A DNA stretch of 55,277 nt. It comes from Candidatus Coprosoma sp. (GTDB lineage Bacteria; Bacillota_I; Bacilli_A; RF39; UBA660). A program made the position numbers and the translations under genes. Position 1 is the first letter of the stretch. The number at the start of each line of letters is the position of its first letter. Where the stretch lies: positions 1-55,277 of the forward strand of contig CAWVFK010000014.1 in NCBI GenBank assembly GCA_963928595.1, read 5' to 3'. Of the stretch, positions 1 through 55,277 are shown in pieces. The notes below the pieces were generated by a model. That model saw only the letters and a program-made list of their open reading frames with translations. It did not search any database and was not told the DNA's origin.

Positions 1-151
1 AAATATTCTTCAATTATTTTTGCTTTTTCTTCTGGTGTTCTCATATTTTTCTTTCTCATAATTCCTCCTTCAATTATAATTTTATCACTAAAAAAGTAGA
101 CTTCTACCTTTTTTGTAGTTGTCTACTTTTATAATATCACTTCATTTCAGT

Positions 152-595
152 CTACTTCTTTTCTATTTTTTCTTTAACCAATTTACTAACTAATCCCATA
201 TCGGCTTTACCATTAACTAATGGTTTTAGTTCCTTCATAACTTTACCCATATCCTTAGAAGACTCTGGTTTAACTTCAGCAAATACTTTATCAATTACTT
301 CATTTAATTCTTCTTCAGTTAATTGTTTTGGAAGATATTCTGATAAAATATCAATTTCCGCTTGAGTTTTTTGAACAAGGTCTTCTCTAGCCCCTTTTTC
401 AAATTCATTAATAGAATCTTTTCGTGATTTTATTTCCTTAGATATTACATCAATTACTTCTTCATCTGATAATTCGTGTTTTTTATTTAACTCGCTCATT
501 TGAATGGCACCTTTAACCATTCTGATAACGGCCAATCTTTCTTTATCCTGATTTTTCATGGCTGTTTTTAAATCTTCTAAAATTTGATTACGCAT
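152..595 (-). CDS. yqeY: GatB/YqeY domain protein
   Basis: LKTAMKNQDKERLAVIRMVK N-terminus and GKADMGLVS C-terminus are typical of YqeY; directly downstream of rpsU, as in Bacillus. Confidence 0.9.
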   Translation of the reverse strand: MRNQILEDLKTAMKNQDKERLAVIRMVKGAIQMSELNKKHELSDEEVIDVISKEIKSRKDSINEFEKGAREDLVQKTQAEIDILSEYLPKQLTEEELNEVIDKVFAEVKPESSKDMGKVMKELKPLVNGKADMGLVSKLVKEKIEKK

Positions 596-636
596 AATTC
601 CCCTCCTTTAGAAAAAAGCCATATAATGGCCTTCTT

Positions 637-840
637 TTAATATCCGCGATTTTCACGGCGGTTACGACGACGAGTGTTTTTAATGCCTTCTTTTTTAGCG
701 TTTCTTCTTCTAACTCCTGGTTTTAAGTAACCGTCTTGTTTTTCTCTTAATTGTGCTAGGGAGCCATCTTTACTATTGGCAGCTTTTAGGTTTCTTAATG
801 CACCATCAACATTGCCATTTCTAACTACTACTTTTGTCAT
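637..840 (-). CDS. rpsU: 30S ribosomal protein S21
   Basis: MTKVVVRNGNVDGALRNLK...YLKPGVRRR fits the S21 pattern; start moved to the ATG at 840 behind the GGGAGGG RBS; adjacent to yqeY. Confidence 0.85.
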   Translation of the reverse strand: MTKVVVRNGNVDGALRNLKAANSKDGSLAQLREKQDGYLKPGVRRRNAKKEGIKNTRRRNRRENRGY

Positions 841-920
841 AAAAATCCCTCCCTTCTTGGCTAAGGATATTATAACACGGTAATTATTCGTTTTCAAGGA
901 AAAATGTAAAAATATAATAG

Positions 921-942
921 AAAAAGTAAGCTTTCGCTTACT
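921..942 (-). terminator. Intrinsic terminator after the double-glycine peptide genes
   Basis: AGTAAGC-gaaa-GCTTACT hairpin followed by a T run on the minus strand, overlapping the stop codon at 938. Confidence 0.7.
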
Positions 943-1102
943 CTAGACTGCAAGTGGCACCGGATGTTATCCTTCTAAATGATGATCCAAGGCTTTTTCC
1001 AAGTTCGATTATAAGACTTAAACCTTTGACTATTGCATTGATGAAAGTAGCCGTAATTGAACCTCCATTAATCATTTTTAAATCTTGATCTTTAATAATC
1101 AT
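938..1102 (-). CDS. Double-glycine leader peptide precursor 2 (54 aa, not in the ORF track)
   Basis: Manual translation MIIKDQDLKMINGG-SITATFINAIVKGLSLIIELGKSLGSSFRRITSGATCSLE; GG-type leader; ATGA overlap with the upstream peptide; downstream of a C39 exporter. Confidence 0.8.
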   Translation of the reverse strand: MIIKDQDLKMINGGSITATFINAIVKGLSLIIELGKSLGSSFRRITSGATCSLE

Positions 1103-1233
1103 TTACCACACTCTATTGGATTTAAAAATCCTTCTATAGCACTTATGATAAAGGTTATTACACCACCTAAGGCAGCCCAAAGGCCATAACCTCCGCCACT
1201 CACTTGCATTAGTTCCCTATTACTTAAATTCAT
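1099..1233 (-). CDS. Double-glycine leader peptide precursor 1 (44 aa, class II bacteriocin/pheromone-like, not in the ORF track)
   Basis: Manual translation MNLSNRELMQVSGG-GYGLWAALGGVITFIISAIEGFLNPIECGK; RBS AAAGGGG; LSxxELxxVxGG leader consensus. Confidence 0.85.
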   Translation of the reverse strand: MNLSNRELMQVSGGGYGLWAALGGVITFIISAIEGFLNPIECGK

Positions 1234-1244
1234 AAATCCCCTTT

Positions 1245-3251
1245 CTAGTTATTACGCGTAGTATCAACAACCACTTTTCCTTTTTGTAATTTGATATACT
1301 TGTCAAATAAATCCAAATTATCTAATCTATGTGAAATGTAAATTATAGTTTTATATTTGTAAGTTTTCATCAGTTTTTTTAAAATCCTCCTTTCCATATC
1401 TACACTTACTTGATTTAATCCTTCATCAATAATGATAATGTCAAAATTATTTAAAGCGCGAGCTAAGACAATACGCTGTTTTTGACCACCAGATAAATTA
1501 AATCCATCTTCTTCAATTATCTGATAATAATTTCCTTTTACAAATTTATCTATTTCACATATTTTAGTGTTTTTAGGATTTTTCTTTTTTAAGTTTAAAT
1601 TATCTTCTAAGGTTCCCGTAAATAGTATTTCTTTTTGAGAAACATATAAAATATTATTAAAATTATATTTTTTTATTTCTTTCTCTCCTATTTTCACACT
1701 ACCTTGATAATCTTGATAGTAACCTTTGATAATTTTAAATAATGTGGATTTACCACTACCACTATCACCTGTTACCATAACTTTACTTGATTTAGATATT
1801 TTTAAATTAAGTTTTTTTAAAACATGATTATCTTGGTTAAATATATAATTTAAGTTAGTAATAACAATATCACCATTTGCTTTAATAGGTTTTATGTTTT
1901 CTGATTTTTTGGTAGTTAATTCGGTTATATTGCTTAAAGCTGTTTTAACCTCATTTATTTGATAGCTAAAGTTAAAAAGATTTTTAAATGAAGATATAAG
2001 TAATGAAGATAAAATAAACAAAGTGACAAAAAGCGTTATATCACTATTACTTTTTTTTATGATAAATATGACAATTAGAAATGTACTTAAAGTTTCTAAC
2101 ATGTTCTTTAATAAATTATGATTTCCCTCATTTGTAGATAATTTCTTTTGACTGTTTATAAAATTTTGATATTTGTGATTAAATGTATTATATATTTTAG
2201 GAGTAATATTTAAATTTTTAATAGTTTCAAAGCCCACGATACTTTCTACAATGTATGAACTATTTAAAGCTTTTGTTCTAATCATTTCTGAGATCCATAC
2301 TTTTTGTTTTTTTTGGTAAATCGAAGTAATTAGTGAGAAAAGTAAAACACTGATAAAAGATATTATTAAGACAGAAGGATCAATACAAAAAATGATTATA
2401 CTTATAATTAAAATTAATGGGATTTCGAGAAAAACTATTTGAATAAACTCATTTATAGCATTTCTAATTATCGAAAGATCATTAAAGTAACTTGTGATTT
2501 CTCCAGTGGTTTTACGGCGGTAATAACGATAAGGAAGGTTTAAAATATTTTTAAAAATATCCATGGATAATTCTTGATCGAGCTTTATATTAAAATTTAA
2601 AAGCAACTTGTCTTTAAAGAAAGATAAAAGGTTTTTGGTAACAAAAATTAAAGAAAAAATTAGAAGCAGGTTTGTGACATTTTTTTTACTATTAATAATA
2701 GCTGGTATAAAAAGTGAAGTTAAAAGTGAAAAGATACTAACGATTATAGAAAAGACATAGATAATAATTACTAATTTTGAATGTTTTTTTATATAACGAA
2801 ACAGAAATTTTATAACTTGAGGCTCTGGTTCAGACACAATTTTGGAAATTGGCCTCATTTGAATAGTAACTCCACTCCATATTTGATAAAAATCTTTAAA
2901 GGACATTGTTTTTAAGTTTGTAGCAGGATCGGCAATGAATAAAGTTTTTCGTTTTGGATTTACCTTATAGATGACAATGTAATGTTTGTAGGAGCCATTA
3001 ACAGTTACATGTGCGATACAAGGTAATTTGAGATTCAAAACATCTTGTGATTTTATTCCGACACTTTTAAAACCTAAAGAATTCAATGTTTCTTTGATAT
3101 TATAAGCGGTTGTACCATTTTTATTGGTATTCATCATCTCACTTAGCTTGTCCATATTTACATACCCGTGATAGGACTTTAATATCATCTGCACACAGGC
3201 TGGACCACAATCTTTAATTCCACATTGCTTGACAAAAGGATATTTTCTAAT
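1245..3251 (-). CDS. Peptidase C39-containing ABC transporter (PCAT, ComA/SunT-like)
   Basis: The C39 motif VKQCGIKDCGPAC lies upstream of the GTG called by the ORF track; His in HYIVIY; TM domain; Walker A GDSGSGKST, LSGGQ, ISHRL. Start inferred at ATT 3251 (or ATA 3254) behind AGGGAGGTG. Confidence 0.9.
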   Translation of the reverse strand: MRKYPFVKQCGIKDCGPACVQMILKSYHGYVNMDKLSEMMNTNKNGTTAYNIKETLNSLGFKSVGIKSQDVLNLKLPCIAHVTVNGSYKHYIVIYKVNPKRKTLFIADPATNLKTMSFKDFYQIWSGVTIQMRPISKIVSEPEPQVIKFLFRYIKKHSKLVIIIYVFSIIVSIFSLLTSLFIPAIINSKKNVTNLLLIFSLIFVTKNLLSFFKDKLLLNFNIKLDQELSMDIFKNILNLPYRYYRRKTTGEITSYFNDLSIIRNAINEFIQIVFLEIPLILIISIIIFCIDPSVLIISFISVLLFSLITSIYQKKQKVWISEMIRTKALNSSYIVESIVGFETIKNLNITPKIYNTFNHKYQNFINSQKKLSTNEGNHNLLKNMLETLSTFLIVIFIIKKSNSDITLFVTLFILSSLLISSFKNLFNFSYQINEVKTALSNITELTTKKSENIKPIKANGDIVITNLNYIFNQDNHVLKKLNLKISKSSKVMVTGDSGSGKSTLFKIIKGYYQDYQGSVKIGEKEIKKYNFNNILYVSQKEILFTGTLEDNLNLKKKNPKNTKICEIDKFVKGNYYQIIEEDGFNLSGGQKQRIVLARALNNFDIIIIDEGLNQVSVDMERRILKKLMKTYKYKTIIYISHRLDNLDLFDKYIKLQKGKVVVDTTRNN

Positions 3252-3343
3252 TATTTCACCTCCCTTATATTTTATATACGACGTTTTGAAGGTGAAATCC
3301 TTTAAAAAAATAAAATTTATTAAAAAAATGGTATTTTTACCAT

Positions 3344-3871
3344 TTATAAATTGTTTTTATATATTTTAATTTTTTTAGGGCCATAACTTTTTTCTTTGAT
3401 TAATTCGAGGTTGGTGTGAGGCTCACCTATCTCATATTCACAGATGACAATTCCATTTTCATTTAATAGGTCTCTTTCTTCAATTATGCGCAAGGACTTG
3501 TCTAATTGGTTTTCTTTATAAGGGGGGTCTAAAAAAATAATATCAAATTTTTTATCAGTTGTTTTTAAGAATTTTTTATAATCAATATGAATGATATTTA
3601 AAGTTTCTTCAAAATTTTGGCTATTTTCTTTAATGGTTTTAATAGCTTCTATATTATTATCAATTAAATAACACTCTTTAGCTCCATTACTTACGGCTTC
3701 TAAACCTAAGGCTCCACTACCGGCAAATAAATCCAAAACTATACTACCATGAATATAAATTTGAATCATACCAAATAATGATTCTTTAACTCTATCCATA
3801 GTAGGTCTCGTACCTTCAATATTAAATCCATTTAATTTTTTTCCTTTATATTTTCCACTTATAATGCGCAT
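3344..3871 (-). CDS. rsmD: 16S rRNA (guanine966-N2) methyltransferase
   Basis: MRIISGKYKG, TRPTMDRVKESLF, LDLFAGSGALG and DIIFLDPPY motifs. Confidence 0.95.
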   Translation of the reverse strand: MRIISGKYKGKKLNGFNIEGTRPTMDRVKESLFGMIQIYIHGSIVLDLFAGSGALGLEAVSNGAKECYLIDNNIEAIKTIKENSQNFEETLNIIHIDYKKFLKTTDKKFDIIFLDPPYKENQLDKSLRIIEERDLLNENGIVICEYEIGEPHTNLELIKEKSYGPKKIKIYKNNL

Positions 3872-3899
3872 AATTAATCACCGTTTATATTTTAACACA

Positions 3900-4121
3900 T
3901 TATTTGAAACTGACCAATATTTTTTCGAGCATTTCAAAGGTATTAAAGACTCTTTCTAATCTATCAACTTTTGATAGATGATATTCTCTTTTAACTTCTT
4001 CTTCAAATCTTTTAAATTCCCAAGGTGTTCTATTTAAGGTTTTATACCACTGAGCGTGCTGACGAAGATATCTTAGATAGTTTTCATTTTCTTTTATTTT
4101 AAATTGTAAGTCTAAAGTCAT
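3900..4121 (-). CDS. ylbE: YlbE-like protein
   Basis: YLRQHAQWYKTLNRTP resembles the YlbE IREQPIWYRRLSR pattern; follows ylbD. Confidence 0.75.
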   Translation of the reverse strand: MTLDLQFKIKENENYLRYLRQHAQWYKTLNRTPWEFKRFEEEVKREYHLSKVDRLERVFNTFEMLEKILVSFK

Positions 4122-4480
4122 TAATCATCAAAGTGTTTATATATTGGCCTTGGCTTATAATTATTAGTTTGAGGTGTTTGTTTATTCGATGACATATCTT
4201 GAAGTAAACTTAAAACTCTTTGTAAGCTAGTAACACCATTTTGAATACCATCTAAATCTAAGCCTTTAATAAAATTAGTCAAGTCAAAGTTAGTAGTTTG
4301 CTTTACCGGAGTACTTTCTTTGACTAGATAATCTTTCCAAGCTTCTTTGTCTTCACCATAGATATCATATATTTCATAAAATTGTTGCCAGGTCATTTTT
4401 CCATCTTTAACATGTTTTAAAAGAATTGGATTACTTTTAACAAAGTCTTTAAATTTTTCTTTTGTTTCCATATGTATCAC
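4121..4480 (-). CDS. ylbD: Spore coat protein YlbD-like
   Basis: FKDFVKSNP...TWQQFYEIYDIYGED matches the YlbD N-terminal pattern; ylbD-ylbE-rsmD order. Confidence 0.75.
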   Translation of the reverse strand: MIHMETKEKFKDFVKSNPILLKHVKDGKMTWQQFYEIYDIYGEDKEAWKDYLVKESTPVKQTTNFDLTNFIKGLDLDGIQNGVTSLQRVLSLLQDMSSNKQTPQTNNYKPRPIYKHFDD

Positions 4481-4537
4481 CTATATTAATATATTCATTA
4501 TATAGGAAAAAAACACACAATTTATAAAAAAACTTAA

Positions 4538-5041
4538 TTATGAATTTTGGACATAATTAAGTTTTACAGTTAAAGTTCCAGATAATTCTGTAGGTTGAGT
4601 TGTAACATTACTATTATATGCAATAGTGACATCATACTTTTGGCTTTCACCAGCTTTTAATAAATCGTTTTCGTTTATACCAGAGGTTGAAAAAACAATT
4701 GCAGGATTTTGGGATTCAGTCATGTTGATGCTTTCAACTTTGGCGTCGACTGTTCCTTCATTGGTGACTGTCACAGTATACGTCATACTGTCACCAGGAC
4801 TAGTTAAGTTTGTTTTAAACGTTGCAGAAGTGTCAGAAACTACTGGTTCAAAAGCTTTAGTGGCTTCGCCAATAATATTTTTAGTGGTAACATCTGTAAT
4901 TTTAATATCCCAATTACTATCGATATTTGCTGTGCCATTTATATTTAAAGTTGTCGAAAATGCAGCATAAGTTATAGCCATAATACAAACAATAGCTATT
5001 AAAAATGTTATAATAATATTATTTTTTTTCATCATACTCAC
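4538..5041 (-). CDS. SipW-type signal peptide, TasA/CalY-like secreted beta protein (dispersed paralog)
   Basis: Signal peptide ending TYAAF; LNINGTANI; SPGDSMTYTVTVTNEGT; C-terminal YVQ; clearly paralogous to the 17-19.6 kb array and to 45192..45704. Confidence 0.75.
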   Translation of the reverse strand: MSMMKKNNIIITFLIAIVCIMAITYAAFSTTLNINGTANIDSNWDIKITDVTTKNIIGEATKAFEPVVSDTSATFKTNLTSPGDSMTYTVTVTNEGTVDAKVESINMTESQNPAIVFSTSGINENDLLKAGESQKYDVTIAYNSNVTTQPTELSGTLTVKLNYVQNS

Positions 5042-5076
5042 CTATTTTAATTATAACACAATATAGAAAAAAAGTC

Positions 5077-5724
5077 CTATTCACTAGCACTTTTTTCACT
5101 CATTGACGCAACTTCAATTTTATTACCGTTATGAATTAGAGTTAAACTACCCTCAGTTTGATAGCCTAAATCTTCTTTATATTCTACTTCAAAATTATAT
5201 ATATAAGCATTATCATCGGTATTTTCGCCATAAGTATAGCTGTCATTTTTAACTTTAGTTACAGTAACTTTAGTAACTTCTGGTAAGGTTTGTTCACGAT
5301 CTCCATAAACGTCACTTTCAACTGTTTTATATACAGCGTCCATCGCATATTTTTCAAAGTCATTTTGATAATTAGCATAAACAAATTGTACTCCACCAAC
5401 ATCATTTTTACTGATTTTATTATCTAAACTAAAGAAATCAGCGATAAACATTTGGGCGACTAATTCAGAATATTTTTCTTCATCAACATCGTCAGTATTT
5501 AAAACTTTTTCTAATTCCTTAAATAGTTTTTTATAATATGCGGTGGCATTATCTCTTAGGGTATATCCATAGGCATCGATAGATGCGACTTCTTTAACTG
5601 CTTTAGTATCAACATCTTTGGCAGTTAGTTTACAGACGCCTAAAATGATACCCGAAATAATTAATACAAGTAGGATAATTAGAATAGCTACTCTTTTGAC
5701 GTTTATTTTACGTTTCTTTTTCAT
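5077..5724 (-). CDS. Membrane-anchored extracellular protein of unknown function
   Basis: Basic N-terminus, one TM helix, acidic ectodomain; ATGA overlap with the LTA synthase stop. Confidence 0.7.
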   Translation of the reverse strand: MKKKRKINVKRVAILIILLVLIISGIILGVCKLTAKDVDTKAVKEVASIDAYGYTLRDNATAYYKKLFKELEKVLNTDDVDEEKYSELVAQMFIADFFSLDNKISKNDVGGVQFVYANYQNDFEKYAMDAVYKTVESDVYGDREQTLPEVTKVTVTKVKNDSYTYGENTDDNAYIYNFEVEYKEDLGYQTEGSLTLIHNGNKIEVASMSEKSASE

Positions 5725-7769
5725 CTTTGCCCTCCTTTTATTACTTTATCTGACTCTTCAGTTTTCTTAATTAAGTCATGAACTATGATGTCATTAGAAA
5801 CCGCAATTTCTTTTTCAGCTATATCAGTATATTTAGATATGTAGTTTTTGTCAATAACAGAATCTTCGTCAAAGACAATTGCTTTGCCATTTTGACTATC
5901 ATAATACATTTTATCGGTAATCCAGTTTCCATTAGGGAAAATAACGTAGTGGTCATCAGTACTAAAGACATCGTGACCTAAAGCATATTTATCATAAATA
6001 CCAAGCATATTACCTAAGGTTGGAAGAACGTCGTACATGCCAGTTACTGTAGTAACTTCTGTATTGATTTTCTTCCTTAATTCTTTATCTTTAGTCCAGA
6101 TAATAAGTGGTACTTTACGATTAAGCTCATAATCATATTTAGTAAATTCTTTATAATTTGGATCACTACTTGAAAGTTTAGAGTCAGTTTCAGGGTTGTA
6201 GTTATAGTAGTAATCATATTCTGATCTTTTGATTTTAGCATCGTGGTCACCATAGATGACTAAGACAGTATTATCTAGTAATCCTTCTTTATCAAGCTCA
6301 TCGACAAGTTCACCAATGGCCTCATCAGCATAATGTGCGGTTGTAAAGTAATGTCCTAAAGTTGTGTTTGATAAATAATCATTGACAACTTCGGTTTGTT
6401 CACCAGTAACTTCGTCAGTTTTAGTGTAATGATATGTTAAATCTAAATCAGTTTGATCTTCTAATCCTTCAAATGGGGTATGATTTGTAAGCATGATCAA
6501 AGTTCCATAATATTTATCATGTTTTTTAGCAATATTTTTTATTTTTTGAACCGATTGTCTAAAGAAAGATTTATCTGAAAGGCCTAAGCCAATAACTTCA
6601 TCGATATCATAATCTTTATCATAGTAATAGAATTTATCGTATCCTAATTGTTTATGCATGACTTCCCTATTCCACATGTTTCCTTTGTTAGCATGCATAC
6701 TAAAGACATAATAATCTTCATTTTTTAAGAATTTTTGAATTGATGGATATTCTCTATCCCAGTAACTGACAAATACGGTACCACTACTTGCTGGAAGTAG
6801 AGATGTACTATAAGTAAATTCGGTATCACTACTTGTTCCAACACTTTCTTGAGCATAAAAGTTAGAAAAATACATACCTTCATCAGCTAATTTCTTTAAA
6901 TTAGGGGCAATAGCTTTTCCATTAATTTCAGTATCTAACAGATAATTTTGCATGCTTTCGGCATGAATAACAATGACATTTTTATCTTTAAATATATCCG
7001 TATATTTGTTGGTAGCATCTTCATGGGTATTTTCTGCATAATAATCTCGAAAGTATTTAGCAGCGGTATCATATCCAAATAAAGGACTAATTTGTGGTTT
7101 TAAGCTAGCAATTAAGTCATTTCCTTGATAGACATAAATACCGAACTTCATAACAACATATTCTCTATTCCATTGTTTATATAATCTACTAATATCCGTT
7201 CCAGTTAAAGTTGAAACGAAGAATCCTAAGACAATAGCAGCAGCTACTAAGACTTTTAAAACACTAACTCTAAGTTTGTCTTTAATTTTGATTTTTTCAT
7301 AATAACCATGTTTTAAAAGTTTACGATGAACAAATATTAAAGTTAATGGGGCCCAAATATAACAGAAATCTTTTAATTCCATAATAGTTTTTAAGGCACC
7401 AGTCACTCCTCCTAATTGAAGAGAAGTAGCTAAAAGTGAGAACGATGTAAATGAGACGTAGTTTGTATAATAAATAGAATTAATTAAACAAACTAAGGTC
7501 AAAACAATCGAACATGTCAGAAAATATTTAAATCTATTTTTAGGTTTGAAAAAATAAGCAAAAGCACCAACAAATAGAATAAAAGCTAAATCAGCCAATA
7601 TTGGAGATATGGCTGTATAATTTTTTACTGTTAAAAAACGAATCAAACATCCATTAATCAAGGAAGTTATGATAAATGTTGTAAATAAAACATTATTTTG
7701 GAAAAAATATATTACTTTGTCTTTAGACTTTTTTAGAATATTTAATAATCTATGACCAAATTTTTTCAT
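5721..7769 (-). CDS. ltaS: LTA synthase family protein (sulfatase-like)
   Basis: Five N-terminal TM segments; NVIVIHAESMQ, GTSSDTEF, LTNHTPF and YGDHD motifs; start at ATG 7769 behind GAGGTGG. Confidence 0.88.
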   Translation of the reverse strand: MKKFGHRLLNILKKSKDKVIYFFQNNVLFTTFIITSLINGCLIRFLTVKNYTAISPILADLAFILFVGAFAYFFKPKNRFKYFLTCSIVLTLVCLINSIYYTNYVSFTSFSLLATSLQLGGVTGALKTIMELKDFCYIWAPLTLIFVHRKLLKHGYYEKIKIKDKLRVSVLKVLVAAAIVLGFFVSTLTGTDISRLYKQWNREYVVMKFGIYVYQGNDLIASLKPQISPLFGYDTAAKYFRDYYAENTHEDATNKYTDIFKDKNVIVIHAESMQNYLLDTEINGKAIAPNLKKLADEGMYFSNFYAQESVGTSSDTEFTYSTSLLPASSGTVFVSYWDREYPSIQKFLKNEDYYVFSMHANKGNMWNREVMHKQLGYDKFYYYDKDYDIDEVIGLGLSDKSFFRQSVQKIKNIAKKHDKYYGTLIMLTNHTPFEGLEDQTDLDLTYHYTKTDEVTGEQTEVVNDYLSNTTLGHYFTTAHYADEAIGELVDELDKEGLLDNTVLVIYGDHDAKIKRSEYDYYYNYNPETDSKLSSSDPNYKEFTKYDYELNRKVPLIIWTKDKELRKKINTEVTTVTGMYDVLPTLGNMLGIYDKYALGHDVFSTDDHYVIFPNGNWITDKMYYDSQNGKAIVFDEDSVIDKNYISKYTDIAEKEIAVSNDIIVHDLIKKTEESDKVIKGGQR

Positions 7770-7865
7770 ATTCCACCTCAATTACTTTTAACATTATAGC
7801 ACGTTTTTTATATAAAAAAAAGTAGTTAAGATAACTTTAAGATTTGCTTTACTTTTTATATATAT

Positions 7866-7988
7866 AAAAAGTGGCGTCAAGCGCCACTAGGAGACTATTA
7901 CCTTTAATACTGGTTTGGATTCACAGTTAAATCTCTTCAGTACTAGTAGTCTGCGGATAAGCATATATCGGTAATAAATATATGCCCA
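7866..7988 (-). ncRNA. Candidate structured RNA (three stem-loops ending in an intrinsic terminator), family unassigned
   Basis: Hairpin 7961-7985, long interrupted stem 7892-7952, GC-rich GTGGCG/CGCCAC hairpin 7871-7887 followed by a T run on the minus strand. Confidence 0.35.
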
Positions 7989-8831
7989 CTATTTATTATT
8001 TTCTAATTTTTCTTTTTTATTCTGTTTTTTAAAGCGATTATATTCATCAGCATTGATGGCAATACCCATAACGAAGATATAAGCTAAGATATATATCCAG
8101 ATCATCATGACGATAATTCCGGAGATACTACCATAAAATAAGGTATAATTAGCCAAATGGGAAACGTAATATGAATAAATGGAAGTGGTTACTATCCAAC
8201 ACACGGTTGTAAATAAAGCTCCTTTATTCATATATTTACTCGATATCTTTTCATCTGGAGAAATGGTATATATAATTTTTAAAATCCAGAATATTAGGAC
8301 AAAAGCTATTGGCCATTTTAATAAAACGAAGATTAAGTAGATATTAGAACTTATAGAAGATAAAACTCCTACATTCATTATTTTTTCAATGATGATATTG
8401 CCATAAGCTAAGACGACAAATATAAAGATAAAAAGAAACATTAGTAGAATAATCATAAAGAAAGCTTTAACTCTATCTTTAACATAGTCATCGCTTTTAA
8501 TATTATAAAGTTCGTTTGAAGTGATAATTATTGAATATGTACCGTTGGAAACTAAGATAAAACCAACAATCATAAAGAAAAGAACATTTCCAGTAATATG
8601 ACTGCTTTCAATAAAAGGTAAAATTATTTGCATAACATTTTCTGGAATTATTTTTCCAATAGTATCGACTAAGGGCTCAATAAAAAACAGCATTTGAGAA
8701 CCAATATAACCAAATAAGGTTAATAATGGGAAAATAGCTAAAACAAGGAAAAAGGCAAGCTGTCCGGGTAATATTTTCATCTCCGGCATGGTGATTAGAT
8801 TAAATATTCGTTTTAAATAAGATTTTATCAT
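7989..8831 (-). CDS. YihY/virulence factor BrkB family membrane protein
   Basis: GQLAFFLVLAIFP, YTLFYGSISGIIVMMIWIY and six TM segments. Confidence 0.9.
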   Translation of the reverse strand: MIKSYLKRIFNLITMPEMKILPGQLAFFLVLAIFPLLTLFGYIGSQMLFFIEPLVDTIGKIIPENVMQIILPFIESSHITGNVLFFMIVGFILVSNGTYSIIITSNELYNIKSDDYVKDRVKAFFMIILLMFLFIFIFVVLAYGNIIIEKIMNVGVLSSISSNIYLIFVLLKWPIAFVLIFWILKIIYTISPDEKISSKYMNKGALFTTVCWIVTTSIYSYYVSHLANYTLFYGSISGIIVMMIWIYILAYIFVMGIAINADEYNRFKKQNKKEKLENNK

Positions 8832-8851
8832 ACTGCCTCTTCCCTTTCGTT

Positions 8852-10885
8852 TTAATTTTTTACTTCTTCTTTATTATTACGCATATCTAAAGTGGCTTCA
8901 TTTATGGCATCGTCAATAGTTTTGATTTCATCGGTAATCATACTATAACCAATGGCAGCTCCAAAACCGTGTGACAATTCTTTAAACTCTTTATTTAATT
9001 TTCTAATATATGTAACAATTGATTTTTCATCATGTCCAATGATAAAGATTAAAAATTCATTACCATTTGTTCTTAAAATTTCACTATCTTTTAACTGATG
9101 ATTGATTAAAATACTAGCAGCTTCAACTATAATCTTATCACCTTCTGCATGACCAAAGTTATCATTGATATAAGCAATATTATTTAAATCAATAATTATT
9201 ACTGATTGTGGATAAGCTTCACTATTATCCCAAGCTTCCATATTATCGTTTAAATAATTACGGTTTTTAAGTGATGTTAGAGTATCAATGTAACGAAGCT
9301 TATCGGTTTTAGAAAGTTTACTATTGATGTCTTTTTTCTTACCTAAAACAATTTTAGTAATAATACCAGCGATAGCAAGTAACACAATGACTAGACAACT
9401 TAAAATCAATTGTAAGTTCTTACTATTATTATTTTCCAAAAGTAAATTTCTATAACTTTCGTGTGTCATTTCCTTAGTGTTTATAAATGAAAGATAAAAA
9501 TTAAAGAAATCATTTAAGTGTTTATCATCATGGTCGTCTTTAGAGATAAATCCATAATTGTTTTCAATATCTAAGGTATGAAGGTTTTTATAATCTTTTA
9601 AGTCTGATCTAACATAATAATCATATGTGTATTCATCGATGGCAGCAACATCAGACGCATTTATATTATTAATTAAATCTCTAATATTATCAAATTCTTT
9701 AGTTTTTATATCATTTGATTTCAAATATCTAGCTATTTTACTATTTTTTATAGTTAAAACAGTAGTATCTTTTAATGAAGATACATTATTAACAACTAAG
9801 TCAGTATCTTTATCAGTAATAACAGCTATTTTACTATCATAAACTGGAATAGTTTGATATATATTATTTAAACCGCTATTATTAAAATTATTTAAAACTA
9901 AATCTAAATTACCTTTTTTAAAATCATTAAGCATAGTTTCGACAGATGAATATTGTTTATAATCTACTTCAATTCCGGCAGTAGCAGCAAAACCACTAAT
10001 TATAGAATGATCAAAGCCTTGCAAACTAGCATTTATCGTAACATCATATGGGGCATTAGCAACAAATCCATAAGTGTATCTTTTGCTTCGAAAATCTGTT
10101 TGGCTTTTTTCAGAGATATCTTTATAATTAAAATAAGTACTAGCTAAATAAGTATTAAATGAATCCTTAAGATTTCTCTCTTTCCATCTATTAAAGTATT
10201 TAGTAAGAATGGTATTTAATCTATCATTATCTCCTAAGGTGATTACATAGTCTATTTTATATTCAGTGATATTATAAGCTATATGCATATCATCTGATGT
10301 CAAAATATTTTCTAAATAGTCAAGTTTTGGTAAAACAATGGCTATTACTTCATTATTGGTTAGGGCATTTAAAACTGCATCATTTGAGTCATATGGTTTA
10401 TAAGTAATATTAGATGAGCCAGTTAAATATTCCTCGATAGCTTTTTGATCATCCTTCGAAACACCGATGGATAGATCTTTTATTTCATTAACATCATTAT
10501 AATATTTATTTTCTTTAGTTATTAAAATGTAATTATCTTGATATAAAACTAAATCATCTGAATCTACTTTGTTTTGTCTAGCAAGAGAATATTCAGCTGT
10601 GGCATCTTCATTAATATCATATGATAATTTGTTAAATTCAAGATCGGTTTCAGTTTCTAAGTCATTTAGAAAGTCAAAAAGTAATCCATCACCATTATCA
10701 CTGACGATTGGTACATCATTTAAAGCTGCAAAGTCAATTACATTATTTTTATTGTCTTCAATCCACTTTTTTTCAACAACAGTTAAAGCTGTTTTTTGGT
10801 CTTCTTTAGTAAAAAAACGGACTACGCCGATAGACCCTAAAATTAATACAACTACTATGATAATTATTCCGATTTTTTTATTCAC
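8852..10885 (-). CDS. Membrane sensor with tandem solute-binding domains and a degenerate GGDEF domain (NGNEF)
   Basis: N-terminal TM, two PBP-like ectodomains, TM, DTLTSLKNR, DLNNIAYINDNFGHAEGD, RTNGNEF; likely GTG start at 10885. Confidence 0.85.
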   Translation of the reverse strand: MNKKIGIIIIVVVLILGSIGVVRFFTKEDQKTALTVVEKKWIEDNKNNVIDFAALNDVPIVSDNGDGLLFDFLNDLETETDLEFNKLSYDINEDATAEYSLARQNKVDSDDLVLYQDNYILITKENKYYNDVNEIKDLSIGVSKDDQKAIEEYLTGSSNITYKPYDSNDAVLNALTNNEVIAIVLPKLDYLENILTSDDMHIAYNITEYKIDYVITLGDNDRLNTILTKYFNRWKERNLKDSFNTYLASTYFNYKDISEKSQTDFRSKRYTYGFVANAPYDVTINASLQGFDHSIISGFAATAGIEVDYKQYSSVETMLNDFKKGNLDLVLNNFNNSGLNNIYQTIPVYDSKIAVITDKDTDLVVNNVSSLKDTTVLTIKNSKIARYLKSNDIKTKEFDNIRDLINNINASDVAAIDEYTYDYYVRSDLKDYKNLHTLDIENNYGFISKDDHDDKHLNDFFNFYLSFINTKEMTHESYRNLLLENNNSKNLQLILSCLVIVLLAIAGIITKIVLGKKKDINSKLSKTDKLRYIDTLTSLKNRNYLNDNMEAWDNSEAYPQSVIIIDLNNIAYINDNFGHAEGDKIIVEAASILINHQLKDSEILRTNGNEFLIFIIGHDEKSIVTYIRKLNKEFKELSHGFGAAIGYSMITDEIKTIDDAINEATLDMRNNKEEVKN

Positions 10886-11345
10886 TGCTTCCAACCTCGT
10901 TCCCGTATGTAAAATTATCTTCTGTCTTATGTTTGTATCCAGCGATTGGGTAATTGTCATTATCTTCTTCTGTGTCAATTAAGATTTGAATATCATAGTA
11001 TTCCTTATCATCGTCAGAAATCTTATCTAAAATGGTGTCACCTAGTTTTTTAGCATCATCAGCACTCATATCATTACTGACAGTGATGATGAAGTTTAAG
11101 ATACGTCCTTCATTATTATAAGTAACATCTTTTACTTTATCATTTCCTTTTAATGAACTTTCAATATCATTAACAGTATCTGATGATATTTTGTGTTTAT
11201 CAATACCATCAAGGCGATCACCATATTTGTTATTACTGAAGACAGGAATAATAAATAACCATATAATTATTAAGAAAAAAATAACTAAAAATGCAATTCC
11301 ACCAATCATACATTGTTTTTTATGGGTTTTAAAAAAGTCTTTCAT
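10878..11345 (-). CDS. Single-TM exported protein of unknown function
   Basis: N-terminal TM helix, acidic ectodomain, GAGGTG RBS; 8-nt overlap with the GGDEF gene. Confidence 0.7.
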   Translation of the reverse strand: MKDFFKTHKKQCMIGGIAFLVIFFLIIIWLFIIPVFSNNKYGDRLDGIDKHKISSDTVNDIESSLKGNDKVKDVTYNNEGRILNFIITVSNDMSADDAKKLGDTILDKISDDDKEYYDIQILIDTEEDNDNYPIAGYKHKTEDNFTYGNEVGSSE

Positions 11346-11385
11346 TATATCACCTCAAACATTATACTATATTTTATATTAATTT

Positions 11386-12426
11386 TCAAACTTCACTGAT
11401 GACATATGGGTTGGTTTCTGAACCAGTACCGCCAATTATTTTAACGTTTTCATCAACAGTTAAAACTGGACGAACGTTTAAAGTTTCTGTACTACTTACA
11501 GTACTAATTAAACCATTATTTATAACATAAACATTACCATTTAAACTATTCAATGTATACTCAGCGCCATTTGTTTCAGAAAAATCTGACAAGTAATTAC
11601 CAACTGTACATTCAGCTTCATTACCTGAGATACATTTTAAATTATTAGAGGCATTTAAATAATCCTCAGTAGTTAAAAGACCAACAGTAATGTTTTCACT
11701 ATTGATACATTCATCATCATTATATGCTAAACAGAACTTTGATGCTTTAAATTCCCCAACACTATTTAAACTGTTATAAAAAGTATTGTTTAAATAAGTT
11801 TTGACAGTAGAATCATTAAAATCAGTACTACCATCGTTATCCCAAGATATTTGGGCAGTTTGTTCATTACTAATGATTTTAATACTACCATCACTATTGT
11901 TACTTAAAATGCGCCATAATTTACCATCCAATTTTAGATAGTTGTCGGGATTATCTCCTTTATATATACCGCCATCTGCTACTAAGACATCTTTTTTTTT
12001 AGAATTATTAATGATAGTTGTCGATAAATTATTTACAGATACTTCATTTGACTTAGATGCGGTATCAATATATTTATAAGTAAATTGTTTGATACTACTA
12101 TCATATTTTATTTCGACATTGCCGGTTAAATTTTTACTACTATTACGAGGATCTTTGACTTCATCGTCAGATATATACCCTTCTTCTAGCAATGTATTAA
12201 CAGAAAGACGATAAACAGTCCCATTATCTGGAAGAGTACTCGCATTATCAATACTCCAGTTTTTAGCGGCAGATTCAATAACAGCAACTTGATCTTTATA
12301 AGCACTTTCCCTAGAGTTTCTGATTACTGAACCAATGGCTGGATAAACAATTAAAGCGATTAAAGCTAATATGGCAACAACAGCTATTAATTCAACTAAA
12401 GTAAAACCTCTTTTATTTCCTTTCAT
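11386..12426 (-). CDS. Type IV pilin-like protein with a large C-terminal extension
   Basis: Class III signal KRG|FTLVELIAVV; ComGC-like VNTLLEEGYI; extra domain of about 220 aa (NYLKLDGKLWRIL...VRPVL). Confidence 0.85.
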   Translation of the reverse strand: MKGNKRGFTLVELIAVVAILALIALIVYPAIGSVIRNSRESAYKDQVAVIESAAKNWSIDNASTLPDNGTVYRLSVNTLLEEGYISDDEVKDPRNSSKNLTGNVEIKYDSSIKQFTYKYIDTASKSNEVSVNNLSTTIINNSKKKDVLVADGGIYKGDNPDNYLKLDGKLWRILSNNSDGSIKIISNEQTAQISWDNDGSTDFNDSTVKTYLNNTFYNSLNSVGEFKASKFCLAYNDDECINSENITVGLLTTEDYLNASNNLKCISGNEAECTVGNYLSDFSETNGAEYTLNSLNGNVYVINNGLISTVSSTETLNVRPVLTVDENVKIIGGTGSETNPYVISEV

Positions 12427-12520
12427 GTGATCACCTATTCTATTTAAATTATAAATTAATTAGTGGTCAAAGTCAACCAACCCGTGATATAATACTGTTG
12501 TATTTTTTCGGGGTGATTTT

Positions 12521-14614
12521 ATGAAAACTGAGCTTTTGAGTCCAGCTGGTAATATGGAAACTTTAATTGCTGCTTGTAATAACGGTGCGGATGCAGTGTA
12601 TGTTGGAGGAAAGGTGTTTGGAGCGAGAGCCTTCGCACCTAATTTTTCTAATGCAGAACTCAAGGAAGCTGTCCAATATTGTCATTTATATGGGGTTAAA
12701 TTATATGTAACTGCTAATACAGTGGTGTTTGAAAATGAAATAGATGATTTTTTAGAATATATGAAATTTTTATATAAAATTGGTGTCGATGCGGTGATTA
12801 TGCAGGATCTTGGAATGATTAGTCTAGTTAGAACATTAATTCCTAATTTAGAGATTCATGCATCAACACAGATTAATTGTCACAATGATGAAAGTTTATA
12901 TTTACTTCATGATATGGGAGTTACTAGAGCTGTTTTAGCTAGAGAGATGAATATAGATGAAATAAAAGCTTTAAGATGTCCCATCGAGAAGGAAGTATTT
13001 ATTCATGGGGCTTTATGCGTAGCTTATAGTGGACAATGTCTATTTAGTAGTTTAAATGGTGGTAGAAGTGGTAATCGAGGTAGTTGTACTGGTTCATGCA
13101 GATTACCTTATAAATTATATGATGATAAAGAAGAGTTAAAAACTAAGGACAAATATTTACTTAGTACTAAAGAACTTTGTTCGGTTAATAATATTAAAAC
13201 AATACTGGATTTAAAAATTGATAGTTTAAAGATTGAAGGAAGGATGAAAAGTCCAGAATATGTGGGTTATGTCACCAATGTATACCGAAGACTTATCGAT
13301 GAATATTATTCAGGAGGCAACCCCACTATTACTGAAGAAGAGATGTATAATTTAACAACGCTTTTCAACAGAGAGTTTACACAAGGATATTTATTTAACG
13401 ATAATATTTACAATACTAAAACGCCCAACCATTTGGGGGCGACACTTGGAAAAGTAATTAAAGTTAACAAACATAAAATATTTATAAAATTATATCACGA
13501 TTTAGTTCAAGAAGATGGGATAAGGTTTTGTGAAAGTTCTAAAGGAACGATTGTCAATAAACTTTATAATGAAAAAGGATTACTAGTAAATCATGTAAAT
13601 AAAGGTGAGATTGCGGTAATCGATAATAAAATTGGGCTTAGTAGTAAAGATAATGTGAATAAGACCATTTCTAAGAAATTGATGAGAACGATTAATAAAG
13701 TTAGTTCGAAAAAAATCCCGATTACCATTAAATTAAAAGCTTTAGTTAATCAAAATTTAGAATTATTAATTAGTGATGGGATTAATAAAATTACTGAAAA
13801 ATCAATTGTGTTAGATAAAGCAAGAAATAAATCTACAACTAAAGAAGAAGTCTATTCTAAATTAAATAAGCTGGGCTCTACTCCATTTTATTTAGATAAA
13901 TGTGAAATTCAGTTAGATAATGTATTTATTCCAATGAGTTTTCTCAACAATCTTAGAAGAAAAGTTTGTGACGAACTTATATCTAAAAGATGTGAGTGTA
14001 ATAATAAGGTTAATTTTAAATATGAAAAAAAGATTATTAATGTCGAAAATAATTCAATGAGTATATTGGTTAGAAACGAAGAACAATTGAAATGGGTTTT
14101 AGGTAAAATGAGAATATATACTGAAGATTATGACTTGTATTTAAAATATAAAGATAAAAATGTATTTTATAAGTTACCTAGAATAATGCATGATTTTCCT
14201 GATTATAATGGTGAAAAATTATTAGTGAGTGAACTTGGTGGCATTTACAAATATAGTAAAAATAATGTGGTGATTGCGGATTATCCGCTTAATATTACAA
14301 ATAGCGAAACGGTTAATTTTTTACACAGTTTAGGAGTTAAAATATCGACAATGTCACCTGAGGTTACAGATGATGAAATGGAAAAATATTGTTATCCTAT
14401 AGAAAAGATAATCTATGGAAAACCCGATTTAATGATATTAAAAACATTTAGAAAAGATGGGAAATATTTAAAAAATAATATAGGTAATTATTTTCCGATT
14501 ATTCACGGTGAATATACAACGATTTTACACCACCAAAATATTAATGTAAAAAATGAGAGAGGCCGTATTATTTTATTTGATGAGACAGAAAAAGAGATTA
14601 AAAATTTGATTTAA
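12521..14614 (+). CDS. U32 family RNA hydroxylase (RlhA/TrhP-like) with C-terminal extension
   Basis: ELLSPAG, GADAVYVGG, HGALCVAYSGQC...GNRGSCTGSCR Fe-S motif, SLKIEGRMK. Confidence 0.88.
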   Translation: MKTELLSPAGNMETLIAACNNGADAVYVGGKVFGARAFAPNFSNAELKEAVQYCHLYGVKLYVTANTVVFENEIDDFLEYMKFLYKIGVDAVIMQDLGMISLVRTLIPNLEIHASTQINCHNDESLYLLHDMGVTRAVLAREMNIDEIKALRCPIEKEVFIHGALCVAYSGQCLFSSLNGGRSGNRGSCTGSCRLPYKLYDDKEELKTKDKYLLSTKELCSVNNIKTILDLKIDSLKIEGRMKSPEYVGYVTNVYRRLIDEYYSGGNPTITEEEMYNLTTLFNREFTQGYLFNDNIYNTKTPNHLGATLGKVIKVNKHKIFIKLYHDLVQEDGIRFCESSKGTIVNKLYNEKGLLVNHVNKGEIAVIDNKIGLSSKDNVNKTISKKLMRTINKVSSKKIPITIKLKALVNQNLELLISDGINKITEKSIVLDKARNKSTTKEEVYSKLNKLGSTPFYLDKCEIQLDNVFIPMSFLNNLRRKVCDELISKRCECNNKVNFKYEKKIINVENNSMSILVRNEEQLKWVLGKMRIYTEDYDLYLKYKDKNVFYKLPRIMHDFPDYNGEKLLVSELGGIYKYSKNNVVIADYPLNITNSETVNFLHSLGVKISTMSPEVTDDEMEKYCYPIEKIIYGKPDLMILKTFRKDGKYLKNNIGNYFPIIHGEYTTILHHQNINVKNERGRIILFDETEKEIKNLI

Positions 14615-14654
14615 TCTCTTTTTATTTAAATTAACAAGATTAGGACTTTAATTC

Positions 14655-15746
14655 CTAATCTTGTTTAACGAAATGATCGAAATCAGATTCTCTTAATGTG
14701 AATTTGTATGCTGTCGCATTATTTACGATGACAAATACACTTTCAACATTTTCTTTAACTTCGAAGTAAAGTATTGGTGAATGCAATTCTTCTTCAACAT
14801 CTACTAAGTCGTTAAAGTTCTTAACATTGATAACATCATATTTTTCTAAGTCTGGCATATTGTGAGTTTCAGCGATGATATCAGCATATTCTTTTAAGAT
14901 CTTGTTAAGAGCTAGAACATATTCAGATTTTCTAGTTACAGCAAGTAGACTCTTAGCTAAGATTTTGAATGCTACTAATGAGATAACTAATAATACAATA
15001 CCAAACATTAATAATGGAATATTGATTTCAGCTGTTTCTTCAGCTGATTTATAAATTGTATCTCCACCACTATTTACATAGTTAGGTTTAATATTCATGG
15101 TTTGTTGTAATAATGGAATTTCTAATACCATAGTGTTTGTAGCTTGCATTTTTTCATCACTTACACCAGCTAAGCCAGCAGTAATATTAATTTTAACGCT
15201 TAAATCAACTCTCGCATCCAATGATAAACCAAATTGATTACGGAAATCAGTCATAATATCATTATATTGATTGTAATTTAATCGAACATTTTTGCTGATA
15301 GTGAATGAATCACCAGTACCACTTTGACTAGCTTGGTTAGCTATAGGATATTCTTTTGACCAAACTTCAACATCTTCTCCATCTGTGTTTTGATATAGTC
15401 CTTTAGCTGTGGCAACTATTGAATAAGTATAACTATAATCAAGTTCTTTAGTACTTTGGAAATTATAAGATGCATCAACATCAATATAATCAATTAATGA
15501 AGTAATATACTGTTTATTCATTCCAAGATAAGGTGATGTAAAGAATTGATTATCTTTTAAGTATACTTTATAATTTAAATTTGAATTATAAGTATATGAA
15601 TATAATTTTTCTTGAGCAGCTTGTTCAGGATTCAAGCTTTTAACAATTGATACAATGGATACCACCGTAACGGCGATTACAGCGATTAATAAGAATACTC
15701 TAATCCACTGTTTTAAAATTATTTGATTTTCATTTTTTTGTTTCAT
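14655..15746 (-). CDS. DUF5305-like membrane protein (TM, ectodomain, TM, cytoplasmic domain)
   Basis: Two TM helices flank a beta-rich ectodomain (IDYIDVDASYNF, VWSKEYP); directly downstream of the S26B peptidase; family name assigned from memory. Confidence 0.6.
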   Translation of the reverse strand: MKQKNENQIILKQWIRVFLLIAVIAVTVVSIVSIVKSLNPEQAAQEKLYSYTYNSNLNYKVYLKDNQFFTSPYLGMNKQYITSLIDYIDVDASYNFQSTKELDYSYTYSIVATAKGLYQNTDGEDVEVWSKEYPIANQASQSGTGDSFTISKNVRLNYNQYNDIMTDFRNQFGLSLDARVDLSVKINITAGLAGVSDEKMQATNTMVLEIPLLQQTMNIKPNYVNSGGDTIYKSAEETAEINIPLLMFGIVLLVISLVAFKILAKSLLAVTRKSEYVLALNKILKEYADIIAETHNMPDLEKYDVINVKNFNDLVDVEEELHSPILYFEVKENVESVFVIVNNATAYKFTLRESDFDHFVKQD

Positions 15747-15762
15747 CTTTCTTCTCCCCTTC

Positions 15763-16911
15763 TTATGATATTGCACCACTTAGCCATACTGATGGATATC
15801 CAATCAATGGTATAACAAATGATACTTTTCCTTTTACATCTTCTAAAGCAACTTTATCAGCATCAACAGCATTGTTATGATCACCTTTGGTAATGAACTG
15901 TTTGTTGCCTTTACTGTCATTAGTAATTTCTACTATTCTATGAACAACATATTTTGTTCCACTAACGAATTGAATTATGTCTCCTTTTTTCAATTCATCT
16001 TTTTCTCTGGTGGTAAGTTTATTAACTACTACTGCATCACCTCGATTAAATGTTGGTGACATACTACCAGATAAAACAGCAATTGGTTGATATTTGAATA
16101 ATCCCATAACGAAGCCGGCAAGTAATGCGATAAATGCGAATACTGGGACATATACCACCGGGTTATAACTTCGCCTTTCTCTTTTAGATAGTCTTTCTGA
16201 TCTATTTACATGAACATAGTTCATATAGATATAAATTGCGAGTGGTAAGGTTACACCAACTATTGCAGTAGCAAACCAATCTAGATTTGGAATGATTGGT
16301 ACAATGAATGGCGGAACGGTGACAAACAATCTATAAATAATAGAAAATTTAGCTCCACCTATATATACTAGATAAGTAGCCAAAGCACTTTCTAATATAG
16401 CTGGTATTAAAGTAGTTGAAGAATAAATAAATATTTCTTTTAAATCTGTAAAATGACTACCAATATTAGAATAGTTTAAGTTTATTAACATAAATATTAT
16501 AGTCATTAAAATAAAGTTCATAGCTTTTTTCTTTTCGTTTTTGACTAAGGCTTCTCTAATAAATTCTTGGAAGAAAACAAGTCCAGCAAAAGACCATAAG
16601 TTTTTCAAAATACTAAGTAGATCTTTTGAGTAAGGTGTTTTTTCAAAACCAAAAATTAATCCGAGTAAGAGGTAAACGATTATATAAATGATAAGTGCTA
16701 TAATTAAACTTTGTGTTTTATCTTGTTCACCCTTGACCCTTAAACTAGAATCTCGACTTAGGAAAATAGCAATTCCACACATGAAAATCCATATAAACGG
16801 ATGAATAATTTCATTATAATAGTTGAGATTTAGTGGGACAATGACAAAGACATTTAATACTAAATATATAATTAATAAACTATATATTATTAGGTTCTTT
16901 TTCATAATCAT
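15763..16911 (-). CDS. sipW: SipW/ER-type signal peptidase I (S26B) fused to an N-terminal polytopic membrane domain
   Basis: VLSGSMSP (Ser), GDAVV, VVHRIV (His) and TKGDHNNAVD motifs in the C-terminal ~130 aa; about 7-8 TM helices N-terminal. Confidence 0.85.
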   Translation of the reverse strand: MIMKKNLIIYSLLIIYLVLNVFVIVPLNLNYYNEIIHPFIWIFMCGIAIFLSRDSSLRVKGEQDKTQSLIIALIIYIIVYLLLGLIFGFEKTPYSKDLLSILKNLWSFAGLVFFQEFIREALVKNEKKKAMNFILMTIIFMLINLNYSNIGSHFTDLKEIFIYSSTTLIPAILESALATYLVYIGGAKFSIIYRLFVTVPPFIVPIIPNLDWFATAIVGVTLPLAIYIYMNYVHVNRSERLSKRERRSYNPVVYVPVFAFIALLAGFVMGLFKYQPIAVLSGSMSPTFNRGDAVVVNKLTTREKDELKKGDIIQFVSGTKYVVHRIVEITNDSKGNKQFITKGDHNNAVDADKVALEDVKGKVSFVIPLIGYPSVWLSGAIS

Positions 16912-16921
16912 ACCCCTTTTT

Positions 16922-16978
16922 AATAGTTTTCCCTACTATTCTATAATGAATTATAGCATAACATTTTGAAGTTGACAA
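16922..16978 (-). promoter_or_regulatory. Sigma-A promoter and leader hairpin of the sipW-DUF5305 unit
   Basis: TTGTCA-17-TATAAT with extended TG; AATAGT-agggaaa-ACTATT hairpin before the RBS. Confidence 0.7.
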
Positions 16979-17052
16979 CTGTAATTTTGGAATTTTTTAA
17001 GGCATTTTTATTTATTGACATTTTTAGAAAAGAAAAAGCTCATTTTTTGAGC

Positions 17053-17610
17053 TTAAGCTTGAACATATGTCATTGTTACTGTTAAATCAGCTGTAACATT
17101 TTGAGCATTTCCTTGTCCCTCTGCTTTGTCAACGAATTCAGCAACAATTGTAATTGTAGCCCTACCATCATTCGCATTTAAAGTTCCAGTTCCTGGACTT
17201 GTAACAGTGTATTTAATGTTACCGTCCTCACTAGTAGCAACTAAACCTTGAATGTCCATGCCTGGAGTGTCGCTTGATAAAGTAATATTGCTTAATCTAG
17301 CGTCTAGGGTTCCAGCATTTACAATTGGGATTGTATATGTGATTTTGTCTCCTGGACTTGTAAAGTTGGCTGTAAAGGTTGCTTGTAATCCACCTTCTTC
17401 AACATTAACTGATCCAGTTGGAGTTGTTCCCATTGTAGATTCTGGATTATAGGCTGCGCCATCACTTTCCATATGAACATCCCAACTTGAAGTAATTTCA
17501 GCACTTCCGTTAATTGTTAGTTGTTGAGCAAATGCGGCATAACCTACAGCCATAACAAATACTACAGCTAATAGTGCACCAATTAGAGCATTTTTGTGTT
17601 TACTTTCCAC
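17053..17610 (-). CDS. TasA/CalY-like SipW substrate, array copy 4
   Basis: GTG start at 17610 (MESKHKN) behind AAAGGA; GYAAFAQQLTINGSAEI; SPGDKITYTIPIVNAGT; ends YVQA. Confidence 0.8.
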   Translation of the reverse strand: MESKHKNALIGALLAVVFVMAVGYAAFAQQLTINGSAEITSSWDVHMESDGAAYNPESTMGTTPTGSVNVEEGGLQATFTANFTSPGDKITYTIPIVNAGTLDARLSNITLSSDTPGMDIQGLVATSEDGNIKYTVTSPGTGTLNANDGRATITIVAEFVDKAEGQGNAQNVTADLTVTMTYVQA

Positions 17611-17629
17611 GTTTTCCATCCTTTCTTTT

Positions 17630-17683
17630 AAGTAGTCTTTGCTACCTTAAATATAATATACCATATTTTGATTTTCTCTTCAA
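17630..17683 (-). promoter_or_regulatory. Promoter and leader hairpin of array copy 4
   Basis: TTGAAG-17-TATATT with TG; AGGTAG-caaaga-CTACTT hairpin (one G-U pair). Confidence 0.65.
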
Positions 17684-17725
17684 GATTGAACATAAAAGAA
17701 AAGCCAAAAGGCTTTTCTATAAGTT

Positions 17726-18280
17726 TTATGCTTGTATAGCATCAACAGTAATGTTAACACTTGCTGACTGTGTTGTACCAACTGATGTAGCACTTGAAAT
17801 AAATTCAGCTTTTACAGTCATAGTAGCTTCTTCACTTGCATCGATAGTTGTTGGATTTGGTCTAGTTACTGTAAATTGAATGTTACCTTTTTTAGCAACT
17901 AAGGCAGTTCCATCCTCATCACCAGTCATAGTAACAACAGGCTCTTGTAATTCAGCATTAATAGTTCCATTATTTTGGATTGTTAGTGTAAATGTAACAG
18001 TATCTCCTGGTTGAACTAAATTAGCTGTTAATGTAGCATTATGTCCATCAGTATAGTTAATTGTTCCTGATGGGGAAGTTCCTCCCGCAAAACCAGCAAC
18101 TGAGTCAATAACCCCAGCACCTGTTGTTTTAGATTGATCGAATGCAATATCCCATCTTGATGTTATTTCAGCACTTCCGTTAATTGTTAGTTGTTGAGCA
18201 AATGCGGCATATCCTACGGCCATAACAAATACTACTGCTAATAAAGTGCCTATCAAGATATTTTTGTGTTTACTTTCCAT
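17726..18280 (-). CDS. TasA/CalY-like SipW substrate, array copy 3
   Basis: GYAAFAQQLTINGSAEI; QPGDTVTFTLTIQNNGT; GGAGG RBS. Confidence 0.8.
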   Translation of the reverse strand: MESKHKNILIGTLLAVVFVMAVGYAAFAQQLTINGSAEITSRWDIAFDQSKTTGAGVIDSVAGFAGGTSPSGTINYTDGHNATLTANLVQPGDTVTFTLTIQNNGTINAELQEPVVTMTGDEDGTALVAKKGNIQFTVTRPNPTTIDASEEATMTVKAEFISSATSVGTTQSASVNITVDAIQA

Positions 18281-18305
18281 GTCATACCTCCTTGTATAAT
18301 ATTTT

Positions 18306-18358
18306 AAGTAGTCTCTCTACTCTATAAAGATATTATCATATTTTTTTGTGTACTTCAA
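18306..18358 (-). promoter_or_regulatory. Promoter and leader hairpin of array copy 3
   Basis: TTGAAG-17-TAATAT; GAGTAG-agaga-CTACTT hairpin. Confidence 0.65.
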
Positions 18359-18404
18359 GAAGAAAAAAAGAAAAACTTTGAAGTTTCTCTTTTCTTGACG
18401 TAAA

Positions 18405-18974
18405 TTACGCAGCTTGTTCAGCTAATGTAGTAACTGTAATACTTGATGATGTTACAGTACCAACACTTTGAGCATTATTATCAAATTCAGCAGTTACAGT
18501 CATAGTAGCAGTTTCACCTTCGTTAATTGTAGTTGGAGATGGTGCAGTTACTGTAAAGATAATGTTACCTGTTTTTACAATTAAAGGATCTTCATTTTCG
18601 TCTGAACCTTCACCATTTAAACTAACAACTGGAGTGTTTAATCTGGCATTAATATTTCCATAGTTTTCAATAGTTAATGTAAATGTAACTTTATCACCTG
18701 GTTGAACTAAGTCTGCAGTGATAGTTGCATTTTGGTCATTGGTGTAGCTAACTTCTCCAGTTGGAGCTGTTGTGCCATTAGCCCCCATTTTGGGAGTGAC
18801 AACACCTGGTTCTCCAGTTGTTTTTGAAGTGTCAAAGCCTACATGCCAGTTTGAAGTGATTTCTGCACTACCATTGATTGTAAGCGTTTGAGCAAATGCG
18901 GCATAACCTACAGCCATAACAAATACTACTGCTAATAGTGCACCAATTAGAGCATTTTTGTGTTTTGCTTCCAT
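18405..18974 (-). CDS. TasA/CalY-like SipW substrate, array copy 2
   Basis: GYAAFAQTLTINGSAEI; QPGDKVTFTLTIENYGN; GGAGG RBS. Confidence 0.8.
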   Translation of the reverse strand: MEAKHKNALIGALLAVVFVMAVGYAAFAQTLTINGSAEITSNWHVGFDTSKTTGEPGVVTPKMGANGTTAPTGEVSYTNDQNATITADLVQPGDKVTFTLTIENYGNINARLNTPVVSLNGEGSDENEDPLIVKTGNIIFTVTAPSPTTINEGETATMTVTAEFDNNAQSVGTVTSSSITVTTLAEQAA

Positions 18975-18997
18975 CTTTTTCCCTCCTATTATATTCT

Positions 18998-19050
18998 AAG
19001 TAGTTACTCTACTCTATAATGATATTATCATATTTATAAAATCTTTTCAA
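18998..19050 (-). promoter_or_regulatory. Promoter and leader hairpin of array copy 2
   Basis: TTGAAA-17-TAATAT; GAGTAG-agtaa-CTACTT hairpin. Confidence 0.65.
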
Positions 19051-19106
19051 GAAAAAAATCTACAATATGCGATTAGAAAAACGTTAGAAGTATTTATTTC
19101 TAACGT

Positions 19107-19607
19107 TTATCCTTGAACATAAGTTAAATTCATAGTAACACTACTAGTTGTGCTTTCTGGCATCGTAGTATAAGAATTATTAAATGTTACAGTAATAGTA
19201 AAGGTTTGGGCTTCTCCAGCATCAATTACATCATTTTGGCTTATTCCGGAATAACTATATTGTATAGCATCGTTATTGGAATCAGTAAAAACAATTGAGT
19301 CTAATTTGGCATCTAGAGTTCCACCATTTTTAACTGTTACATCATAAGTAACACTACTACCAGGTGTAGTTAAGTTAGCATTAAATGTGGCACTTAAATG
19401 ATTATCGCCAACAGATGTACTGACATTTTCAGCACCTAATGTGGTATTGTTAACGGCGATATCTTCAATATGAACATCCCAAGTTGAACTAATTTCTGCA
19501 CTTCCATTAATTGTTAATTGTTGAGCGAAGGCGGCGTAACCTATAGCCATAATTAAAACTACTGCTAGTAAAACCATTATCACTGAAGATTTATGCATAT
19601 CTTCCAT
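19107..19607 (-). CDS. TasA/CalY-like SipW substrate, array copy 1
   Basis: GYAAFAQQLTINGSAEI; TPGSSVTYDVTVKNGGT; ends YVQG; own promoter TTGAAA-17-TATATT at 19632-19660. Confidence 0.8.
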   Translation of the reverse strand: MEDMHKSSVIMVLLAVVLIMAIGYAAFAQQLTINGSAEISSTWDVHIEDIAVNNTTLGAENVSTSVGDNHLSATFNANLTTPGSSVTYDVTVKNGGTLDAKLDSIVFTDSNNDAIQYSYSGISQNDVIDAGEAQTFTITVTFNNSYTTMPESTTSSVTMNLTYVQG

Positions 19608-19665
19608 ATTTCCATCTCCTATCTTGATATTAATATATCATAATTAGAAATTCTTTTCAACAAAT

Positions 19666-21351
19666 TTACATCGTTTTTGGAATATGAATTCCTAATAATT
19701 CTAGGAGTGTTTTTAAAATAACATTATTATAAGTTAAAATAATATCATAATCATTTTTGATTTGGCCTTCTAAGTTAGCCATATGATTTGTTTGATAGAA
19801 ATTATTGGCAATAACGGCTAAATCATATAAGTATCCAGCAATAATGTGTGGCCTTCTTTCTTTAGCAGCTTCATCAATGATTGAACTTACCTCTAGTAAT
19901 TTTAAACGTAAAGTTCTGTCTATATCATTATATATATTTTCGGATAGCTTACCATCATTAGAAGTTAATAATTTGTTAATTCTTAAATATGTATATAAAA
20001 TATATGGGCCCGTTTTACCATTAACTTCACTAAACTTTTTAATATCAAAAATATAGTTTCTAGTTAAATCATTTTGTAAATCGGCAAATTTTAAAATTGA
20101 AACAACAATTTTATCTAAATCTTTTTTATCCATATTTTGATTTTCTGGTCGTAAATTAATAAATTCTTGTTTGACTTCTTCAATCAAATCATCAAGTTTT
20201 AAAGCTCCACCGGTTCTAGTTTTAAATGGTTTGTTATCTTTTCCATTGACAGTACCATTACCGTAATGAACTAGTTTACCATCATAAATATGTGTCTTTT
20301 TAGCCGCTCTAAATACTTGAGTGAAGTACATGCTTTGACGAGCATCAACTACATAAATAATTTCATCTGGATTAAAATCTTTCTTTCTTTGCCAAATAGT
20401 ACCCAGATCTGACGTAGCATATAAATAAGCACCATCGCTTTTTTGAATCAAACAAGGTGGAATATCAACTTTATCTGTTTCTTCTTTAACATCGATAATT
20501 TTAGCTCCATTATCAATTCTAACACATGACTGTTTATCTAAATAATTCATCATTTCAGGAAATTGTTTATAAGCATCACTTTCACCATACCAATAATCAA
20601 AATGAACATCTAGATAATCATAAATCCTTTTAATATCATTTACTGAAAGATCATATATTTTTTTCCATAATATATGGTAGTTTGGATCTCCTTCTTGTAA
20701 TTTTTTAGTAATTTCAGCACATTCTTTACGAACGTCTTCATTTTCTTTACATAAAGCACTCATCTTAGGATAAGTAACATTCAAGTAATTTAAATCAAAT
20801 TCGATATCTTCATATTTAGTATTTGGAAAGTCATGAATAATTCCATAAATAACTTGTCCCATTTGGGCACCAATATCACCTAAATGGACATCGCCAATTG
20901 TTTTGTTTCCTTTAAATTTTAAAATATTATTAATGGCTTGTCCAATTATAGCAGTTCTTAAATGACCAACGTGAAGTGGTTTAGCGACATTTGGTCCACC
21001 GTAATCAATGATGATAGTTTCATTTTCGTTAGTAGCGCCTAATTTATCTTTTCTCATCAATTCTGCTAATGATTCGTTGATTAGTTTATCACTGACAATG
21101 ATATTGATAAAACCTGGTTTTGCAGCATTTACTTTTTTAAAATAATCAGAAAAATTATCATTTTCTTTTAATTTTTCTACTATCTCTTCGGCAATCATGA
21201 AAGGAGCTTTATGATAAGTTTTAGCTAATTTAAAAGCATCATCACATTGAAAGTCAACACCATCGATATTTGATTTAACAACTTTTGTTTCATAATCATA
21301 GTTTAATGATTTTAAAGTTTCATTTAAAATAGTTTCCAATTTAGTATTCAT
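19666..21351 (-). CDS. argS: Arginine--tRNA ligase
   Basis: IDYGGPNVAKPLHVGHLR (HIGH), FKTRTG, TGPYILYTYLRI. Confidence 0.95.
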   Translation of the reverse strand: MNTKLETILNETLKSLNYDYETKVVKSNIDGVDFQCDDAFKLAKTYHKAPFMIAEEIVEKLKENDNFSDYFKKVNAAKPGFINIIVSDKLINESLAELMRKDKLGATNENETIIIDYGGPNVAKPLHVGHLRTAIIGQAINNILKFKGNKTIGDVHLGDIGAQMGQVIYGIIHDFPNTKYEDIEFDLNYLNVTYPKMSALCKENEDVRKECAEITKKLQEGDPNYHILWKKIYDLSVNDIKRIYDYLDVHFDYWYGESDAYKQFPEMMNYLDKQSCVRIDNGAKIIDVKEETDKVDIPPCLIQKSDGAYLYATSDLGTIWQRKKDFNPDEIIYVVDARQSMYFTQVFRAAKKTHIYDGKLVHYGNGTVNGKDNKPFKTRTGGALKLDDLIEEVKQEFINLRPENQNMDKKDLDKIVVSILKFADLQNDLTRNYIFDIKKFSEVNGKTGPYILYTYLRINKLLTSNDGKLSENIYNDIDRTLRLKLLEVSSIIDEAAKERRPHIIAGYLYDLAVIANNFYQTNHMANLEGQIKNDYDIILTYNNVILKTLLELLGIHIPKTM

Positions 21352-21373
21352 ATTATTTCCTCCCTTTAATATA

Positions 21374-21575
21374 AAAATCCCTACAAAATAAGGACGAGTT
21401 ACCCCGCGGTGCCACCTTACTTCATAGAGATTCTATGCGACTTTAATCTTTAATGCAGATTATACAAACAGCTTATTCAAGGAACACGTTCATAAGGATA
21501 TATTACCAGGCTTCCACTCATCCCAGTTCACTATAAATACATTTAACTTATTACTATTTTCCTCATTGCCTTGCA
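21374..21575 (-). promoter_or_regulatory. T-box riboswitch leader, Arg (CGU) specifier
   Basis: AGUGA/GGAAGCC stem I elements; GAA-CGT specifier at 21486-21491; T-box AAGGTGGCACCGCG at 21405-21418; terminator hairpin with T run before argS. Confidence 0.92.
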
Positions 21576-21579
21576 TTTA

Positions 21580-21608
21580 ATTATATATAATTATAGTTTA
21601 TTTGTCAA
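21580..21608 (-). promoter_or_regulatory. Consensus sigma-A promoter of argS
   Basis: Perfect TTGACA-17-TATAAT immediately before the T-box leader. Confidence 0.85.
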
Positions 21609-21696
21609 ACTTTTTCAAAAAATCATGTTTGCTACTTAGTTAGTTATTATGATTATTATCAGCCAAGAGATTTTGTGTTTGATATAGCAACATAAA

Positions 21697-21718
21697 AGAA
21701 AAGTCCATGGACTTTTCT
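21697..21718. terminator. Perfect 22-bp palindrome, probable terminator of the small peptide genes
   Basis: AGAAAAGTCCATGGACTTTTCT, 4 nt after the stop codon at 21723. Confidence 0.7.
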
Positions 21719-21722
21719 CTTA

Positions 21723-21854
21723 TTAAAAGAATACAGACCCTAGTAAAATAGCTAATAAGATATATAGTACTAAAATAATTAAATAACTATTATTATTGCA
21801 TGGTCTTTCACAAGGTCTTTCACAAGGTCTTTCACAAGAATTATTACAAGACAT
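21723..21854 (-). CDS. YjcZ/SscA-like small membrane peptide with (CERP)3 repeat (43 aa, not in the ORF track)
   Basis: MSCNNSCERPCERPCERPCNNNSYLIILVLYILLAILLGSVFF; RBS AAAGGAG. Confidence 0.8.
   Translation of the reverse strand: MSCNNSCERPCERPCERPCNNNSYLIILVLYILLAILLGSVFF
21802..21837. repeat. Perfect 12-nt tandem repeat x3 encoding CERP
   Basis: ggtctttcacaa repeated three times, in frame. Confidence 0.95.
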
Positions 21855-21873
21855 AATTACTCCTTTCTAGGGC

Positions 21874-21957
21874 TTATAGATAAGCTCCAAGTATGATTAT
21901 TAAAAGAATAAATAATACTAATACGATTGCTGCTGAACTTGTTCCGGTATTACACAT
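21874..21957 (-). CDS. SscA/YjcZ-family small sporulation peptide (27 aa, not in the ORF track)
   Basis: MCNTGTSSAAIVLVLFILLIIILGAYL contains the LVLFILLII signature; RBS AAGGAGG. Confidence 0.82.
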   Translation of the reverse strand: MCNTGTSSAAIVLVLFILLIIILGAYL

Positions 21958-21988
21958 ATAAATCATCCTCCTTTTTACCTTTCACATT

Positions 21989-22016
21989 ATTTTATGGAAA
22001 AATTGAGTTTGTGTGA
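21989..22016 (-). promoter_or_regulatory. Putative sigma-K promoter
   Basis: AC-16-CATAAAAT fits the sigma-K consensus, upstream of the SscA-like genes. Confidence 0.5.
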
Positions 22017-22115
22017 TTACTTATAGGTAAAAATGAATAAAAATGTTGAATTTTAAAGGAATATCTGATATTATTTAATATGTATGAAAGCATACATATG
22101 AAAGGAAGAGTTTAC

Positions 22116-23114
22116 GTGAATAAGAAAAAAATATTTACCTTAGTTTTAGTTGTAACATTAATGCTTACTGGTTGTGGTAAGATAGCAACTTTAGAAAACG
22201 GCGAAGAAGTGGTCGCAAAATTAGATGGTAAGACAATTACTGCAGAAGATTTATATTCTGAACTAAAGAAACAAGGTGGTGCAGTTACTTTAACTAACAT
22301 GATTGATAATTTTATTGTCGGTAAAGAAATTAAAACTGATGATGATGCTAAATCTTATGCTGATTCACAATTAAATTCATACAAACAATCTTATCAAAGT
22401 TATGGTCAAGATTTTGGAGCTGCTTTAAAATCAGCTGGTTATGCCGACGAAGATGAGTTTAAAGAAGAATTAATTTTAGAGTATAAGAAAAAAGTCGTTA
22501 CTGAGAATTATGTTAAAGATGAAGTAATATCTGATAAAGATATTCAAAAATACTACGATGATAACATTTATGGTGATATTGAGGCTAGACATATTTTAAT
22601 CAGTCCAAATACTGATGACGATATGAGTGATGAAGAAAAAGAAAAAGCTGAAGAGAAAGCGAAAAAAGAAGCTGAAGATATTATTAAAAAACTTGATAAA
22701 GGTGAAGATTTTGCTGAACTTGCTAAAAAATATTCTGACGATGAAGGAACCGCTAAAGATGGTGGTAAACTTACAGTAACTTATGGCGCTGTTGTTGATG
22801 AGTTCTGGGATGCTACCAACAATTTAAAAGATGGTAAATATACTGAAGAACCAGTTAAATCAGATTATGGTTATCATGTTATTTACCGTATTAAGCAAAA
22901 AGAAAAGCCAAAATTAGATGATGTTAAAGATGAAGTTATTGATAAATTAGTTGAAGAAAAAATGAATGAAGATTCAACTTTACAAACTAAAGCACTAGTA
23001 GCTTTAAGAAAAAAATATAATTTAGATATAACTGATGATGGACTCAAAGAATCTTACGATAATTCTGTTAATACTGCACTAAGTAGTAACGCAAATCAAA
23101 ACAGTTCAAATTAA
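22116..23114 (+). CDS. prsA: Foldase PrsA (parvulin PPIase lipoprotein)
   Basis: Lipobox LTGC, ARHILI, FAELAKKYSDD, YGYHVI; probable GTG start at 22116. Confidence 0.92.
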   Translation: MNKKKIFTLVLVVTLMLTGCGKIATLENGEEVVAKLDGKTITAEDLYSELKKQGGAVTLTNMIDNFIVGKEIKTDDDAKSYADSQLNSYKQSYQSYGQDFGAALKSAGYADEDEFKEELILEYKKKVVTENYVKDEVISDKDIQKYYDDNIYGDIEARHILISPNTDDDMSDEEKEKAEEKAKKEAEDIIKKLDKGEDFAELAKKYSDDEGTAKDGGKLTVTYGAVVDEFWDATNNLKDGKYTEEPVKSDYGYHVIYRIKQKEKPKLDDVKDEVIDKLVEEKMNEDSTLQTKALVALRKKYNLDITDDGLKESYDNSVNTALSSNANQNSSN

Positions 23115-23879
23115 TGAACTGTTTTTTTCTATGAAATTATTTATCTCTTCAGAAGTAAAACCTTTGGAATATAGTTTTTGTTTTAATTTACTATATAAAG
23201 CATAGCCTTCATATTTAGTTTTTAATTTATTATATATTTTTTCCATTTCTTTTTCTAATTTACTATTGTCCAGTTTAACATTTTCCAAATGATTAGCTAT
23301 ATCTTCTCTACTATAACCAAGGTTTGATAAATATAAGGATGTTTTTTGTTTAAAAACATAAGTTGTGTCTTTGGTATTACTTTTGATTTTTTTATTAATT
23401 ATTTTATCCAATTTACTATCAATTAAATCCTGGGTAAAATTAGATAAGGCTTTTTCAATACATGTACTGTCAATTTGATGCTCTTCTAATTCTTTTCTTA
23501 TTTTATAGGGACCTTCTAGTGTTAAGTTTATCTTGTCATTAGTATAACTTTCGGAAAACACCTCATCATTTATAAGTCCTATTTCTTTTAAGGTATCAAC
23601 TATTTTATCGATGTCGTTTTTAGAAACTTCATTTTTATTTAAAGTTTTTCTTATTTCATGTTCACTACGAATTTTGCGGCTGATCATTTTTAAAATTTTA
23701 TTATAGTTTTCATAGTATTTAGTATCTTCTTTTATTTGATCTAATTCTTTTTGAGTTAATTTTTTTTCATATAAAAGATTGTGATTTATAATTACATGAT
23801 CACTAGTGGTTATGACTTCATCATTATCTAAAATAATTTTATATTTAGGGCCGACTTTTTTGATATTTTTTATTTTCAT
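23106..23879 (-). CDS. recX: Regulatory protein RecX
   Basis: RSEHEIRKTL, GPYKIRKEL and KQKLYSKGF helical repeats. Confidence 0.85.
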   Translation of the reverse strand: MKIKNIKKVGPKYKIILDNDEVITTSDHVIINHNLLYEKKLTQKELDQIKEDTKYYENYNKILKMISRKIRSEHEIRKTLNKNEVSKNDIDKIVDTLKEIGLINDEVFSESYTNDKINLTLEGPYKIRKELEEHQIDSTCIEKALSNFTQDLIDSKLDKIINKKIKSNTKDTTYVFKQKTSLYLSNLGYSREDIANHLENVKLDNSKLEKEMEKIYNKLKTKYEGYALYSKLKQKLYSKGFTSEEINNFIEKNSSLI

Positions 23880-23953
23880 TTTATCACCAATATAATTATA
23901 TATGCAAACATTTGTTTTTGTAAATAAAAAAAGAAAAATTTTATGAACTTTTC

Positions 23954-24175
23954 CTATTTAATTAAAATATTTTTAGTGTCACTTACTCTTAGAGCCATAA
24001 CCGTGTTTTTTATTTTATAAGCTCGCATATTATCGCCAAAGTTCTTTAATAGTAATTTTACTTTTTCACCTTTAACAAAACCTATATCCATGAGTCTTTT
24101 TTTAATATTTATATCAGTATTTACAGATATAATAGTACTTTCTTCATTAATTTTTAATTCATTTAAACTTTTCAT
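23954..24175 (-). CDS. feoA: FeoA domain protein
   Basis: KRLMDIGFVKGEKV...IKNTVMALR FeoA pattern; no feoB adjacent. Confidence 0.85.
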   Translation of the reverse strand: MKSLNELKINEESTIISVNTDINIKKRLMDIGFVKGEKVKLLLKNFGDNMRAYKIKNTVMALRVSDTKNILIK

Positions 24176-24208
24176 ATTATATTATATGTTTATAACTAGA
24201 ATATGTCT

Positions 24209-24238
24209 GTATAATTAATATAATTTAAGCACATAATA
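24209..24238 (+). promoter_or_regulatory. Sigma-G promoter of sspI
   Basis: GTATA-18-CATAATA is an exact fit to the forespore sigma-G consensus. Confidence 0.75.
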
Positions 24239-24251
24239 AATTTGAAAGGAA

Positions 24252-24467
24252 ATGGTGATAATGAATATAAGTATTAAACAGCACATTATGAATAATTTTA
24301 AAGGGGCTAGTAAAGATGACATTAAAGATTCAATCATTTCTTCTTTTAACGATAAAGATGAAATTACTTTGCCTGGTTTAGGAGTGTTTTTTGGATTAGT
24401 ATGGAGTAAGAGTTCAGATGATGAAAAAAATAAAATTTTAGATATTTTAAAGGATAGCCTTAGTTAG
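24252..24467 (+). CDS. sspI: Small acid-soluble spore protein SspI
   Basis: LPGLGVFFGLVW matches the SspI LPGLGVLFE motif; sigma-G promoter upstream. Confidence 0.85.
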   Translation: MVIMNISIKQHIMNNFKGASKDDIKDSIISSFNDKDEITLPGLGVFFGLVWSKSSDDEKNKILDILKDSLS

Positions 24468-24476
24468 CTATCCTTT

Positions 24477-25190
24477 TTAATTTTGACTTATAAATGTAGG
24501 TTTTGAAAATTCATTGCCTGTAAAGGTTACTTGATATGTTGACCCGGCTAAAATCTGGTTAGAACTATCAGTCATTTGAGCTTGGAATGTGAAATTAGTA
24601 GCTGTAAAGTTAAAGCTATTTGGATTGATAGTGGTTGAACTTAATACTTGATTAAGTATTGGATCAGTTATTTCTGAAGAGTCTAATGTTTCTTTTAAAT
24701 CATAGACTTTAGTTGAATCGCTAGCAAATACTAGAACATTAGATTCATTATTATTGTTATCTAATATGAATAATTTATCATCAAAGACACCAAATTTAAT
24801 ATTAGTAACATTATTAACTATAGTTGTAGCTCTTCTATCATTCACATATATACCGGCTTTATTATCATCTTCTTGGTCAGTATAAATAATAGAAACATTT
24901 AGAGTTTGTCCACCTAGTGAAAGACCAGTTACATTATAACGGCTATAGCCATTTTTACATCTAGGTCCTGTTAAGGCATTATATTCATCTAAAGTAAAAT
25001 TAAAAGTACATTCTTCTGATATATTTGGAAATGGATTGACATCAACGGTTGGCGTATTATTAGCAGAAGAACTATGATTTTCTTCTTTTTCATTACTATT
25101 TAAAATAACAAGTGTTAATGCGACAATTAATCCAATGACTAAAAGCATTAAAACATATACTAAAATTACTTTACTTTTTTCCCCTTTCAT
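24477..25190 (-). CDS. Membrane-anchored extracellular protein of unknown function
   Basis: N-terminal TM helix, Ser/Asn linker, beta-rich ectodomain with two Cys. Confidence 0.7.
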   Translation of the reverse strand: MKGEKSKVILVYVLMLLVIGLIVALTLVILNSNEKEENHSSSANNTPTVDVNPFPNISEECTFNFTLDEYNALTGPRCKNGYSRYNVTGLSLGGQTLNVSIIYTDQEDDNKAGIYVNDRRATTIVNNVTNIKFGVFDDKLFILDNNNNESNVLVFASDSTKVYDLKETLDSSEITDPILNQVLSSTTINPNSFNFTATNFTFQAQMTDSSNQILAGSTYQVTFTGNEFSKPTFISQN

Positions 25191-25244
25191 CTTCTATTCA
25201 CCTCTATTATTAGAATAACATATTTTGGATTAAAAATAAATATG

Positions 25245-28127
25245 TCAATTCAACTTTATTATTTTACTGGCAACTATCTGATACTGATCATATCTTTTTT
25301 CAATTTTACCAGTTATTTTTAAAATATCACCTAAATTAATTGTCGGCATTACTTGATAAACTCTTGGAAAAACGACAATATCAACTTGAGATAATTCATC
25401 ACTACCCGTAATAAACATCATCTTATCTTTATTTTTAGTATCTATTTCCTTAGTTTTATCAACGTAGACAATTGCTTCAACCATCCTATCAAAATAACTA
25501 CTAATTTCTTTTAATTCGATGGCCTTAGGATTTTGTTTTTTGTATTCAGTGATTGGATGATTACTTAAATAAAATCCAAATACCTCTAGTTCTTTTTGCA
25601 TCAATTCTTTTTTAGAAAGTTCTTTAAATTGTTCGAGTTCTGGTTTAAAAGTATCATCAGAAACATAAGATCCTATTTCACTATAATTTACAATAACATC
25701 GAGATTTTGAATTAAGGTGTTTTTGTTAAAGCCAAAGGAATCAAAAGTTCCAGCATAGATTAAGTTTTCTAAGGTTTTAGAATTAATTGGCCCACCATAG
25801 CAACGTGCGACAAAATCAAAAATATCTTTGAACTTGCCTTTTTCTCTTTCTTTTAATATGGTTCTAGCGGCATTTACACCAACATTTTTAATATTGGTTA
25901 ATGGGAAAATAATACTATTATTTATAGTTTCATAACTATCTGTACTTAAATTAATATCTGGTTTACGAATAGAAATACCATTTTTTGTGCATTCATAAAT
26001 ATATTCTTTAGTTTTTATTTCACTATTAATGGCGCTAGAAAGTAGATGTTTCATAAATAGTTTTGGATAATGAGCTTTAAGATAAGCCATACGATAAGAT
26101 ATCATGGCATAAGCGACAGAATGTGAACGGTTAAAGCCATAGTCAGCAAATTTAAAAATCATGTTATAAACTTTTATGGCTAAATCTTTATCATAACCTT
26201 TTTGAACACTACCTTTAATAAACTTATCTTTTTCTTTTAAGAGTATACTTTCGCTTTTTTTACTCATGGCTCTTCTTAGTAAATCAGCCTCAGCTAAGGT
26301 ATAACCGGCCATAACACTGGCTATTTGCATAATCTGTTCTTGATAGACAATTATTCCATAGGTTGGTTTTAAAATCGGTTTTAGATCTTCGTGGAAATAA
26401 TCGATTTTTTCTAGACCTTTTTTTCTTCTAATATATGAATCGATGTTTTTCATTGGTCCTGGGCGGAAAAGGGCCAAAGCGGAAATGATATCTTCGAAAG
26501 TCGTCGGTTTAAATTTCTGTAAGAATTTTTTCATACCTTCTGATTCAAATTGGAAAATACCAACAGTATTTACGGTAGTAAAGATATTTAGAGCTTCATA
26601 GTCATCTTCAGGAATGGTATCAAACTCTAAATCATCTATTTCTTTTAAAATGTTAGTAATTAAAGTTAGATTTTTTAGACCTAAGAAATCCATTTTCAAT
26701 AAACCTAATTCTTCTAGATGGTCTTTATCATACTCAGTTGCATAAAATTCATCATGGGTTTTATCTAAAGGAATGTAATCATCCAGTTCATATTTAGACA
26801 TGACAATTCCAGCGGCGTGCAAAGAAGTGTGCCTTTTTAAACCTTCAAATTTGGAAGCAATTTTATAAACCGGTTTAAATTCAGGGTTTATTTCTAAATA
26901 TCTTTTGACTTTTGGGTTTTGATAGTTCTGCTTTAAGGAAAGTTTAGAGTCTAAAAGTTTACTTAAATTATCGACTTTCTTTTGATCAATATCTAAGGTA
27001 CGGCAAATATCTTTGATAGCTTGTTTGGCGGCTAAGGTACCAAAGGTAACGATTAAAGCAACTCTTTTTAAACCGTACTTATGCATACAGTATTCGATAA
27101 CTTCTTCTCTTCTCGTGTCTTCAAAATCGACATCGATATCGGGCATAGTAATTCTTTCAGGATTTAAAAATCTTTCAAAAAGTAAATCATATTTTAAAGG
27201 ATCGATGGTCGTGATGTTTAGACAGTATGCAACTAAAGACCCGGCCGCACTTCCCCTACCCGGTCCGACTAAAATTCCATGGGTTTTAGCAAATTTGATG
27301 TAATCGGCAACAATTAAAAAATAATCGCAGAAACCCATTTTATTTATAATTTCTAATTCGTGTTTTAATCTAACTGCATATTTTCTTGGAGCAGATAATC
27401 CAAAAATATTTTTCATGCCTTCAATGCAAGCTTTTTTTAGCTCTTCATAGGCATCTTTATTTTTATCAAATACTGGAAGTAAATCTTGATGAGTTTTAAT
27501 TTGAACATCACATAAACTTACTAAAAGTTCATTGTTTTTAGAAGGTTTTTCTAAAGGCAAAAGACTAACATTAGTAAATTGGTCATCTATTTCATTAACT
27601 TTTTTACCATCTTTAATAGCTTTAAGATATTTCAAATAGTTTTCATCTTCTTTATTGATACATAAAATTTCATTCATGTATAGAATGTTGGTGGCTTTAA
27701 TTTTAGATTTTTGTTCATTATTTTTATAAGTAACAAAAATATATTTATATAATTTTTTTAGTTCATTATATATGTTTCGGCTTTCATAAGGAACTAAACA
27801 AATTAAATTAGATGAATATTTTGATAGATCATCAATGGTTAGTTTTTTTTCTGATTTAAGTGTTGTTAGTTTCATAAGATTTTTATAACCACCATAATTT
27901 GTTGCATAAAAAATTATTTTTTCTGGTAAGGATATTTCTAAACCAATAATTGGTTTGATACCATTTTTTGTACAAGCGTTATAAAACTCTATTACACCAT
28001 ACATGTTATCGTCCGTAATAGTTAAAGCTTGGATGTTGTTTTCTTTAGCCACTTTAATCAGTTCATTGATATTAATCATGCTTTTCAAAAGTGAATTACA
28101 TGTTTTTATGTTAAGTGGTGCATACAT
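25245..28127 (-). CDS. dnaE: DNA polymerase III alpha subunit (DnaE type)
   Basis: PHP domain, GPGRGSAAGSLVAY, MPDIDVDF, LGLLKMDFLGL, C-terminal OB fold. Confidence 0.95.
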   Translation of the reverse strand: MYAPLNIKTCNSLLKSMININELIKVAKENNIQALTITDDNMYGVIEFYNACTKNGIKPIIGLEISLPEKIIFYATNYGGYKNLMKLTTLKSEKKLTIDDLSKYSSNLICLVPYESRNIYNELKKLYKYIFVTYKNNEQKSKIKATNILYMNEILCINKEDENYLKYLKAIKDGKKVNEIDDQFTNVSLLPLEKPSKNNELLVSLCDVQIKTHQDLLPVFDKNKDAYEELKKACIEGMKNIFGLSAPRKYAVRLKHELEIINKMGFCDYFLIVADYIKFAKTHGILVGPGRGSAAGSLVAYCLNITTIDPLKYDLLFERFLNPERITMPDIDVDFEDTRREEVIEYCMHKYGLKRVALIVTFGTLAAKQAIKDICRTLDIDQKKVDNLSKLLDSKLSLKQNYQNPKVKRYLEINPEFKPVYKIASKFEGLKRHTSLHAAGIVMSKYELDDYIPLDKTHDEFYATEYDKDHLEELGLLKMDFLGLKNLTLITNILKEIDDLEFDTIPEDDYEALNIFTTVNTVGIFQFESEGMKKFLQKFKPTTFEDIISALALFRPGPMKNIDSYIRRKKGLEKIDYFHEDLKPILKPTYGIIVYQEQIMQIASVMAGYTLAEADLLRRAMSKKSESILLKEKDKFIKGSVQKGYDKDLAIKVYNMIFKFADYGFNRSHSVAYAMISYRMAYLKAHYPKLFMKHLLSSAINSEIKTKEYIYECTKNGISIRKPDINLSTDSYETINNSIIFPLTNIKNVGVNAARTILKEREKGKFKDIFDFVARCYGGPINSKTLENLIYAGTFDSFGFNKNTLIQNLDVIVNYSEIGSYVSDDTFKPELEQFKELSKKELMQKELEVFGFYLSNHPITEYKKQNPKAIELKEISSYFDRMVEAIVYVDKTKEIDTKNKDKMMFITGSDELSQVDIVVFPRVYQVMPTINLGDILKITGKIEKRYDQYQIVASKIIKLN

Positions 28128-28265
28128 AATATCCCTCCCCTTTTTATTTTACTATATTTTTTATGATTATTACAAAAATTAATTACAAAATTAATATATT
28201 TATGTGTTGGACCTTTATTTTATTTACAATACACATGATAAACTGTTATAATTAATTTATAAAGT

Positions 28266-29696
28266 GTGAAAGGAATGTTATCAATGAATCAAGATTTAAT
28301 ACAAGTTTTTTCAGCAAATTATATTTTGGAGAATTTAGGAATTGCTCTTATTTATAGACCTAAACGTGGAGTTATTAAAGATGGGCAAGGGATTAGAGAT
28401 TATTATGAGGTTGAATGCGCAGATATTGGTTTTAGAACTGAAGATTATACATTTGTATCTTTAATGGAGCATGTTGGTGAAGAGTTAGATTTCCAAAATA
28501 ATTTTGATGGTAAAAGATTTGTAATGGATTTTAAATATATTGAGGAGCTGTGTGAAGAATATGACAATTATAAACCTGAAGAATTTTTAAAAAGATTTGA
28601 AAAAAAAGTTGGAAAATGTTATCTATGGAATTTTAAAGACAAGGCGTTTAAAGAAATAAAGAATAAGGCATTTTTAAAAAGCAAAAATAAAATGAAAAAA
28701 ACAGAAAATGATGTAAATATTGTAAAAATGTATGACCAAGTTAAAGAAACGATAATTGCTCAAGATGAACAAATTAAACAAATTCTCGCATCAGTTTATA
28801 AAAATCAGAAAATTATTAATTCTTCGTTAGATGATAGAACAATAGCAAAATTAAAAGAAAATATAATTGTATATGGACCAACAGGTACTGGAAAAACAGA
28901 AATATTAACGCAAATTGCGAAACTTTGTAATGTACCAATTGTTATTGAAGATGCGACTTCTTTTTCAGAAACAGGATATGTTGGAAGAGATGTATCAGAG
29001 ATGTTGAATGATTTATATTCAATGGCCGGTAATGATATTCATTTAGCTGAAAAAGGTATTTTAGTTATCGATGAGTTTGATAAGCTTGGTGAAAGCGGTG
29101 CTGAAGGGGCGCTAGAAGGACCTTCTAGAAATGGAGTTCAAAGGTCACTTTTAAAATTACTTGATGGTGGTACACTAACTTTTAGAGAAGATGATTATGA
29201 TGGTGATTTGATTGAGTTTAATACATCTAGATTAACTGTTGTCGCTTTAGGAGCTTTTAGCGGAATAAAAAAGAATGATGATTATTCAGATGTTTCAACA
29301 AAAGATTTTATTGATCAAGGAATTATGCGTGAAGTAATGGGAAGATTTTCTAAACTAGTTCCAATGAATAATTTTTCCAAGGAGGATTATAAAAGAATTT
29401 TATTAGAATCTAAATTAAGTCCAATTATCACTTATCAAAAATTATTTAAAGAAATGGGAATTAAGTTTTCTTACAATGCTGAATTAATAGATTACCTTGT
29501 GGAAGAAGCAGAAGCCTTGGATTGTGGGGCTAGAAGTTTAAAAACAGTTTTTGATGTGATTATAAGTGATGAGTTATTTGATGTATTTTCCGGGGATAAA
29601 AAAGAAATACATTTAAAAGCTCCAAAAGATCAAAGTAAATCGTATGTAGCAAAGAAAAGAGCTGCCGAAAATAGAAAAAGGGTTGGATTTCATTAA
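28266..29696 (+). CDS. Atypical ClpX-like AAA+ ATPase with a novel N-terminal domain
   Basis: GPTGTGKT, GYVG pore loop, IDEFDK, GARSL; no zinc-binding domain, RKH loop or IGF loop; start could be ATG 28284. Confidence 0.8.
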   Translation: MKGMLSMNQDLIQVFSANYILENLGIALIYRPKRGVIKDGQGIRDYYEVECADIGFRTEDYTFVSLMEHVGEELDFQNNFDGKRFVMDFKYIEELCEEYDNYKPEEFLKRFEKKVGKCYLWNFKDKAFKEIKNKAFLKSKNKMKKTENDVNIVKMYDQVKETIIAQDEQIKQILASVYKNQKIINSSLDDRTIAKLKENIIVYGPTGTGKTEILTQIAKLCNVPIVIEDATSFSETGYVGRDVSEMLNDLYSMAGNDIHLAEKGILVIDEFDKLGESGAEGALEGPSRNGVQRSLLKLLDGGTLTFREDDYDGDLIEFNTSRLTVVALGAFSGIKKNDDYSDVSTKDFIDQGIMREVMGRFSKLVPMNNFSKEDYKRILLESKLSPIITYQKLFKEMGIKFSYNAELIDYLVEEAEALDCGARSLKTVFDVIISDELFDVFSGDKKEIHLKAPKDQSKSYVAKKRAAENRKRVGFH

Positions 29697-29796
29697 TATT
29701 ACTGATTTTTCATATAATTTGTTTATAAGCATTTGACTTATTATTGATATTGTGATAAAGTTATATAGCGAAGAAAAAACTTAAGGAGGGATAATC

Positions 29797-29970
29797 ATGG
29801 CAAAAAAAATAACAGATACGAAACCTTTATTCGGTAATCGTCGTTCACACGCTTTAAATGCGACTAGACACGCCTTTAAACCAAATTTACAAACAGTAAC
29901 TATTAATGGTAAAAAATATAGAGTAACTGCTCGTGAGTTAAAAACTATTAAGAAAATGTTAGCTGCATAA
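29797..29970 (+). CDS. rpmB: 50S ribosomal protein L28 (not in the ORF track)
   Basis: [32 protein letters not shown]...VTARELKT; RBS AAGGAGG; hairpin AAGTCCAT-gatt-ATGGACTT after the stop. Confidence 0.92.
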
Positions 29971-30028
29971 GTCCATGATTATGGACTTTTTTCATATTAA
30001 AAGAAAGCTTCGAGAGAAAAAGCTTTCT

Positions 30029-31288
30029 TTATTTTATTATAAAGGATATCCCAGTACGTTCGTTTTTGGCAGTTACTTCATACCCTAGTAGGGATAGGGT
30101 TTGTTTAACTATTGATAATCCTAAACCGAACTGACCATTGATACCTTTCTTGTAAGGAGTAAACATGTCGTCTAAAATGTTTTTATCGATATTTGGTCCA
30201 TCATTATAGAAAGTAATACGTCTATTCTTAACAGTTATTTTTACTTCCTTTTTGGCATATCTTATAAAATTACTTAAAATATTATCAATAATGGCTTCCC
30301 ACATTTCTGTAGTGCCTTTAAAATCCGTCTTCTTATCTAAAATATCGATTAGCCATTTAATATCTGGCCTAGTCACTTTAAACTTAGATACGGAGTTTTC
30401 AAGTAGATCGACAATATTAGTTTCTCCACTTTTATAATTTTCCATATCTTTAAAATACGTTAATTTATTCAAATATAGTAAGGAGTGTACTTTAATTTCT
30501 AATTTTTTAATTTCTTGTTTTATTATTTTTAGTCCATCTTTTTCATCTTCAACGCCATCTTCAATGGCTTCAATATATGATTTTATAACGGTGAGAGGGG
30601 TTTTAAAATCATGAGAAATATTTTGATACATTTGGTTTTTGTATTCTTCTTGTTTATGTAGGGTAAGTTTCATTTCATCGATGGCATTTGATAGGACTTT
30701 TAATTCATCATCTACTTTATAATTATATTTGTCGACGTAGTTATCATTATCTAAATTATCTACTTTTTCTTTTAGATGACGAATTTTTTGGGCGAGGGAC
30801 TGACTCCACCAAGCTACTATAGCAAGCATGAGTAGCAAAGTGATCAAGAGAACTGGGAATAGAGCTTCTAAGATGTCAGCCCGCATTTGACGAATATAGT
30901 TATCACTAGTTAGTGCGATTTTATAACCAAAGTCGTCATTAAGTGTATTATAGTAGTAAGTTTTATTCTGGTAAGTGAATTTACCATATTCCCCGTTTAT
31001 GTTTTCTAAAATTTGATTAGCTGGAAGATCTATTACTTCACCTAAGTTACTAGAAACTGTAATAACATCATCTTTTTCATAAATATAAGCTACACTACTA
31101 TCTATTTCAGTGGCAATCGAGTCATCACTTATGATATCTAGTGGAGTTTGCAAGTAAAGATATATGTTCTTTTCATAAAAAGGTATTAAGACTTTTGGAA
31201 GTATAATTGCAAAACTTATATATATGAGGGCAAACATGATCAAGACTATCGTTAAGATTTGACGGTATAAATTATGTCTGAGATTCAT
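30029..31288 (-). CDS. Two-component sensor histidine kinase (HAMP-HisKA-HATPase)
   Basis: Two TM helices, ISHDFKTPLT H-box, GLGLSIV G2 box; overlaps the regulator stop. Confidence 0.92.
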   Translation of the reverse strand: MNLRHNLYRQILTIVLIMFALIYISFAIILPKVLIPFYEKNIYLYLQTPLDIISDDSIATEIDSSVAYIYEKDDVITVSSNLGEVIDLPANQILENINGEYGKFTYQNKTYYYNTLNDDFGYKIALTSDNYIRQMRADILEALFPVLLITLLLMLAIVAWWSQSLAQKIRHLKEKVDNLDNDNYVDKYNYKVDDELKVLSNAIDEMKLTLHKQEEYKNQMYQNISHDFKTPLTVIKSYIEAIEDGVEDEKDGLKIIKQEIKKLEIKVHSLLYLNKLTYFKDMENYKSGETNIVDLLENSVSKFKVTRPDIKWLIDILDKKTDFKGTTEMWEAIIDNILSNFIRYAKKEVKITVKNRRITFYNDGPNIDKNILDDMFTPYKKGINGQFGLGLSIVKQTLSLLGYEVTAKNERTGISFIIK

Positions 31289-31938
31289 GATAATCTATAC
31301 CCGTATCCATAAATGGTATTTAATCTTAGTTTAGGCATTTTCTTTCTTAGTCTTCTGACTAAGTCGTCCACTACCCTATCACTACCAAAATAGTTTTCAC
31401 CCCAAACAGTCTCTAATATATGACTTCTTGAGAATGATTTATTTTTATTTTGAACTAGCATTAATAGTAAGTCGAATTCCAAAGTAGTGAGAGAAAGTTC
31501 CTTAGATTCGTCTTTGACTAGTCTTTTATCAACATCAATTTCATAAGTATCATACATTATCTTTTGGGTTTGTCCCATATAAGTTCTTTTTATAATATTG
31601 TTAACTCTTAACACCAACTCTTTTGGTGAATATGGCTTAGTTACGTAATCATCACTTCCTAACTCTAAGCCTATAATTTTATCTAAGTCTTGATCTCTAG
31701 CAGATGTAAATATTACTGGAACGTCTTCTCTTTCTCTTATTTTTTTTATAATGTCATAACCACTTACTTCGTCGCCTAACATTATGTCTAATATCCATAA
31801 ATCGGTTTTATCACCTACGTGATTTAAAGCATCGGTTCCATTATAATACTGAACTACTTCATAACCTGCTCTTTCTAAATAAGACTTAATAAGATCGTTT
31901 AAATTTTTTTCATCTTCAACTAAACAAATTTTATACAT
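31285..31938 (-). CDS. OmpR/PhoB-family response regulator
   Basis: LVEDE, ILDIMLG, DYVTKPY, winged helix RVVDDLVRRLRKK...YGYGY. Confidence 0.95.
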   Translation of the reverse strand: MYKICLVEDEKNLNDLIKSYLERAGYEVVQYYNGTDALNHVGDKTDLWILDIMLGDEVSGYDIIKKIREREDVPVIFTSARDQDLDKIIGLELGSDDYVTKPYSPKELVLRVNNIIKRTYMGQTQKIMYDTYEIDVDKRLVKDESKELSLTTLEFDLLLMLVQNKNKSFSRSHILETVWGENYFGSDRVVDDLVRRLRKKMPKLRLNTIYGYGYRLS

Positions 31939-32157
31939 TATTATCGCCTCATTTATAGTATAACACTATTTTTTAATATCATCTATCACAACCTTTCTAA
32001 GAGCTATCTTCGCTCTGTAATAATCATACTAAATTATTATGGTGGAATTTTGATAAAAATGTGGTAAATTATGGGAAAAAATTTTATATAATTATGCATA
32101 TTAAAAACTGGCACATCTGAACTGAACCCCAAAAGTTGGACAGTTTATAAATAGTTT

Positions 32158-32900
32158 TTAATTAGAGGATTGTAACCTGTAATCTACAGGAGACAGTCCT
32201 TTTAGTTTTACTTTAATTCTATCATAATTGTAATAATATATATACTCATCAATCGCTTTTATTAAATCATTTAATGTTTCATATTTATCTTCTTGGTCAT
32301 AAAACATTTCTGTTTTTAGTATTCCGAAAAAATTTCCCATAAGACCATTATCCATGCTATTACCTTTCCTAGACATACTTTGTTTAATACCTTTATTTTT
32401 TTAATCTTTGTTGATAAGATTGGTGTTGATATTGCCATCCTTGATCAGAATGAAATATCAAACCAACTAATTCTTTATTATCAAAGGCTTTATTAAGCAT
32501 ATCATTTATTTGTTCTAAATTTGGTGATTTAGAAACATTATAAGATATTACTCCCTGATTAAAACCATCTAATATAGGTGAAAGATACACTTTATCTTCT
32601 CTTAAATTAAATTCTGTTACATCAGTATACCATTTTTTATTTGGCCTGTCAGCTTCAAAGTCTCTATTTATTAGATTGTTAGCTATTTTACCAACAGTTC
32701 CTTTATAAGATGAATATTTTCTTTTATTTCTTTTTAATGGTTTTAATCCTAATTTAATCATTAGGCAATAAACCTTTTTGTGATTTACTAAATATCCTTG
32801 GTTTCTTAATTCTAAAGTAATTCGATGATATCCATATCTTTCTTTATGATAGAAGAATCTTTAATGGATATATTAGCCGTAGTTCATTAACAACCGTTAC
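32158..32900 (-). pseudogene. IS3-family transposase OrfB (DDE), internally deleted and frameshifted
   Basis: KWYTDVTEF, FHSDQGWQY and MSRKGNSMDN DDE motifs are split by an extra A in the run at 32396-32402; the segment between LKILL and HKERYGY is missing. Confidence 0.85.
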
Positions 32901-33403
32901 TTTTTCTTCGGTTGTTGATTCTTCCTTGCTTGAACAACGGCTCTCAATTTTTTTGAGTATTCAAGTTCAGCTTTTAAATACAAATTTTCTTCTTCTAATC
33001 TTTTTATTTTCTCATCTTTTGTTTCGTTTTTCTTTTTCCTTGTTACTTTTGGCATAGTTGACCGACCTCGCTTTCGTTCAACTATATTATAACCGTTTTC
33101 TTTATAATTTTTAATCCACTTTCGCAACGTTCCATCACTTAATATTCCTTCTTCTAAAGCTACTGTCCATATAGGCTCTCTATCTATTAAAACTCTATTA
33201 ATAATTGCTTCTTTTTTATATTTTGGATAAACATTATTTTTATTCTTTCTCAATATATCTATGCCGTGTATATCTATTAAGCTTGTCATATATTGAATTA
33301 CATTTTTTCTAACATTATATTTTTTAGAAAGTACAAAAATAGATGTCCCGTGCTTTTTTTCATTATAAATATCTATTCTTTGTTCATAACTTAATTTTGA
33401 CAT
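32897..33403 (-). CDS. IS3-family transposase OrfA (HTH)
   Basis: HTH repeats, GTLRKWIKNYKENG, RLEEENLYLKAELEYSKKL; ends at an AAAAAG slippage-like site. Confidence 0.85.
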   Translation of the reverse strand: MSKLSYEQRIDIYNEKKHGTSIFVLSKKYNVRKNVIQYMTSLIDIHGIDILRKNKNNVYPKYKKEAIINRVLIDREPIWTVALEEGILSDGTLRKWIKNYKENGYNIVERKRGRSTMPKVTRKKKNETKDEKIKRLEEENLYLKAELEYSKKLRAVVQARKNQQPKKK

Positions 33404-33462
33404 ATAAAAACCTCGTTTCTACTTTGTCCAAGAAACGGGGTTCATATCAAAAAAACTAGGTT

Positions 33463-34434
33463 TTATATTTGAGAAAATTCATCAATGATTTTTAAGAATT
33501 CATCTTTGGTTTTAGTTTGAAATAATTTTATTTTATAAGGAGCGGCACCAGGAATACCTTTTAAATAATAACTAGCTTCTGTTCGCATTTCAAGAAGAGC
33601 AACTTTTTCAGGTTTTATTTCAAGTAAATAATTTAAATGCTTTTTAATCATATTTATTTTATCTTCTTTAGTCGGTTCTGGTAAAAGTTCACCTGTTTCT
33701 AAATAATGCACAGTATTTTTAATGAGCCAAGGATTACCTAAAGCACCTCTAGCAATCATAATAGCATCACAGCCTGTTTCATCTAACATTCTTTTGGCAT
33801 CTATAGGAGATTTAATATCACCATTACCAATTACAGGAATATTTACATTTTCTTTAACTTCTTTAATGATATTCCAATCGGCATTTCCACTATAACCTTG
33901 AGCTCTCGTCCTTCCATGAACGGTAATAGCACTAGCTCCAGCTTTTTCACAGATTTTAGCTATTTCTACAGCATTTATATGATTACTATCCCAACCACTT
34001 CTTATTTTAACGGTTACGGGAACGTTTACAGTATCAACGACAGCTTTAACTATATCATATACTTTATCTGGATCTTTTAGTAAAGCACTACCAGCTTGGG
34101 CGGAAACAGCAACTTTAGGGACTGGGCATCCCATATTGATATCGATAATATCTGGATGCATATTTTCTTCAATATATTTAGCAGCTTTAGTAAAAGAGGC
34201 TTTATCACTACCAAAGATTTGCTGAGAAAGAGGTCTTTCGAAGTCAGTCATATAAAGCATATCTAATGTTTTTTGACTACCATAGCAAATAGCTTTATCA
34301 CTAACCATTTCAGCAACGATCAAACCACAGCCCATTTCTTTAGCAATTCTTCTAAAAGCGCTATTACTAATACCAGCCATAGGGGCTAAAACAACCTGAT
34401 TTTTTATTTCAATATTTCCTATTTTCCACTTCAT
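33463..34434 (-). CDS. dusB: tRNA-dihydrouridine synthase DusB
   Basis: LAPMAG, DINMGCPVPKV, TVKIRSGWD, VHGRT, GNGDI. Confidence 0.93.
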   Translation of the reverse strand: MKWKIGNIEIKNQVVLAPMAGISNSAFRRIAKEMGCGLIVAEMVSDKAICYGSQKTLDMLYMTDFERPLSQQIFGSDKASFTKAAKYIEENMHPDIIDINMGCPVPKVAVSAQAGSALLKDPDKVYDIVKAVVDTVNVPVTVKIRSGWDSNHINAVEIAKICEKAGASAITVHGRTRAQGYSGNADWNIIKEVKENVNIPVIGNGDIKSPIDAKRMLDETGCDAIMIARGALGNPWLIKNTVHYLETGELLPEPTKEDKINMIKKHLNYLLEIKPEKVALLEMRTEASYYLKGIPGAAPYKIKLFQTKTKDEFLKIIDEFSQI

Positions 34435-34515
34435 GTTATCACCGTTTTTCTTAAATGATTATATACTAATTTATCTTAATAAGCAAGCAAAAAAACATAC
34501 TTAATATTAGTATGT

Positions 34516-34998
34516 TTAACAAGGATTATTAGTTAATTTACATTCACTTTCTGATTTGTCTGTAAAGGTAACTGTTTTATCACCCGGGTTTTTAATAGCA
34601 CATTTTCTAGATTGTCTATCATAAAGAGCTAAAGTAACTTCTCCATTACTATCAATAAAGATATTACCACTATCAGGATTTTGACCAGTGTATTCTAATA
34701 ATCTTTCAGAAGAAGTTTGACAAGCATTACTAGCATTGTTTTTGTATTTATTAGTTTCTTTACCATTATTGAAGGTTACTAAGAGTGGTAATTTAGTCTC
34801 GCTTTCTAAGGTTAATGAAGTATAATAATTATCAGCAGCTTTAGATAAGGTCATGGCATCATCTTCAAAGGCATTCTCTGAAGCATTTTGAAAAACACCA
34901 GTGACGATTGGTATAGTAATGGCTGCTAAAATTCCCAAAATAGTAATAACGGCCAAAAGTTCAACTAAAGTAAAACCATTTCTTTTCATTTTTAACAT
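34516..34998 (-). CDS. Type IV pilin-like protein
   Basis: RNG|FTLVELLAVI class III signal; four Cys in the globular domain; overlaps the upstream pilin by 7 nt. Confidence 0.85.
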   Translation of the reverse strand: MLKMKRNGFTLVELLAVITILGILAAITIPIVTGVFQNASENAFEDDAMTLSKAADNYYTSLTLESETKLPLLVTFNNGKETNKYKNNASNACQTSSERLLEYTGQNPDSGNIFIDSNGEVTLALYDRQSRKCAIKNPGDKTVTFTDKSESECKLTNNPC

Positions 34999-35396
34999 CC
35001 TCCATCGACCTCAACATATTCGAATAAATACTTTTTAGAATCACTAGTTACTTTGACATAATCATTTAACATTTCACAATTTTTAGTTGAATCTATAGTT
35101 GTATCGCTAATATACCCTTCATCAACTAATTTCTGAACAGTAAGGTTTCCTGTACTACCATAAGATCTAACTGATGATGAGGTTGATAAAGCTTTAGGAA
35201 ATGAATCCATATTATCGTTTACATAACTTCTAGCTCCTGCTATAGCAAAGTTTTTTAAAGCTTCGTCAGTTTCATCTTGAGAATTATTAAGTAGTCCTAA
35301 AATAGCCGGGAAAGCAACTAAAGCAATAATGGCTAAAATAACGATTGTTCCTAATAGTTCTGTTAAAGTAAATCCTTTATTTTTCATTATCTTCAC
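34992..35396 (-). CDS. Type IV pilin-like protein (ComGC-like)
   Basis: NKG|FTLTELLGTI; VQKLVDEGYI; two Cys, one C-terminal. Confidence 0.85.
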   Translation of the reverse strand: MKIMKNKGFTLTELLGTIVILAIIALVAFPAILGLLNNSQDETDEALKNFAIAGARSYVNDNMDSFPKALSTSSSVRSYGSTGNLTVQKLVDEGYISDTTIDSTKNCEMLNDYVKVTSDSKKYLFEYVEVDGGC

Positions 35397-35435
35397 CTAC
35401 TCTAGAACAATTATATCACAAATAAGAAAAAAAGA

Positions 35436-36200
35436 TTAGTTTACTTGATGAAAATCTAATCTTAATTTGTCGGCAATTGTCACCATAAATTCGGAGTTAG
35501 TTGGTTTGGCTTTATCGATATCAACACTGTAACCAAATATTTCTTCCATAAAATCTAAGTTTCCCCTATTCCAACTTACTTCGATAGCATGTCTAATAGC
35601 TCTTTCAACTCTAGAGGTTGTAGTATTGAACTTTTGAGCAAGCTCTGGATATAACTCTTTAGTAATTCCACCAATTACTGATGGGTTGTCAAAAATTATA
35701 TTAACAGCTTCTCTGATATATTGATAACCTTTTATATGTGAAGGTATACCTAATTCATGAAGCATTTTAGTAATAGCAACTTGCAAGTTACTAGTATAAA
35801 AGTCGATATTCTTATTATTGTTTTCTTTTTTAGTTATATCGTAAATTCTCTTTTCCAAATCAGATAAATCAAAAGGTTTTAAGATATAGTAACTTACTCC
35901 GAATTCAGATACTTCTCTAATAACTTCAGCAGCATTATAGCTAGTCGCAACGATTACTTTCTTATTAATACCACGTTTTTTCATTTCGTTTAAGACATAG
36001 ATACCGTCTTTATTTGGCATAATTAAATCCAAGATTATTAAGTCTATTTTATCTTTATTTTTAGTTATTTCATTAATTCCTTCTTCGCCATCATGGGCTT
36101 CAAAGGCAATGTTTACATCTTCATTATCTTTAAAATACTCTTTAACCATTTCTATTAGGTTTATATTATCATCAATCATTAAAATATTTATTCTTTCCAT
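35436..36200 (-). CDS. spo0A: Sporulation master regulator Spo0A
   Basis: Receiver domain (LDLIMP) plus ELGIPSHIKGYQY, TTTSRVERAIRHAIEVSW and KPTNSEF. Confidence 0.97.
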   Translation of the reverse strand: MERINILMIDDNINLIEMVKEYFKDNEDVNIAFEAHDGEEGINEITKNKDKIDLIILDLIMPNKDGIYVLNEMKKRGINKKVIVATSYNAAEVIREVSEFGVSYYILKPFDLSDLEKRIYDITKKENNNKNIDFYTSNLQVAITKMLHELGIPSHIKGYQYIREAVNIIFDNPSVIGGITKELYPELAQKFNTTTSRVERAIRHAIEVSWNRGNLDFMEEIFGYSVDIDKAKPTNSEFMVTIADKLRLDFHQVN

Positions 36201-36217
36201 TTTTCATTCCCCTTTAC

Positions 36218-36282
36218 TATATTCAAATTATACAAAAGATTGACACTATTTTCTAGAGTAAAAAATAGCTAGTTTTGTCGAA
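36218..36282. promoter_or_regulatory. spo0A promoter region with a perfect 0A box
   Basis: TGTCGAA at 36276-36282 in the intergenic region; extended -10 TGTATAAT on the minus strand. Confidence 0.65.
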
Positions 36283-36305
36283 TGACTTTTTCAAAAAAAT
36301 AGAAG

Positions 36306-37001
36306 TTACTTTTCAGCAACTTCTATAATTTTCATTAGACTACTTGGATTAGTGGCAGCTTTCCCAATTAGAAAACCATCGATATTTGGTATTTCATTTA
36401 ATGTATTAATATTTTCATCTGATACACTACCACCATATAATACTTTTACATCATAATCAAATAAACTTTTAATATATTTTGTGATACCTTCAATTTCATT
36501 ATTAGTAGGAGTTTTGCCACTACCGATGGCCCATACGGGTTCATAAGAAATTATTACTTCCTCACTAATATCTTTTAAAGCTTTTTCTATTTGACTTTTC
36601 AATATTATTTTAGTTTGGCTTTGATTATAAGCTTCTAGGCTTTCACCAATACACAAAATAACTTTTAAATTATTATTAATGGCTTGTTTTATTTTACGGT
36701 TAATTAGTTCATCATCTTCAGCCATATTTTGTCTAACTTCACTATGACCTAGTAAAACATATTTTATACCCATGTTTTTTAATGAATGAATTGAAACTTC
36801 ACTAGTGTATGGACCCGGATTATGAACTGAGGCGTTTTGAACACCACAAGTAAAATTATTTTGGATGAATTTTTCTAAATAAATTGTAGAAGGAAAAACG
36901 ATGAATTTATCTTTTACTTCTTTTAATTTATTTATATAATCATCAACGCTTTCTTTGGTGCTTTGATACATTTTTAAATTAGCTAAAACAAGTTTACTCA
37001 T
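36306..37001 (-). CDS. tpiA: Triosephosphate isomerase
   Basis: ANLKM, LGHSEVR, YEPVWAIG, LYGGSV. Confidence 0.95.
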   Translation of the reverse strand: MSKLVLANLKMYQSTKESVDDYINKLKEVKDKFIVFPSTIYLEKFIQNNFTCGVQNASVHNPGPYTSEVSIHSLKNMGIKYVLLGHSEVRQNMAEDDELINRKIKQAINNNLKVILCIGESLEAYNQSQTKIILKSQIEKALKDISEEVIISYEPVWAIGSGKTPTNNEIEGITKYIKSLFDYDVKVLYGGSVSDENINTLNEIPNIDGFLIGKAATNPSSLMKIIEVAEK

Positions 37002-38221
37002 GAAAACACCTTCTTAAAGAAATTAGTAATTTTTTCTTTATAGCCTGGTTTACGGTTATTAATAGCTAATTTGTAAACGTCTAAAACTTTTTCAGCAAAG
37101 TATTTAGATGAATGTAATTCCGCACTATTTCGAGCTCCATTTTGAAGGCTGGTTAATAGTTTTTTATCATCCATAATTTTATTAATAATTTCTTTACATG
37201 ATGTTTCATCTTTAAATAAGAATCCATTTAAATCATCAACAACAGTATCTCTAAAGCTTTCATCATCGATGCATAAAGCTGGAAGTGAAGCAGCCATAGC
37301 TTCAATGATTGTTAGACCTTGAGTTTCACTTTGAGAAGCTGAAATAAAAACGGTTCCAAGTTGATAATAGATTGGTATGTCATCCCAAGGAACTTTTCCA
37401 GTGAAGATGATATTTTTTTCACACCCTTTTTCTTTGGACATTTTTTCATAGGCTTCTTTATCTGGTCCATCACCAATAATCAATAGTTTAAAGTTTGATC
37501 TATTTTTAATTAAATCATGGGTTATATTAATTAAAAATGGAATGTTTTTTTCTTCTGCAATGCGTCCGACAAAGACGGCAACAAAATCTCTTTTAGAGAT
37601 ATTATATTGTTTTTTTAATTTAGATATTTTTTTAGGATCAATTTTTTCTTTATAAAATCTTTCGACTTCAATTCCGGTTGGAATGATATGGATATTACGC
37701 TGAACATTATATTTCTTTTTAAATAAGTCATAGGCTTTTTTAGTTGGAACAATAAGTTCATTAATGGTCTTATCACAATAGAATTTAGTCAAATATTCAA
37801 GTAATTTTTTACTAGATTTATCAAAGTGGCCTTTAGTAATATAATGAACATAATCTTCATACATCGTATGGTATGTATGAACTATTGGGATATTATATTG
37901 TTTCGCAAATAATCGTGCAAAGGTTCCGATGGCAAATTCAGTTTGCGAATGAATAACATCTAGATTCCAACTTTTAATTTTATTGATGGCTTTGATTGGA
38001 TAAATACTAGTGAGTCTTGAATCGTATATACCAGTTGGAATGCCTGGGATTCTAAGTACTCGTTCTTTTTCATCATATTCATATTTAGAATTAGTTAAGT
38101 TGGCTGTAACGACATAAACTTCATGGCCTTTGTTTTCTAGAGCTTTCTTTAACATAAGTTCACTAGTGACTAGTCCACTAATATATGGCGTGTATGTCTC
38201 TGTAAATATTCCGATACGCAT
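36998..38221 (-). CDS. GT4 glycosyltransferase (diacylglycerol glucosyltransferase-like)
   Basis: MRIGIFTETYTPYISG, HTYHTMYEDY, SETQGLTIIEAMA. Confidence 0.88.
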   Translation of the reverse strand: MRIGIFTETYTPYISGLVTSELMLKKALENKGHEVYVVTANLTNSKYEYDEKERVLRIPGIPTGIYDSRLTSIYPIKAINKIKSWNLDVIHSQTEFAIGTFARLFAKQYNIPIVHTYHTMYEDYVHYITKGHFDKSSKKLLEYLTKFYCDKTINELIVPTKKAYDLFKKKYNVQRNIHIIPTGIEVERFYKEKIDPKKISKLKKQYNISKRDFVAVFVGRIAEEKNIPFLINITHDLIKNRSNFKLLIIGDGPDKEAYEKMSKEKGCEKNIIFTGKVPWDDIPIYYQLGTVFISASQSETQGLTIIEAMAASLPALCIDDESFRDTVVDDLNGFLFKDETSCKEIINKIMDDKKLLTSLQNGARNSAELHSSKYFAEKVLDVYKLAINNRKPGYKEKITNFFKKVFS

Positions 38222-39219
38222 TATTTTGCCTCCTTGTTAAAGTTTAAAGTAAGTCCACCAACAATGATTCCAAAGTAATATGTAACTAGACGCCAAACAA
38301 TCATAACAATGGAAAGTTCAGGACCAGTTATAAAATTTTTGAAAAAAGCCATAAAGCCAAATTCTAATCCACCAGTTCCACCAGGAATTGGAACCATTGA
38401 GCCAATTAACATGACATAAGCTGATGTGATGATGACAATCAATGGATTTATGTATATACCAAGTCCCATCAATAAAGTAAATGGGATTAGATATTGGCCG
38501 GTTAAGGCAATGAAGTTTAAGAATATTATTCTAAGCATATTAAACTTATCTTTGAACAAAATGATGGCACTACGATGAAAGCTGTGAATGAATTTTTCTG
38601 ATTTTTTTAATTTTTCTTCTTTATTTTTGATGATTTTTAATTTTGCTAGAAAAGAGATAGAACCGTCAATTATTTTTTTATTCCATTTTTTACTAAAAGC
38701 TACTAAGAATAAGACGATTACTACGACGGTATTGATAATAAAACCGATTGTAACTAGCTTTTTTAAAAATGAATCACTTGGAAAAATATGAAATATATAA
38801 TTAGAAATTATAGCAATGCCACCTAACAAAACTAAAGCAATTTGGTAAGCAATAAAATCTTGAATAACAGCATTGGTGGCTTCCCCTAACGAAAGCCCAT
38901 CTTTTTTTAACTTATATATCTGCCAAGGCTGACCACCGGACGCAAAAGGAGTTATGGCATGGAAAAATTGGGTGGTTACCATAAGCAGGATTCCTTTTTT
39001 TTCGGTATAATCTTTGTTTACTTTAGATGCACAGTAATATAAAACTAAGCCTTTTAAAAACCAATAAGCTAAGATTAATAAAAATGCGAGTATTAACCAT
39101 TTAATATCAAATGATAGCAAGTATTTTACTTTTTCAGCAAAATTATCTTTTAGAGCAAAATATAAAATTATGGCGGTGATAACAAAAATAATTATAAAAT
39201 TTCGTTTATTATTTTTCAT
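38221..39219 (-). CDS. Lysylphosphatidylglycerol synthase TM / flippase-like membrane protein (UPF0104)
   Basis: ITPFASGGQP, PIPGGTGGLE, VWRLVTYY; about 8 TM helices. Confidence 0.88.
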   Translation of the reverse strand: MKNNKRNFIIIFVITAIILYFALKDNFAEKVKYLLSFDIKWLILAFLLILAYWFLKGLVLYYCASKVNKDYTEKKGILLMVTTQFFHAITPFASGGQPWQIYKLKKDGLSLGEATNAVIQDFIAYQIALVLLGGIAIISNYIFHIFPSDSFLKKLVTIGFIINTVVVIVLFLVAFSKKWNKKIIDGSISFLAKLKIIKNKEEKLKKSEKFIHSFHRSAIILFKDKFNMLRIIFLNFIALTGQYLIPFTLLMGLGIYINPLIVIITSAYVMLIGSMVPIPGGTGGLEFGFMAFFKNFITGPELSIVMIVWRLVTYYFGIIVGGLTLNFNKEAK

Positions 39220-40393
39220 CTATTATGTCTAAAGCTGGCAAGCTTACTTCTTCTAAAAATGCGAGACTTGCTCCACCACCGGTTGAAATATGACTGATTT
39301 TATCTTGATAATTAAAGGTTACTGCGGCTCTTGCAGTATCGCCTCCACCAACTAAGGTATAGGCTTTAGTACTCGTAATTATATTTAATAATTCTTTGGT
39401 ACCATTTGAAAATTCTTTAATTTCAAAACGACCAACGGGTCCATTCCAAAAGATTGTTTTGCAGTCATCTAGATATTGTTTAAAAACTTCAATAGTTTTT
39501 GGACCAATATCTAAGCCCATTTCATCTTCTTCAATTTCGTTAATAAATCTTTCATGTGTTTGAACATTTTCTTTCATTTCAGTCCCTGTAATAACATCGA
39601 TGGGCAAGATTAATTTATCTTGATATTTATCTAACATTTCTTTACAGAATGATAGTTTTTCTTTTTCACATATGGAACTACCAATATTAAAGCCGGCAGC
39701 TTTTAAGAAGGTAAAAGCCATGCCTCCCCCGATTAAAATATAATCAGCTTTAGTGATTAAATTACTGATTACACCAATTTTATCACTAACTTTCGCACCA
39801 CCTAAAATAATCGTATATGGTTTTTTTGGGTTATGAGTTAGTTTTTGTAATTTTTGTATTTCTGTTTCGACAAGGAAACCAATACCGTTTGGGAGATTAC
39901 TGGCAATGCCTAAATTAGAGGCATGTGACCTATGAATTGTTCCAAAGGCATCGTTGATAAAAATATCACCTAAACTGGCCCAATATTTTCCTAATTCCTT
40001 ATCATTACCACTTTCTTTTTTACCATCTAAATCTTCGAATCTCGTGTTTTCAATTAAGATAACATCTCTATCTTTCATGGTATTAATAGCGTTTTCTAAT
40101 TCTTCTCCCCTAGTTTGAGCAATAAATTTTACTTTTTTTCTTAGAAGGGTTCCTAATCTTTCAGCCACAGGTTTTAAAGTATATTTTTGTTTATCTTCTT
40201 CATTTTTTACTCTTCCTAAATGAGATAACAAAATAACTTTGGCATTATTACGTCTAGCATATCTAATAGTTTTTAAACTAGCTTTTAATCTACTTTCATC
40301 TTTGATAATTCCATTTTCGATTGGAACATTAAAGTCACATCTAATAATTACTTTTTTACCACTTAAATCATAATCTTTGATAGTCTTTTTCAT
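39209..40393 (-). CDS. pgk: Phosphoglycerate kinase
   Basis: RCDFNVP, SHLGR, NDAFGTIHR, GGAKVSDK, STGGGASL. Confidence 0.97.
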   Translation of the reverse strand: MKKTIKDYDLSGKKVIIRCDFNVPIENGIIKDESRLKASLKTIRYARRNNAKVILLSHLGRVKNEEDKQKYTLKPVAERLGTLLRKKVKFIAQTRGEELENAINTMKDRDVILIENTRFEDLDGKKESGNDKELGKYWASLGDIFINDAFGTIHRSHASNLGIASNLPNGIGFLVETEIQKLQKLTHNPKKPYTIILGGAKVSDKIGVISNLITKADYILIGGGMAFTFLKAAGFNIGSSICEKEKLSFCKEMLDKYQDKLILPIDVITGTEMKENVQTHERFINEIEEDEMGLDIGPKTIEVFKQYLDDCKTIFWNGPVGRFEIKEFSNGTKELLNIITSTKAYTLVGGGDTARAAVTFNYQDKISHISTGGGASLAFLEEVSLPALDIIDEK

Positions 40394-40404
40394 ATATTTT
40401 CCTC

Positions 40405-40782
40405 CTATGGGGCAACATAAGTATATACAAGTGTGCCACTTTGATTTTTGACTGTTACGCTACTTGCTTCATTTATTAGCTGAACATCAGTTTTTGGATT
40501 TCTTAAAGTACCTTGAATAACACCACTAGCAACTAAATCTTCAGTATTAATAGTTACGGTGGTACCTGGTGTAGATTTTAAGGTTGCATATCTATCTGGG
40601 TGTATTTCAATATATATTTCAGTAGCATTTTCAATATTTTGAGTATACTGCTCATAATTGCTTTCTTGTGATCTTTTATTTGTCGATACAATGCTTGGAA
40701 CAGAAACCAAAACGATAGCGCCTAATATAGCTAATATAGCTAGAAGTTCGACTAGTGTAAACCCATTTTTCATTCTTATCAC
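40405..40782 (-). CDS. Type IV pilin-like protein (ComGC-like)
   Basis: KNG|FTLVELLAIL; TEDLVASGVI; short globular domain. Confidence 0.85.
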   Translation of the reverse strand: MIRMKNGFTLVELLAILAILGAIVLVSVPSIVSTNKRSQESNYEQYTQNIENATEIYIEIHPDRYATLKSTPGTTVTINTEDLVASGVIQGTLRNPKTDVQLINEASSVTVKNQSGTLVYTYVAP

Positions 40783-40918
40783 CTATCTTTTATTTTATAC
40801 TATTTTTTTAATAATAACAAGTTTATTTTAGGGTTTCCTAGCTTATATTAATTACTATTTACATTAATATGATTTTTATTTAAAAAATCTCATTTCACAC
40901 AGTAAATGAGATTTCTAC

Positions 40919-41731
40919 TTATTGATTATTAGTTTGATTATTTTGAGTGGCATCACTATTTTGAGTAGTATCATCTAATTGATTATCATTTGATTGACTA
41001 GTTTGCGGTTCTTCGTTTTTAGAAACAGTTATAGTAACAGTTTCAGTATTTTCAATTTTTTTATTAGCTCTAACACTTTGATCTAAAACAATATTGTTTT
41101 CTTCGTTTGAAGTTTCATAGACTATTTCATATTTGACATTGTTTTCGTTTAAAAGATCTAAAGCTTCATCTAAGGTTAATCCTTCAACATCCGGAACGGT
41201 TACTCTAGTATCTAAGACACCAACAGTTAATTTGATAACGGTATTTTCCATAACTTTAGAACCACTTTTTTTATTTTGTTCAATGACAACACCAACTTCA
41301 TCTTCATCGGTAACAGTCTTTTCGACTCTTTCAGCTTGCAAGTTTGATTCACCTAAGACTCTTTCAGCTTGTTCATATGTATAACCTTCAACATCTGGAA
41401 CGACGATATTACTATTTTGATAGATATAATAGCCTAAGAAACCAGCAGCACCTAAGGCACATATACTTAGCAATATAAAGAAGAACATCATAAATGATTG
41501 AAAAAAACTCATCTTTCCTTTTTGTTTACCATTATCACGATCTTTATATTTAACTTTTGTTTTATTTTTGATTTTACTTTTTTTCGTTTTGGTTTTTCCA
41601 CGTTTTTGTTTTACTTTTTTATCTTCTTTTTGATTATAGTTTTCTGGCTCTTCATCTAGTGGAAAACCACATTTTTTACAGAATAATGAATCTTCATCAT
41701 TTTCGATTCCACATTTTGGACAGTAACGCAT
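40919..41731 (-). CDS. Zinc-ribbon / TM / tandem PASTA domain protein
   Basis: CPKC-x10-CKKC, Lys-rich linker, TM helix, two VPDVEG PASTA repeats, Q/N-rich tail. Confidence 0.85.
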   Translation of the reverse strand: MRYCPKCGIENDEDSLFCKKCGFPLDEEPENYNQKEDKKVKQKRGKTKTKKSKIKNKTKVKYKDRDNGKQKGKMSFFQSFMMFFFILLSICALGAAGFLGYYIYQNSNIVVPDVEGYTYEQAERVLGESNLQAERVEKTVTDEDEVGVVIEQNKKSGSKVMENTVIKLTVGVLDTRVTVPDVEGLTLDEALDLLNENNVKYEIVYETSNEENNIVLDQSVRANKKIENTETVTITVSKNEEPQTSQSNDNQLDDTTQNSDATQNNQTNNQ

Positions 41732-41792
41732 AATATCACCTCACAGTAATATTATAACCTTTTTATATTTTTTTACAAATTAGAAAAAACTA

Positions 41793-42803
41793 CTAAATAT
41801 TATCTTTAAATAAATATTTAGCAGTTCTAACCATTTGAGATGAATAACTCATTTCGTTATCATACCAAGCAACAACTTTAACTAAATCACCAGTTTCAGT
41901 TTCTAAAACATCAGTTAATAAGCCATCGACAATAGCGCCGTGGGTTTCACCGATAACATCACTTGAAACGATTGGATCTATAGTATAACCTAAGGTTTCA
42001 TTTTGATTTTGTTTAAATACTTCATTAATTTCTTCTTTGGTTACTTTTTTATCTAGCTCTAAAGTTAAATCGACAACTGAACCAGTAGTTACTGGAACTC
42101 TAATAGCACTTCCATCTAATTTTCCATTTAAAGAAGGAATGACTTTACCTAACGCACTAGCAGCACCAGTAGATGTTGGAATCATATTAGCAGCAGCGGC
42201 TCTACCCCTTCTTGATTTAGCACCTTTTTTATGAGGTACATCTAATACTGTTTGGTCATTAGTATAGGCATGAACAGTAGTCATATAACCTTTTTTAATA
42301 CCAAAGGCATTATTTAAAATATTAGCAACGGGCGCTAGACAGTTAGTAGTACAAGATGCAGCACTTATAACTTCTTCAGTACCATCTAAAGTATTCTCAT
42401 TAACTCCATAGACAATAGTTTTTAAATCACCTTTAGCAGGCGCTGATATGATAACTTTTTTGGCTCCAGCATTAATATGAGCCATAGCTTTATCTTTACT
42501 AGTAAATTTACCGGTACATTCGAAAACAGCGTCGATATCTAAGTCTTTCCAAGGTAAATTACTTGGATCCATTTCGGCATAAATTTTGATTTTTCTTCCT
42601 TTAACAATTATACCATCTTCATCATAAGTGATTTCATTTGGAAGATATCTTCTATGAGAAGTATCATATTTAAGTAAATAAGCAAGTTGTTCTGGGTCAG
42701 TTAAATCATTGATGGCAACAACTTCCATCTCTGGATCTTCTTCCATAATTCTAAATACTAAACGGCCAATACGGCCAAATCCATTAATTGCAACTCTTAT
42801 CAT
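41793..42803 (-). CDS. gap: Glyceraldehyde-3-phosphate dehydrogenase, type I
   Basis: [22 protein letters not shown]. Confidence 0.98.
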
Positions 42804-42821
42804 TTTATCAAATCCTTTCTT

Positions 42822-44483
42822 TTATTCTTCAAAAACACTTCCACCAATAAATTCTCTTAAGATAGAATCTTTGGGAACTACTTCACTAGTGATTGGTAAG
42901 AAGTTTCGAAGAAGATTAATTAGTCTAATAGCTTCTGGATACTGAGCACTATTACTGTCAATTCCATATAGTAATGGTTCAGCATATATTCTCAAAACAC
43001 TTAGCTCATAACCTAATGATGAGTTTATCATAGCATCAGCATCATCTTGATATGGATAAATACTGAGTCTTGCTTCTTTATCGACATTTGGCCACATAGC
43101 TAAAGTGGTTTCAGCGTTAGTTCCTCTAAACTGATTATCTCTAACAATTCTTCTAATTTTTCTAACATCAGTTGTATGAACCCTATTATGATTATCCAAT
43201 TTTAAATGAATAAGTGGGCTCATAAAAATTTTAAATTTATTTTCTCTTGGAATATTTTTAGTTAATTTTTCATTTAAGGTATGAATACCTTCGATAATCA
43301 AGATTTCCCCTTCTTCTAATTTTAGATAATTATCATTATATTCTTTTTTTCCGGTAATAAAATCAAAGGTTGGCATGGAAACTTTATGTCCAGATAATAA
43401 TTTATTTAAATTATTATTAAACAAGGTTGTATCAATTGATTCAATACTTGAGAAATCTAAGTCCCCATTCTCATCTCTTGGAGCTTTATCACGGTCGACA
43501 AAATAGTCATCTAGGGATATTTTATGGCATTTGATACCTTTTACTTGTAAGTATAATGATAACTTTTTAGCGGTTGTCGTTTTACCACTTGAGGATGGAC
43601 CCGCTAATAAGATTATCTTTATTTGATCTTTTTTCTTATAGATTTCTTCAGCGATTAAAGATAATTGATCTTCATAATGCGTTTCAAATAATCTGAGCAT
43701 ATCTGTATACTTTCCTTCAGTACATATTTTATTTAACTCAGGAGCAGTACTGATACCAATTGTTCGACCCCAATTTTGAAAGCTTTTATAAGTATCAAAG
43801 GTTAATTTATGATGAATATATTTATCGACTTGATTAGGATTTTCAGTACTGGGATAAGTTAAAATAAAACTATTATCTTTTAAATATATCATATCAAATT
43901 TATCTAAAAGTCCCGTATTATAAACTAATGGCCCATAGAAATAATCATATATACCATCTAAGGAATATAAGGTAACTGTACGATTAGTCATGTATTTAAA
44001 ACTTTCAACTTTATCCATTTGATGATGTTTTTTAAAGTATTTAATAGCATCAAATCTATCAACAAGCATTTCTTTAAAAGTAAATTTTTTTTCAACCATT
44101 TTCTGCATTTGTTCTTTTATTTTATCAGCGGTTACTTTAGTAATTCTTTGACCGATAATTTCACAATAAATACCATTTTCTAAGGAATAGTTTATCAAGA
44201 TATCCATTTCATCACCTAAGACTTTTTTAGTAGCAACAGTAACTAAAAACTCTAAACTTCTCGAATATATACGATTACCAATAGAAGTACTTAAATCATA
44301 AAATTCAACTCTTTCATTACTAGTTACTTTGGTATTCAAACCCACTAAAAATTCACCAAGTCTGGCTCCGACTATTGGATATTTAAATTCATCTTTAACT
44401 TTTTTAGAGACTTCATATAAAGTAGTATCTTCTGGTATTTCTTCTAAGTAAGTATTTTTATATTTTAATTTGAGATTTTGCAT
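42822..44483 (-). CDS. Nucleoside (uridine) kinase family protein with N-terminal TGS / ThrRS-like domains
   Basis: LAGPSSSGKTT, ISLDDYF, IIEGIH, RRIVRD; start at ATG 44483 behind GGAGG. Confidence 0.85.
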   Translation of the reverse strand: MQNLKLKYKNTYLEEIPEDTTLYEVSKKVKDEFKYPIVGARLGEFLVGLNTKVTSNERVEFYDLSTSIGNRIYSRSLEFLVTVATKKVLGDEMDILINYSLENGIYCEIIGQRITKVTADKIKEQMQKMVEKKFTFKEMLVDRFDAIKYFKKHHQMDKVESFKYMTNRTVTLYSLDGIYDYFYGPLVYNTGLLDKFDMIYLKDNSFILTYPSTENPNQVDKYIHHKLTFDTYKSFQNWGRTIGISTAPELNKICTEGKYTDMLRLFETHYEDQLSLIAEEIYKKKDQIKIILLAGPSSSGKTTTAKKLSLYLQVKGIKCHKISLDDYFVDRDKAPRDENGDLDFSSIESIDTTLFNNNLNKLLSGHKVSMPTFDFITGKKEYNDNYLKLEEGEILIIEGIHTLNEKLTKNIPRENKFKIFMSPLIHLKLDNHNRVHTTDVRKIRRIVRDNQFRGTNAETTLAMWPNVDKEARLSIYPYQDDADAMINSSLGYELSVLRIYAEPLLYGIDSNSAQYPEAIRLINLLRNFLPITSEVVPKDSILREFIGGSVFEE

Positions 44484-44598
44484 AGCCGGCCTCCTTATTT
44501 TTCTATATTTTAGCTTAACACAAATATAATATTTTGTCATGTTTTTTGATGAATAATATTTATTCTTTACACCTATTATAGTTATAGGGAGGGATTTT

Positions 44599-45174
44599 AT
44601 GAACTTAATTCCAAGTGTGGTTGAAAAAAGCAGTGAAGGTGAACGAGCTTATGATATATACTCTCGTCTATTAAAAGATAGAATTATTATTTTGAGTGGT
44701 GAGATAGATGACAATTTAGCTAATTCGATTGTCGCCCAACTTCTCTATTTAGATTCGTTAAATCACGATCCAATTAATTTATACATCAATTCTCCAGGTG
44801 GTAGTATTACAGCTGGTATGGCAATTTACGATACGATGAATTATATTAAAAGCAAAGTTTCAACAATATGTATTGGAATGGCTGCGAGTATGGCTGCATT
44901 TTTACTATCTTCTGGAGAAAAAGGTATGAGATTTATTTTACCTAATGGTGAAGTAATGATTCATCAACCTTTAGGAGGAGCACAGGGACAGGCAACGGAA
45001 ATTAAGATTGCGGCTGAGAGAATTTTAAAGTTAAAAGAAAAATTAAATAAAATTTTAAGTAAAAATACTGGACAAAGTTTAGAAAAGATCAGCAATGATA
45101 CAGAAAGAGATTATTTTTTATCAGCTGATGAAGCATTAGAATATGGGTTGATCGATAAGGTATTAAAAAATTAA
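44599..45174 (+). CDS. clpP: ATP-dependent Clp protease proteolytic subunit
   Basis: [37 protein letters not shown]. Confidence 0.97.
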
Positions 45175-45191
45175 GCTTCTTTTATAGAAGC

Positions 45192-45704
45192 TTAATTATT
45201 TTGAACATAGTCTAAGGCAACTTCAAGAGTACTGTTTAAATCGGCTGGTTGTGATGTAACATCTGGATTATATGTTACGGTAACATCAAAAGTGGCAGTT
45301 GAATGTTCACCTAAAACATCGTTTTCATTAATTCCGGTTGTTTGAAATAATATTGCTGGGTTATTTTCATCACTGATAGTCATGTCATCCAATCTAGCTG
45401 ATATATCACCTTCGTTAGCAACAGTAACAGTATATGTCATACTATCTCCTGGACTTACTAAATTAGTTTTAAATGTTGCCGTGGTATTACTAGTGACTGT
45501 TGGTTCATCAGCTTTGGTGGCACTTCCAGTAAATGATTTTACCTGTATATCAGTAATTCTAATATCCCAGGTACTTGTAATTTTTGAAGATCCAGTAATA
45601 GTTAAATCTGTAGCAAAACTCGCATAACCAATAGCCATAAATAAGACTATTAGACATAAACCTATAATCATCCAGCTTTTTTGTGTTCTATTCATTTTCT
45701 TCAT
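45192..45704 (-). CDS. SipW-type signal peptide, TasA/CalY-like secreted protein (dispersed paralog)
   Basis: GYASFATDLTITGSSKI; TFKTNLVSPGDSMTYTVTVANEG nearly matches the 4538..5041 product; ends YVQNN. Confidence 0.75.
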   Translation of the reverse strand: MKKMNRTQKSWMIIGLCLIVLFMAIGYASFATDLTITGSSKITSTWDIRITDIQVKSFTGSATKADEPTVTSNTTATFKTNLVSPGDSMTYTVTVANEGDISARLDDMTISDENNPAILFQTTGINENDVLGEHSTATFDVTVTYNPDVTSQPADLNSTLEVALDYVQNN

Positions 45705-45842
45705 TCATCTTCCCCTACCTTTAATATAATTATAAAGGTTTCTGAAAATAAAGTCAATTGCGTTTTTTGTATAACTATTTTTATAAATAAAATGAAAAAA
45801 GACAGTGTAAATTAACTGTCTCTATATATTCCTCAGGCTTAA

Positions 45843-46046
45843 TTATTTAGTATAGTTAGAACCTGAAATTTGTTGTTGACCCATTTGTACAAGTCTTTTA
45901 GTAATTTCTCCACCTACTGAACCATTAGCTCTACTAGTAGCATCTGGTCCCATTTTAACGCCTAATTCATTAGCAATTTCGTATTTCATTTGTTCGATTG
46001 CTTGTTTAGCGCCAGGAACTACTAAACGATTACTATTATTAGTCAT
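45843..46046 (-). CDS. Alpha/beta-type small acid-soluble spore protein
   Basis: [15 protein letters not shown]...[20 protein letters not shown] signature; follows thiI like Bacillus sspA. Confidence 0.95.
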
Positions 46047-46069
46047 ACATTTCACCTCCTGTACATTTA

Positions 46070-46099
46070 TATATTGTGTACATTTGGAGATTTAATGCA
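46070..46099 (-). promoter_or_regulatory. Putative sigma-G promoter of the SASP gene
   Basis: TGCATT-17-CAATATA resembles the sigma-G consensus. Confidence 0.55.
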
Positions 46100-46121
46100 T
46101 TTTTTTTATTGGTAAATTTTA

Positions 46122-47291
46122 CTAAAGAAGATCTTCAAATTTATCTTCTTCAAAATTAGTGACTGTTTCAATATTATCAATAGCTTTTTCGATTAATGTT
46201 TGATAATCAAAGTTCTTTTCATATTCTAAACATTTGCTTAACTCTGGTTTGATAACTGGATGTTTAGGAACAAAGATGGTACAGCAATCTTCATATGGTA
46301 AAATGCTGGTATCATAAGTGTTTATTTTTTTGGCTATGTCGATAATTTCTAATTTATCAAAGCAAGCAACTGGTCTGATAATTGGCATGTTGGTAACATT
46401 ATTTATGCAGACCATACTGTCTAGTGTTTGACTAGCGACTTGGCCAATGCTTTCACCGTTAATTAATATTTTGGCACCAATTTTTTCCGCATAAAGTGCG
46501 GCGATCCGATACATCATTCGGCGCATAATGGTTATCATATAAGTGTCAGGGCAATTTTTAAAAATAGCTTCTTGAATTTCGGTAAATGGTACTACATGTA
46601 CTTTTACACGACCAGAATATTCATTGATAATACTGGCAAGTTTGATAACTTTGTTTTTGGCCTCTTCACTAGTATGAGGTGGTGATTCAAAATATAAACA
46701 TTCGACATTCACACCTCTTTTTAAAGTTAAATAACCGGCAACTGGGCTATCAATACCACCAGATAACATTAATAAACCTTTGCCCTGCACGCCAATTGGA
46801 TATCCACCGGCACCTTTGATCTCATCAGTATATACAAAAGTCCCTTCAGTTCTGATCTCGACAGTTAAAGTAATATCAGGATTATGAACATCAACTTTAA
46901 AATTAGAATTTTTTAAAATTAGTCCACCTAACTTTCGGCTATAATCCATTGAATGAATCGGATAACTTTTATCCGCACGTTTGGTGACAACTTTAAAAGT
47001 GTGTTTGTTTTTATCCATAATTTCTAAGGATTTATTTAAAACATCCTCAATGTTATTATTAACTTTATAGGCAATTACTATACCATGTATACCAAAGACT
47101 TTTTGTAAAATACTGGCAATTTTATGAGCATCATTACATTTAATAAACATTCGAACATTATCTTTAGTTATTTCCACAGCTTCATTTTTTAATACTTTTT
47201 CAACATTTTGAGTTAAAATGTTGATGAATATTTTTCGATTAGCTTTCTTTGTTGTTAACTCGCCATATTTAATCATGATTAACTCTTGCAT
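46122..47291 (-). CDS. thiI: tRNA 4-thiouridine(8) synthase ThiI (no rhodanese domain)
   Basis: KYGELTTK, THUMP domain, LSGGIDSPV, GESIGQVASQT, PYEDCC. Confidence 0.95.
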   Translation of the reverse strand: MQELIMIKYGELTTKKANRKIFINILTQNVEKVLKNEAVEITKDNVRMFIKCNDAHKIASILQKVFGIHGIVIAYKVNNNIEDVLNKSLEIMDKNKHTFKVVTKRADKSYPIHSMDYSRKLGGLILKNSNFKVDVHNPDITLTVEIRTEGTFVYTDEIKGAGGYPIGVQGKGLLMLSGGIDSPVAGYLTLKRGVNVECLYFESPPHTSEEAKNKVIKLASIINEYSGRVKVHVVPFTEIQEAIFKNCPDTYMITIMRRMMYRIAALYAEKIGAKILINGESIGQVASQTLDSMVCINNVTNMPIIRPVACFDKLEIIDIAKKINTYDTSILPYEDCCTIFVPKHPVIKPELSKCLEYEKNFDYQTLIEKAIDNIETVTNFEEDKFEDLL

Positions 47292-47378
47292 ACAAAAACC
47301 TCACCACCTTTGTAATTATACTATTATTTTGATTTTTTTAAAAGAAAAAGAGAGTTCAATTTTGAACTTTCTTTTGAT

Positions 47379-49118
47379 TTATTCACTCATTCTTTCTTTT
47401 CCACCATATAATTTTAAAAGTTTATCATAAATTCCTGGTTCAATTTTATTTAAAGAATTAATGGTTAGTTCTAAAGATTTTTTATATTCACCTTTAACAA
47501 ATAACATTTCTGAATAAGTTAAGTTACGATCTAAATCTTTTTCAGATGAACGATATCTATTACCATAGACAATCGCCATTTCAGCAAACATCGCCGTTTT
47601 CATCATTTCTTTAGTTTTGCCATATAGTTTTAAAGCAAGATCGCGAGCGGTATCTACTCTCGTATTTAATGTTTCAATGGTAATTGGCTTTTTTTCTAAT
47701 TCTTTAACTATTTCGTTCATAGCTTCTTTGGCTTCTCTTAATTCGACGAAATAGCGATTAGGAATAACTGGTAAGTTAAATGATCTAATTTGTTTTTGAG
47801 AATTTTTAAGTAGATCTTCAACCTCAGCAAGTTGTTGACGAGCACGCATTTCATCATCGTGCATATTACCAATAACATTTAAGGTATTATCTAATTTATT
47901 TTCAATGTTAGATAATCTGATAACTAAACTTTCGATTTCTTCTGTTAATTTAGAATAGGCAAAACTATGATTACTTGTATGAGTGATTAAAGTATTATAA
48001 TCTTCATTTAATTTATCTAAGTCGTTTTTAACTTCATATAAATCTTTAATATCTTCTTCTGATAAACTATATAATTTTTTTAAGTCATCCATTTGTTCAA
48101 AAATATCTTTAACTAAGGTATTTATTTTCTTTAGTTTGGTCTGTAATGTTTTACTTGCTTCATCATAATCTGATTTAATAACTTTTTCTTTTTCAAAGTC
48201 GGTAAATAGATTTTCAAAATACTCAGTTAAAACTTTTAAATCAAACAAGCTATCTTCTAAGTTTAACACTTTGGCTCTATCTAAAATATCGGCAATTTTC
48301 TTTTTGGCTTCATCAATATTGTATTCAACATTTAGATAGTCTAAAGGATAACCAGCGGCAACCATTTTTTGATATATGGCATTTATTTCTTCCATTTTTT
48401 TAGGTAAAATACTATCGGCAATTAAAACAATTGATGGAAGCTCTTCAATAACGACTTCTATATGTTTTAAAAGTTCATCAATAGCTTTTAAAATATTTGG
48501 AACTTCAGTATATTCGTTATTTTCCATTAAAGTTTCGAAGTCTTCAAATCTTTTACTAATGGTTTCGAATTGCATAGCAACAACATCGGCAAATTCACCA
48601 AATTCATTTCTAGTTTCTTCGAATTTTTCGTATAACTCACGATATTTGGCTTTTAATTTGGTGATGCTGGCGCGATTACGTTCTTCACTATTGGTAATAT
48701 CTTTAATTTCATTTAATAAGAAAGCAGAAGAAGCTCTGACTTTATAAATTTCCATTTCTAGTTTGGCTATTTTATACATGGTACTTTTATAGTCTGTTTG
48801 GGATAGTGAATATTCAGCTTCAATCAGCATATCAGTAATTTTAGGAATTTGAATATCTTTAATTTCGTGTAGTCTTTCTTTCCAATTGTTATATAAAACT
48901 TCTAGTTTTTCATTTCCAACATAACTTTCGACTTTAGCAAGTTCAGGTCCAACTGGTGAAGTGTCAAGTCGATTTTTTTGATAGTCTAAATCTTCAATTA
49001 ACTTTTTATATTTTTTCTTTTTACGACTCTTTAACACTCCCAAAATGATAAGGACAATAACTAACGTAGTACCTATAGCGGCGGCAATCATTATTGCAAT
49101 GTTATCCATGTATATCAC
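47379..49118 (-). CDS. ezrA: Septation ring formation regulator EzrA
   Basis: N-terminal TM, long coiled-coil repeats, YGNRY motif near the C-terminus. Confidence 0.9.
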   Translation of the reverse strand: MIYMDNIAIMIAAAIGTTLVIVLIILGVLKSRKKKKYKKLIEDLDYQKNRLDTSPVGPELAKVESYVGNEKLEVLYNNWKERLHEIKDIQIPKITDMLIEAEYSLSQTDYKSTMYKIAKLEMEIYKVRASSAFLLNEIKDITNSEERNRASITKLKAKYRELYEKFEETRNEFGEFADVVAMQFETISKRFEDFETLMENNEYTEVPNILKAIDELLKHIEVVIEELPSIVLIADSILPKKMEEINAIYQKMVAAGYPLDYLNVEYNIDEAKKKIADILDRAKVLNLEDSLFDLKVLTEYFENLFTDFEKEKVIKSDYDEASKTLQTKLKKINTLVKDIFEQMDDLKKLYSLSEEDIKDLYEVKNDLDKLNEDYNTLITHTSNHSFAYSKLTEEIESLVIRLSNIENKLDNTLNVIGNMHDDEMRARQQLAEVEDLLKNSQKQIRSFNLPVIPNRYFVELREAKEAMNEIVKELEKKPITIETLNTRVDTARDLALKLYGKTKEMMKTAMFAEMAIVYGNRYRSSEKDLDRNLTYSEMLFVKGEYKKSLELTINSLNKIEPGIYDKLLKLYGGKERMSE

Positions 49119-49238
49119 CCTAGTATAATTTTACCATATTTTTTTAATATTTTGTCAAAAAATGTCTAGTTTTAGTAAATTAGTTTTTTTATAGGGTTTA
49201 ACTTATTTAAAAAGTATTGAAAATTTTCTTTCAATACT

Positions 49239-49727
49239 TTATTCATTTACTTCAATTTTATCTAATAGTTTAGTGACAATATCTTTAGCGGTGTCATCAC
49301 CATTTGCTTTAATATTTTCTAGAAAATCATGAGAATTTTTACTCTGAGGAAGCATATAACCGGCTTCTCTTAAAATATCTTCGATCATTACTTTATTGGA
49401 ATGAATTAAAGCTTTTAAAATTCTATCATCTTCTTGATTATCTTTTAAAAGATGCTTTAACATTTTTATTTCATCTATTTTACTATTAACTATTTTAAAT
49501 AATTCGTAGACCACTTTTGGATCTTTAGCCTTTTGTGGTGGCATTTTATTTGGGATCATGGTGATAGCTCTAGCTGGACAAGCCGCTGCACACGCACCAC
49601 AACCAATACATTTTTCAAAATCAATTTGCCCTGTCTCATTGTCAGTAGCACCAGTTGGGCAGACAAATAAGCATAAACAATCTTTAGAACACAATTTTAA
49701 ATTACGATATGCATGACTTTTTTCCAT
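49239..49727 (-). CDS. 4Fe-4S ferredoxin-domain protein with helical C-terminal extension
   Basis: CSKDCLCLFVCP and CIGCGACAAACP Cys clusters. Confidence 0.85.
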   Translation of the reverse strand: MEKSHAYRNLKLCSKDCLCLFVCPTGATDNETGQIDFEKCIGCGACAAACPARAITMIPNKMPPQKAKDPKVVYELFKIVNSKIDEIKMLKHLLKDNQEDDRILKALIHSNKVMIEDILREAGYMLPQSKNSHDFLENIKANGDDTAKDIVTKLLDKIEVNE

Positions 49728-49728
49728 A

Positions 49729-50349
49729 CTACTTTACCTCCAATATTTTAAAACTTGGAACTTTACAGATTGGGCATACTGTTGGTGGGACATCGCCAAC
49801 ATAGATAAATCCACAAATGTCACAAACCCAAATTTTAGTATTTTTAAGATAATCTAAACCTTTTTCTTTATAATTATTTAAAATAACATTCATCATATTA
49901 GTGGCTTTGGAGCTCCAGTTGATAACTCTTTTAGCTCCTCTATCTTGATATTTATCAGCTATGTCCATTGCATGTTTAAACTCTTTAATATCTTCGTTTA
50001 TTTTATTTTGAACATTTTCTAAAGTACCTTCCTTCAAATCTTCTTTACTGGAATAGTGCTCGGCTAATTCGGTAAATAGTTTTTGTTCTTCTTCTAGATA
50101 TTCTTTTTCACAAGCTTTAGCTAAATTAGAACAAATATAAGAAATTTCTGAATTAGATAATTCAGTCAGATTATCTTCTTCATCTGATTCAGCTGGTTTT
50201 TCTTCTTTTTCTTCTTCAATTTCTTTGAAAACACTTTTTGGCGCACCGCAAATTGGACAAGTCCAATCATCAGGTAAATCTTCAAATTTTACACTTTCTT
50301 TGGCATCAGCATAAATATAGCCACATATTGTACATTCATATTTTTTCAT
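49729..50349 (-). CDS. Double-rubredoxin protein with a degenerate rubrerythrin-like helical core
   Basis: CTICGYIY...CPICG N-terminal and CDICGFIY...CPICK C-terminal; start at ATG 50349. Confidence 0.8.
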
Positions 50350-50365
50350 TTTTTTCTTCTCCTTA

Positions 50366-51634
50366 CTACTCTTTAAATTCAAATTCATAATCCATTATTC
50401 TAATAGGATCACCATCTTGAGCACCTAACTGTCTAAGTTCATCATCAATACCCATTTTTCTGAGTTTATTAGAAAAACGTAAAACCGCTTCATCAGTATC
50501 TAACCTACTCATAATTAAAAGTTTCTCAATACCTTTACCACTTATTACCCATGTATCATTATCTTTAGTTATTTTGTAAGGTTTTTCTTCTTTAAATTTA
50601 TAGATAACATGACTTTCAAATTTCTCAGCTTTATATAATTGTGATTTAGGTATTTCATCTAACATATCAGCTAGTTTTAATAAGATTTTATTAATTCCTT
50701 CGCCATTAATAGCAGACATTTCATAGACTTCTGTATCAACTTTTTCCTTGAATTTTTTTATATTTTCCTTGGAATCTGGCATATCCATTTTATTAGCAAT
50801 TACAATTTGTGGTTTTTTAATTAATGATTCATCAAAGTTTTCTAGCTCTTTATTGATTGTGACATAATCTTTATATGGATCATTGGTATAACCACTCATA
50901 TCGATGATGTGGGCAATTACTCTAGTTCTTTCAATATGCTTTAAAAATTTATCTCCAAGGCCATGGCCTAAAGAAGCTCCTTCAATAAGCCCCGGAAGAT
51001 CAGCAACGACGAAACTACGATTATCAGATGTTTTAACTACTCCTAAATTAGGTTTTAGAGTTGTGAATGGATAATCAGCGATTTTAGGTTTAGATGCAGA
51101 TATTTTAGATATGAATGTTGATTTTCCAACACTTGGCATACCAACTAAACCAACATCAGCCATCAATTTTAATTCGATTTTAACTTTTACTCTTTCACCA
51201 GGCTCGCCATTTTCGGCATAGTGTGGTGCGGGATTAGACTGTGTAGCAAAGGCCATGTTACCACGTCCACCTCTACCACCTTTAGCAATAACTACTTCTT
51301 CATTGTTTTCGGTTAGGTCAGCGATAACTAAGCCAGTATCAAAGTCAGTGACAACGGTTCCAGCTGGAACTGGGATTATAATATTTTCAGCATTTTTTCC
51401 GTGCATACCCTTTCCCATACCATTTTCACCTTTATAACCTTTAATTATTTTTTTATATTTAAAATCAACTAAGGTATTTAATCCAGAATCGACTTTAAAA
51501 ATAATGTCTGAACCTTTACCACCATTGCCACCGAATGGTCCACCCATAGCGACATATTTTTCTCTTCTAAAAGCTAAACAACCATTACCGCCACTACCAG
51601 CAATGAGTTCAACTACTGCTTCATCAATAAACAT
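50366..51634 (-). CDS. obgE: GTPase Obg/CgtA
   Basis: Gly-rich Obg fold, [24 protein letters not shown]-terminal OCT domain. Confidence 0.97.
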
Positions 51635-51701
51635 ATTATCACCTGTTTCTTAAGTATATTATACATGATTAAACTTTTTATAACAAGAAAAAAGGATTAT
51701 T

Positions 51702-52169
51702 TTAATAATCCCAATGAATTGTAGCATTCGTAGCACCCCAAGGGCTTTCTATTATTTGATCGCTGGTAGCTTTTATATAGAAAACGATCTGATCATTTCC
51801 AGTAAAGGCATTTGTAGCTATTTCAGTTATGTTTGATTTAATGGTAATATTAATTAGGTTTTTATTACTAAAAGCATTAGCGCCAATGGCATCGACAGTT
51901 CGACCATTTAAAGCTTCAGGGATAAAAACTGTTTTATCACAGCTAGCATTATAACCAGTAATTGTTAAATTACCACGAGAATTAGAGGCAGTTGTGAAGC
52001 AAGTTGGATTAGTAGTTAAATTTTGAACATCATCTAAGGCACTTTCTTTAATTTTATCGTTAGCTAATTTTCTATTACCTAAAATAGATACAGTTCCTAA
52101 AACTAATAGTAAAAATAAAGATAAAATTCCGTATAATAAAGCTGATGTGATAAATCCTTTTTTGTTCAT
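51702..52169 (-). CDS. Minor-pilin-like (ComGG-type N-terminus) protein with a BspA-like LRR fragment
   Basis: KKG|FITSALL class III-like signal without Glu5; TVFIP...IGANAF...ITIKSNITEIATNAF repeats. Confidence 0.6.
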   Translation of the reverse strand: MNKKGFITSALLYGILSLFLLLVLGTVSILGNRKLANDKIKESALDDVQNLTTNPTCFTTASNSRGNLTITGYNASCDKTVFIPEALNGRTVDAIGANAFSNKNLINITIKSNITEIATNAFTGNDQIVFYIKATSDQIIESPWGATNATIHWDY

Positions 52170-52285
52170 TTTGCCATCCCCTATTCTGTTTAAATTATAC
52201 CTTATTTATTATTTTTATACAAGAGTTTTAGGTTTATATCATATTCTTTTGCATATATAGTGAATAAAATATGACAGGTGATATT

Positions 52286-52459
52286 ATGCGAAATTTTTGG
52301 TGTGGTCGTGGCAAGTGGTCAATTATCTGTTTAATTTGTATGATTATTTTATTTTATCAAATTTTAATTACAATTTTTGTAGTGACAAGATTTAATGTGT
52401 TTTTATTATTTATATTTATGCTTTTATTGTTTTGCTCTATCTTCAGACTTTTTTGGTGA
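52286..52459 (+). CDS. Small two-helix membrane protein
   Basis: AGGTGA RBS before ATG 52286; two hydrophobic stretches; overlaps the ysxE 3' end convergently. Confidence 0.5.
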   Translation: MRNFWCGRGKWSIICLICMIILFYQILITIFVVTRFNVFLLFIFMLLLFCSIFRLFW

Positions 52460-53317
52460 TACTAACATTTCTGTCTTATATATTTTGTCAACAATTTTAC
52501 TTATAGTTTGGCAATTTTTATATTCCGCATTATTAAAATTAATGAGATCAGGCTGGGATATTAAAATAAATAGTAATTCTTTTTCATCTCTCATTAAAGG
52601 ATAATGCCTTTCATATTCGTTTAGGAGTGTTTCAAAATCAAAGTCCAAAGCATGATTTTGGTATAATTTATAAAGGTCAAAAACTGGACTACCAACTTTA
52701 GATTTATCCCAACTTATTAAATATGACGAATCAGCTTCTAAAAAATGTTCTAATTTTAAATTATTGTGAAGAACAACCCTACGTTCTTTTCTTTTTTCTT
52801 TGATGTGGTTGTGCCACCGATCTAATCTTTTTTTATTTTCACTAATGGTATCATATATTTTGGTAATATTTCTAGCTAAAAGTTGCTCGCTCGGACTCAT
52901 ATAGACTTTTGTTTCAATTAGAGTGATTAGGTCGGTGTAATAAATATAAAGGTAATTTAAATTATTATCCAAATCATCATATATTTTTTCATAATAATCC
53001 AAATCTATTTCTTTATAATGTGTGGTTTTACTGTGTAAAAGAGCGACTAATCTGACTAAGTCTAAGATTTTTTGCTCTTTAGGTATATCTAAATCGGCAA
53101 TATAGTTTGTTAACTGATACGGTTCATTTTCACTATTTAAAAAAGAGGGCATATAATCAAAGTTGCGTGATTTTAAATAGTTTAAAATTTGCGGATTTAA
53201 TCTTCCCTCTTTATAGATATATCTACCATCTGTTGTATCAATTATAGTAACCTTACCTTGTTTATGATACCCTCTTGCTTTTAAACCTTTGCTTTTTAAA
53301 ACTTGGTTAATCTTCAT
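52424..53317 (-). CDS. ysxE: Spore coat protein YsxE-like (CotS kinase-like fold)
   Basis: DLVRLVALLHSKTTHY, LHNNLKLEHFL...LISWDKS; directly follows spoVID. Confidence 0.8.
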   Translation of the reverse strand: MKINQVLKSKGLKARGYHKQGKVTIIDTTDGRYIYKEGRLNPQILNYLKSRNFDYMPSFLNSENEPYQLTNYIADLDIPKEQKILDLVRLVALLHSKTTHYKEIDLDYYEKIYDDLDNNLNYLYIYYTDLITLIETKVYMSPSEQLLARNITKIYDTISENKKRLDRWHNHIKEKRKERRVVLHNNLKLEHFLEADSSYLISWDKSKVGSPVFDLYKLYQNHALDFDFETLLNEYERHYPLMRDEKELLFILISQPDLINFNNAEYKNCQTISKIVDKIYKTEMLVSPKKSEDRAKQ

Positions 53318-53975
53318 GGGATGGAATAATCAATTTATCACCAATTTTTAGTTCAGATAGATCATTATAAGCTTCTAATTCATCTCTAGTTATGCCGTAT
53401 TCACTAATGATAGATTCAGTAGTATCATTTTCAGTTACAATATGAACTTTATAAACGGCATATCTTTCATTTTCATCTAAACCTTCAAAAATAGATTTAA
53501 CGGTATTATCTTCTTCACGATTAACTTCTTCTGAATTTTCTTCAACTGTACTGACAGTTTGAGTATCTTCTGCTTTATCTACCTCTTCTCTATCTTCTAA
53601 GGTTTCTATTTTTTCTTCAGTCATACGTATTTCCTCCTCTTCTTCTGGCTTTTCTTCTAACCCATCTAAGACTACTTCGATACTAATAGATAATATTTCA
53701 TTGTTGATCACTTCATAATAAAAGTCATTTATGTCGACATCGATATTTTTGGTGTCGTATTTTTTATCAATACTAATATCGAATGGTAATTTGTATTCAA
53801 ACGGATCAACATTTAAACTTGCTTCTGTCATCTTATAAGTTCCACTAATGATAAACTCCCCTGATACTAAATTCTCTTCTTTTAGCTTTAAAGTGTGCTC
53901 AAGTGAAATACTACTTATTTCGGCAATATTACTATCAAACTCAATATCTTTTTTGAATGGTACTATTTTTTTCAT
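53307..53975 (-). CDS. spoVID: Stage VI sporulation protein D-like coat morphogenetic protein
   Basis: N-terminal EISSISLE...GEFIISGTY...LPFDISI domain, acidic linker, C-terminal LysM (HIVTENDT...LKIGDKLIIP); start at ATG 53975 behind AGGAGG. Confidence 0.82.
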   Translation of the reverse strand: MKKIVPFKKDIEFDSNIAEISSISLEHTLKLKEENLVSGEFIISGTYKMTEASLNVDPFEYKLPFDISIDKKYDTKNIDVDINDFYYEVINNEILSISIEVVLDGLEEKPEEEEEIRMTEEKIETLEDREEVDKAEDTQTVSTVEENSEEVNREEDNTVKSIFEGLDENERYAVYKVHIVTENDTTESIISEYGITRDELEAYNDLSELKIGDKLIIPSHED

Positions 53976-53993
53976 GGTATCTCCTCCTAGATA

Positions 53994-54021
53994 AATATAT
54001 GTCAATATTTAAATTTTAGAA
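53994..54021 (-). promoter_or_regulatory. Putative sigma-E promoter of spoVID-ysxE
   Basis: TTCTAAA-13-CATATATT resembles the sigma-E consensus. Confidence 0.5.
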
Positions 54022-54606
54022 TAAATTTTCATAAATCTGACTAGCATGATCAAAATTAGCTTTGTCCCAAATATTTTCAATATAGGTATTCCGATTGTTA
54101 CGATATTTTAAGTAATAAGCGTGCTCCCAAAGGTCAATTGTAAACAGTGGGGTTAAATCATATGATAATGGAGTTTCTTGATTTGGTAAGTTCATAATAG
54201 TAAGATTTCCATTATTATCAGTAACTAAAAACGTATATCCAGATCCAACTAAGTTTTTAGATTTGTTTATAAAAATATTTTTAAAATTTTCAAAACTACC
54301 ATAGTCATTATTTATCTTGTTTAATAATTTACCTCTAGGCAAAGAAGAATTTTGGCTTAGACTTTGCCAGTACAAATTATGGTTTAAAATTCCACCAGCA
54401 TTATATAAGATTTGACCTCTATCTTTTAAGGGAAATTCATCAATCCTTTTAGGAATTTGTTCAAGTGGAATATTTGAATTTGTAAGATTATTTAAATTTT
54501 CAGCATATTTTTTATGATGTTTATTATAATGGATATTTACGGTTTCTTCATCAATTGTGGGTTCTAAAGCACTATAGGAATATGGCAAGGGTATGACTTT
54601 ATACAT
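54016..54606 (-). CDS. sodA: Fe/Mn superoxide dismutase (Mn/cambialistic-like GG signature)
   Basis: HYNKHH, NAGGILNH and DLWEHAYY metal-ligand motifs. Confidence 0.92.
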   Translation of the reverse strand: MYKVIPLPYSYSALEPTIDEETVNIHYNKHHKKYAENLNNLTNSNIPLEQIPKRIDEFPLKDRGQILYNAGGILNHNLYWQSLSQNSSLPRGKLLNKINNDYGSFENFKNIFINKSKNLVGSGYTFLVTDNNGNLTIMNLPNQETPLSYDLTPLFTIDLWEHAYYLKYRNNRNTYIENIWDKANFDHASQIYENLF

Positions 54607-54775
54607 TTTTATCGCCTCCTATTAATTATATTAATATAGGTATTAAAAAAGAAGATAAGTTTAACATTATCAATTTTTTTACTTGAGTTTTTATTTGATC
54701 TCATTGAAGATTGGAATTGCTATTAATTATTTAACTAGAAGACCTGAAAAAAGTAAGATTAGTTAATGTTTAATC

Positions 54776-55276
54776 TTACTTTTCATTTTCAATCAATAAT
54801 CTGACTTCATCTTCAGTTAGACCGGTAATTTCCGAAATATCTTTTATACTCATTTTCTTTTTAAGCATATTTTTCGCTATTTCTATTGTTTTTTCCTTAG
54901 TTCCGATATTTTTTCCTTTTTCAATTCCTTCTTTTTTCGCATCTTCTATCTCGTTATACTTTACTAAAGCATCAAACTTATCTTTTTGCCATTCATGTAA
55001 TATAAATCCATCTTTACTCATACTTATCGCCGCCTCCATTAACTTTTTTACTTTCTCTTTCGAAAGTATATGCCTTGAAAGCTCATATAACTCTGTAAAT
55101 GTCCTAGAAGTTAATATCGTAAGCCATATGACATCCTTCTCTTTATTACTTTTATTATAGTATAAATCCCTATATCGTTCAAGACTCTTGACTACCATAC
55201 ATTCATCACTTGAATATATATGGTGAGTCTTTAATCCATATAAAACAATTATATCGTCTAAGATTTTTTCATATGG
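54776..55276 (-). CDS. Rpn family (PD-(D/E)XK nuclease / putative transposase) gene, 3' part, cut by the window edge
   Basis: The frame stays open to the window end (PYEKILDDIIVLYGLK...); C-terminus EGIEKG...IEIAKNMLKKKMSIKDISEITGLT is typical of Rpn proteins. Confidence 0.75.
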   Translation of the reverse strand, partial: PYEKILDDIIVLYGLKTHHIYSSDECMVVKSLERYRDLYYNKSNKEKDVIWLTILTSRTFTELYELSRHILSKEKVKKLMEAAISMSKDGFILHEWQKDKFDALVKYNEIEDAKKEGIEKGKNIGTKEKTIEIAKNMLKKKMSIKDISEITGLTEDEVRLLIENEK

Positions 55277-55277
55277 A

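Follow-up and report, generated by a model that had tools for sequence, protein, structure and literature searches.

The PCAT-pepA-pepB operon described here, which consists of an exporter gene and two small genes for double-glycine peptides, is present once in nearly all members of the GTDB family of its source bacterium, Candidatus Coprosoma sp., and is passed on vertically. On sequence evidence, all three genes are coupled and under purifying selection. The new element is the family-wide distribution of the cassette. We give about an even chance to the reading that the operon encodes a two-peptide system akin to class IIb, in which the pair would act on membranes by permeabilising them; it may be joined through the Cys residues and induced in stationary phase. 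The window, that is, the whole stretch of DNA that was analysed, comprised 55,277 nucleotides, and the three-gene operon is read from its minus strand in the order exporter, pepA, pepB. The features of the locus are the following:

637-840: rpsU, flanking gene (Pfam).
897-869: strong promoter of rpsU itself, TTGAAA-17-TATAAT with TG, downstream of the terminator.
923..944, minus strand: intrinsic terminator hairpin GTAAGC-GAAA-GCTTAC followed by a T run (terminator scan), overlapping the pepB stop codon.
938..1102, minus strand: pepB, 54 aa, with an ATGA overlap with pepA.
1099..1233, minus strand: pepA, 44 aa, an ORF with its own RBS AAAGGGGA.
1245..3251 (or 3254), minus strand: PCAT exporter with C39 peptidase, six-TM ABC domain and ATPase (Pfam, PCAT1 alignment).
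3257..3265, minus strand: exporter RBS AGGGAGGTG (sequence; conserved).
3275..3303, minus strand: sigma-H-like promoter, -35 AAAGGATTT (3303-3295), 14-nt spacer, -10 CGTATA (3280-3275).
3344-3871: rsmD, flanking gene (Pfam).

The original prediction had described a C39 exporter followed by two coupled small ORFs between the core genes rsmD and rpsU, and all parts were found at the positions it gave, with Pfam agreeing on both flanks. Immunity, HlyD-like and modification genes were absent next to the locus, as proposed, and reading of the ORFs bore out the mature lengths of 30 aa (pepA) and 40 aa (pepB). The exporter has its stop at 1245; its start is corrected to a non-AUG codon (ATT at 3251 or ATA at 3254), a canonical start being absent before the catalytic Cys. 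In distant relatives, the exact position taken by ATT, ATA or ATC is occupied by the ATG of the exporter, and the distance between RBS and start is 5 nt in all relatives. The exporter matched PF03412 (Peptidase_C39, E 7.9e-32), PF00664 (ABC_membrane, 7.5e-24) and PF00005 (ABC_tran, 2.9e-21), and it aligned over its full length with PCAT1 (4RY2, E 1.6e-73) and ComA (8HF4, E 5e-69). The catalytic Gln/Cys/His/Asp positions are retained (VKQ...DCGPAC, KHYIVIY and IADP align with PCAT1), together with the ATPase motifs GDSGSGKST (Walker A), LSGGQ (signature) and IIIIDE (Walker B), and the gene encodes an intact peptidase-ABC transporter. Its score against TIGR01193 (bacteriocin_ABC) was 319 bits, under the cut-off of 523.85, and the exporter is a divergent superfamily member outside this curated subfamily. 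It carries the sole C39 domain of the genome.

The start of pepA lies 11 nt past the exporter stop, and the ATGA overlap between pepA and pepB implies translational coupling. pepA consists of a 14-aa double-glycine leader (1192-1233) and a 30-aa mature peptide (MNLSNRELMQVSGG followed by GYGLWAALGGVITFIISAIEGFLNPIECGK) with the C-terminus NPIECGK, while pepB joins a 14-aa leader (1061-1102) to a 40-aa mature peptide (MIIKDQDLKMINGG followed by SITATF...TCSLE), which carries ELGKSLGSSFRR and Cys51. Double-glycine leaders were recognised by a length of about 14-20 aa and the pattern L-x-x-x-E-L-x-x-(I/V)-x-G-G, encoded next to a PCAT, and both leaders match this pattern. In both peptide alignments L8 and G14 do not vary, and G13 is invariant in pepA and at least 90% conserved in pepB. 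No further convincing double-glycine peptide was found in the genome, which leaves pepA and pepB as the sole predicted substrates of this kind for the exporter. AF2 modelled each peptide as a short leader helix and one long helix (residues 16-37 in pepA and 18-47 in pepB, the latter with pLDDT 80), with the Cys in a flexible tail. The GxxxG-like motifs foreseen by the original prediction were recovered as small-xxx-small motifs in both peptides (GLWAA, AALGG and SAIEG in pepA; AIVKG and GKSLG in pepB). The amphipathicity expected of both held for the cationic mature part of pepB (muH 0.4-0.6, net +2) and not for that of pepA, whose hydrophobic helix resembles a transmembrane segment (mean H 0.73, net -1). 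Pfam contained no family for either peptide, and the NCBIfam search gave a marginal match of pepA alone to TIGR03949 (lactobin A/cerein 7B; 21.7 bits, cut-off 21.5) over residues 2-31, which are the leader and the Gly-rich start; pepB, with 13.9 bits, fell under this cut-off and has no family. Close homologues in public assemblies are called as genes but never named; among the best 120 of 244 homologues (E <= 0.001), all are unnamed or 'hypothetical'.

Within the family, pepB was present in 286 of 301 genomes and 208 of 214 genera, and its profile search yielded 445 clusters at 50% identity; profile hits placed pepA in 146 of 151 family genomes. Both peptides are single-copy, always adjacent to each other and usually beside rpsU, and they co-occur with the exporter across the family. 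Where the peptides are missing from a genome, either a contig break falls within the exporter gene or the exporter is missing as well. Genome sizes in the family range from 0.5 to 1.7 Mb; among named records, 'Firmicutes bacterium CAG:822' (order RF39) is the nearest. Although it lies between core genes, the cassette does not form an accessory island there and itself belongs to the core genes of the whole family. Purifying selection was strong on the mature regions, with dN/dS of 0.155 in pepA and 0.10 in pepB. Known class II bacteriocin loci vary between strains, and near-universal, vertical, single-copy inheritance combined with such selection is unlike them and counts against a toxin reading.

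The single Cys expected near the C-terminus of each peptide proved invariant. In pepB, G39 and C51 alone are invariant columns across 112 diverse sequences, with the Cys present in 112/112 and exactly one Cys in 97/112 mature peptides. For pepA, the C-terminal Cys occurred in 38/38 loci chosen without reference to it; exactly one Cys was present in 64/69 mature pepA sequences picked by a pattern requiring P-x-x-C, and such sets therefore cannot show Cys invariance, the non-circular evidence being the 38 loci and the family profile hits. The original prediction was to be abandoned if the ORFs or their Cys residues were not conserved in relatives; these tests fail to refute it, since all the related loci examined retain both frames and the Cys residues of both peptides proved conserved. 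In the AF2 models, the Cys lies 4-5 residues beyond the helix end of each peptide, so a parallel pair would bring the thiols together, and a disulfide-linked pepA-pepB heterodimer is plausible. Neither DsbB nor VKOR, the two proteins searched for, was found in the genus, and in the anoxic gut such a disulfide would form without a dedicated catalyst. We know of no two-peptide bacteriocin that is a disulfide-linked heterodimer, and a literature search for disulfide-linked two-peptide bacteriocins returned no account of one. A thiolactone or CaaX-type role of the Cys was ruled out because the tail past it varies from 0 to 7 residues.

No immunity gene lies between exporter and terminator in the window or its genus. 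Other genera carry two additional genes, which encode an accessory protein of about 150 aa with a single TM segment and a membrane-anchored pepB-like product, 'pepC'. The latter, which about half of the other genera possess, reproduces the C-terminal half of pepB in membrane-anchored form, often with the Cys, and sits where two-peptide loci keep their immunity gene; we regard it as a candidate immunity protein. Searches with tblastn and HMMs revealed no pepC homologue or relocated accessory gene anywhere in the genome. Since relatives carry these two further genes, the absence of an immunity gene is a derived state of the window's genus, which has lost both. That a self-toxic pair should be retained there without protection is odd and counts against a toxin reading.

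The promoter element upstream of the exporter is conserved across the genus. Compared with the Bacillus-type sigma-H form (RNAGGAWWW, spacer of 11-12 nt, RNNGAAT), the -35 AAAGGATTT is a perfect fit, and the -10 is CGTATA after a 14-nt spacer; distant relatives have the canonical sigma-H form AGGAAAT...GAAT. The genome has 21 occurrences of the motif A[AG]AGGAWWW-N10-14-YGTATR, compared with 1-5 in shuffles that kept base composition and not dinucleotides, whereas a looser promoter pattern showed no enrichment (57 matches versus 33-54 in shuffles). The strict motif also precedes comEA, dnaG and a uvrD-like helicase gene, and the genome encodes a SigH-like sigma factor. From this likeness of motif we infer that the promoter may be of the sigma-H type. 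DprA was not found in the genome and the three T2SSE (type II secretion ATPase family) genes have no promoter motif, which makes the link to competence weak; membership in a competence regulon, considered on account of comEA, is not claimed.

These features can be combined as follows. Both precursors would be cleaved behind Gly-Gly by the C39 domain and the peptides exported by the ABC part, with no accessory protein, as for PCAT1. Outside the cell, the pepA and pepB helices would pack side by side and in parallel through their small-xxx-small faces, and the packed pair would insert into the membrane and cause leakage, like class IIb two-peptide bacteriocins; a disulfide between the Cys residues may hold the two peptides together as a heterodimer. 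The operon would be read from the sigma-H-type promoter that it has in common with comEA and dnaG, which suggests induction at the transition to stationary phase. The class IIb assignment proposed originally agrees with the architecture, the motifs and the predicted helices and not with the absence of an immunity gene, and the non-cationic pepA (net -1) and the exporter score under the TIGR01193 cut-off also count against it. Because the cassette is a single-copy core set of a family with genomes of 0.5-1.7 Mb, its most likely use would be as a permanent weapon or lytic factor that is deployed against other cells upon starvation, and not as a strain-specific weapon. A fuller account, which we consider unlikely, makes it a 'starvation weapon' that defines the lineage around CAG-822 (order RF39), a gut family with reduced genomes. 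A covalent pepA-pepB heterodimer, an arrangement of chains without known precedent among bacteriocins, would be secreted under sigma-H control when nutrients become limiting, and lysis of neighbours would free nutrients and DNA that these auxotrophs cannot make. In the ancestral five-gene form, pepC would be a membrane-anchored decoy of the pepB C-terminal half that protects the producer, and the genus without pepC and accessory would protect itself otherwise, for example by lacking the receptor.

Several other explanations were weighed against the class IIb-like reading. Being short, AT-rich and nameless in every source, both small ORFs might be taken for chance reading frames or decayed remnants, to which we give next to no credence. 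Intact frames are kept in hundreds of genomes, related loci show many synonymous and few non-synonymous changes in both ORFs (dN/dS 0.10-0.24, with pS 0.34-0.78), and leaders, RBS and coupling are all conserved; these data refute it, and conservation so far beyond chance indicates that both peptides are real genes. We also regard as highly improbable that they are modified peptides (RiPPs) in which the Cys is the site of a thioether, S-glycosylation or lipid added by an enzyme encoded elsewhere. An invariant Cys, in pepA within a fixed P-x-x-C motif, and a genus without DsbB or VKOR for disulfides would suit this explanation; however, a modifying enzyme travels with the cassette in none of about 70 loci, the lone radical-SAM neighbour (L017) is unique to one locus, the number of residues past the Cys varies from 0 to 7, and one Cys per chain leaves no partner for an intramolecular ring. 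Double-glycine leaders, a ComA-like exporter and the lack of an immunity gene are what would be expected of a ComAB/CSP-like pheromone system, the alternative raised by the original prediction, in which a membrane kinase would sense one mature peptide or both as quorum signals. The genome search for a LytTR/HPK10 receptor that it called for did recover a pair, but a single one; this sole LytTR regulator and HPK10-type kinase belong to an agrB-agrD-agrC-agrA-type locus (AgrB: PF04647, 7e-31) with its own AgrD-like peptide, and a pheromone is therefore disfavoured and, in our view, improbable. Furthermore, no kinase or regulator was found beside the cassette in about 70 loci, no LytTR-type direct repeats lie upstream of the operon, and no motif is common to the operon and the agrB upstream region. 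The mature parts, 30 and 40 aa long and one of them a transmembrane-like helix, are under purifying selection without pherotype-like diversification, and obligate pairing of two peptides is not a known pheromone design. Control of the operon by agr was also rejected, as it has no AgrA-type site and no motif in common with the agr promoter.

A different possibility, somewhat unlikely in our judgement, is that the peptides serve the producer and the pair stays in or on its own envelope with a housekeeping or developmental job that is not antagonistic, for instance as a PSM-like surfactant or spreading factor, in stationary-phase or sporulation envelope remodelling, or as a holin-like release factor; pepC would then anchor the pair in other genera. 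This would accord with a core, single-copy cassette, vertical in 95-97% of genomes and more than 200 genera, that has both peptides under purifying selection and no immunity gene in the genus or elsewhere in the genome. The resemblance of pepA to a plain transmembrane helix, the fit of pepC, often with its Cys, to a surface complex, the sigma-H-like promoter in a genome that has sporulation sigma factors, and the precedent of the PSMs (core peptides that have an ABC exporter of their own and lack an immunity gene) also speak for it. However, wherever double-glycine leaders with a PCAT have been studied in Gram-positive bacteria, they are, to our knowledge, used for peptides that are released, either as bacteriocins or as pheromones. 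Two helices with small-xxx-small motifs are the design of pore-forming pairs, and no partner gene suggestive of envelope or sporulation travels with the cassette.

Few uncultured bacteria are as widespread in human and animal guts as the RF39-type Bacilli, and a gene set that such a streamlined lineage retains in about 95% of its genomes, in more than 200 genera, must be important for its lifestyle. Should the pair prove to be a toxin, it would be one of the rare bacteriocin-type weapons with core status and vertical inheritance, possibly the first two-peptide bacteriocin joined by a disulfide, and would bear on nutrient acquisition by these auxotrophs; if it is not, the double-glycine/PCAT export route would have a physiological use not seen before. 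In either case pepA, pepB, pepC and the accessory of about 150 aa constitute four unnamed protein families. With mature peptides of 30 and 40 residues, synthesis and direct testing are feasible although the organism is uncultured.

Among known systems, the closest solved relatives of the exporter are PCAT1 of Clostridium thermocellum (4RY2, 6V9Z; cargo CtA) and ComA (8HF4). PCAT1 also operates without an accessory protein and has the same catalytic Cys/His/Asp, whereas its cargo is unrelated to pepA and pepB. The exporter scored 222.9 bits, below the curated cut-off, against the Mycoplasma Mbov_0121-family transporter (NF045998), and the accessory of related genera gave a weak full-length match under the curated cut-off (E 0.0011) to the MAG1140 family (NF045999). 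Mycoplasma and the RF39 lineage are both reduced-genome Bacilli, but the substrates seen in the former are proteins of about 139 aa that have only the leader in common with pepA and pepB. Literature searches on Mbov_0121/MAG1140, RFN20/RF39 bacteriocins and core-genome PCATs found nothing on the present system. CibAB of Streptococcus pneumoniae is a competence-induced two-peptide bacteriocin for fratricide with its immunity gene cibC adjacent, and Sdp and Skf are cannibalism toxins of Bacillus subtilis; the former is timed by ComX (a sigma-H-family factor) and the latter by Spo0A, and all are used against neighbours upon a change of cell state. The operon resembles them in being chromosomal and, through the sigma-H-like promoter that it would share with comEA, apparently developmentally timed. 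It differs in having no sequence relation to them and no counterpart of the cibC that lies beside CibAB, and with DprA not found here competence is doubtful. Staphylococcal PSMs are core-genome, helical, amphipathic, membrane-active peptides with a dedicated ABC exporter, Pmt, and no immunity gene. Core peptides, an ABC exporter, the lack of an immunity gene and an agr system in the genome are common to both, whereas PSMs have no leader or peptidase, need not occur in pairs and are under direct control of AgrA, with no AgrA-type site found at the operon here. Class IIb bacteriocins such as lactococcin G and plantaricin EF/JK likewise have adjacent double-glycine genes in one operon with a C39-ABC exporter, and helical mature peptides of 30-40 aa with GxxxG-like motifs, one partner being amphipathic and cationic. 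In contrast to them, mature pepA and pepB have no sequence relation to any named member, the window has no immunity gene and pepA is non-cationic; each chain carries one invariant C-terminal Cys, and the system is core and family-wide where class IIb loci are strain-variable.

The cassette lies on the minus strand between rsmD and rpsU, with the following features in the window.

3344-3871, minus: rsmD, one flank of the operon (Pfam)
start ATT 3251 or ATA 3254, minus: exporter, 668/669 aa, with Peptidase_C39 (E 7.9e-32), ABC_membrane (E 7.5e-24) and ABC_tran (E 2.9e-21)
1099-1233, minus: pepA, 44 aa, own RBS, start 11 nt past the exporter stop
938-1102, minus: pepB, 54 aa, ATGA overlap with pepA
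944-923, minus: terminator (hairpin plus T-run), overlapping the pepB stop
637-840, minus: rpsU, the other flank (Pfam), with a separate strong promoter downstream of the operon terminator

Both pepA and pepB begin with consensus double-glycine leaders (MNLSNRELMQVSGG, MIIKDQDLKMINGG), which confirmed the mature lengths of 30 and 40 aa in the original prediction. Full-length alignments of the exporter were obtained with two solved structures, PCAT1 (4RY2, E 1.6e-73) and ComA (8HF4, E 5e-69). Its peptidase Gln, Cys, His and Asp are all present, as are the Walker A, Walker B and signature motifs. In the window's own genome (1.13 Mb, 89% complete), its C39 domain is the only one, and no convincing double-glycine peptide other than pepA and pepB turned up. 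The cassette encodes a peptidase-exporter dedicated to two substrates that co-evolve and are co-inherited.

Comparative analyses showed that both small ORFs are genes. They lie intact and side by side in 12 same-genus syntenic loci and in 38 loci from a scan of the genomes of 185,579 species. When compared with six equal-length relatives, the mature parts showed pS of 0.49-0.58 and pN of 0.10-0.11, with dN/dS values of 0.155 for pepA and 0.10 for pepB, while the leaders were slightly less constrained (0.18-0.24). Across the genus, the mature peptides are more conserved (about 60-98% identity) than the exporter (53-92%). An apparent pepA-pepB fusion of 101 aa in the representative protein library (P0041, junction ...CTSKKWSIM...) probably corresponds to two genes merged by a gene caller that read the TGA stop as Trp.

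The exporter has no ATG, GTG or TTG 5′ of the catalytic Cys codon. An ATT, ATA or ATC was located 5 nt past GGAGGTG in the window and its close relatives, and we placed the start at ATT 3251 (or ATA 3254) because more distant relatives have their ATG precisely there and conservation of the protein extends to its N-terminal residues. Translation from starts of this type is usually low. Such non-AUG starts recurred: the exporter uses ATT, ATA or ATC (window 3249-3254, minus) throughout one clade and ATG in relatives, and YhcG paralogues of the same genome (contigs C10:~23970 and C46:~5880) show ATG, TTG or ATT at one aligned position behind GAGGTG.

The pepB profile matched 445 clusters (50% identity) from 1.84 billion proteins, 158 of them at E <= 1e-10; the best 150 matches listed were almost all full-length (50-57 aa), and no homologue listed had a name beyond 'hypothetical' or a Pfam domain. 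In a class sample of 399 genomes, full-length matches were confined to 50 genomes of the window's GTDB family and one genome of one other family. Within the family, whose members are uncultured gut Bacilli with genomes of 0.5-1.7 Mb, pepB was present in 286 of 301 genomes (220 of 226 when restricted to high quality) and in 208 of 214 genera. pepA was found in 146 of 151 family genomes, each time directly upstream of pepB and almost always as a single copy. Exceptions to this general adjacency were seen at two loci: a 2′,5′-RNA-ligase-family gene is inserted between the two in one lineage (L058:5363-5944), and in L064 they are separated by ~0.7 kb. Among the 15 pepB-negative genomes, four had a contig break within the exporter gene, one retained exporter and pepA, seven lacked any C39 domain, in one (G499) the sole C39-like match was weak and fell in an unrelated frame of 1073 aa, and in the remaining two the C39 matches were all very weak (E about 2-4e-4); peptides and pump are thus present or absent jointly. 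The cassette very often lies immediately upstream of rpsU-yqeY, distant genera included, although its own upstream neighbour varies. Given this context and the family-wide distribution, the cassette is no accessory island but belongs to the core genome of a large family and is inherited vertically. The nearest named record, 'Firmicutes bacterium CAG:822', shares 92% identity in the exporter and 98% in mature pepB; the GTDB genus CAG-822 (Candidatus Coprosoma) is assigned to family CAG-822, order RF39 (PMC8035907).

In one species, a radical-SAM-type gene (L017:4784-5893, 369 aa, CNMRCKYC motif) occupies the expected place of rpsU, 0.8 kb 3′ of pepB, an arrangement unique among the loci seen. 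In f12, a Mycoplasma-like family of the class sample that reads TGA inside genes, 139-aa ORFs (e.g. G035:C1:578344-578427) matched the pepB profile in its double-glycine leader alone and may be cargo of Mbov_0121-type exporters.

About half of the other genera examined carry two more operon genes. The accessory gene, between the exporter and pepA, encodes 137-166 aa with one N-terminal transmembrane helix (e.g. L056:5409-5855, L042:3457-3870, L067:1036-1494). A Pfam search with its product gave no match; a weak full-length match was obtained to the Mycoplasma MAG1140 family (NF045999, E 0.0011), whose accession adjoins that of the Mbov_0121-type peptidase ABC transporter, on which the window's exporter scores 222.9 bits. 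A possible role is that of a minimal export accessory. A WNCxxxxC motif is conserved among the versions from L042, L043 and L045. The other gene, pepC, encodes 48-61 aa without a double-glycine leader and shares about 12 nt with the end of pepB, including its stop (e.g. L056:6153-6323, L060:6153-6323, L067, L069, L078, L083). Its product is Lys-rich at the N-terminus, has a single transmembrane helix and carries, towards the C-terminus, the stretch (L/Y)G(R/K)xxG(S/T)xxR...C, which resembles the C-terminal half of pepB, the tail in related loci being the pepB-like LGRxxGSxxR...C. Two-peptide loci have an immunity gene in the place that pepC takes in these genera, and pepC could serve as a membrane-anchored decoy. 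The five-gene operon is the ancestral form. The window's genus has neither gene in the operon, and homologues elsewhere in the 89%-complete genome were not found. The earlier statement that there is no immunity gene is thus true of the window, but it describes a derived state, since relatives have the extra genes.

Throughout the genus, a short element 5′ of the exporter (3275-3303, minus; AAAGGAWWW, 12-14 nt, CGTATR, TTAATATAT, GAGGGAGGTG) stands out from its unconserved surroundings by nucleotide-level conservation. The strict motif occurred 21 times in the genome compared with 1-5 times in composition-preserving (mononucleotide only) shuffles, and for at least 10 of the 21 copies a start codon follows at a distance of 20-35 nt. 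Among the genes that the motif precedes are comEA (SLBB + HHH_3), dnaG (which lies before sigA), one for a UvrD-type helicase, and several YhcG, PDDEXK_2 (Rpn-like) and ORF6N genes. The -35 equals the Bacillus sigma-H consensus, the -10 is one base off (GTAT vs GAAT), and two distant relatives carry AGGAAAT...GAAT in front of the exporter. A SigH-like factor is encoded beside a yacO-like gene, and sporulation sigmas resembling F, E, G and K are also present in the genome. We infer a sigma-H-type, transition-state promoter for the operon, and the genes behind the motif, taken as a set, resemble a sigma-H-type regulon in which DNA-handling and nuclease functions predominate. Any connection with natural competence is weak: the motif is missing from the T2SSE genes, and a search for DprA in the genome (89% complete) was negative. 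A stereotyped promoter and short leader (RAAGGAAWT, N12-14, CGTATR, TTAWATATAGAGGTG, start codon) was seen in the window and at about 20 further sites in the genome (e.g. C3:3986, C4:13450, C22:4802, C33:2423, C37:2387).

AF2 models from family alignments predicted the same architecture for both peptides: a short helix in the leader, a single long helix (pepA 16-37, mean pLDDT 76; pepB 18-47, mean pLDDT 80) and a flexible tail with the Cys 4-5 residues past the helix end. With a mean H of 0.73 and a net charge of -1, mature pepA is hydrophobic and of membrane-span length, mature pepB is amphipathic (muH 0.4-0.6, net +2), and both contain small-xxx-small motifs. G39 and C51 are the only invariant columns of pepB among 112 diverse sequences, pepA keeps G-(F/Y)-x-(N/R)-P-x-x-C, and exactly one Cys was present in 97 of 112 pepB and 64 of 69 pepA mature peptides. 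In these same sets 0 to 7 residues follow the Cys, a variability that argues against a fixed-size ring or a CaaX-type signal. The pattern as a whole is consistent with two parallel helices that are joined or aligned C-terminally, and we hypothesize a disulfide-linked pepA-pepB heterodimer. The disulfide would form without a dedicated oxidase, since DsbB and VKOR were not found in the genus (window's genome 89% complete).

Taken together, the precursors would be cleaved after Gly-Gly and exported, and the two helices, possibly linked through their Cys, would pair within a membrane and permeabilise it, with stationary-phase timing of the operon. We give about an even chance to a membrane-permeabilising pair directed at other cells. 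The peptides might instead act on or for the producer itself, in a PSM-like or developmental role, which we regard as possible but doubtful, and an enzymatically modified peptide is very unlikely. The original prediction also offered a ComAB/CSP-like pheromone, with the cassette peptides as signals, and this alternative is disfavoured. A LytTR domain was present in 16 of 19 sampled genomes of the genus, and the receptor search of the window's own genome did give one match, a REC + LytTR response regulator with an HPK10-type GHKL kinase on contig C4 (locus C4:18910-21211, outside the window). However, an AgrD-like ORF lies beside this pair at the contig end, and in a complete same-genus genome (L092:1183-3991) the pair adjoins AgrB (PF04647, E 7e-31) and a 39-aa AgrD-like peptide (MSFIASLLSSLGGMFANASSSACLGWWIDEPECPKTLIK); the only receptor pair therefore has its own peptide and belongs to an agr-type quorum-sensing locus. 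Moreover, no locus had a kinase or regulator alongside the cassette, LytTR-type repeats were not found upstream of the operon and the peptides lack pherotype-like diversification, leaving a signalling role improbable.

Literature searches found no publications on this cassette. Its design is the same as that of class IIb two-peptide bacteriocins, but its genetics is unlike theirs, the cassette being core, single-copy and family-wide, without an immunity gene in the window's genus. Set against the literature, it is of a known kind, a double-glycine peptide pair with a PCAT, and it is distinguished by unusual population genetics, an invariant Cys pair and two further unnamed partner families in relatives.

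Follow-up and report, generated by a model that had tools for sequence, protein, structure and literature searches.

A gene cluster of a gut Bacilli bacterium as a probable biogenesis locus for TasA-superfamily surface fibers of the AbpX/Tafi design

The AbpX/Tafi-type loci described in 2025–2026 from archaea, Bacillota, and Chloroflexota encode a signal peptidase I of about ten helices, a DUF5305 accessory protein, and several subunits; structures of AbpX of Pyrodictium abyssi are available as PDB 9SJ2/9RHP (bioRxiv 10.64898/2026.01.04.697558). The Tafi (Tat-fimbriae) comprise TafA-G of Haloarcula hispanica and Natrinema, with taf-like clusters in Thermococcales and Archaeoglobales, and the processing of TafA by TafD has been shown genetically (PMC11821415, PMC12337348). 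TafG-type DUF5305 proteins always adjoin dedicated signal peptidases, to which they are sometimes fused, and a role as accessory subunit of the SPase has been proposed for DUF5305 (PMC11821415; bioRxiv 10.64898/2026.01.04.697558). Here we describe a gene cluster from an uncultured, walled, small-genome gut Bacilli bacterium; among named relatives, Firmicutes bacterium CAG:822 is the closest. We hold, with a probability of roughly 70%, that the cluster is a biogenesis locus for a TasA-superfamily surface or biofilm fiber of AbpX/Tafi design, so that the fiber proposed by a sequence-only reading of the same DNA is partly supported and looks largely right. The system is real and unstudied but is not a new type, this kind of self-assembling fiber having been first described in 2022–2026.

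The cluster consists of six co-oriented ORFs, all on the minus strand of the window (the whole 55,277-nucleotide stretch that was analyzed), which lie where the sequence-only reading had placed them. They are listed here with two further genes of the subunit family:

19607-19107, minus strand: subunit 1, 166 aa (ORF and alignment)
18974-18405, minus strand: subunit 2, a TasA-superfamily-like beta-sandwich subunit, 189 aa (ORF and alignment)
18280-17726, minus strand: subunit 3, 184 aa, the subunit given an AF2 model
17619-17053, minus strand: subunit 4, 188 aa as listed (ORF and alignment)
16911-15763, minus strand: dedicated signal peptidase I of S26B/SEC11/SipW type, 382 aa as listed (TIGR02228)
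15779-14655, minus strand: DUF5305 (TafG-like) membrane protein, 374 aa (PF17231)
45192-45704, minus strand: extra stand-alone subunit-family gene outside the locus, 170 aa (leader HMM, E 8e-33)
4538-5041, minus strand: extra stand-alone subunit-family gene outside the locus, 167 aa (leader HMM, E 1e-22)

As listed, the peptidase and DUF5305 genes overlap by 17 nt. Subunit 4 probably starts at GTG 17610, giving 185 aa, because ATG 17619 falls within the ribosome-binding site, and ATG 16905 is the probable start of the peptidase, giving 380 aa, because its relatives are 380 aa long. A promoter-like element (TTGAAA-17-TAATAT) and a conserved 5' leader lie upstream of subunit 2, a second promoter-like site (TTGTCA-17-TGnTATAAT) is found for the peptidase gene at 16978-16950, and terminator-like hairpins occur after subunit 3 (17718-17697) and at subunit 4 (17054-17036). 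Each tandem paralog may have promoter-like elements of its own; such sites are not enriched, with 31 found versus 30 expected in shuffled sequence.

The fifth gene encodes an S26B (Ser/His) signal peptidase, as had been recognized from its sequence, and the protein matches the archaeal/ER-type SPase I model TIGR02228 (E 5e-28). An alignment with 23 homologs shows no variation in the SGSMSP (Ser), VHRI (His), and KGDHNN motifs, and the catalytic residues are Ser283, His324, and Asp344. A membrane domain of eight helices is fused to the N-terminal side of the S26B domain, giving about ten helices in all; the AF2 model (pLDDT 83.2) has helices at residues 2-27, 32-51, 62-87, 98-125, 130-144, 157-185, 187-203, 212-238, and 251-273, followed by the catalytic domain and, at 372-381, by one more short helix. 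The best Foldseek matches are human SEC11C and SEC11A (E 2.7e-5 and 7.4e-5), and the N-terminal domain has no PDB match by Foldseek. A dedicated signal peptidase I of about ten helices with a DUF5305 accessory protein is also the arrangement of AbpX-type loci (bioRxiv 10.64898/2026.01.04.697558), whereas TafD combines four membrane helices with a C-terminal Ig-like domain, and the SipW of Bacillus has two membrane helices but lacks a DUF5305 partner. Against the Bacillus SipW equivalog model the cluster peptidase reaches 74.5 bits, below the cut-off of 190. A separate housekeeping LepB-type S26 enzyme is encoded in the genome, so the cluster peptidase is an extra, specialized one; its linkage to and co-occurrence with the leader-bearing genes suggest that it, rather than LepB, cuts the leader.

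Foldseek also matches the peptidase to SipA of S. pyogenes (E 2e-3), a non-catalytic SPase homolog that is required for pilus polymerization. It is conceivable, but very unlikely, that the subunit N-terminus is an uncleaved signal anchor holding a membrane-tethered coat and that the peptidase-like and DUF5305 proteins have another role, for example that of a SipA-like chaperone; membrane anchoring has been reported for BsaA oligomers (PMC11580942). Unlike in SipA, however, the Ser, His, and Asp residues are invariant in 23/23 aligned homologs, and the leader has an invariant Ala at position -1 and a small residue at -3, matching the SPase I cleavage rule.

The sixth protein matches PF17231 (73 bits versus a cut-off of 29, E 2.6e-20). 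Its transmembrane segments at residues 28-46 and 256-274 bear out the TM-ectodomain-TM layout described earlier, with an ectodomain of about 210 aa, to which a C-terminal tail of about 100 aa adds a cytoplasmic domain. The sequence-only reading had cast this protein as the fiber anchor, a role that is at odds with TafG-type proteins being partners of dedicated signal peptidases (PMC11821415; bioRxiv 10.64898/2026.01.04.697558). Given that an AbpX/Tafi-type locus is the better match, the protein is more likely the partner of the peptidase than an anchor, and is probably its accessory subunit.

A synteny survey in relatives, suggested by the same reading, finds the cluster conserved: the order subunit(s)-fused peptidase-DUF5305 is kept in 60 loci from about 60 species-level genomes, with the DUF5305 gene directly downstream of the fused peptidase in 60/60. 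This order holds at 28-38% peptidase identity, with 1-10 subunit genes per locus, and the arrangement is far from chance. Leader-bearing genes are present in 45/45 genomes with the fused peptidase versus 2/76 without it (Fisher p = 3e-31).

All four subunits (166-189 aa) begin with basic residues and a hydrophobic stretch followed in the alignment by VGYAAFAQ(Q/T)LTINGSAEI(T/S)S.W, a shared leader that includes the GYA-AF signal peptide end noted previously. The leader of subunit 1 reads MEDMHKSSVIMVLLAVVLIMAIGYA before and AFAQQLTINGSAEISSTW after the cleavage site; this subunit is the shortest and most divergent of the four paralogs, and a first gene of 166 aa is also found in the loci of many relatives. 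Subunits 2 and 3 are 64% identical. The mature proteins have a pI of 4.05-4.27 (4.05 for subunit 1) and an aromatic residue at position 2. AbpX-type loci likewise encode several small acidic (pI ~4) beta-sandwich subunits, and Tafi clusters combine a dedicated signal peptidase (TafD) and a DUF5305 protein (TafG) with two or three pilins of 150-200 aa that assemble by strand donation; in contrast to Tafi, this cluster has Sec-type leaders that lack a twin arginine, and the subunits match no DUF1102 or Tafi model. The AF2 model of subunit 3 (pLDDT 82.6), one of the four proteins predicted earlier to be beta-rich, has a helix at residues 3-26 (the signal peptide), a segment at residues 26-37 with pLDDT <50, and a beta-sandwich at about 90 for the remainder. 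In this monomer, conservation is highest over mature residues 1-12, which are unstructured while the core is confident. The same is reported for C. perfringens BsaA, whose N-terminal loop comes out disordered when the monomer is modeled and is predicted to intercalate into the subunit that follows. For subunit 3 there are >500 unnamed homologs; the 170-aa protein (45192-45704) is 40% identical to it over residues 8-136, and the 167-aa protein (4538-5041) also matches in this comparison.

By profile comparison, the subunits are distant but detectable homologs of TasA/AbpX. The family aligns with TasA/camelysin-like proteins adjoining SipW (hhalign probability 86.9%, E 4.2e-6, 107 columns) in an alignment that takes in the C-terminal ...Y.QA motif, and in the leader its YAAF aligns with the YAYF of the SipW-type motif (hhalign E 2e-5). 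This agrees with the earlier view that the locus is dedicated to TasA-superfamily subunits, is linked to a signal peptidase, and has a SipW-like cleavage site. The tapA-sipW-tasA locus of B. subtilis and the calY/camelysin locus of B. cereus share with this one an S26B SipW-type peptidase adjoining secreted fiber subunits, a cleavage motif of aromatic-Ala followed by Ala/Tyr-Phe, and a remotely homologous subunit core (hhalign probability 87%). In contrast to those loci, the SipW equivalog and Pfam Peptidase_M73 models are not matched above threshold, the locus contains no TapA gene, and it has four subunit genes (up to ten in relatives). In an HMM search of the kind proposed earlier as a check, no Pfam/NCBIfam TasA, camelysin, SipW, or SipW-signal model reaches threshold, and PF12389 matches 24/84 family members, all below threshold. 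The AbpX/Tafi type is a closer comparator than the Bacillus operon, and a paralog number beyond what is known is not supported, since multi-paralog TasA/BsaA operons have already been reported (PMC11580942).

Profile searches of the PDB place AbpX at the top (E 0.024-0.031) and TasA next, although these links are marginal (E 0.02-0.5) and come mostly from a PGDxVTYxxTVxNxG motif common to DUF11, CARDB, and DUF7507 domains. Given this marginal similarity to AbpX (E 0.02-0.03), the cluster of the gut bacterium probably belongs to a clade of its own. When the subunit model is compared with the PDB by Foldseek, the matches are only generic beta-sandwiches (TM up to 0.44, best E 7e-3), with AbpX and TasA absent from the top 50. 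Unlike AbpX, the mature subunits lack the acidic residue at position 4 that binds Ca2+, and unlike AbpX-type loci, this locus has no sortase, SLH, or LPXTG partner. That no sortase or LPxTG motif is present in the locus had been observed before; three sortases are encoded elsewhere in the genome.

The system extends beyond the six-gene locus. In a further difference from AbpX-type loci, the leader and N-terminal strand are found on about 26 genes of this one 1.13 Mb genome, including LRR adhesins. Many are unrelated cargo proteins, spanning 73-956 aa, and some have the strand but no acceptor domain; the cargo domains are DUF285, LRR_5 (BspA type), and Flg_new. This diversity of cargo would suit a leader that is an export or sorting signal, with the peptidase and DUF5305 protein forming a second signal peptidase complex for about 26 surface proteins or adhesins that are monomeric or released and form no fiber; the co-occurrence of the peptidase fits a sorting system and a fiber system equally, and the Foldseek result describes a generic fold. 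We nevertheless judge this explanation unlikely: about 20 residues of the mature protein that follow the cleavage site are conserved as well (L31, I33, and W43 are invariant), more than a mere signal peptide would require, and the small subunits have no domain beyond the sandwich and hence no evident monomeric function. Moreover, the homologous TasA, AbpX, Tafi, and BsaA systems all polymerize, and tandem arrays of 1-10 subunit genes are typical for filament subunits.

With gene content, domain identities, synteny, and co-occurrence as observed here, we infer polymerization into a fiber as follows. The four small subunits would be exported by Sec, and the ER-type signal peptidase with its DUF5305 partner, as homology and co-occurrence suggest, would cut the leader after the invariant Ala of G-Y-A, directly before A-F. 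Cleavage would free a conserved amphipathic N-terminal strand, AFxxQLxIxG(S/T)(A/S)xI, which by analogy to TasA, AbpX, BsaA, and Tafi may insert into the beta-sandwich of a neighbor (donor-strand complementation), giving a non-covalent fiber. The tandem paralogs, with conserved ends and divergent surfaces, may be alternative or major and minor subunits, and the fiber may be heteropolymeric or switchable, as the sequence-only reading had it. About 20 further proteins of the genome appear to share the leader and strand, some adding an acceptor domain and LRR/BspA-type adhesin domains and others having only the strand ahead of their cargo. Such proteins probably plug into the same fiber as minor, tip, or cap parts, or are TapA-like nucleators. 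The lack of a recognizable TapA holds for the locus, but a TapA-like role could be filled by strand-only proteins encoded at other sites of the genome.

The sipW-bsaA-bsaB-bsaC operon of C. perfringens similarly combines SipW with several TasA-like paralogs, and BsaA itself relies on an Asn35-Lys74-Glu56 triad (PMC11580942). A fiber covalently locked in the same way, by an intermolecular isopeptide bond between the donor-strand Asn (the N of TINGSAE) and an acceptor Lys, seems highly improbable here. The strand Asn is present in all four tandem subunits; however, most other leader-bearing paralogs have Ser, Thr, or Lys in its place, the four mature subunits share no invariant Lys, subunit 1 has only two Lys residues, and the Asn-Glu-Lys triad is not conserved. 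The locus further differs from the bsa operon in its peptidase architecture and in having no von Willebrand A protein. As near the bsa operon, type IV pilin genes lie nearby, here at 11386-12426 of the same window.

The sequence-only reading had described six genes in a co-oriented arrangement, and open reading frames found at the following positions of the window bear this out.

19107-19607, minus strand: sub1, fibre subunit candidate, 166 aa
18405-18974, minus strand: sub2, fibre subunit candidate, 189 aa
17726-18280, minus strand: sub3, fibre subunit candidate, 184 aa
17053-17619, minus strand: sub4, fibre subunit candidate, 188 aa
15763-16911, minus strand: fused signal peptidase, 382 aa
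14655-15779, minus strand: DUF5305 protein

The four subunits can be aligned end to end, and in all four the alignment shows a signal peptide (here called the leader) made up of basic residues plus a hydrophobic stretch, after which comes VGYAAFAQ(Q/T)LTINGSAEI(T/S)S.W. Identity among the paralogs is 69-89% over the first 45 residues versus 28-58% in the remainder. The start of sub4 is likely GTG 17610, because the listed ATG falls within the ribosome-binding site, and that of the peptidase is likely ATG 16905, because its relatives are 380 aa long.

This locus probably belongs to a kind published between 2022 and 2026, in which the genes for TasA-superfamily proteins are accompanied by those for a multi-helix signal peptidase of their own and for a DUF5305 protein. 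AbpX-like loci occur in archaea, Bacillota, and Chloroflexota and comprise a ten-helix signal peptidase I, a DUF5305 "SPase accessory" protein, AbpX-like minor subunits, and tip proteins (bioRxiv 10.64898/2026.01.04.697558, January 2026 preprint). [quoted passage not shown] AbpX subunits contain about 15% Asp+Glu and have a pI of about 4, whereas the mature subunits studied here, which are also acidic (pI 4.05-4.27), are slightly less rich in acidic residues (10-14%). AbpX also has a calcium-binding acidic residue at mature position 4, in contrast to the mature N-terminus here, where that position is occupied by Q, S, T, or Y and in no case by D or E.

Other known systems share less with the locus. 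The archaeal Tat-fimbriae (Tafi) have only the DUF5305 component (TafG) in common with it; Tafi leaders are twin-arginine, whereas the four tandem leaders read MESKHKN... without an RR pair, and the peptidase TafD has four transmembrane helices and a C-terminal Ig-like domain, whereas the extra domain of the peptidase in the window is N-terminal and polytopic. Unlike the Bacillus tapA-sipW-tasA operon, the locus has a peptidase far below the cut-off of the SipW equivalog NF046067 (74.5 bits vs 190), and by gene content it lacks a third small accessory gene. Sortase-assembled Gram-positive pili involve a sortase and LPXTG, whereas the subunits in the window end in ...YVQA without a sorting signal; the earlier statement that the locus contains neither a sortase nor an LPxTG motif is correct. 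The bacterium is walled and has sortases: its genome encodes five PBP-type transpeptidases and three sortases, all outside the locus.

We consider the fibre reading of the locus probably right (probability about 0.7). The dedicated peptidase locus and the gene content speak for the fibre system that had been proposed; the anchor role given to DUF5305 is less likely than that of a peptidase partner, and the curated TasA and SipW models were not matched at threshold.

About 60 loci with the fused peptidase turned up when species-representative genomes were scanned, and in this synteny survey, which had been suggested as a check, the order subunit(s)-peptidase-DUF5305 is kept. The DUF5305 gene lies directly downstream of the peptidase in 60/60 related loci, and every one of them has 1-10 leader-bearing genes, encoding about 160-260 aa, upstream of it. 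This order persists at 28-38% peptidase identity (related loci L066 and L069-L071), and close relatives also share their flanks, with argS upstream and a U32 peptidase gene on the opposite strand downstream. Among named records, Firmicutes bacterium CAG:822 comes closest (94%); the remaining records are MAGs of 1.3-1.5 Mb from uncultured "Bacilli," "Tenericutes," or "Firmicutes" of gut, rumen, and faeces. Within the order, 45/121 sampled genomes encode a full-length fused peptidase, some of them in two or three copies. The variation in subunit copy number from 1 to 10 across species suggests a rapid birth and death of paralogs. In an uncultured Bacilli MAG (Lapin-012 bin34; locus L064, 575-7395), ten tandem subunit genes precede the peptidase.

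The peptidase matches the archaeal/ER-type signal peptidase I model TIGR02228 (E 5e-28) and does not reach the cut-off of the Bacillus SipW equivalog. The serine of SGSMSP, the histidine of VHRI, and the KGDHNN motif are invariant in 23 homologues, down to 28% identity. In the AF2 model (pLDDT 83), a positively charged loop and an anchor helix (251-273) follow eight membrane helices, and the catalytic beta domain precedes a short helix at the C-terminus (372-381); a hydropathy scan agrees with this helix count. Foldseek aligns the catalytic domain with SEC11C (E 2.7e-5) and SEC11A (7.4e-5) of the human signal peptidase complex and more weakly with Streptococcus SipA and SpsB. Only one other S26 enzyme is encoded in the genome, a housekeeping peptidase of the LepB type, and the fused peptidase is therefore an extra, specialised enzyme.

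The N-terminal domain of the peptidase has no PDB match by Foldseek, Pfam searches with this domain from four homologues gave no credible family at E up to 10, and a homologue search restricted to the region returned close fused relatives only. In a phylum-wide sample, it was present in 11/400 genomes, almost all from the bacterium's own family. The invariant E..R in FQEFIRE had suggested a CPBP/Abi protease, a candidate rejected because its spacing is unlike EExxxR and the His motifs are absent. An exosortase/archaeosortase was likewise rejected for want of a conserved Cys or His. Two extracellular mini-strands, GFEKTPY and VPIIPxLDW, are conserved in the domain.

The DUF5305 protein scores 73.2 bits against PF17231 (cut-off 29), and its transmembrane helices (28-46 and 256-274) enclose an ectodomain of about 210 aa, with a tail of about 100 aa after the second helix. 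DUF5305 corresponds to TafG of archaeal Tat-fimbriae, which invariably accompanies the dedicated peptidase TafD and is sometimes fused to it (PMC11821415; PMC12337348). The protein had been interpreted as an anchor; this is not the best reading, because the locus matches the published architecture of AbpX-type loci, which carry DUF5305 as an "SPase accessory" protein. In a distant relative (L069:9155-10705), the DUF5305 protein has a Lys/Glu-rich N-terminal cytoplasmic extension of about 170 aa that is absent in the window's protein.

Homology of the subunits to TasA was approached with curated models, profiles, and structures. The TasA, CalY, and SipW-signal models that had been proposed as a check gave no match at threshold: the best of the four subunits scores 16.4 bits against PF12389 (Peptidase_M73, TasA/camelysin; gathering score 22.5), and none matches the SipW-cognate signal peptide model (NCBIfam TIGR04088 and relatives) at E<0.1. 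The PF12389 E-values are 0.008-0.016, with equally weak matches to DUF11, CARDB, and DUF7507, and it reaches 24/84 family members at E<0.1 (best E 6.9e-5). TasA/camelysin-like proteins adjoining SipW were taken from loci of Siminovitchia, Massilimicrobiota, and [Eubacterium] hominis, and profile-profile alignment (hhalign) with the family yields a probability of 86.9% and an E-value of 4.2e-6; the 107 aligned columns span the PGD motif through the C-terminal ...Y.QA. In hhalign of the leaders, YAAF pairs with YAYF of the SipW-neighbour proteins (E 2e-5). Among 177,635 PDB sequences, family profiles rank AbpX first (9SJ2, 9RHP; marginal E 0.02-0.03) and TasA next (8AUR, 5OF1; marginal E 0.1-0.5); a phmmer search of the PDB with a single subunit sequence returned nothing relevant. 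Foldseek with the full-length AF2 subunit model recovered only generic sandwiches from the PDB (e.g., GAE and appendage domains), a result that is neither for nor against a TasA/AbpX fold, as the signal-peptide helix in the model depresses TM-scores. In our reading of these sequence comparisons, the subunits would be remote but real homologues of TasA/AbpX that form a clade of their own. The four-subunit profile gathers 6,050 clusters (50% identity) at E<=1e-3 and 2,110 at E<=1e-10; no Pfam or NCBIfam model names the family, and the close homologues are neither named nor assigned a Pfam domain.

In the AF2 monomer of sub3, the signal peptide is helical and the sandwich core has a pLDDT of about 90; mature residues 1-12 are unstructured (pLDDT below 50). 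The mature N-terminus reads A-F-A-Q or A-F-S-S, with Phe at position 2 as in AbpX. No part of the family is more conserved than this unstructured stretch with L31, I33, and W43. The N-terminal loop of BsaA monomers is reported to be likewise disordered, and multimer models place it within the next subunit (PMC11580942). The monomer model and this analogy hint that the N-terminal strand may be donated to the following subunit and complete the fold there. An isopeptide lock of the BsaA type (Asn/Lys/Glu triad) appears unlikely from the alignments because the four subunits share no invariant lysine; the strand Asn is also not conserved across paralogs.

The N-terminal module of the subunits matches 22 places in the bacterium's own genome, a leader HMM detects about 27 open frames, and our genome survey counts 26 genes that combine the leader with the N-terminal strand, the maximum among 121 genomes surveyed. 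These leader-bearing genes occur in 45/45 genomes with the fused peptidase versus 2/76 without it (Fisher p = 3e-31; presence in peptidase-less genomes scored at E<1e-7), and the leader is therefore tied to the fused peptidase. Members outside the locus include the following.

45192-45704: leader-bearing gene in the window
4538-5041: leader-bearing gene in the window
Large leader-bearing protein, 956 aa: DUF285 leucine-rich repeats and Flg_new
Large leader-bearing protein, 518 aa: BspA-type LRR_5
Larger leader-bearing members: unnamed domain of about 250 aa, also C-terminal in the type IV prepilin-like protein at 11386-12426

Further members lie on contigs C3, C8, C10, C13, C17, C21, C23, C24, C25, C28, C32, C33, C34, C36, and C42 of the same genome, and a pseudogene copy with stop codons is found at C13:22320-22568. 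Several of the genes are located at contig ends, so their near-identical 5' cassettes probably break the assembly. The prepilin-like protein (minus strand, N_methyl motif) ends in the approximately 250-aa domain (...NYLKLDGKLWRIL...GGTGSETNPYVI), which is weakly DUF6273-like and also ends several leader-bearing TasA-like proteins (on C8, C3, C42, C23, C25, and C32); one cargo domain is therefore carried by two filament scaffolds. The contig C13 also has a sortase gene (C13:2323-3354, within C13:1466-4030) flanked by a gene for a 305-aa protein ending in NPKTSDG, a hydrophobic stretch, and KKKLA and by a gene for a divergent leader-bearing protein whose N-terminus carries a long extension (C13:3383-4030). 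This group could be a sortase-linked branch of the leader family.

A second class of leader-bearing proteins has the leader and a short strand (GYAAFxTNLxIxAKGNI) followed by cargo, with no acceptor sandwich; a 301-aa protein on contig C10 is an example. Judging from their sequences, these proteins could be strand donors and not acceptors, as for caps, tips, or TapA-like nucleators. A broader model, which we regard as speculative and rather unlikely, is that the leader and donor strand constitute a genome-wide "plug-in" tag: one peptidase-DUF5305 complex would mature all of the approximately 26 proteins, LRR/BspA adhesins and strand-only cargo proteins included, and the common four-subunit fibre would display them or be capped or nucleated by them. 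The eight-helix domain of the peptidase could then serve as a membrane platform or chaperone for assembly, coupling cleavage to strand exchange; Gram-negative pili have a distinct chaperone or usher for this role, and Bacillus has TapA.

The conservation at the 5' ends of the subunit genes had gene conversion of cassettes as a candidate explanation. Conserved residues share the same codon only moderately more often in the first 45 codons (0.58-0.80) than in the remaining ones (0.41-0.64), and protein-level selection explains most of this conservation. Upstream of each subunit gene is a similar TTGAA(A/G)-17-TG-extended -10 element, and a conserved 5' leader with a small hairpin precedes each ribosome-binding site.

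17620-17725, 18281-18404, and 18975-19106: upstream regions of subunits 2-4, with TTGAA(A/G), 17 nt, and TATGATAAT in common

In these three regions, the conserved leader hairpin (AGTAGAG.ACTACT) lies directly 5' of AGGAGG, and their common sequence may be a shared regulatory element. Support for a shared promoter and leader design comes only from the alignment of the upstream regions; the promoter scan overall gave no enrichment over shuffled sequence. The G+C content of the window is low (26-32%). Hairpin-plus-T-run sites are present 3' of sub3 and sub4.

These gut Bacilli with reduced genomes have not been cultured, and their attachment to surfaces, hosts, or partner cells is poorly understood. 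Given that one leader family accounts for roughly 2% of the genes (about 26 in about 1.13 Mb), we suggest that TasA/AbpX-style fibres and the adhesins displayed on them are the main surface-adhesion system of this bacterium. The archaeal studies left open how a dedicated signal peptidase and DUF5305 act jointly in assembly, and this compact, sortase-free locus of six genes would be a convenient test bed for their part in fibre assembly. The remaining interest lies in the large anonymous subunit family, the orphan N-terminal domain of the peptidase, and the spread of the strand tag onto adhesins across the genome; with profiles for the first two, many gut metagenomes could be annotated better.

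Two further genes in the window merit description. The gene at 1245-3194 on the minus strand encodes an ABC transporter that has a C39 peptidase domain at its N-terminus; C39-type ABC transporters export bacteriocins or double-glycine peptides. At 8852-10978 on the minus strand, 3.7 kb from the locus and also near the pilin-like gene, lies the gene for a membrane protein of 708 aa that combines a solute-binding-like ectodomain with a GGDEF domain (E 2.7e-19), and c-di-GMP enzymes have been noted as neighbours of AbpX-like loci (bioRxiv 10.64898/2026.01.04.697558).

Follow-up and report, generated by a model that had tools for sequence, protein, structure and literature searches.

Recombining leader cassettes ahead of conserved subunit bodies in a probable extracellular fibre gene array of gut Bacilli

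What keeps the first codons of neighbouring genes nearly identical when the rest of each gene is different? The question is raised by four genes lying side by side in a 55,277-nucleotide stretch of DNA from Candidatus Coprosoma sp. (contig CAWVFK010000014.1), hereafter the window. A preliminary description of this stretch proposed that gene conversion or unequal crossover in the shared 5' segment could shuffle hypervariable bodies between promoters and change their copy number, giving antigenic or receptor variation. Comparison with the corresponding locus of related genomes leads us to retain the recombination and to set the variation aside.

The four genes are on the minus strand, in one orientation, and each has an uninterrupted reading frame and a start codon of its own. 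The first in the array after argS is g4 (19107-19607, 166 aa), a class A subunit gene, followed by g3 (18405-18974, 189 aa), in which the body is of class C but the promoter region and the signal peptide are B2-type, g2 (17726-18280, 184 aa) of class C' and g1 (17053-17619, 188 aa) of class B. The GTG at 17610 may be an alternative start of g1, since the orthologue in genome G022 begins at the equivalent GTG. A consensus scan placed promoter-like sites upstream of three of the four genes, on the minus strand at 19632-19660 (g4), 19022-19050 (g3, TTGAAA-17-TAATAT with TG) and 17655-17683 (g1); these are consensus matches only, the scan having returned 14 sites for 13.4 expected from shuffles. 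Terminator-like hairpins lie on the same strand 3' of g2 (17697-17718) and of g1 (17036-17054), with four terminator-like sites observed for 1.1 expected. Directly downstream of the array comes a gene (15763-16911, minus strand) for a 382-amino-acid polytopic signal peptidase I of the archaeal/SipW type (TIGR02228, E=5e-28, 97.9 bits for a cutoff of 51.85; Peptidase_S26, E=4e-9), which carries GSMSP and HRIV motifs and has its catalytic part at residues ~254-380. Before or around this part, a hydropathy scan gave six distinct hydrophobic regions, and about three further, moderately hydrophobic ones were recognized by eye. The next gene (14655-15779, minus strand) encodes a 374-amino-acid DUF5305 protein (PF17231, E=2.6e-20, 73.2 bits for a cutoff of 29) with two TM segments (residues 28-46 and 256-274), a putative accessory of the peptidase; such a role has been proposed for a DUF5305 protein with two TM segments (preprint 10.64898/2026.01.04.697558). 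Synteny of the locus holds across a CAG-822-type genus of gut Bacilli, in which an array has 2-7 copies.

The array genes most likely encode subunits of a donor-strand extracellular fibre of the AbpX/TasA superfamily. When a profile of 52 homologues was compared with PDB sequences, the top match was AbpX (9sj2, E=0.018), a weak one, and the next were TasA entries, also weak (5of1, E=0.062; 8aur, E=0.069); the aligned stretches have in common a PG[D/A] ... F ... N.G block. None of the four proteins or of the 52 homologues scored above a Pfam or NCBIfam cutoff. The commonest sub-threshold match was DUF11 (34 of the 52), and Peptidase_M73 (camelysin/TasA) reached 15.5-16.4 bits, below its cutoff of 22.5, with nine of the 52 homologues at E<=0.1. 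The AF2 model is a beta-sandwich (pLDDT 79) in which residues 27-44 are unstructured and of low confidence, as would be expected of a donor strand that is not complemented. Searching the PDB by Foldseek with the full-length model, signal helix included, returned generic Ig-like folds only (best E=4.8e-3), AbpX and TasA being absent among the 50 matches listed. The precursors begin with a Sec signal peptide, K-rich and hydrophobic, that ends in VGYA ahead of AFAQ, where the cleavage site is predicted. If cut after GYA, the mature proteins (pI 4.05-4.13, D+E 10-11%) would start with A-F-A-Q-Q-L-T-I-N-G-S-A-E-I-T-S, with Q at position 4 and an aromatic residue at position 2, surroundings that we take to resemble those of the TasA cleavage site. 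The cut would probably be made by the adjacent dedicated SipW-like peptidase with its DUF5305 partner, and the new N-terminus (AFAQQLTINGSAEITS-W) would then be the probable donor strand, completing the beta-sandwich of the next subunit in a predicted donor-strand polymerisation.

Signal peptide and putative donor strand together form a leader cassette, CDS nt 1-135 in g3 (18840-18974), with counterparts at 17476-17610 (g1), 18146-18280 (g2) and 19473-19607 (g4), all on the minus strand. A repeat finder recovered them as a 148-nt family (D1) at 17476-17623, 18146-18293, 18840-18987 and 19473-19620, the later copies being 85, 84 and 73% identical to the first. Between CDS nt +5 and +124, g1, g2 and g3 agree at 22-29 of 30 columns per 30-column window, and beyond at 6-17 of 30. 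The preliminary description had placed an abrupt loss of identity right after the EITS codons and had read the shared segment as signal peptide plus donor strand; the loss is confirmed, just 3' of the ITSxW codons and ~125 nt into the CDS, and the reading of the segment, its donor strand being a probable one, is supported. Its two tracts were also recovered, 17495-17541 of g1 being equal to 18165-18211 of g2 at 47/47 nt and 17524-17601 of g1 matching 18888-18965 of g3 at 77/78 nt, and so was the mosaic pattern, the g1 leader being g3-like in its 5' part and g2-like in its 3' part. The likeness of the 78-nt tract exceeds chance: of 37 gene pairs from different genomes with the identical 26 residues, those without the near-identical genomes G009 and G023, whose pairs were excluded from the range, differ by 6-13 nt, and g1 and g3 differ by 1. 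Taken alone, the 47-nt tract is less exceptional, and one between-species pair differs there by only 2 nt.

Short tracts resembling gene conversion occur in both g1 and g2. Twelve consecutive informative sites of g1 (CDS nt 21-87) match g3 and not the positional orthologue, a run that none of 20000 shuffles reached, and nine consecutive sites of g2 match g1 and not its own orthologue (7 of 20000 shuffles). For g1, a conversion in the sister species (C' to Bpseudo), and not in the window's lineage, may account for part of the contrast. Relative to this sister species, whose array is A-B2-X-C-C'-Bpseudo, g3 is a chimera of a B2 leader and a C body. It follows B2 through the promoter region and CDS nt 1-84, and C from there on; informative sites are 38 B2-like and 4 C-like to the left of the breakpoint, against 15 B2-like and 164 C-like on its other side (Fisher p=6.3e-26). 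The best single breakpoint falls at 18887-18891 (minus strand, CDS nt 84-88), a few codons past the predicted signal-peptidase site, and the switch of parent extends into the upstream non-coding region. An unequal crossover in the window's lineage between the B-type leader at position 2 and the C leader deleted ~1.4 kb, comprising the B2 body, gene X and the C leader, and left the B2 promoter, 5'UTR and signal peptide ahead of the C body. The event is resolved to a 5-nt interval, with promoter and signal re-paired with a different subunit body, and it bears out the earlier suggestion that recombination alters copy number and pairs a body with the promoter of another gene.

Leaders as similar as these could owe their likeness to selection alone, either through amino-acid constraint combined with codon bias or through a constraint on the mRNA (translation initiation, structure). 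The leader protein is indeed almost invariant throughout the genus, the genome has 29% G+C and uses the same codon for the same amino acid in 60-67% of cases even in saturated orthologues (baseline of 0.60-0.67 from argS and the peptidase gene), and the closeness of the 47-nt tract to a gene of another species points the same way. However, at synonymous sites orthologous leaders have diverged as fast as the genome at large (dS 0.55-0.66, for 0.60 in argS), so that nucleotide constraint fails to explain the identity and was rejected, and homogenisation of the leader by recombination, as proposed at the outset, is supported instead. Synonymous leader variants track the genome and not the orthologue: leaders of different classes within one genome share synonymous codons at 0.69, against 0.61 for orthologous leaders across genomes (0 of 5000 permutations). 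In the leader nucleotide tree G012 has its three non-A leaders together in a single clade (support 95/86), and those of the window are left unsettled because the tree has just 126 columns. Selection alone also sits badly with the single difference between g1 and g3 where other species are 6-13 nt apart, and with the change of parent in the non-coding DNA upstream of g3, and we regard it as very improbable. Similar leaders would also arise if whole genes had recently been duplicated in tandem and diversifying selection had then driven their bodies apart very fast, and for this speak the variation of copy number by species and the presence of recent same-class neighbours (G022_3/4 and the B2/Bpseudo of the sister species). 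Yet the bodies (A, C, C', B) are paralogue classes older than speciation, and their orthologues are present in other species. In the body tree they group by class and not by genome (35 label changes, for 35.9 in shuffles), with g4 placed in the class A clade (support 99), g1 in the class B group (support 85) and g2 as sister to G012_4, the g2 orthologue being the C' gene of the sister species. Synonymous codon identity between paralogue bodies is that of the saturation baseline (mostly 0.45-0.65 in the gene bodies), and their dN/dS of 0.06-0.18 (0.05 for g4 against the sister species) indicates purifying selection. Because the bodies are old classes, recent duplication fails to explain the identity of the leaders; contradicted by the body tree and by dN/dS, it was rejected and must be deemed extremely unlikely. 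The same data dispose of the hypervariable bodies of the preliminary description, and the conserved classes suggest structural roles that differ from class to class (major or minor subunit, tip or anchor).

Two further explanations concern the recombination itself. The mosaic, and the g3 chimera above all, could be an artefact of short-read metagenomic assembly through a repeat, and several family members elsewhere in the assembly do lie at contig ends. One sister-species contig, L037, starts inside a leader and has the look of an end artefact, ~50 nt matching a different paralogue; its 4-SNP variant was set aside as a probable artefact of this kind because it sits in the contig's first 54 nt and is an exact match to another paralogue. 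Against misassembly, the A-g3-g2 junction is present in three other independent assemblies at 99.95-100% identity, the longest exact repeats of the array (47, 42 and 35 nt) are shorter than the k=87 implied by the names of those contigs, and no B2-like or X-like body was found elsewhere in the window's assembly. Misassembly was rejected on the junction and on the lack of these bodies, and is highly improbable. Alternatively, the locus could serve programmed variation by phase or antigenic switching, recombination between leaders often changing the expressed body. Conserved 5' cassettes ahead of different bodies, one documented promoter-body swap and a leader common to >20 genes in a 1.1-Mb genome all agree with such a system, as does a clustered tract of 8-12 SNPs that segregates among strains in one leader of the sister species. 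The exact donor of this tract was not found among all sequences compared, and its segregation fits the earlier claim that recombination is ongoing. The structural variation anticipated for the array was seen in part, order and copy number differing between species (2 to 7 copies) but not within those sampled: 3 conspecific contigs carry the identical array, and in the sister species it is collinear across 10 contigs that come from different studies. The hallmarks of switching, namely silent cassettes that lack promoters, inverted copies and a nearby site-specific recombinase, were not found at the locus; its genes are intact, start on their own codons and are co-oriented, with promoter-like sites 5' of g4, g3 and g1 and hairpins after g2 and g1, and no recombinase-like ORF is among those listed for 12-26 kb of the window. 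Since the bodies are not hypervariable but held by purifying selection, the arrays are invariant within the sampled species and no switching machinery was seen, antigenic or receptor variation is unsupported, and programmed switching is very unlikely.

Taken together, our results are best explained by a fibre-subunit array whose leaders are conserved by shared machinery and recombine among copies, a reading to which we give a probability of about three in four. All paralogues would have to fit one peptidase and probably one acceptor groove, and therefore the ~135-nt leader would stay alike at the protein level as the bodies remained distinct (A, C, C', B). Only the leader offers homologous recombination a good substrate shared by the copies; it undergoes gene conversion over short tracts (47-78 nt) and, now and then, unequal crossover, and leaders are nearly identical because they recombine with one another. 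This is a known kind of locus and an ordinary recombination, documented with unusual clarity, and it provides a natural example of a segment that is conserved for shared processing and assembly and becomes the recombination hotspot of its array. It also corrects a tempting reading in terms of antigenic variation, the bodies being conserved classes.

The signal-plus-strand module at the head of the >20 genes mentioned above has up to ~60 matches in a relative, and some of the genes it heads encode proteins of 450-980 amino acids whose C-terminal parts are adhesin-like, leucine-rich repeats among them. The fibre could therefore incorporate or display many different proteins. We tentatively raise the idea, doubtful as it is at present, that the leader is a universal 'plug' for one donor-strand fibre and that recombination between leaders reshuffles expressed modules and promoters; if true, these reduced-genome gut Bacilli would possess a combinatorial surface-display system. 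With the present locus, an uncultured gut lineage of small genome size (CAG-822-type Bacilli) joins the probable builders of TasA/AbpX-type fibres, the family having undergone strong expansion there.

Among known systems, AbpX-like loci are reported to encode a SPase I with ten TM helices together with minor subunits and a DUF5305 accessory (preprint 10.64898/2026.01.04.697558). AbpX of Pyrodictium abyssi and its bacterial homologues are, like the present proteins, small and acidic and made with a Sec signal, and they have the beta-sandwich and the N-terminal strand that are predicted here; their loci likewise have an adjacent TIGR02228-type peptidase with many TM segments, a DUF5305 partner and extra subunit-like paralogues. 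They differ from the array described here in that the latter has four tandem paralogues (2-7 across the genus), most with promoter-like sites, in that position 4 of the putative donor strand, reported as acidic in AbpX, is Q if the cut is after GYA, and in a D+E content of 10-11%, for ~15% quoted for AbpX homologues; sequence similarity amounts to E=0.018 only, and the fibre of the present system is a predicted one. To our knowledge, recombination between leaders has not been described for the AbpX-like family. The fibres of TasA, encoded in the tapA-sipW-tasA operon of Bacillus subtilis, assemble by donor-strand exchange (PMC9674648). There, as here, a dedicated SipW-type peptidase adjoins its substrates, and a PGD...N.G block is common to both; SipW is, however, reported with two TM helices, where the peptidase of the window has a polytopic N-terminal domain, and the subunits of the window are shorter (~140-165 mature residues) and remain below the Peptidase_M73 cutoff. 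Among multigene families of surface proteins, the vsp/vsa/vlp lipoprotein genes of Mycoplasma and pilE/pilS of Neisseria have conserved 5' ends and concerted evolution, with silent cassettes or site-specific inversion and high-frequency switching. In contrast to these families, no recombinase was seen here, the copies are intact and co-oriented, and the structure is stable within species; in both cases, a conserved signal-peptide 5' end precedes different bodies, and copy number and the pairing of promoter and body change through recombination within the conserved portion.

Four tandem ORFs on the minus strand, g4 (19107–19607, 166 aa), g3 (18405–18974, 189 aa), g2 (17726–18280, 184 aa) and g1 (17053–17619, 188 aa), carry at their 5' ends the two tracts singled out in the preliminary description, and the identities reported there were exact: 17495–17541 equals 18165–18211 (47/47 nt) and 17524–17601 matches 18888–18965 at 77/78 nt. 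A 148-nt repeat family spans the 5' ends of all four genes (4/4). In 30-column windows, g1, g2 and g3 agree at 22–29/30 positions from CDS nt +5 to +124, and the collapse described beyond this point was confirmed (6–17/30). We call the 5' cassette (CDS nt ~1–135) the leader and the rest of each gene the body. Extended -10 promoter-like sites upstream of g4, g3 and g1 and terminator-like hairpins 3' of g2 and of g1 are consensus matches only. The 5' UTRs of g3 (18975–19020), g2 (18281–18330) and g1 (17620–17650) have in common a conserved block between promoter-like site and start codon, with a short inverted repeat (GTAGAG...CTAC) inside it.

Codon bias has to be considered in judging these identities, because the genome (1.13 Mb assembled in 50 contigs) has a G+C content of 29%. 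As saturation baseline we used the rate of identical codons at identical amino acids, which is 60–67% for argS and the peptidase gene between species of the genus and mostly 45–65% for paralogue bodies. The control for the 78-nt tract consisted of 37 gene pairs from different genomes coding for exactly identical residues; leaving aside those that join the near-identical genomes G009 and G023, they differ at 6–13 nt, as against 1 nt for g1 and g3. The 47-nt tract alone is less striking, since a gene of another species is only 2 nt away from g1. Nucleotide-level constraint on the leaders does not explain the pattern: dS between orthologous leaders (0.55–0.66) equals the argS rate (0.60). Synonymous codons are shared at 0.69 between leaders of different classes within a genome vs 0.61 between orthologous leaders of different genomes, a level reached by 0/5000 label permutations. 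This sharing is lineage-specific, being strong in G012, the window's genome and G022 and absent in G003 and G006; in G012 the three non-A leaders form one clade (support 95/86).

The bodies, described earlier as hypervariable, proved to be old classes shared across genomes. Their tree clusters by class (A, B, C, C', D) and not by genome, with genome labels requiring 35 changes vs 35.9 in shuffles. Against a sister species whose flanks are 88–90% identical to the window at the nucleotide level, body dN/dS is 0.06 for A (g4), 0.17 for C (g3), 0.18 for C' (g2) and 0.14 for B (g1), compared with 0.05 for argS, 0.05 for the peptidase gene and 0.06 for DUF5305.

The array of this sister species reads A-B2-X-C-C'-Bpseudo (loci L032–L040 and L044). 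Its last copy (L032, 5373–5930), orthologous to g1 by position, is a pseudogene: a TAA stop interrupts the signal peptide, and AFA has become ALA. An intact B-type duplicate stands at position 2. Compared with sister B2 and C, g3 is B2-like over 130 nt of upstream sequence and over CDS nt 1–84 (38 vs 4 informative sites) and C-like from nt 88 on (164 vs 15; Fisher p=6.3e-26). With this switch between nt 84 and 88, g3 is a B2/C chimera left by an unequal crossover, in which the promoter region, 5' UTR and signal peptide of B2 are joined to the body of C. The window lacks the B2 body, gene X and the leader of C (~1.4 kb). Most nearer relatives carry a B-type gene at position 2 (G012, G022, L045, L046 and L047, and L055 after an inserted ORF), which suggests that the lineage of the window lost this segment. 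A check for assembly artefacts found no B2-like or X-like body elsewhere in the assembly, and the longest exact repeats within the array measure 47, 42 and 35 nt. Since the leader of g3 is of B type, the crossover accounts for much of the g1/g3 identity.

Shorter, conversion-like tracts also occur. In g1, a run of 12 consecutive informative sites (CDS nt 21–87) matches g3 and not the positional orthologue, with orthologue-like sites on either flank; 0/20000 shuffles reach its length. Part of this contrast with the orthologue may reflect conversion in the sister species, whose C' and Bpseudo leaders hardly differ across the stretch. Between the g1 and B2 bodies dS is 0.47, as against 1/78 differing nt in the leader tract. 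In g2, nine consecutive sites (nt 75–119), including the residues SAEITS vs SASISS, are g1-like rather than orthologue-like (7/20000 shuffles).

Taken together, the leader evolves by ordinary homologous recombination, and this part of the earlier proposal is now directly supported, among other things by a promoter-body swap and a copy-number change between species. Array order and copy number do differ between species, but structure is constant within the two species compared: three further contigs of the window's species are identical in structure (99.95–100% identity), and ten contigs of the sister species, drawn from different studies, are collinear. The proposed antigenic variation is therefore unsupported. 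In the sister C' gene, 13/14 SNPs fall inside CDS nt 57–155, with an 8-SNP haplotype common to two assemblies (L033, L035), one of which has 4 additional SNPs; the 8–12-SNP cluster is confined to the leader in these 2/9 assemblies, and no donor was found among the sequences compared. This fits still-segregating recombination tracts, not frequent structural switching. The class C gene of L044 (Firmicutes bacterium CAG:822 scaffold HF990860, ~6081–6158) has an in-frame 39-nt tandem duplication that doubles the putative donor-strand residues AQTLTINGSAEIT. None of the nine remaining contigs of this species has the duplication, which either true slippage or an artefact of assembly could account for. 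In the G012 array, two ORFs of 168 and 201 aa between the class C and C' copies (L024, 3137–4491) look, by eye, like the two frames of an IS3-type transposase.

About 20 further ORFs of the genome have a like leader (hydrophobic helix, GYAAF, then L.I.G....S.W), two in the window (4565–5029 and 45192–45704, both minus) and others on contigs C3, C8, C10, C13, C23, C24, C25, C28, C32, C33, C34, C36 and C42. Some of these proteins are 450–983 aa long, and that on C25 has a long repeat run resembling BspA-type leucine-rich repeats. The relative G019 has 60 matches. Several copies lie at contig ends, so this family breaks the assembly. A type IV pilin-like protein (11386–12426, minus) has a prepilin N-terminal methylation motif and a DUF6273-like C-terminal part that by eye resembles (...NPDNY..F/LNG..WRII...) those of several large proteins with AbpX-type leaders (C8:3051–4472, C3:5503–6891, C42:25456–25761); two kinds of fibre subunit may thus carry one and the same module.

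Neither g1–g4 nor 52 of their homologues match any Pfam or NCBIfam model at cutoff; sub-threshold matches are DUF11, CARDB and Peptidase_M73 (the TasA family). With a 52-homologue profile, the best, though weak, PDB matches were AbpX (9sj2, E=0.018) and TasA (5of1/8aur, E=0.06), the aligned stretches having a PG[D/A] ... F ... N.G block in common. In the AF2 model (pLDDT 79), a helix at the N-terminus is followed by residues 27–44, unstructured and of low confidence, and then by a beta-sandwich; the 50 PDB matches listed by Foldseek for this model are generic Ig-like folds only. The mature proteins have a pI of ~4.05–4.13. Gene context is more telling for their identity than these sequence and fold searches. 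The gene directly downstream of the array encodes a protein of 382 aa, in which several hydrophobic segments precede a signal peptidase I of archaeal/SipW type (TIGR02228, E=5e-28) formed by the ~130 C-terminal residues; the gene after it encodes a two-TM DUF5305 protein. The subunit family was found in 24/24 of the same-genus genomes searched and in 0/16 genomes outside the genus (E<=1e-5), with the synteny argS, 2–7 paralogues, peptidase, DUF5305. From context, pI and profile matches, we therefore read g1–g4 as fibre subunits of the AbpX/TasA superfamily and infer that they polymerise; the leader is then a signal peptide (...VGYA|AFAQ..., presumed cleavage site) followed by the probable donor strand, AFAQQLTINGSAEITS-W. 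For AbpX-like loci of bacteria and archaea, a 2026 preprint on AbpX describes an SPase I with ten TM helices, an accessory DUF5305 protein and minor subunit paralogues, and it reports homologues in Bacillota (10.64898/2026.01.04.697558). This layout (SPase I, DUF5305, subunit paralogues) exactly matches that found here, and the locus in the window probably adds a member to the AbpX-like branch, a recently described part of the TasA superfamily.
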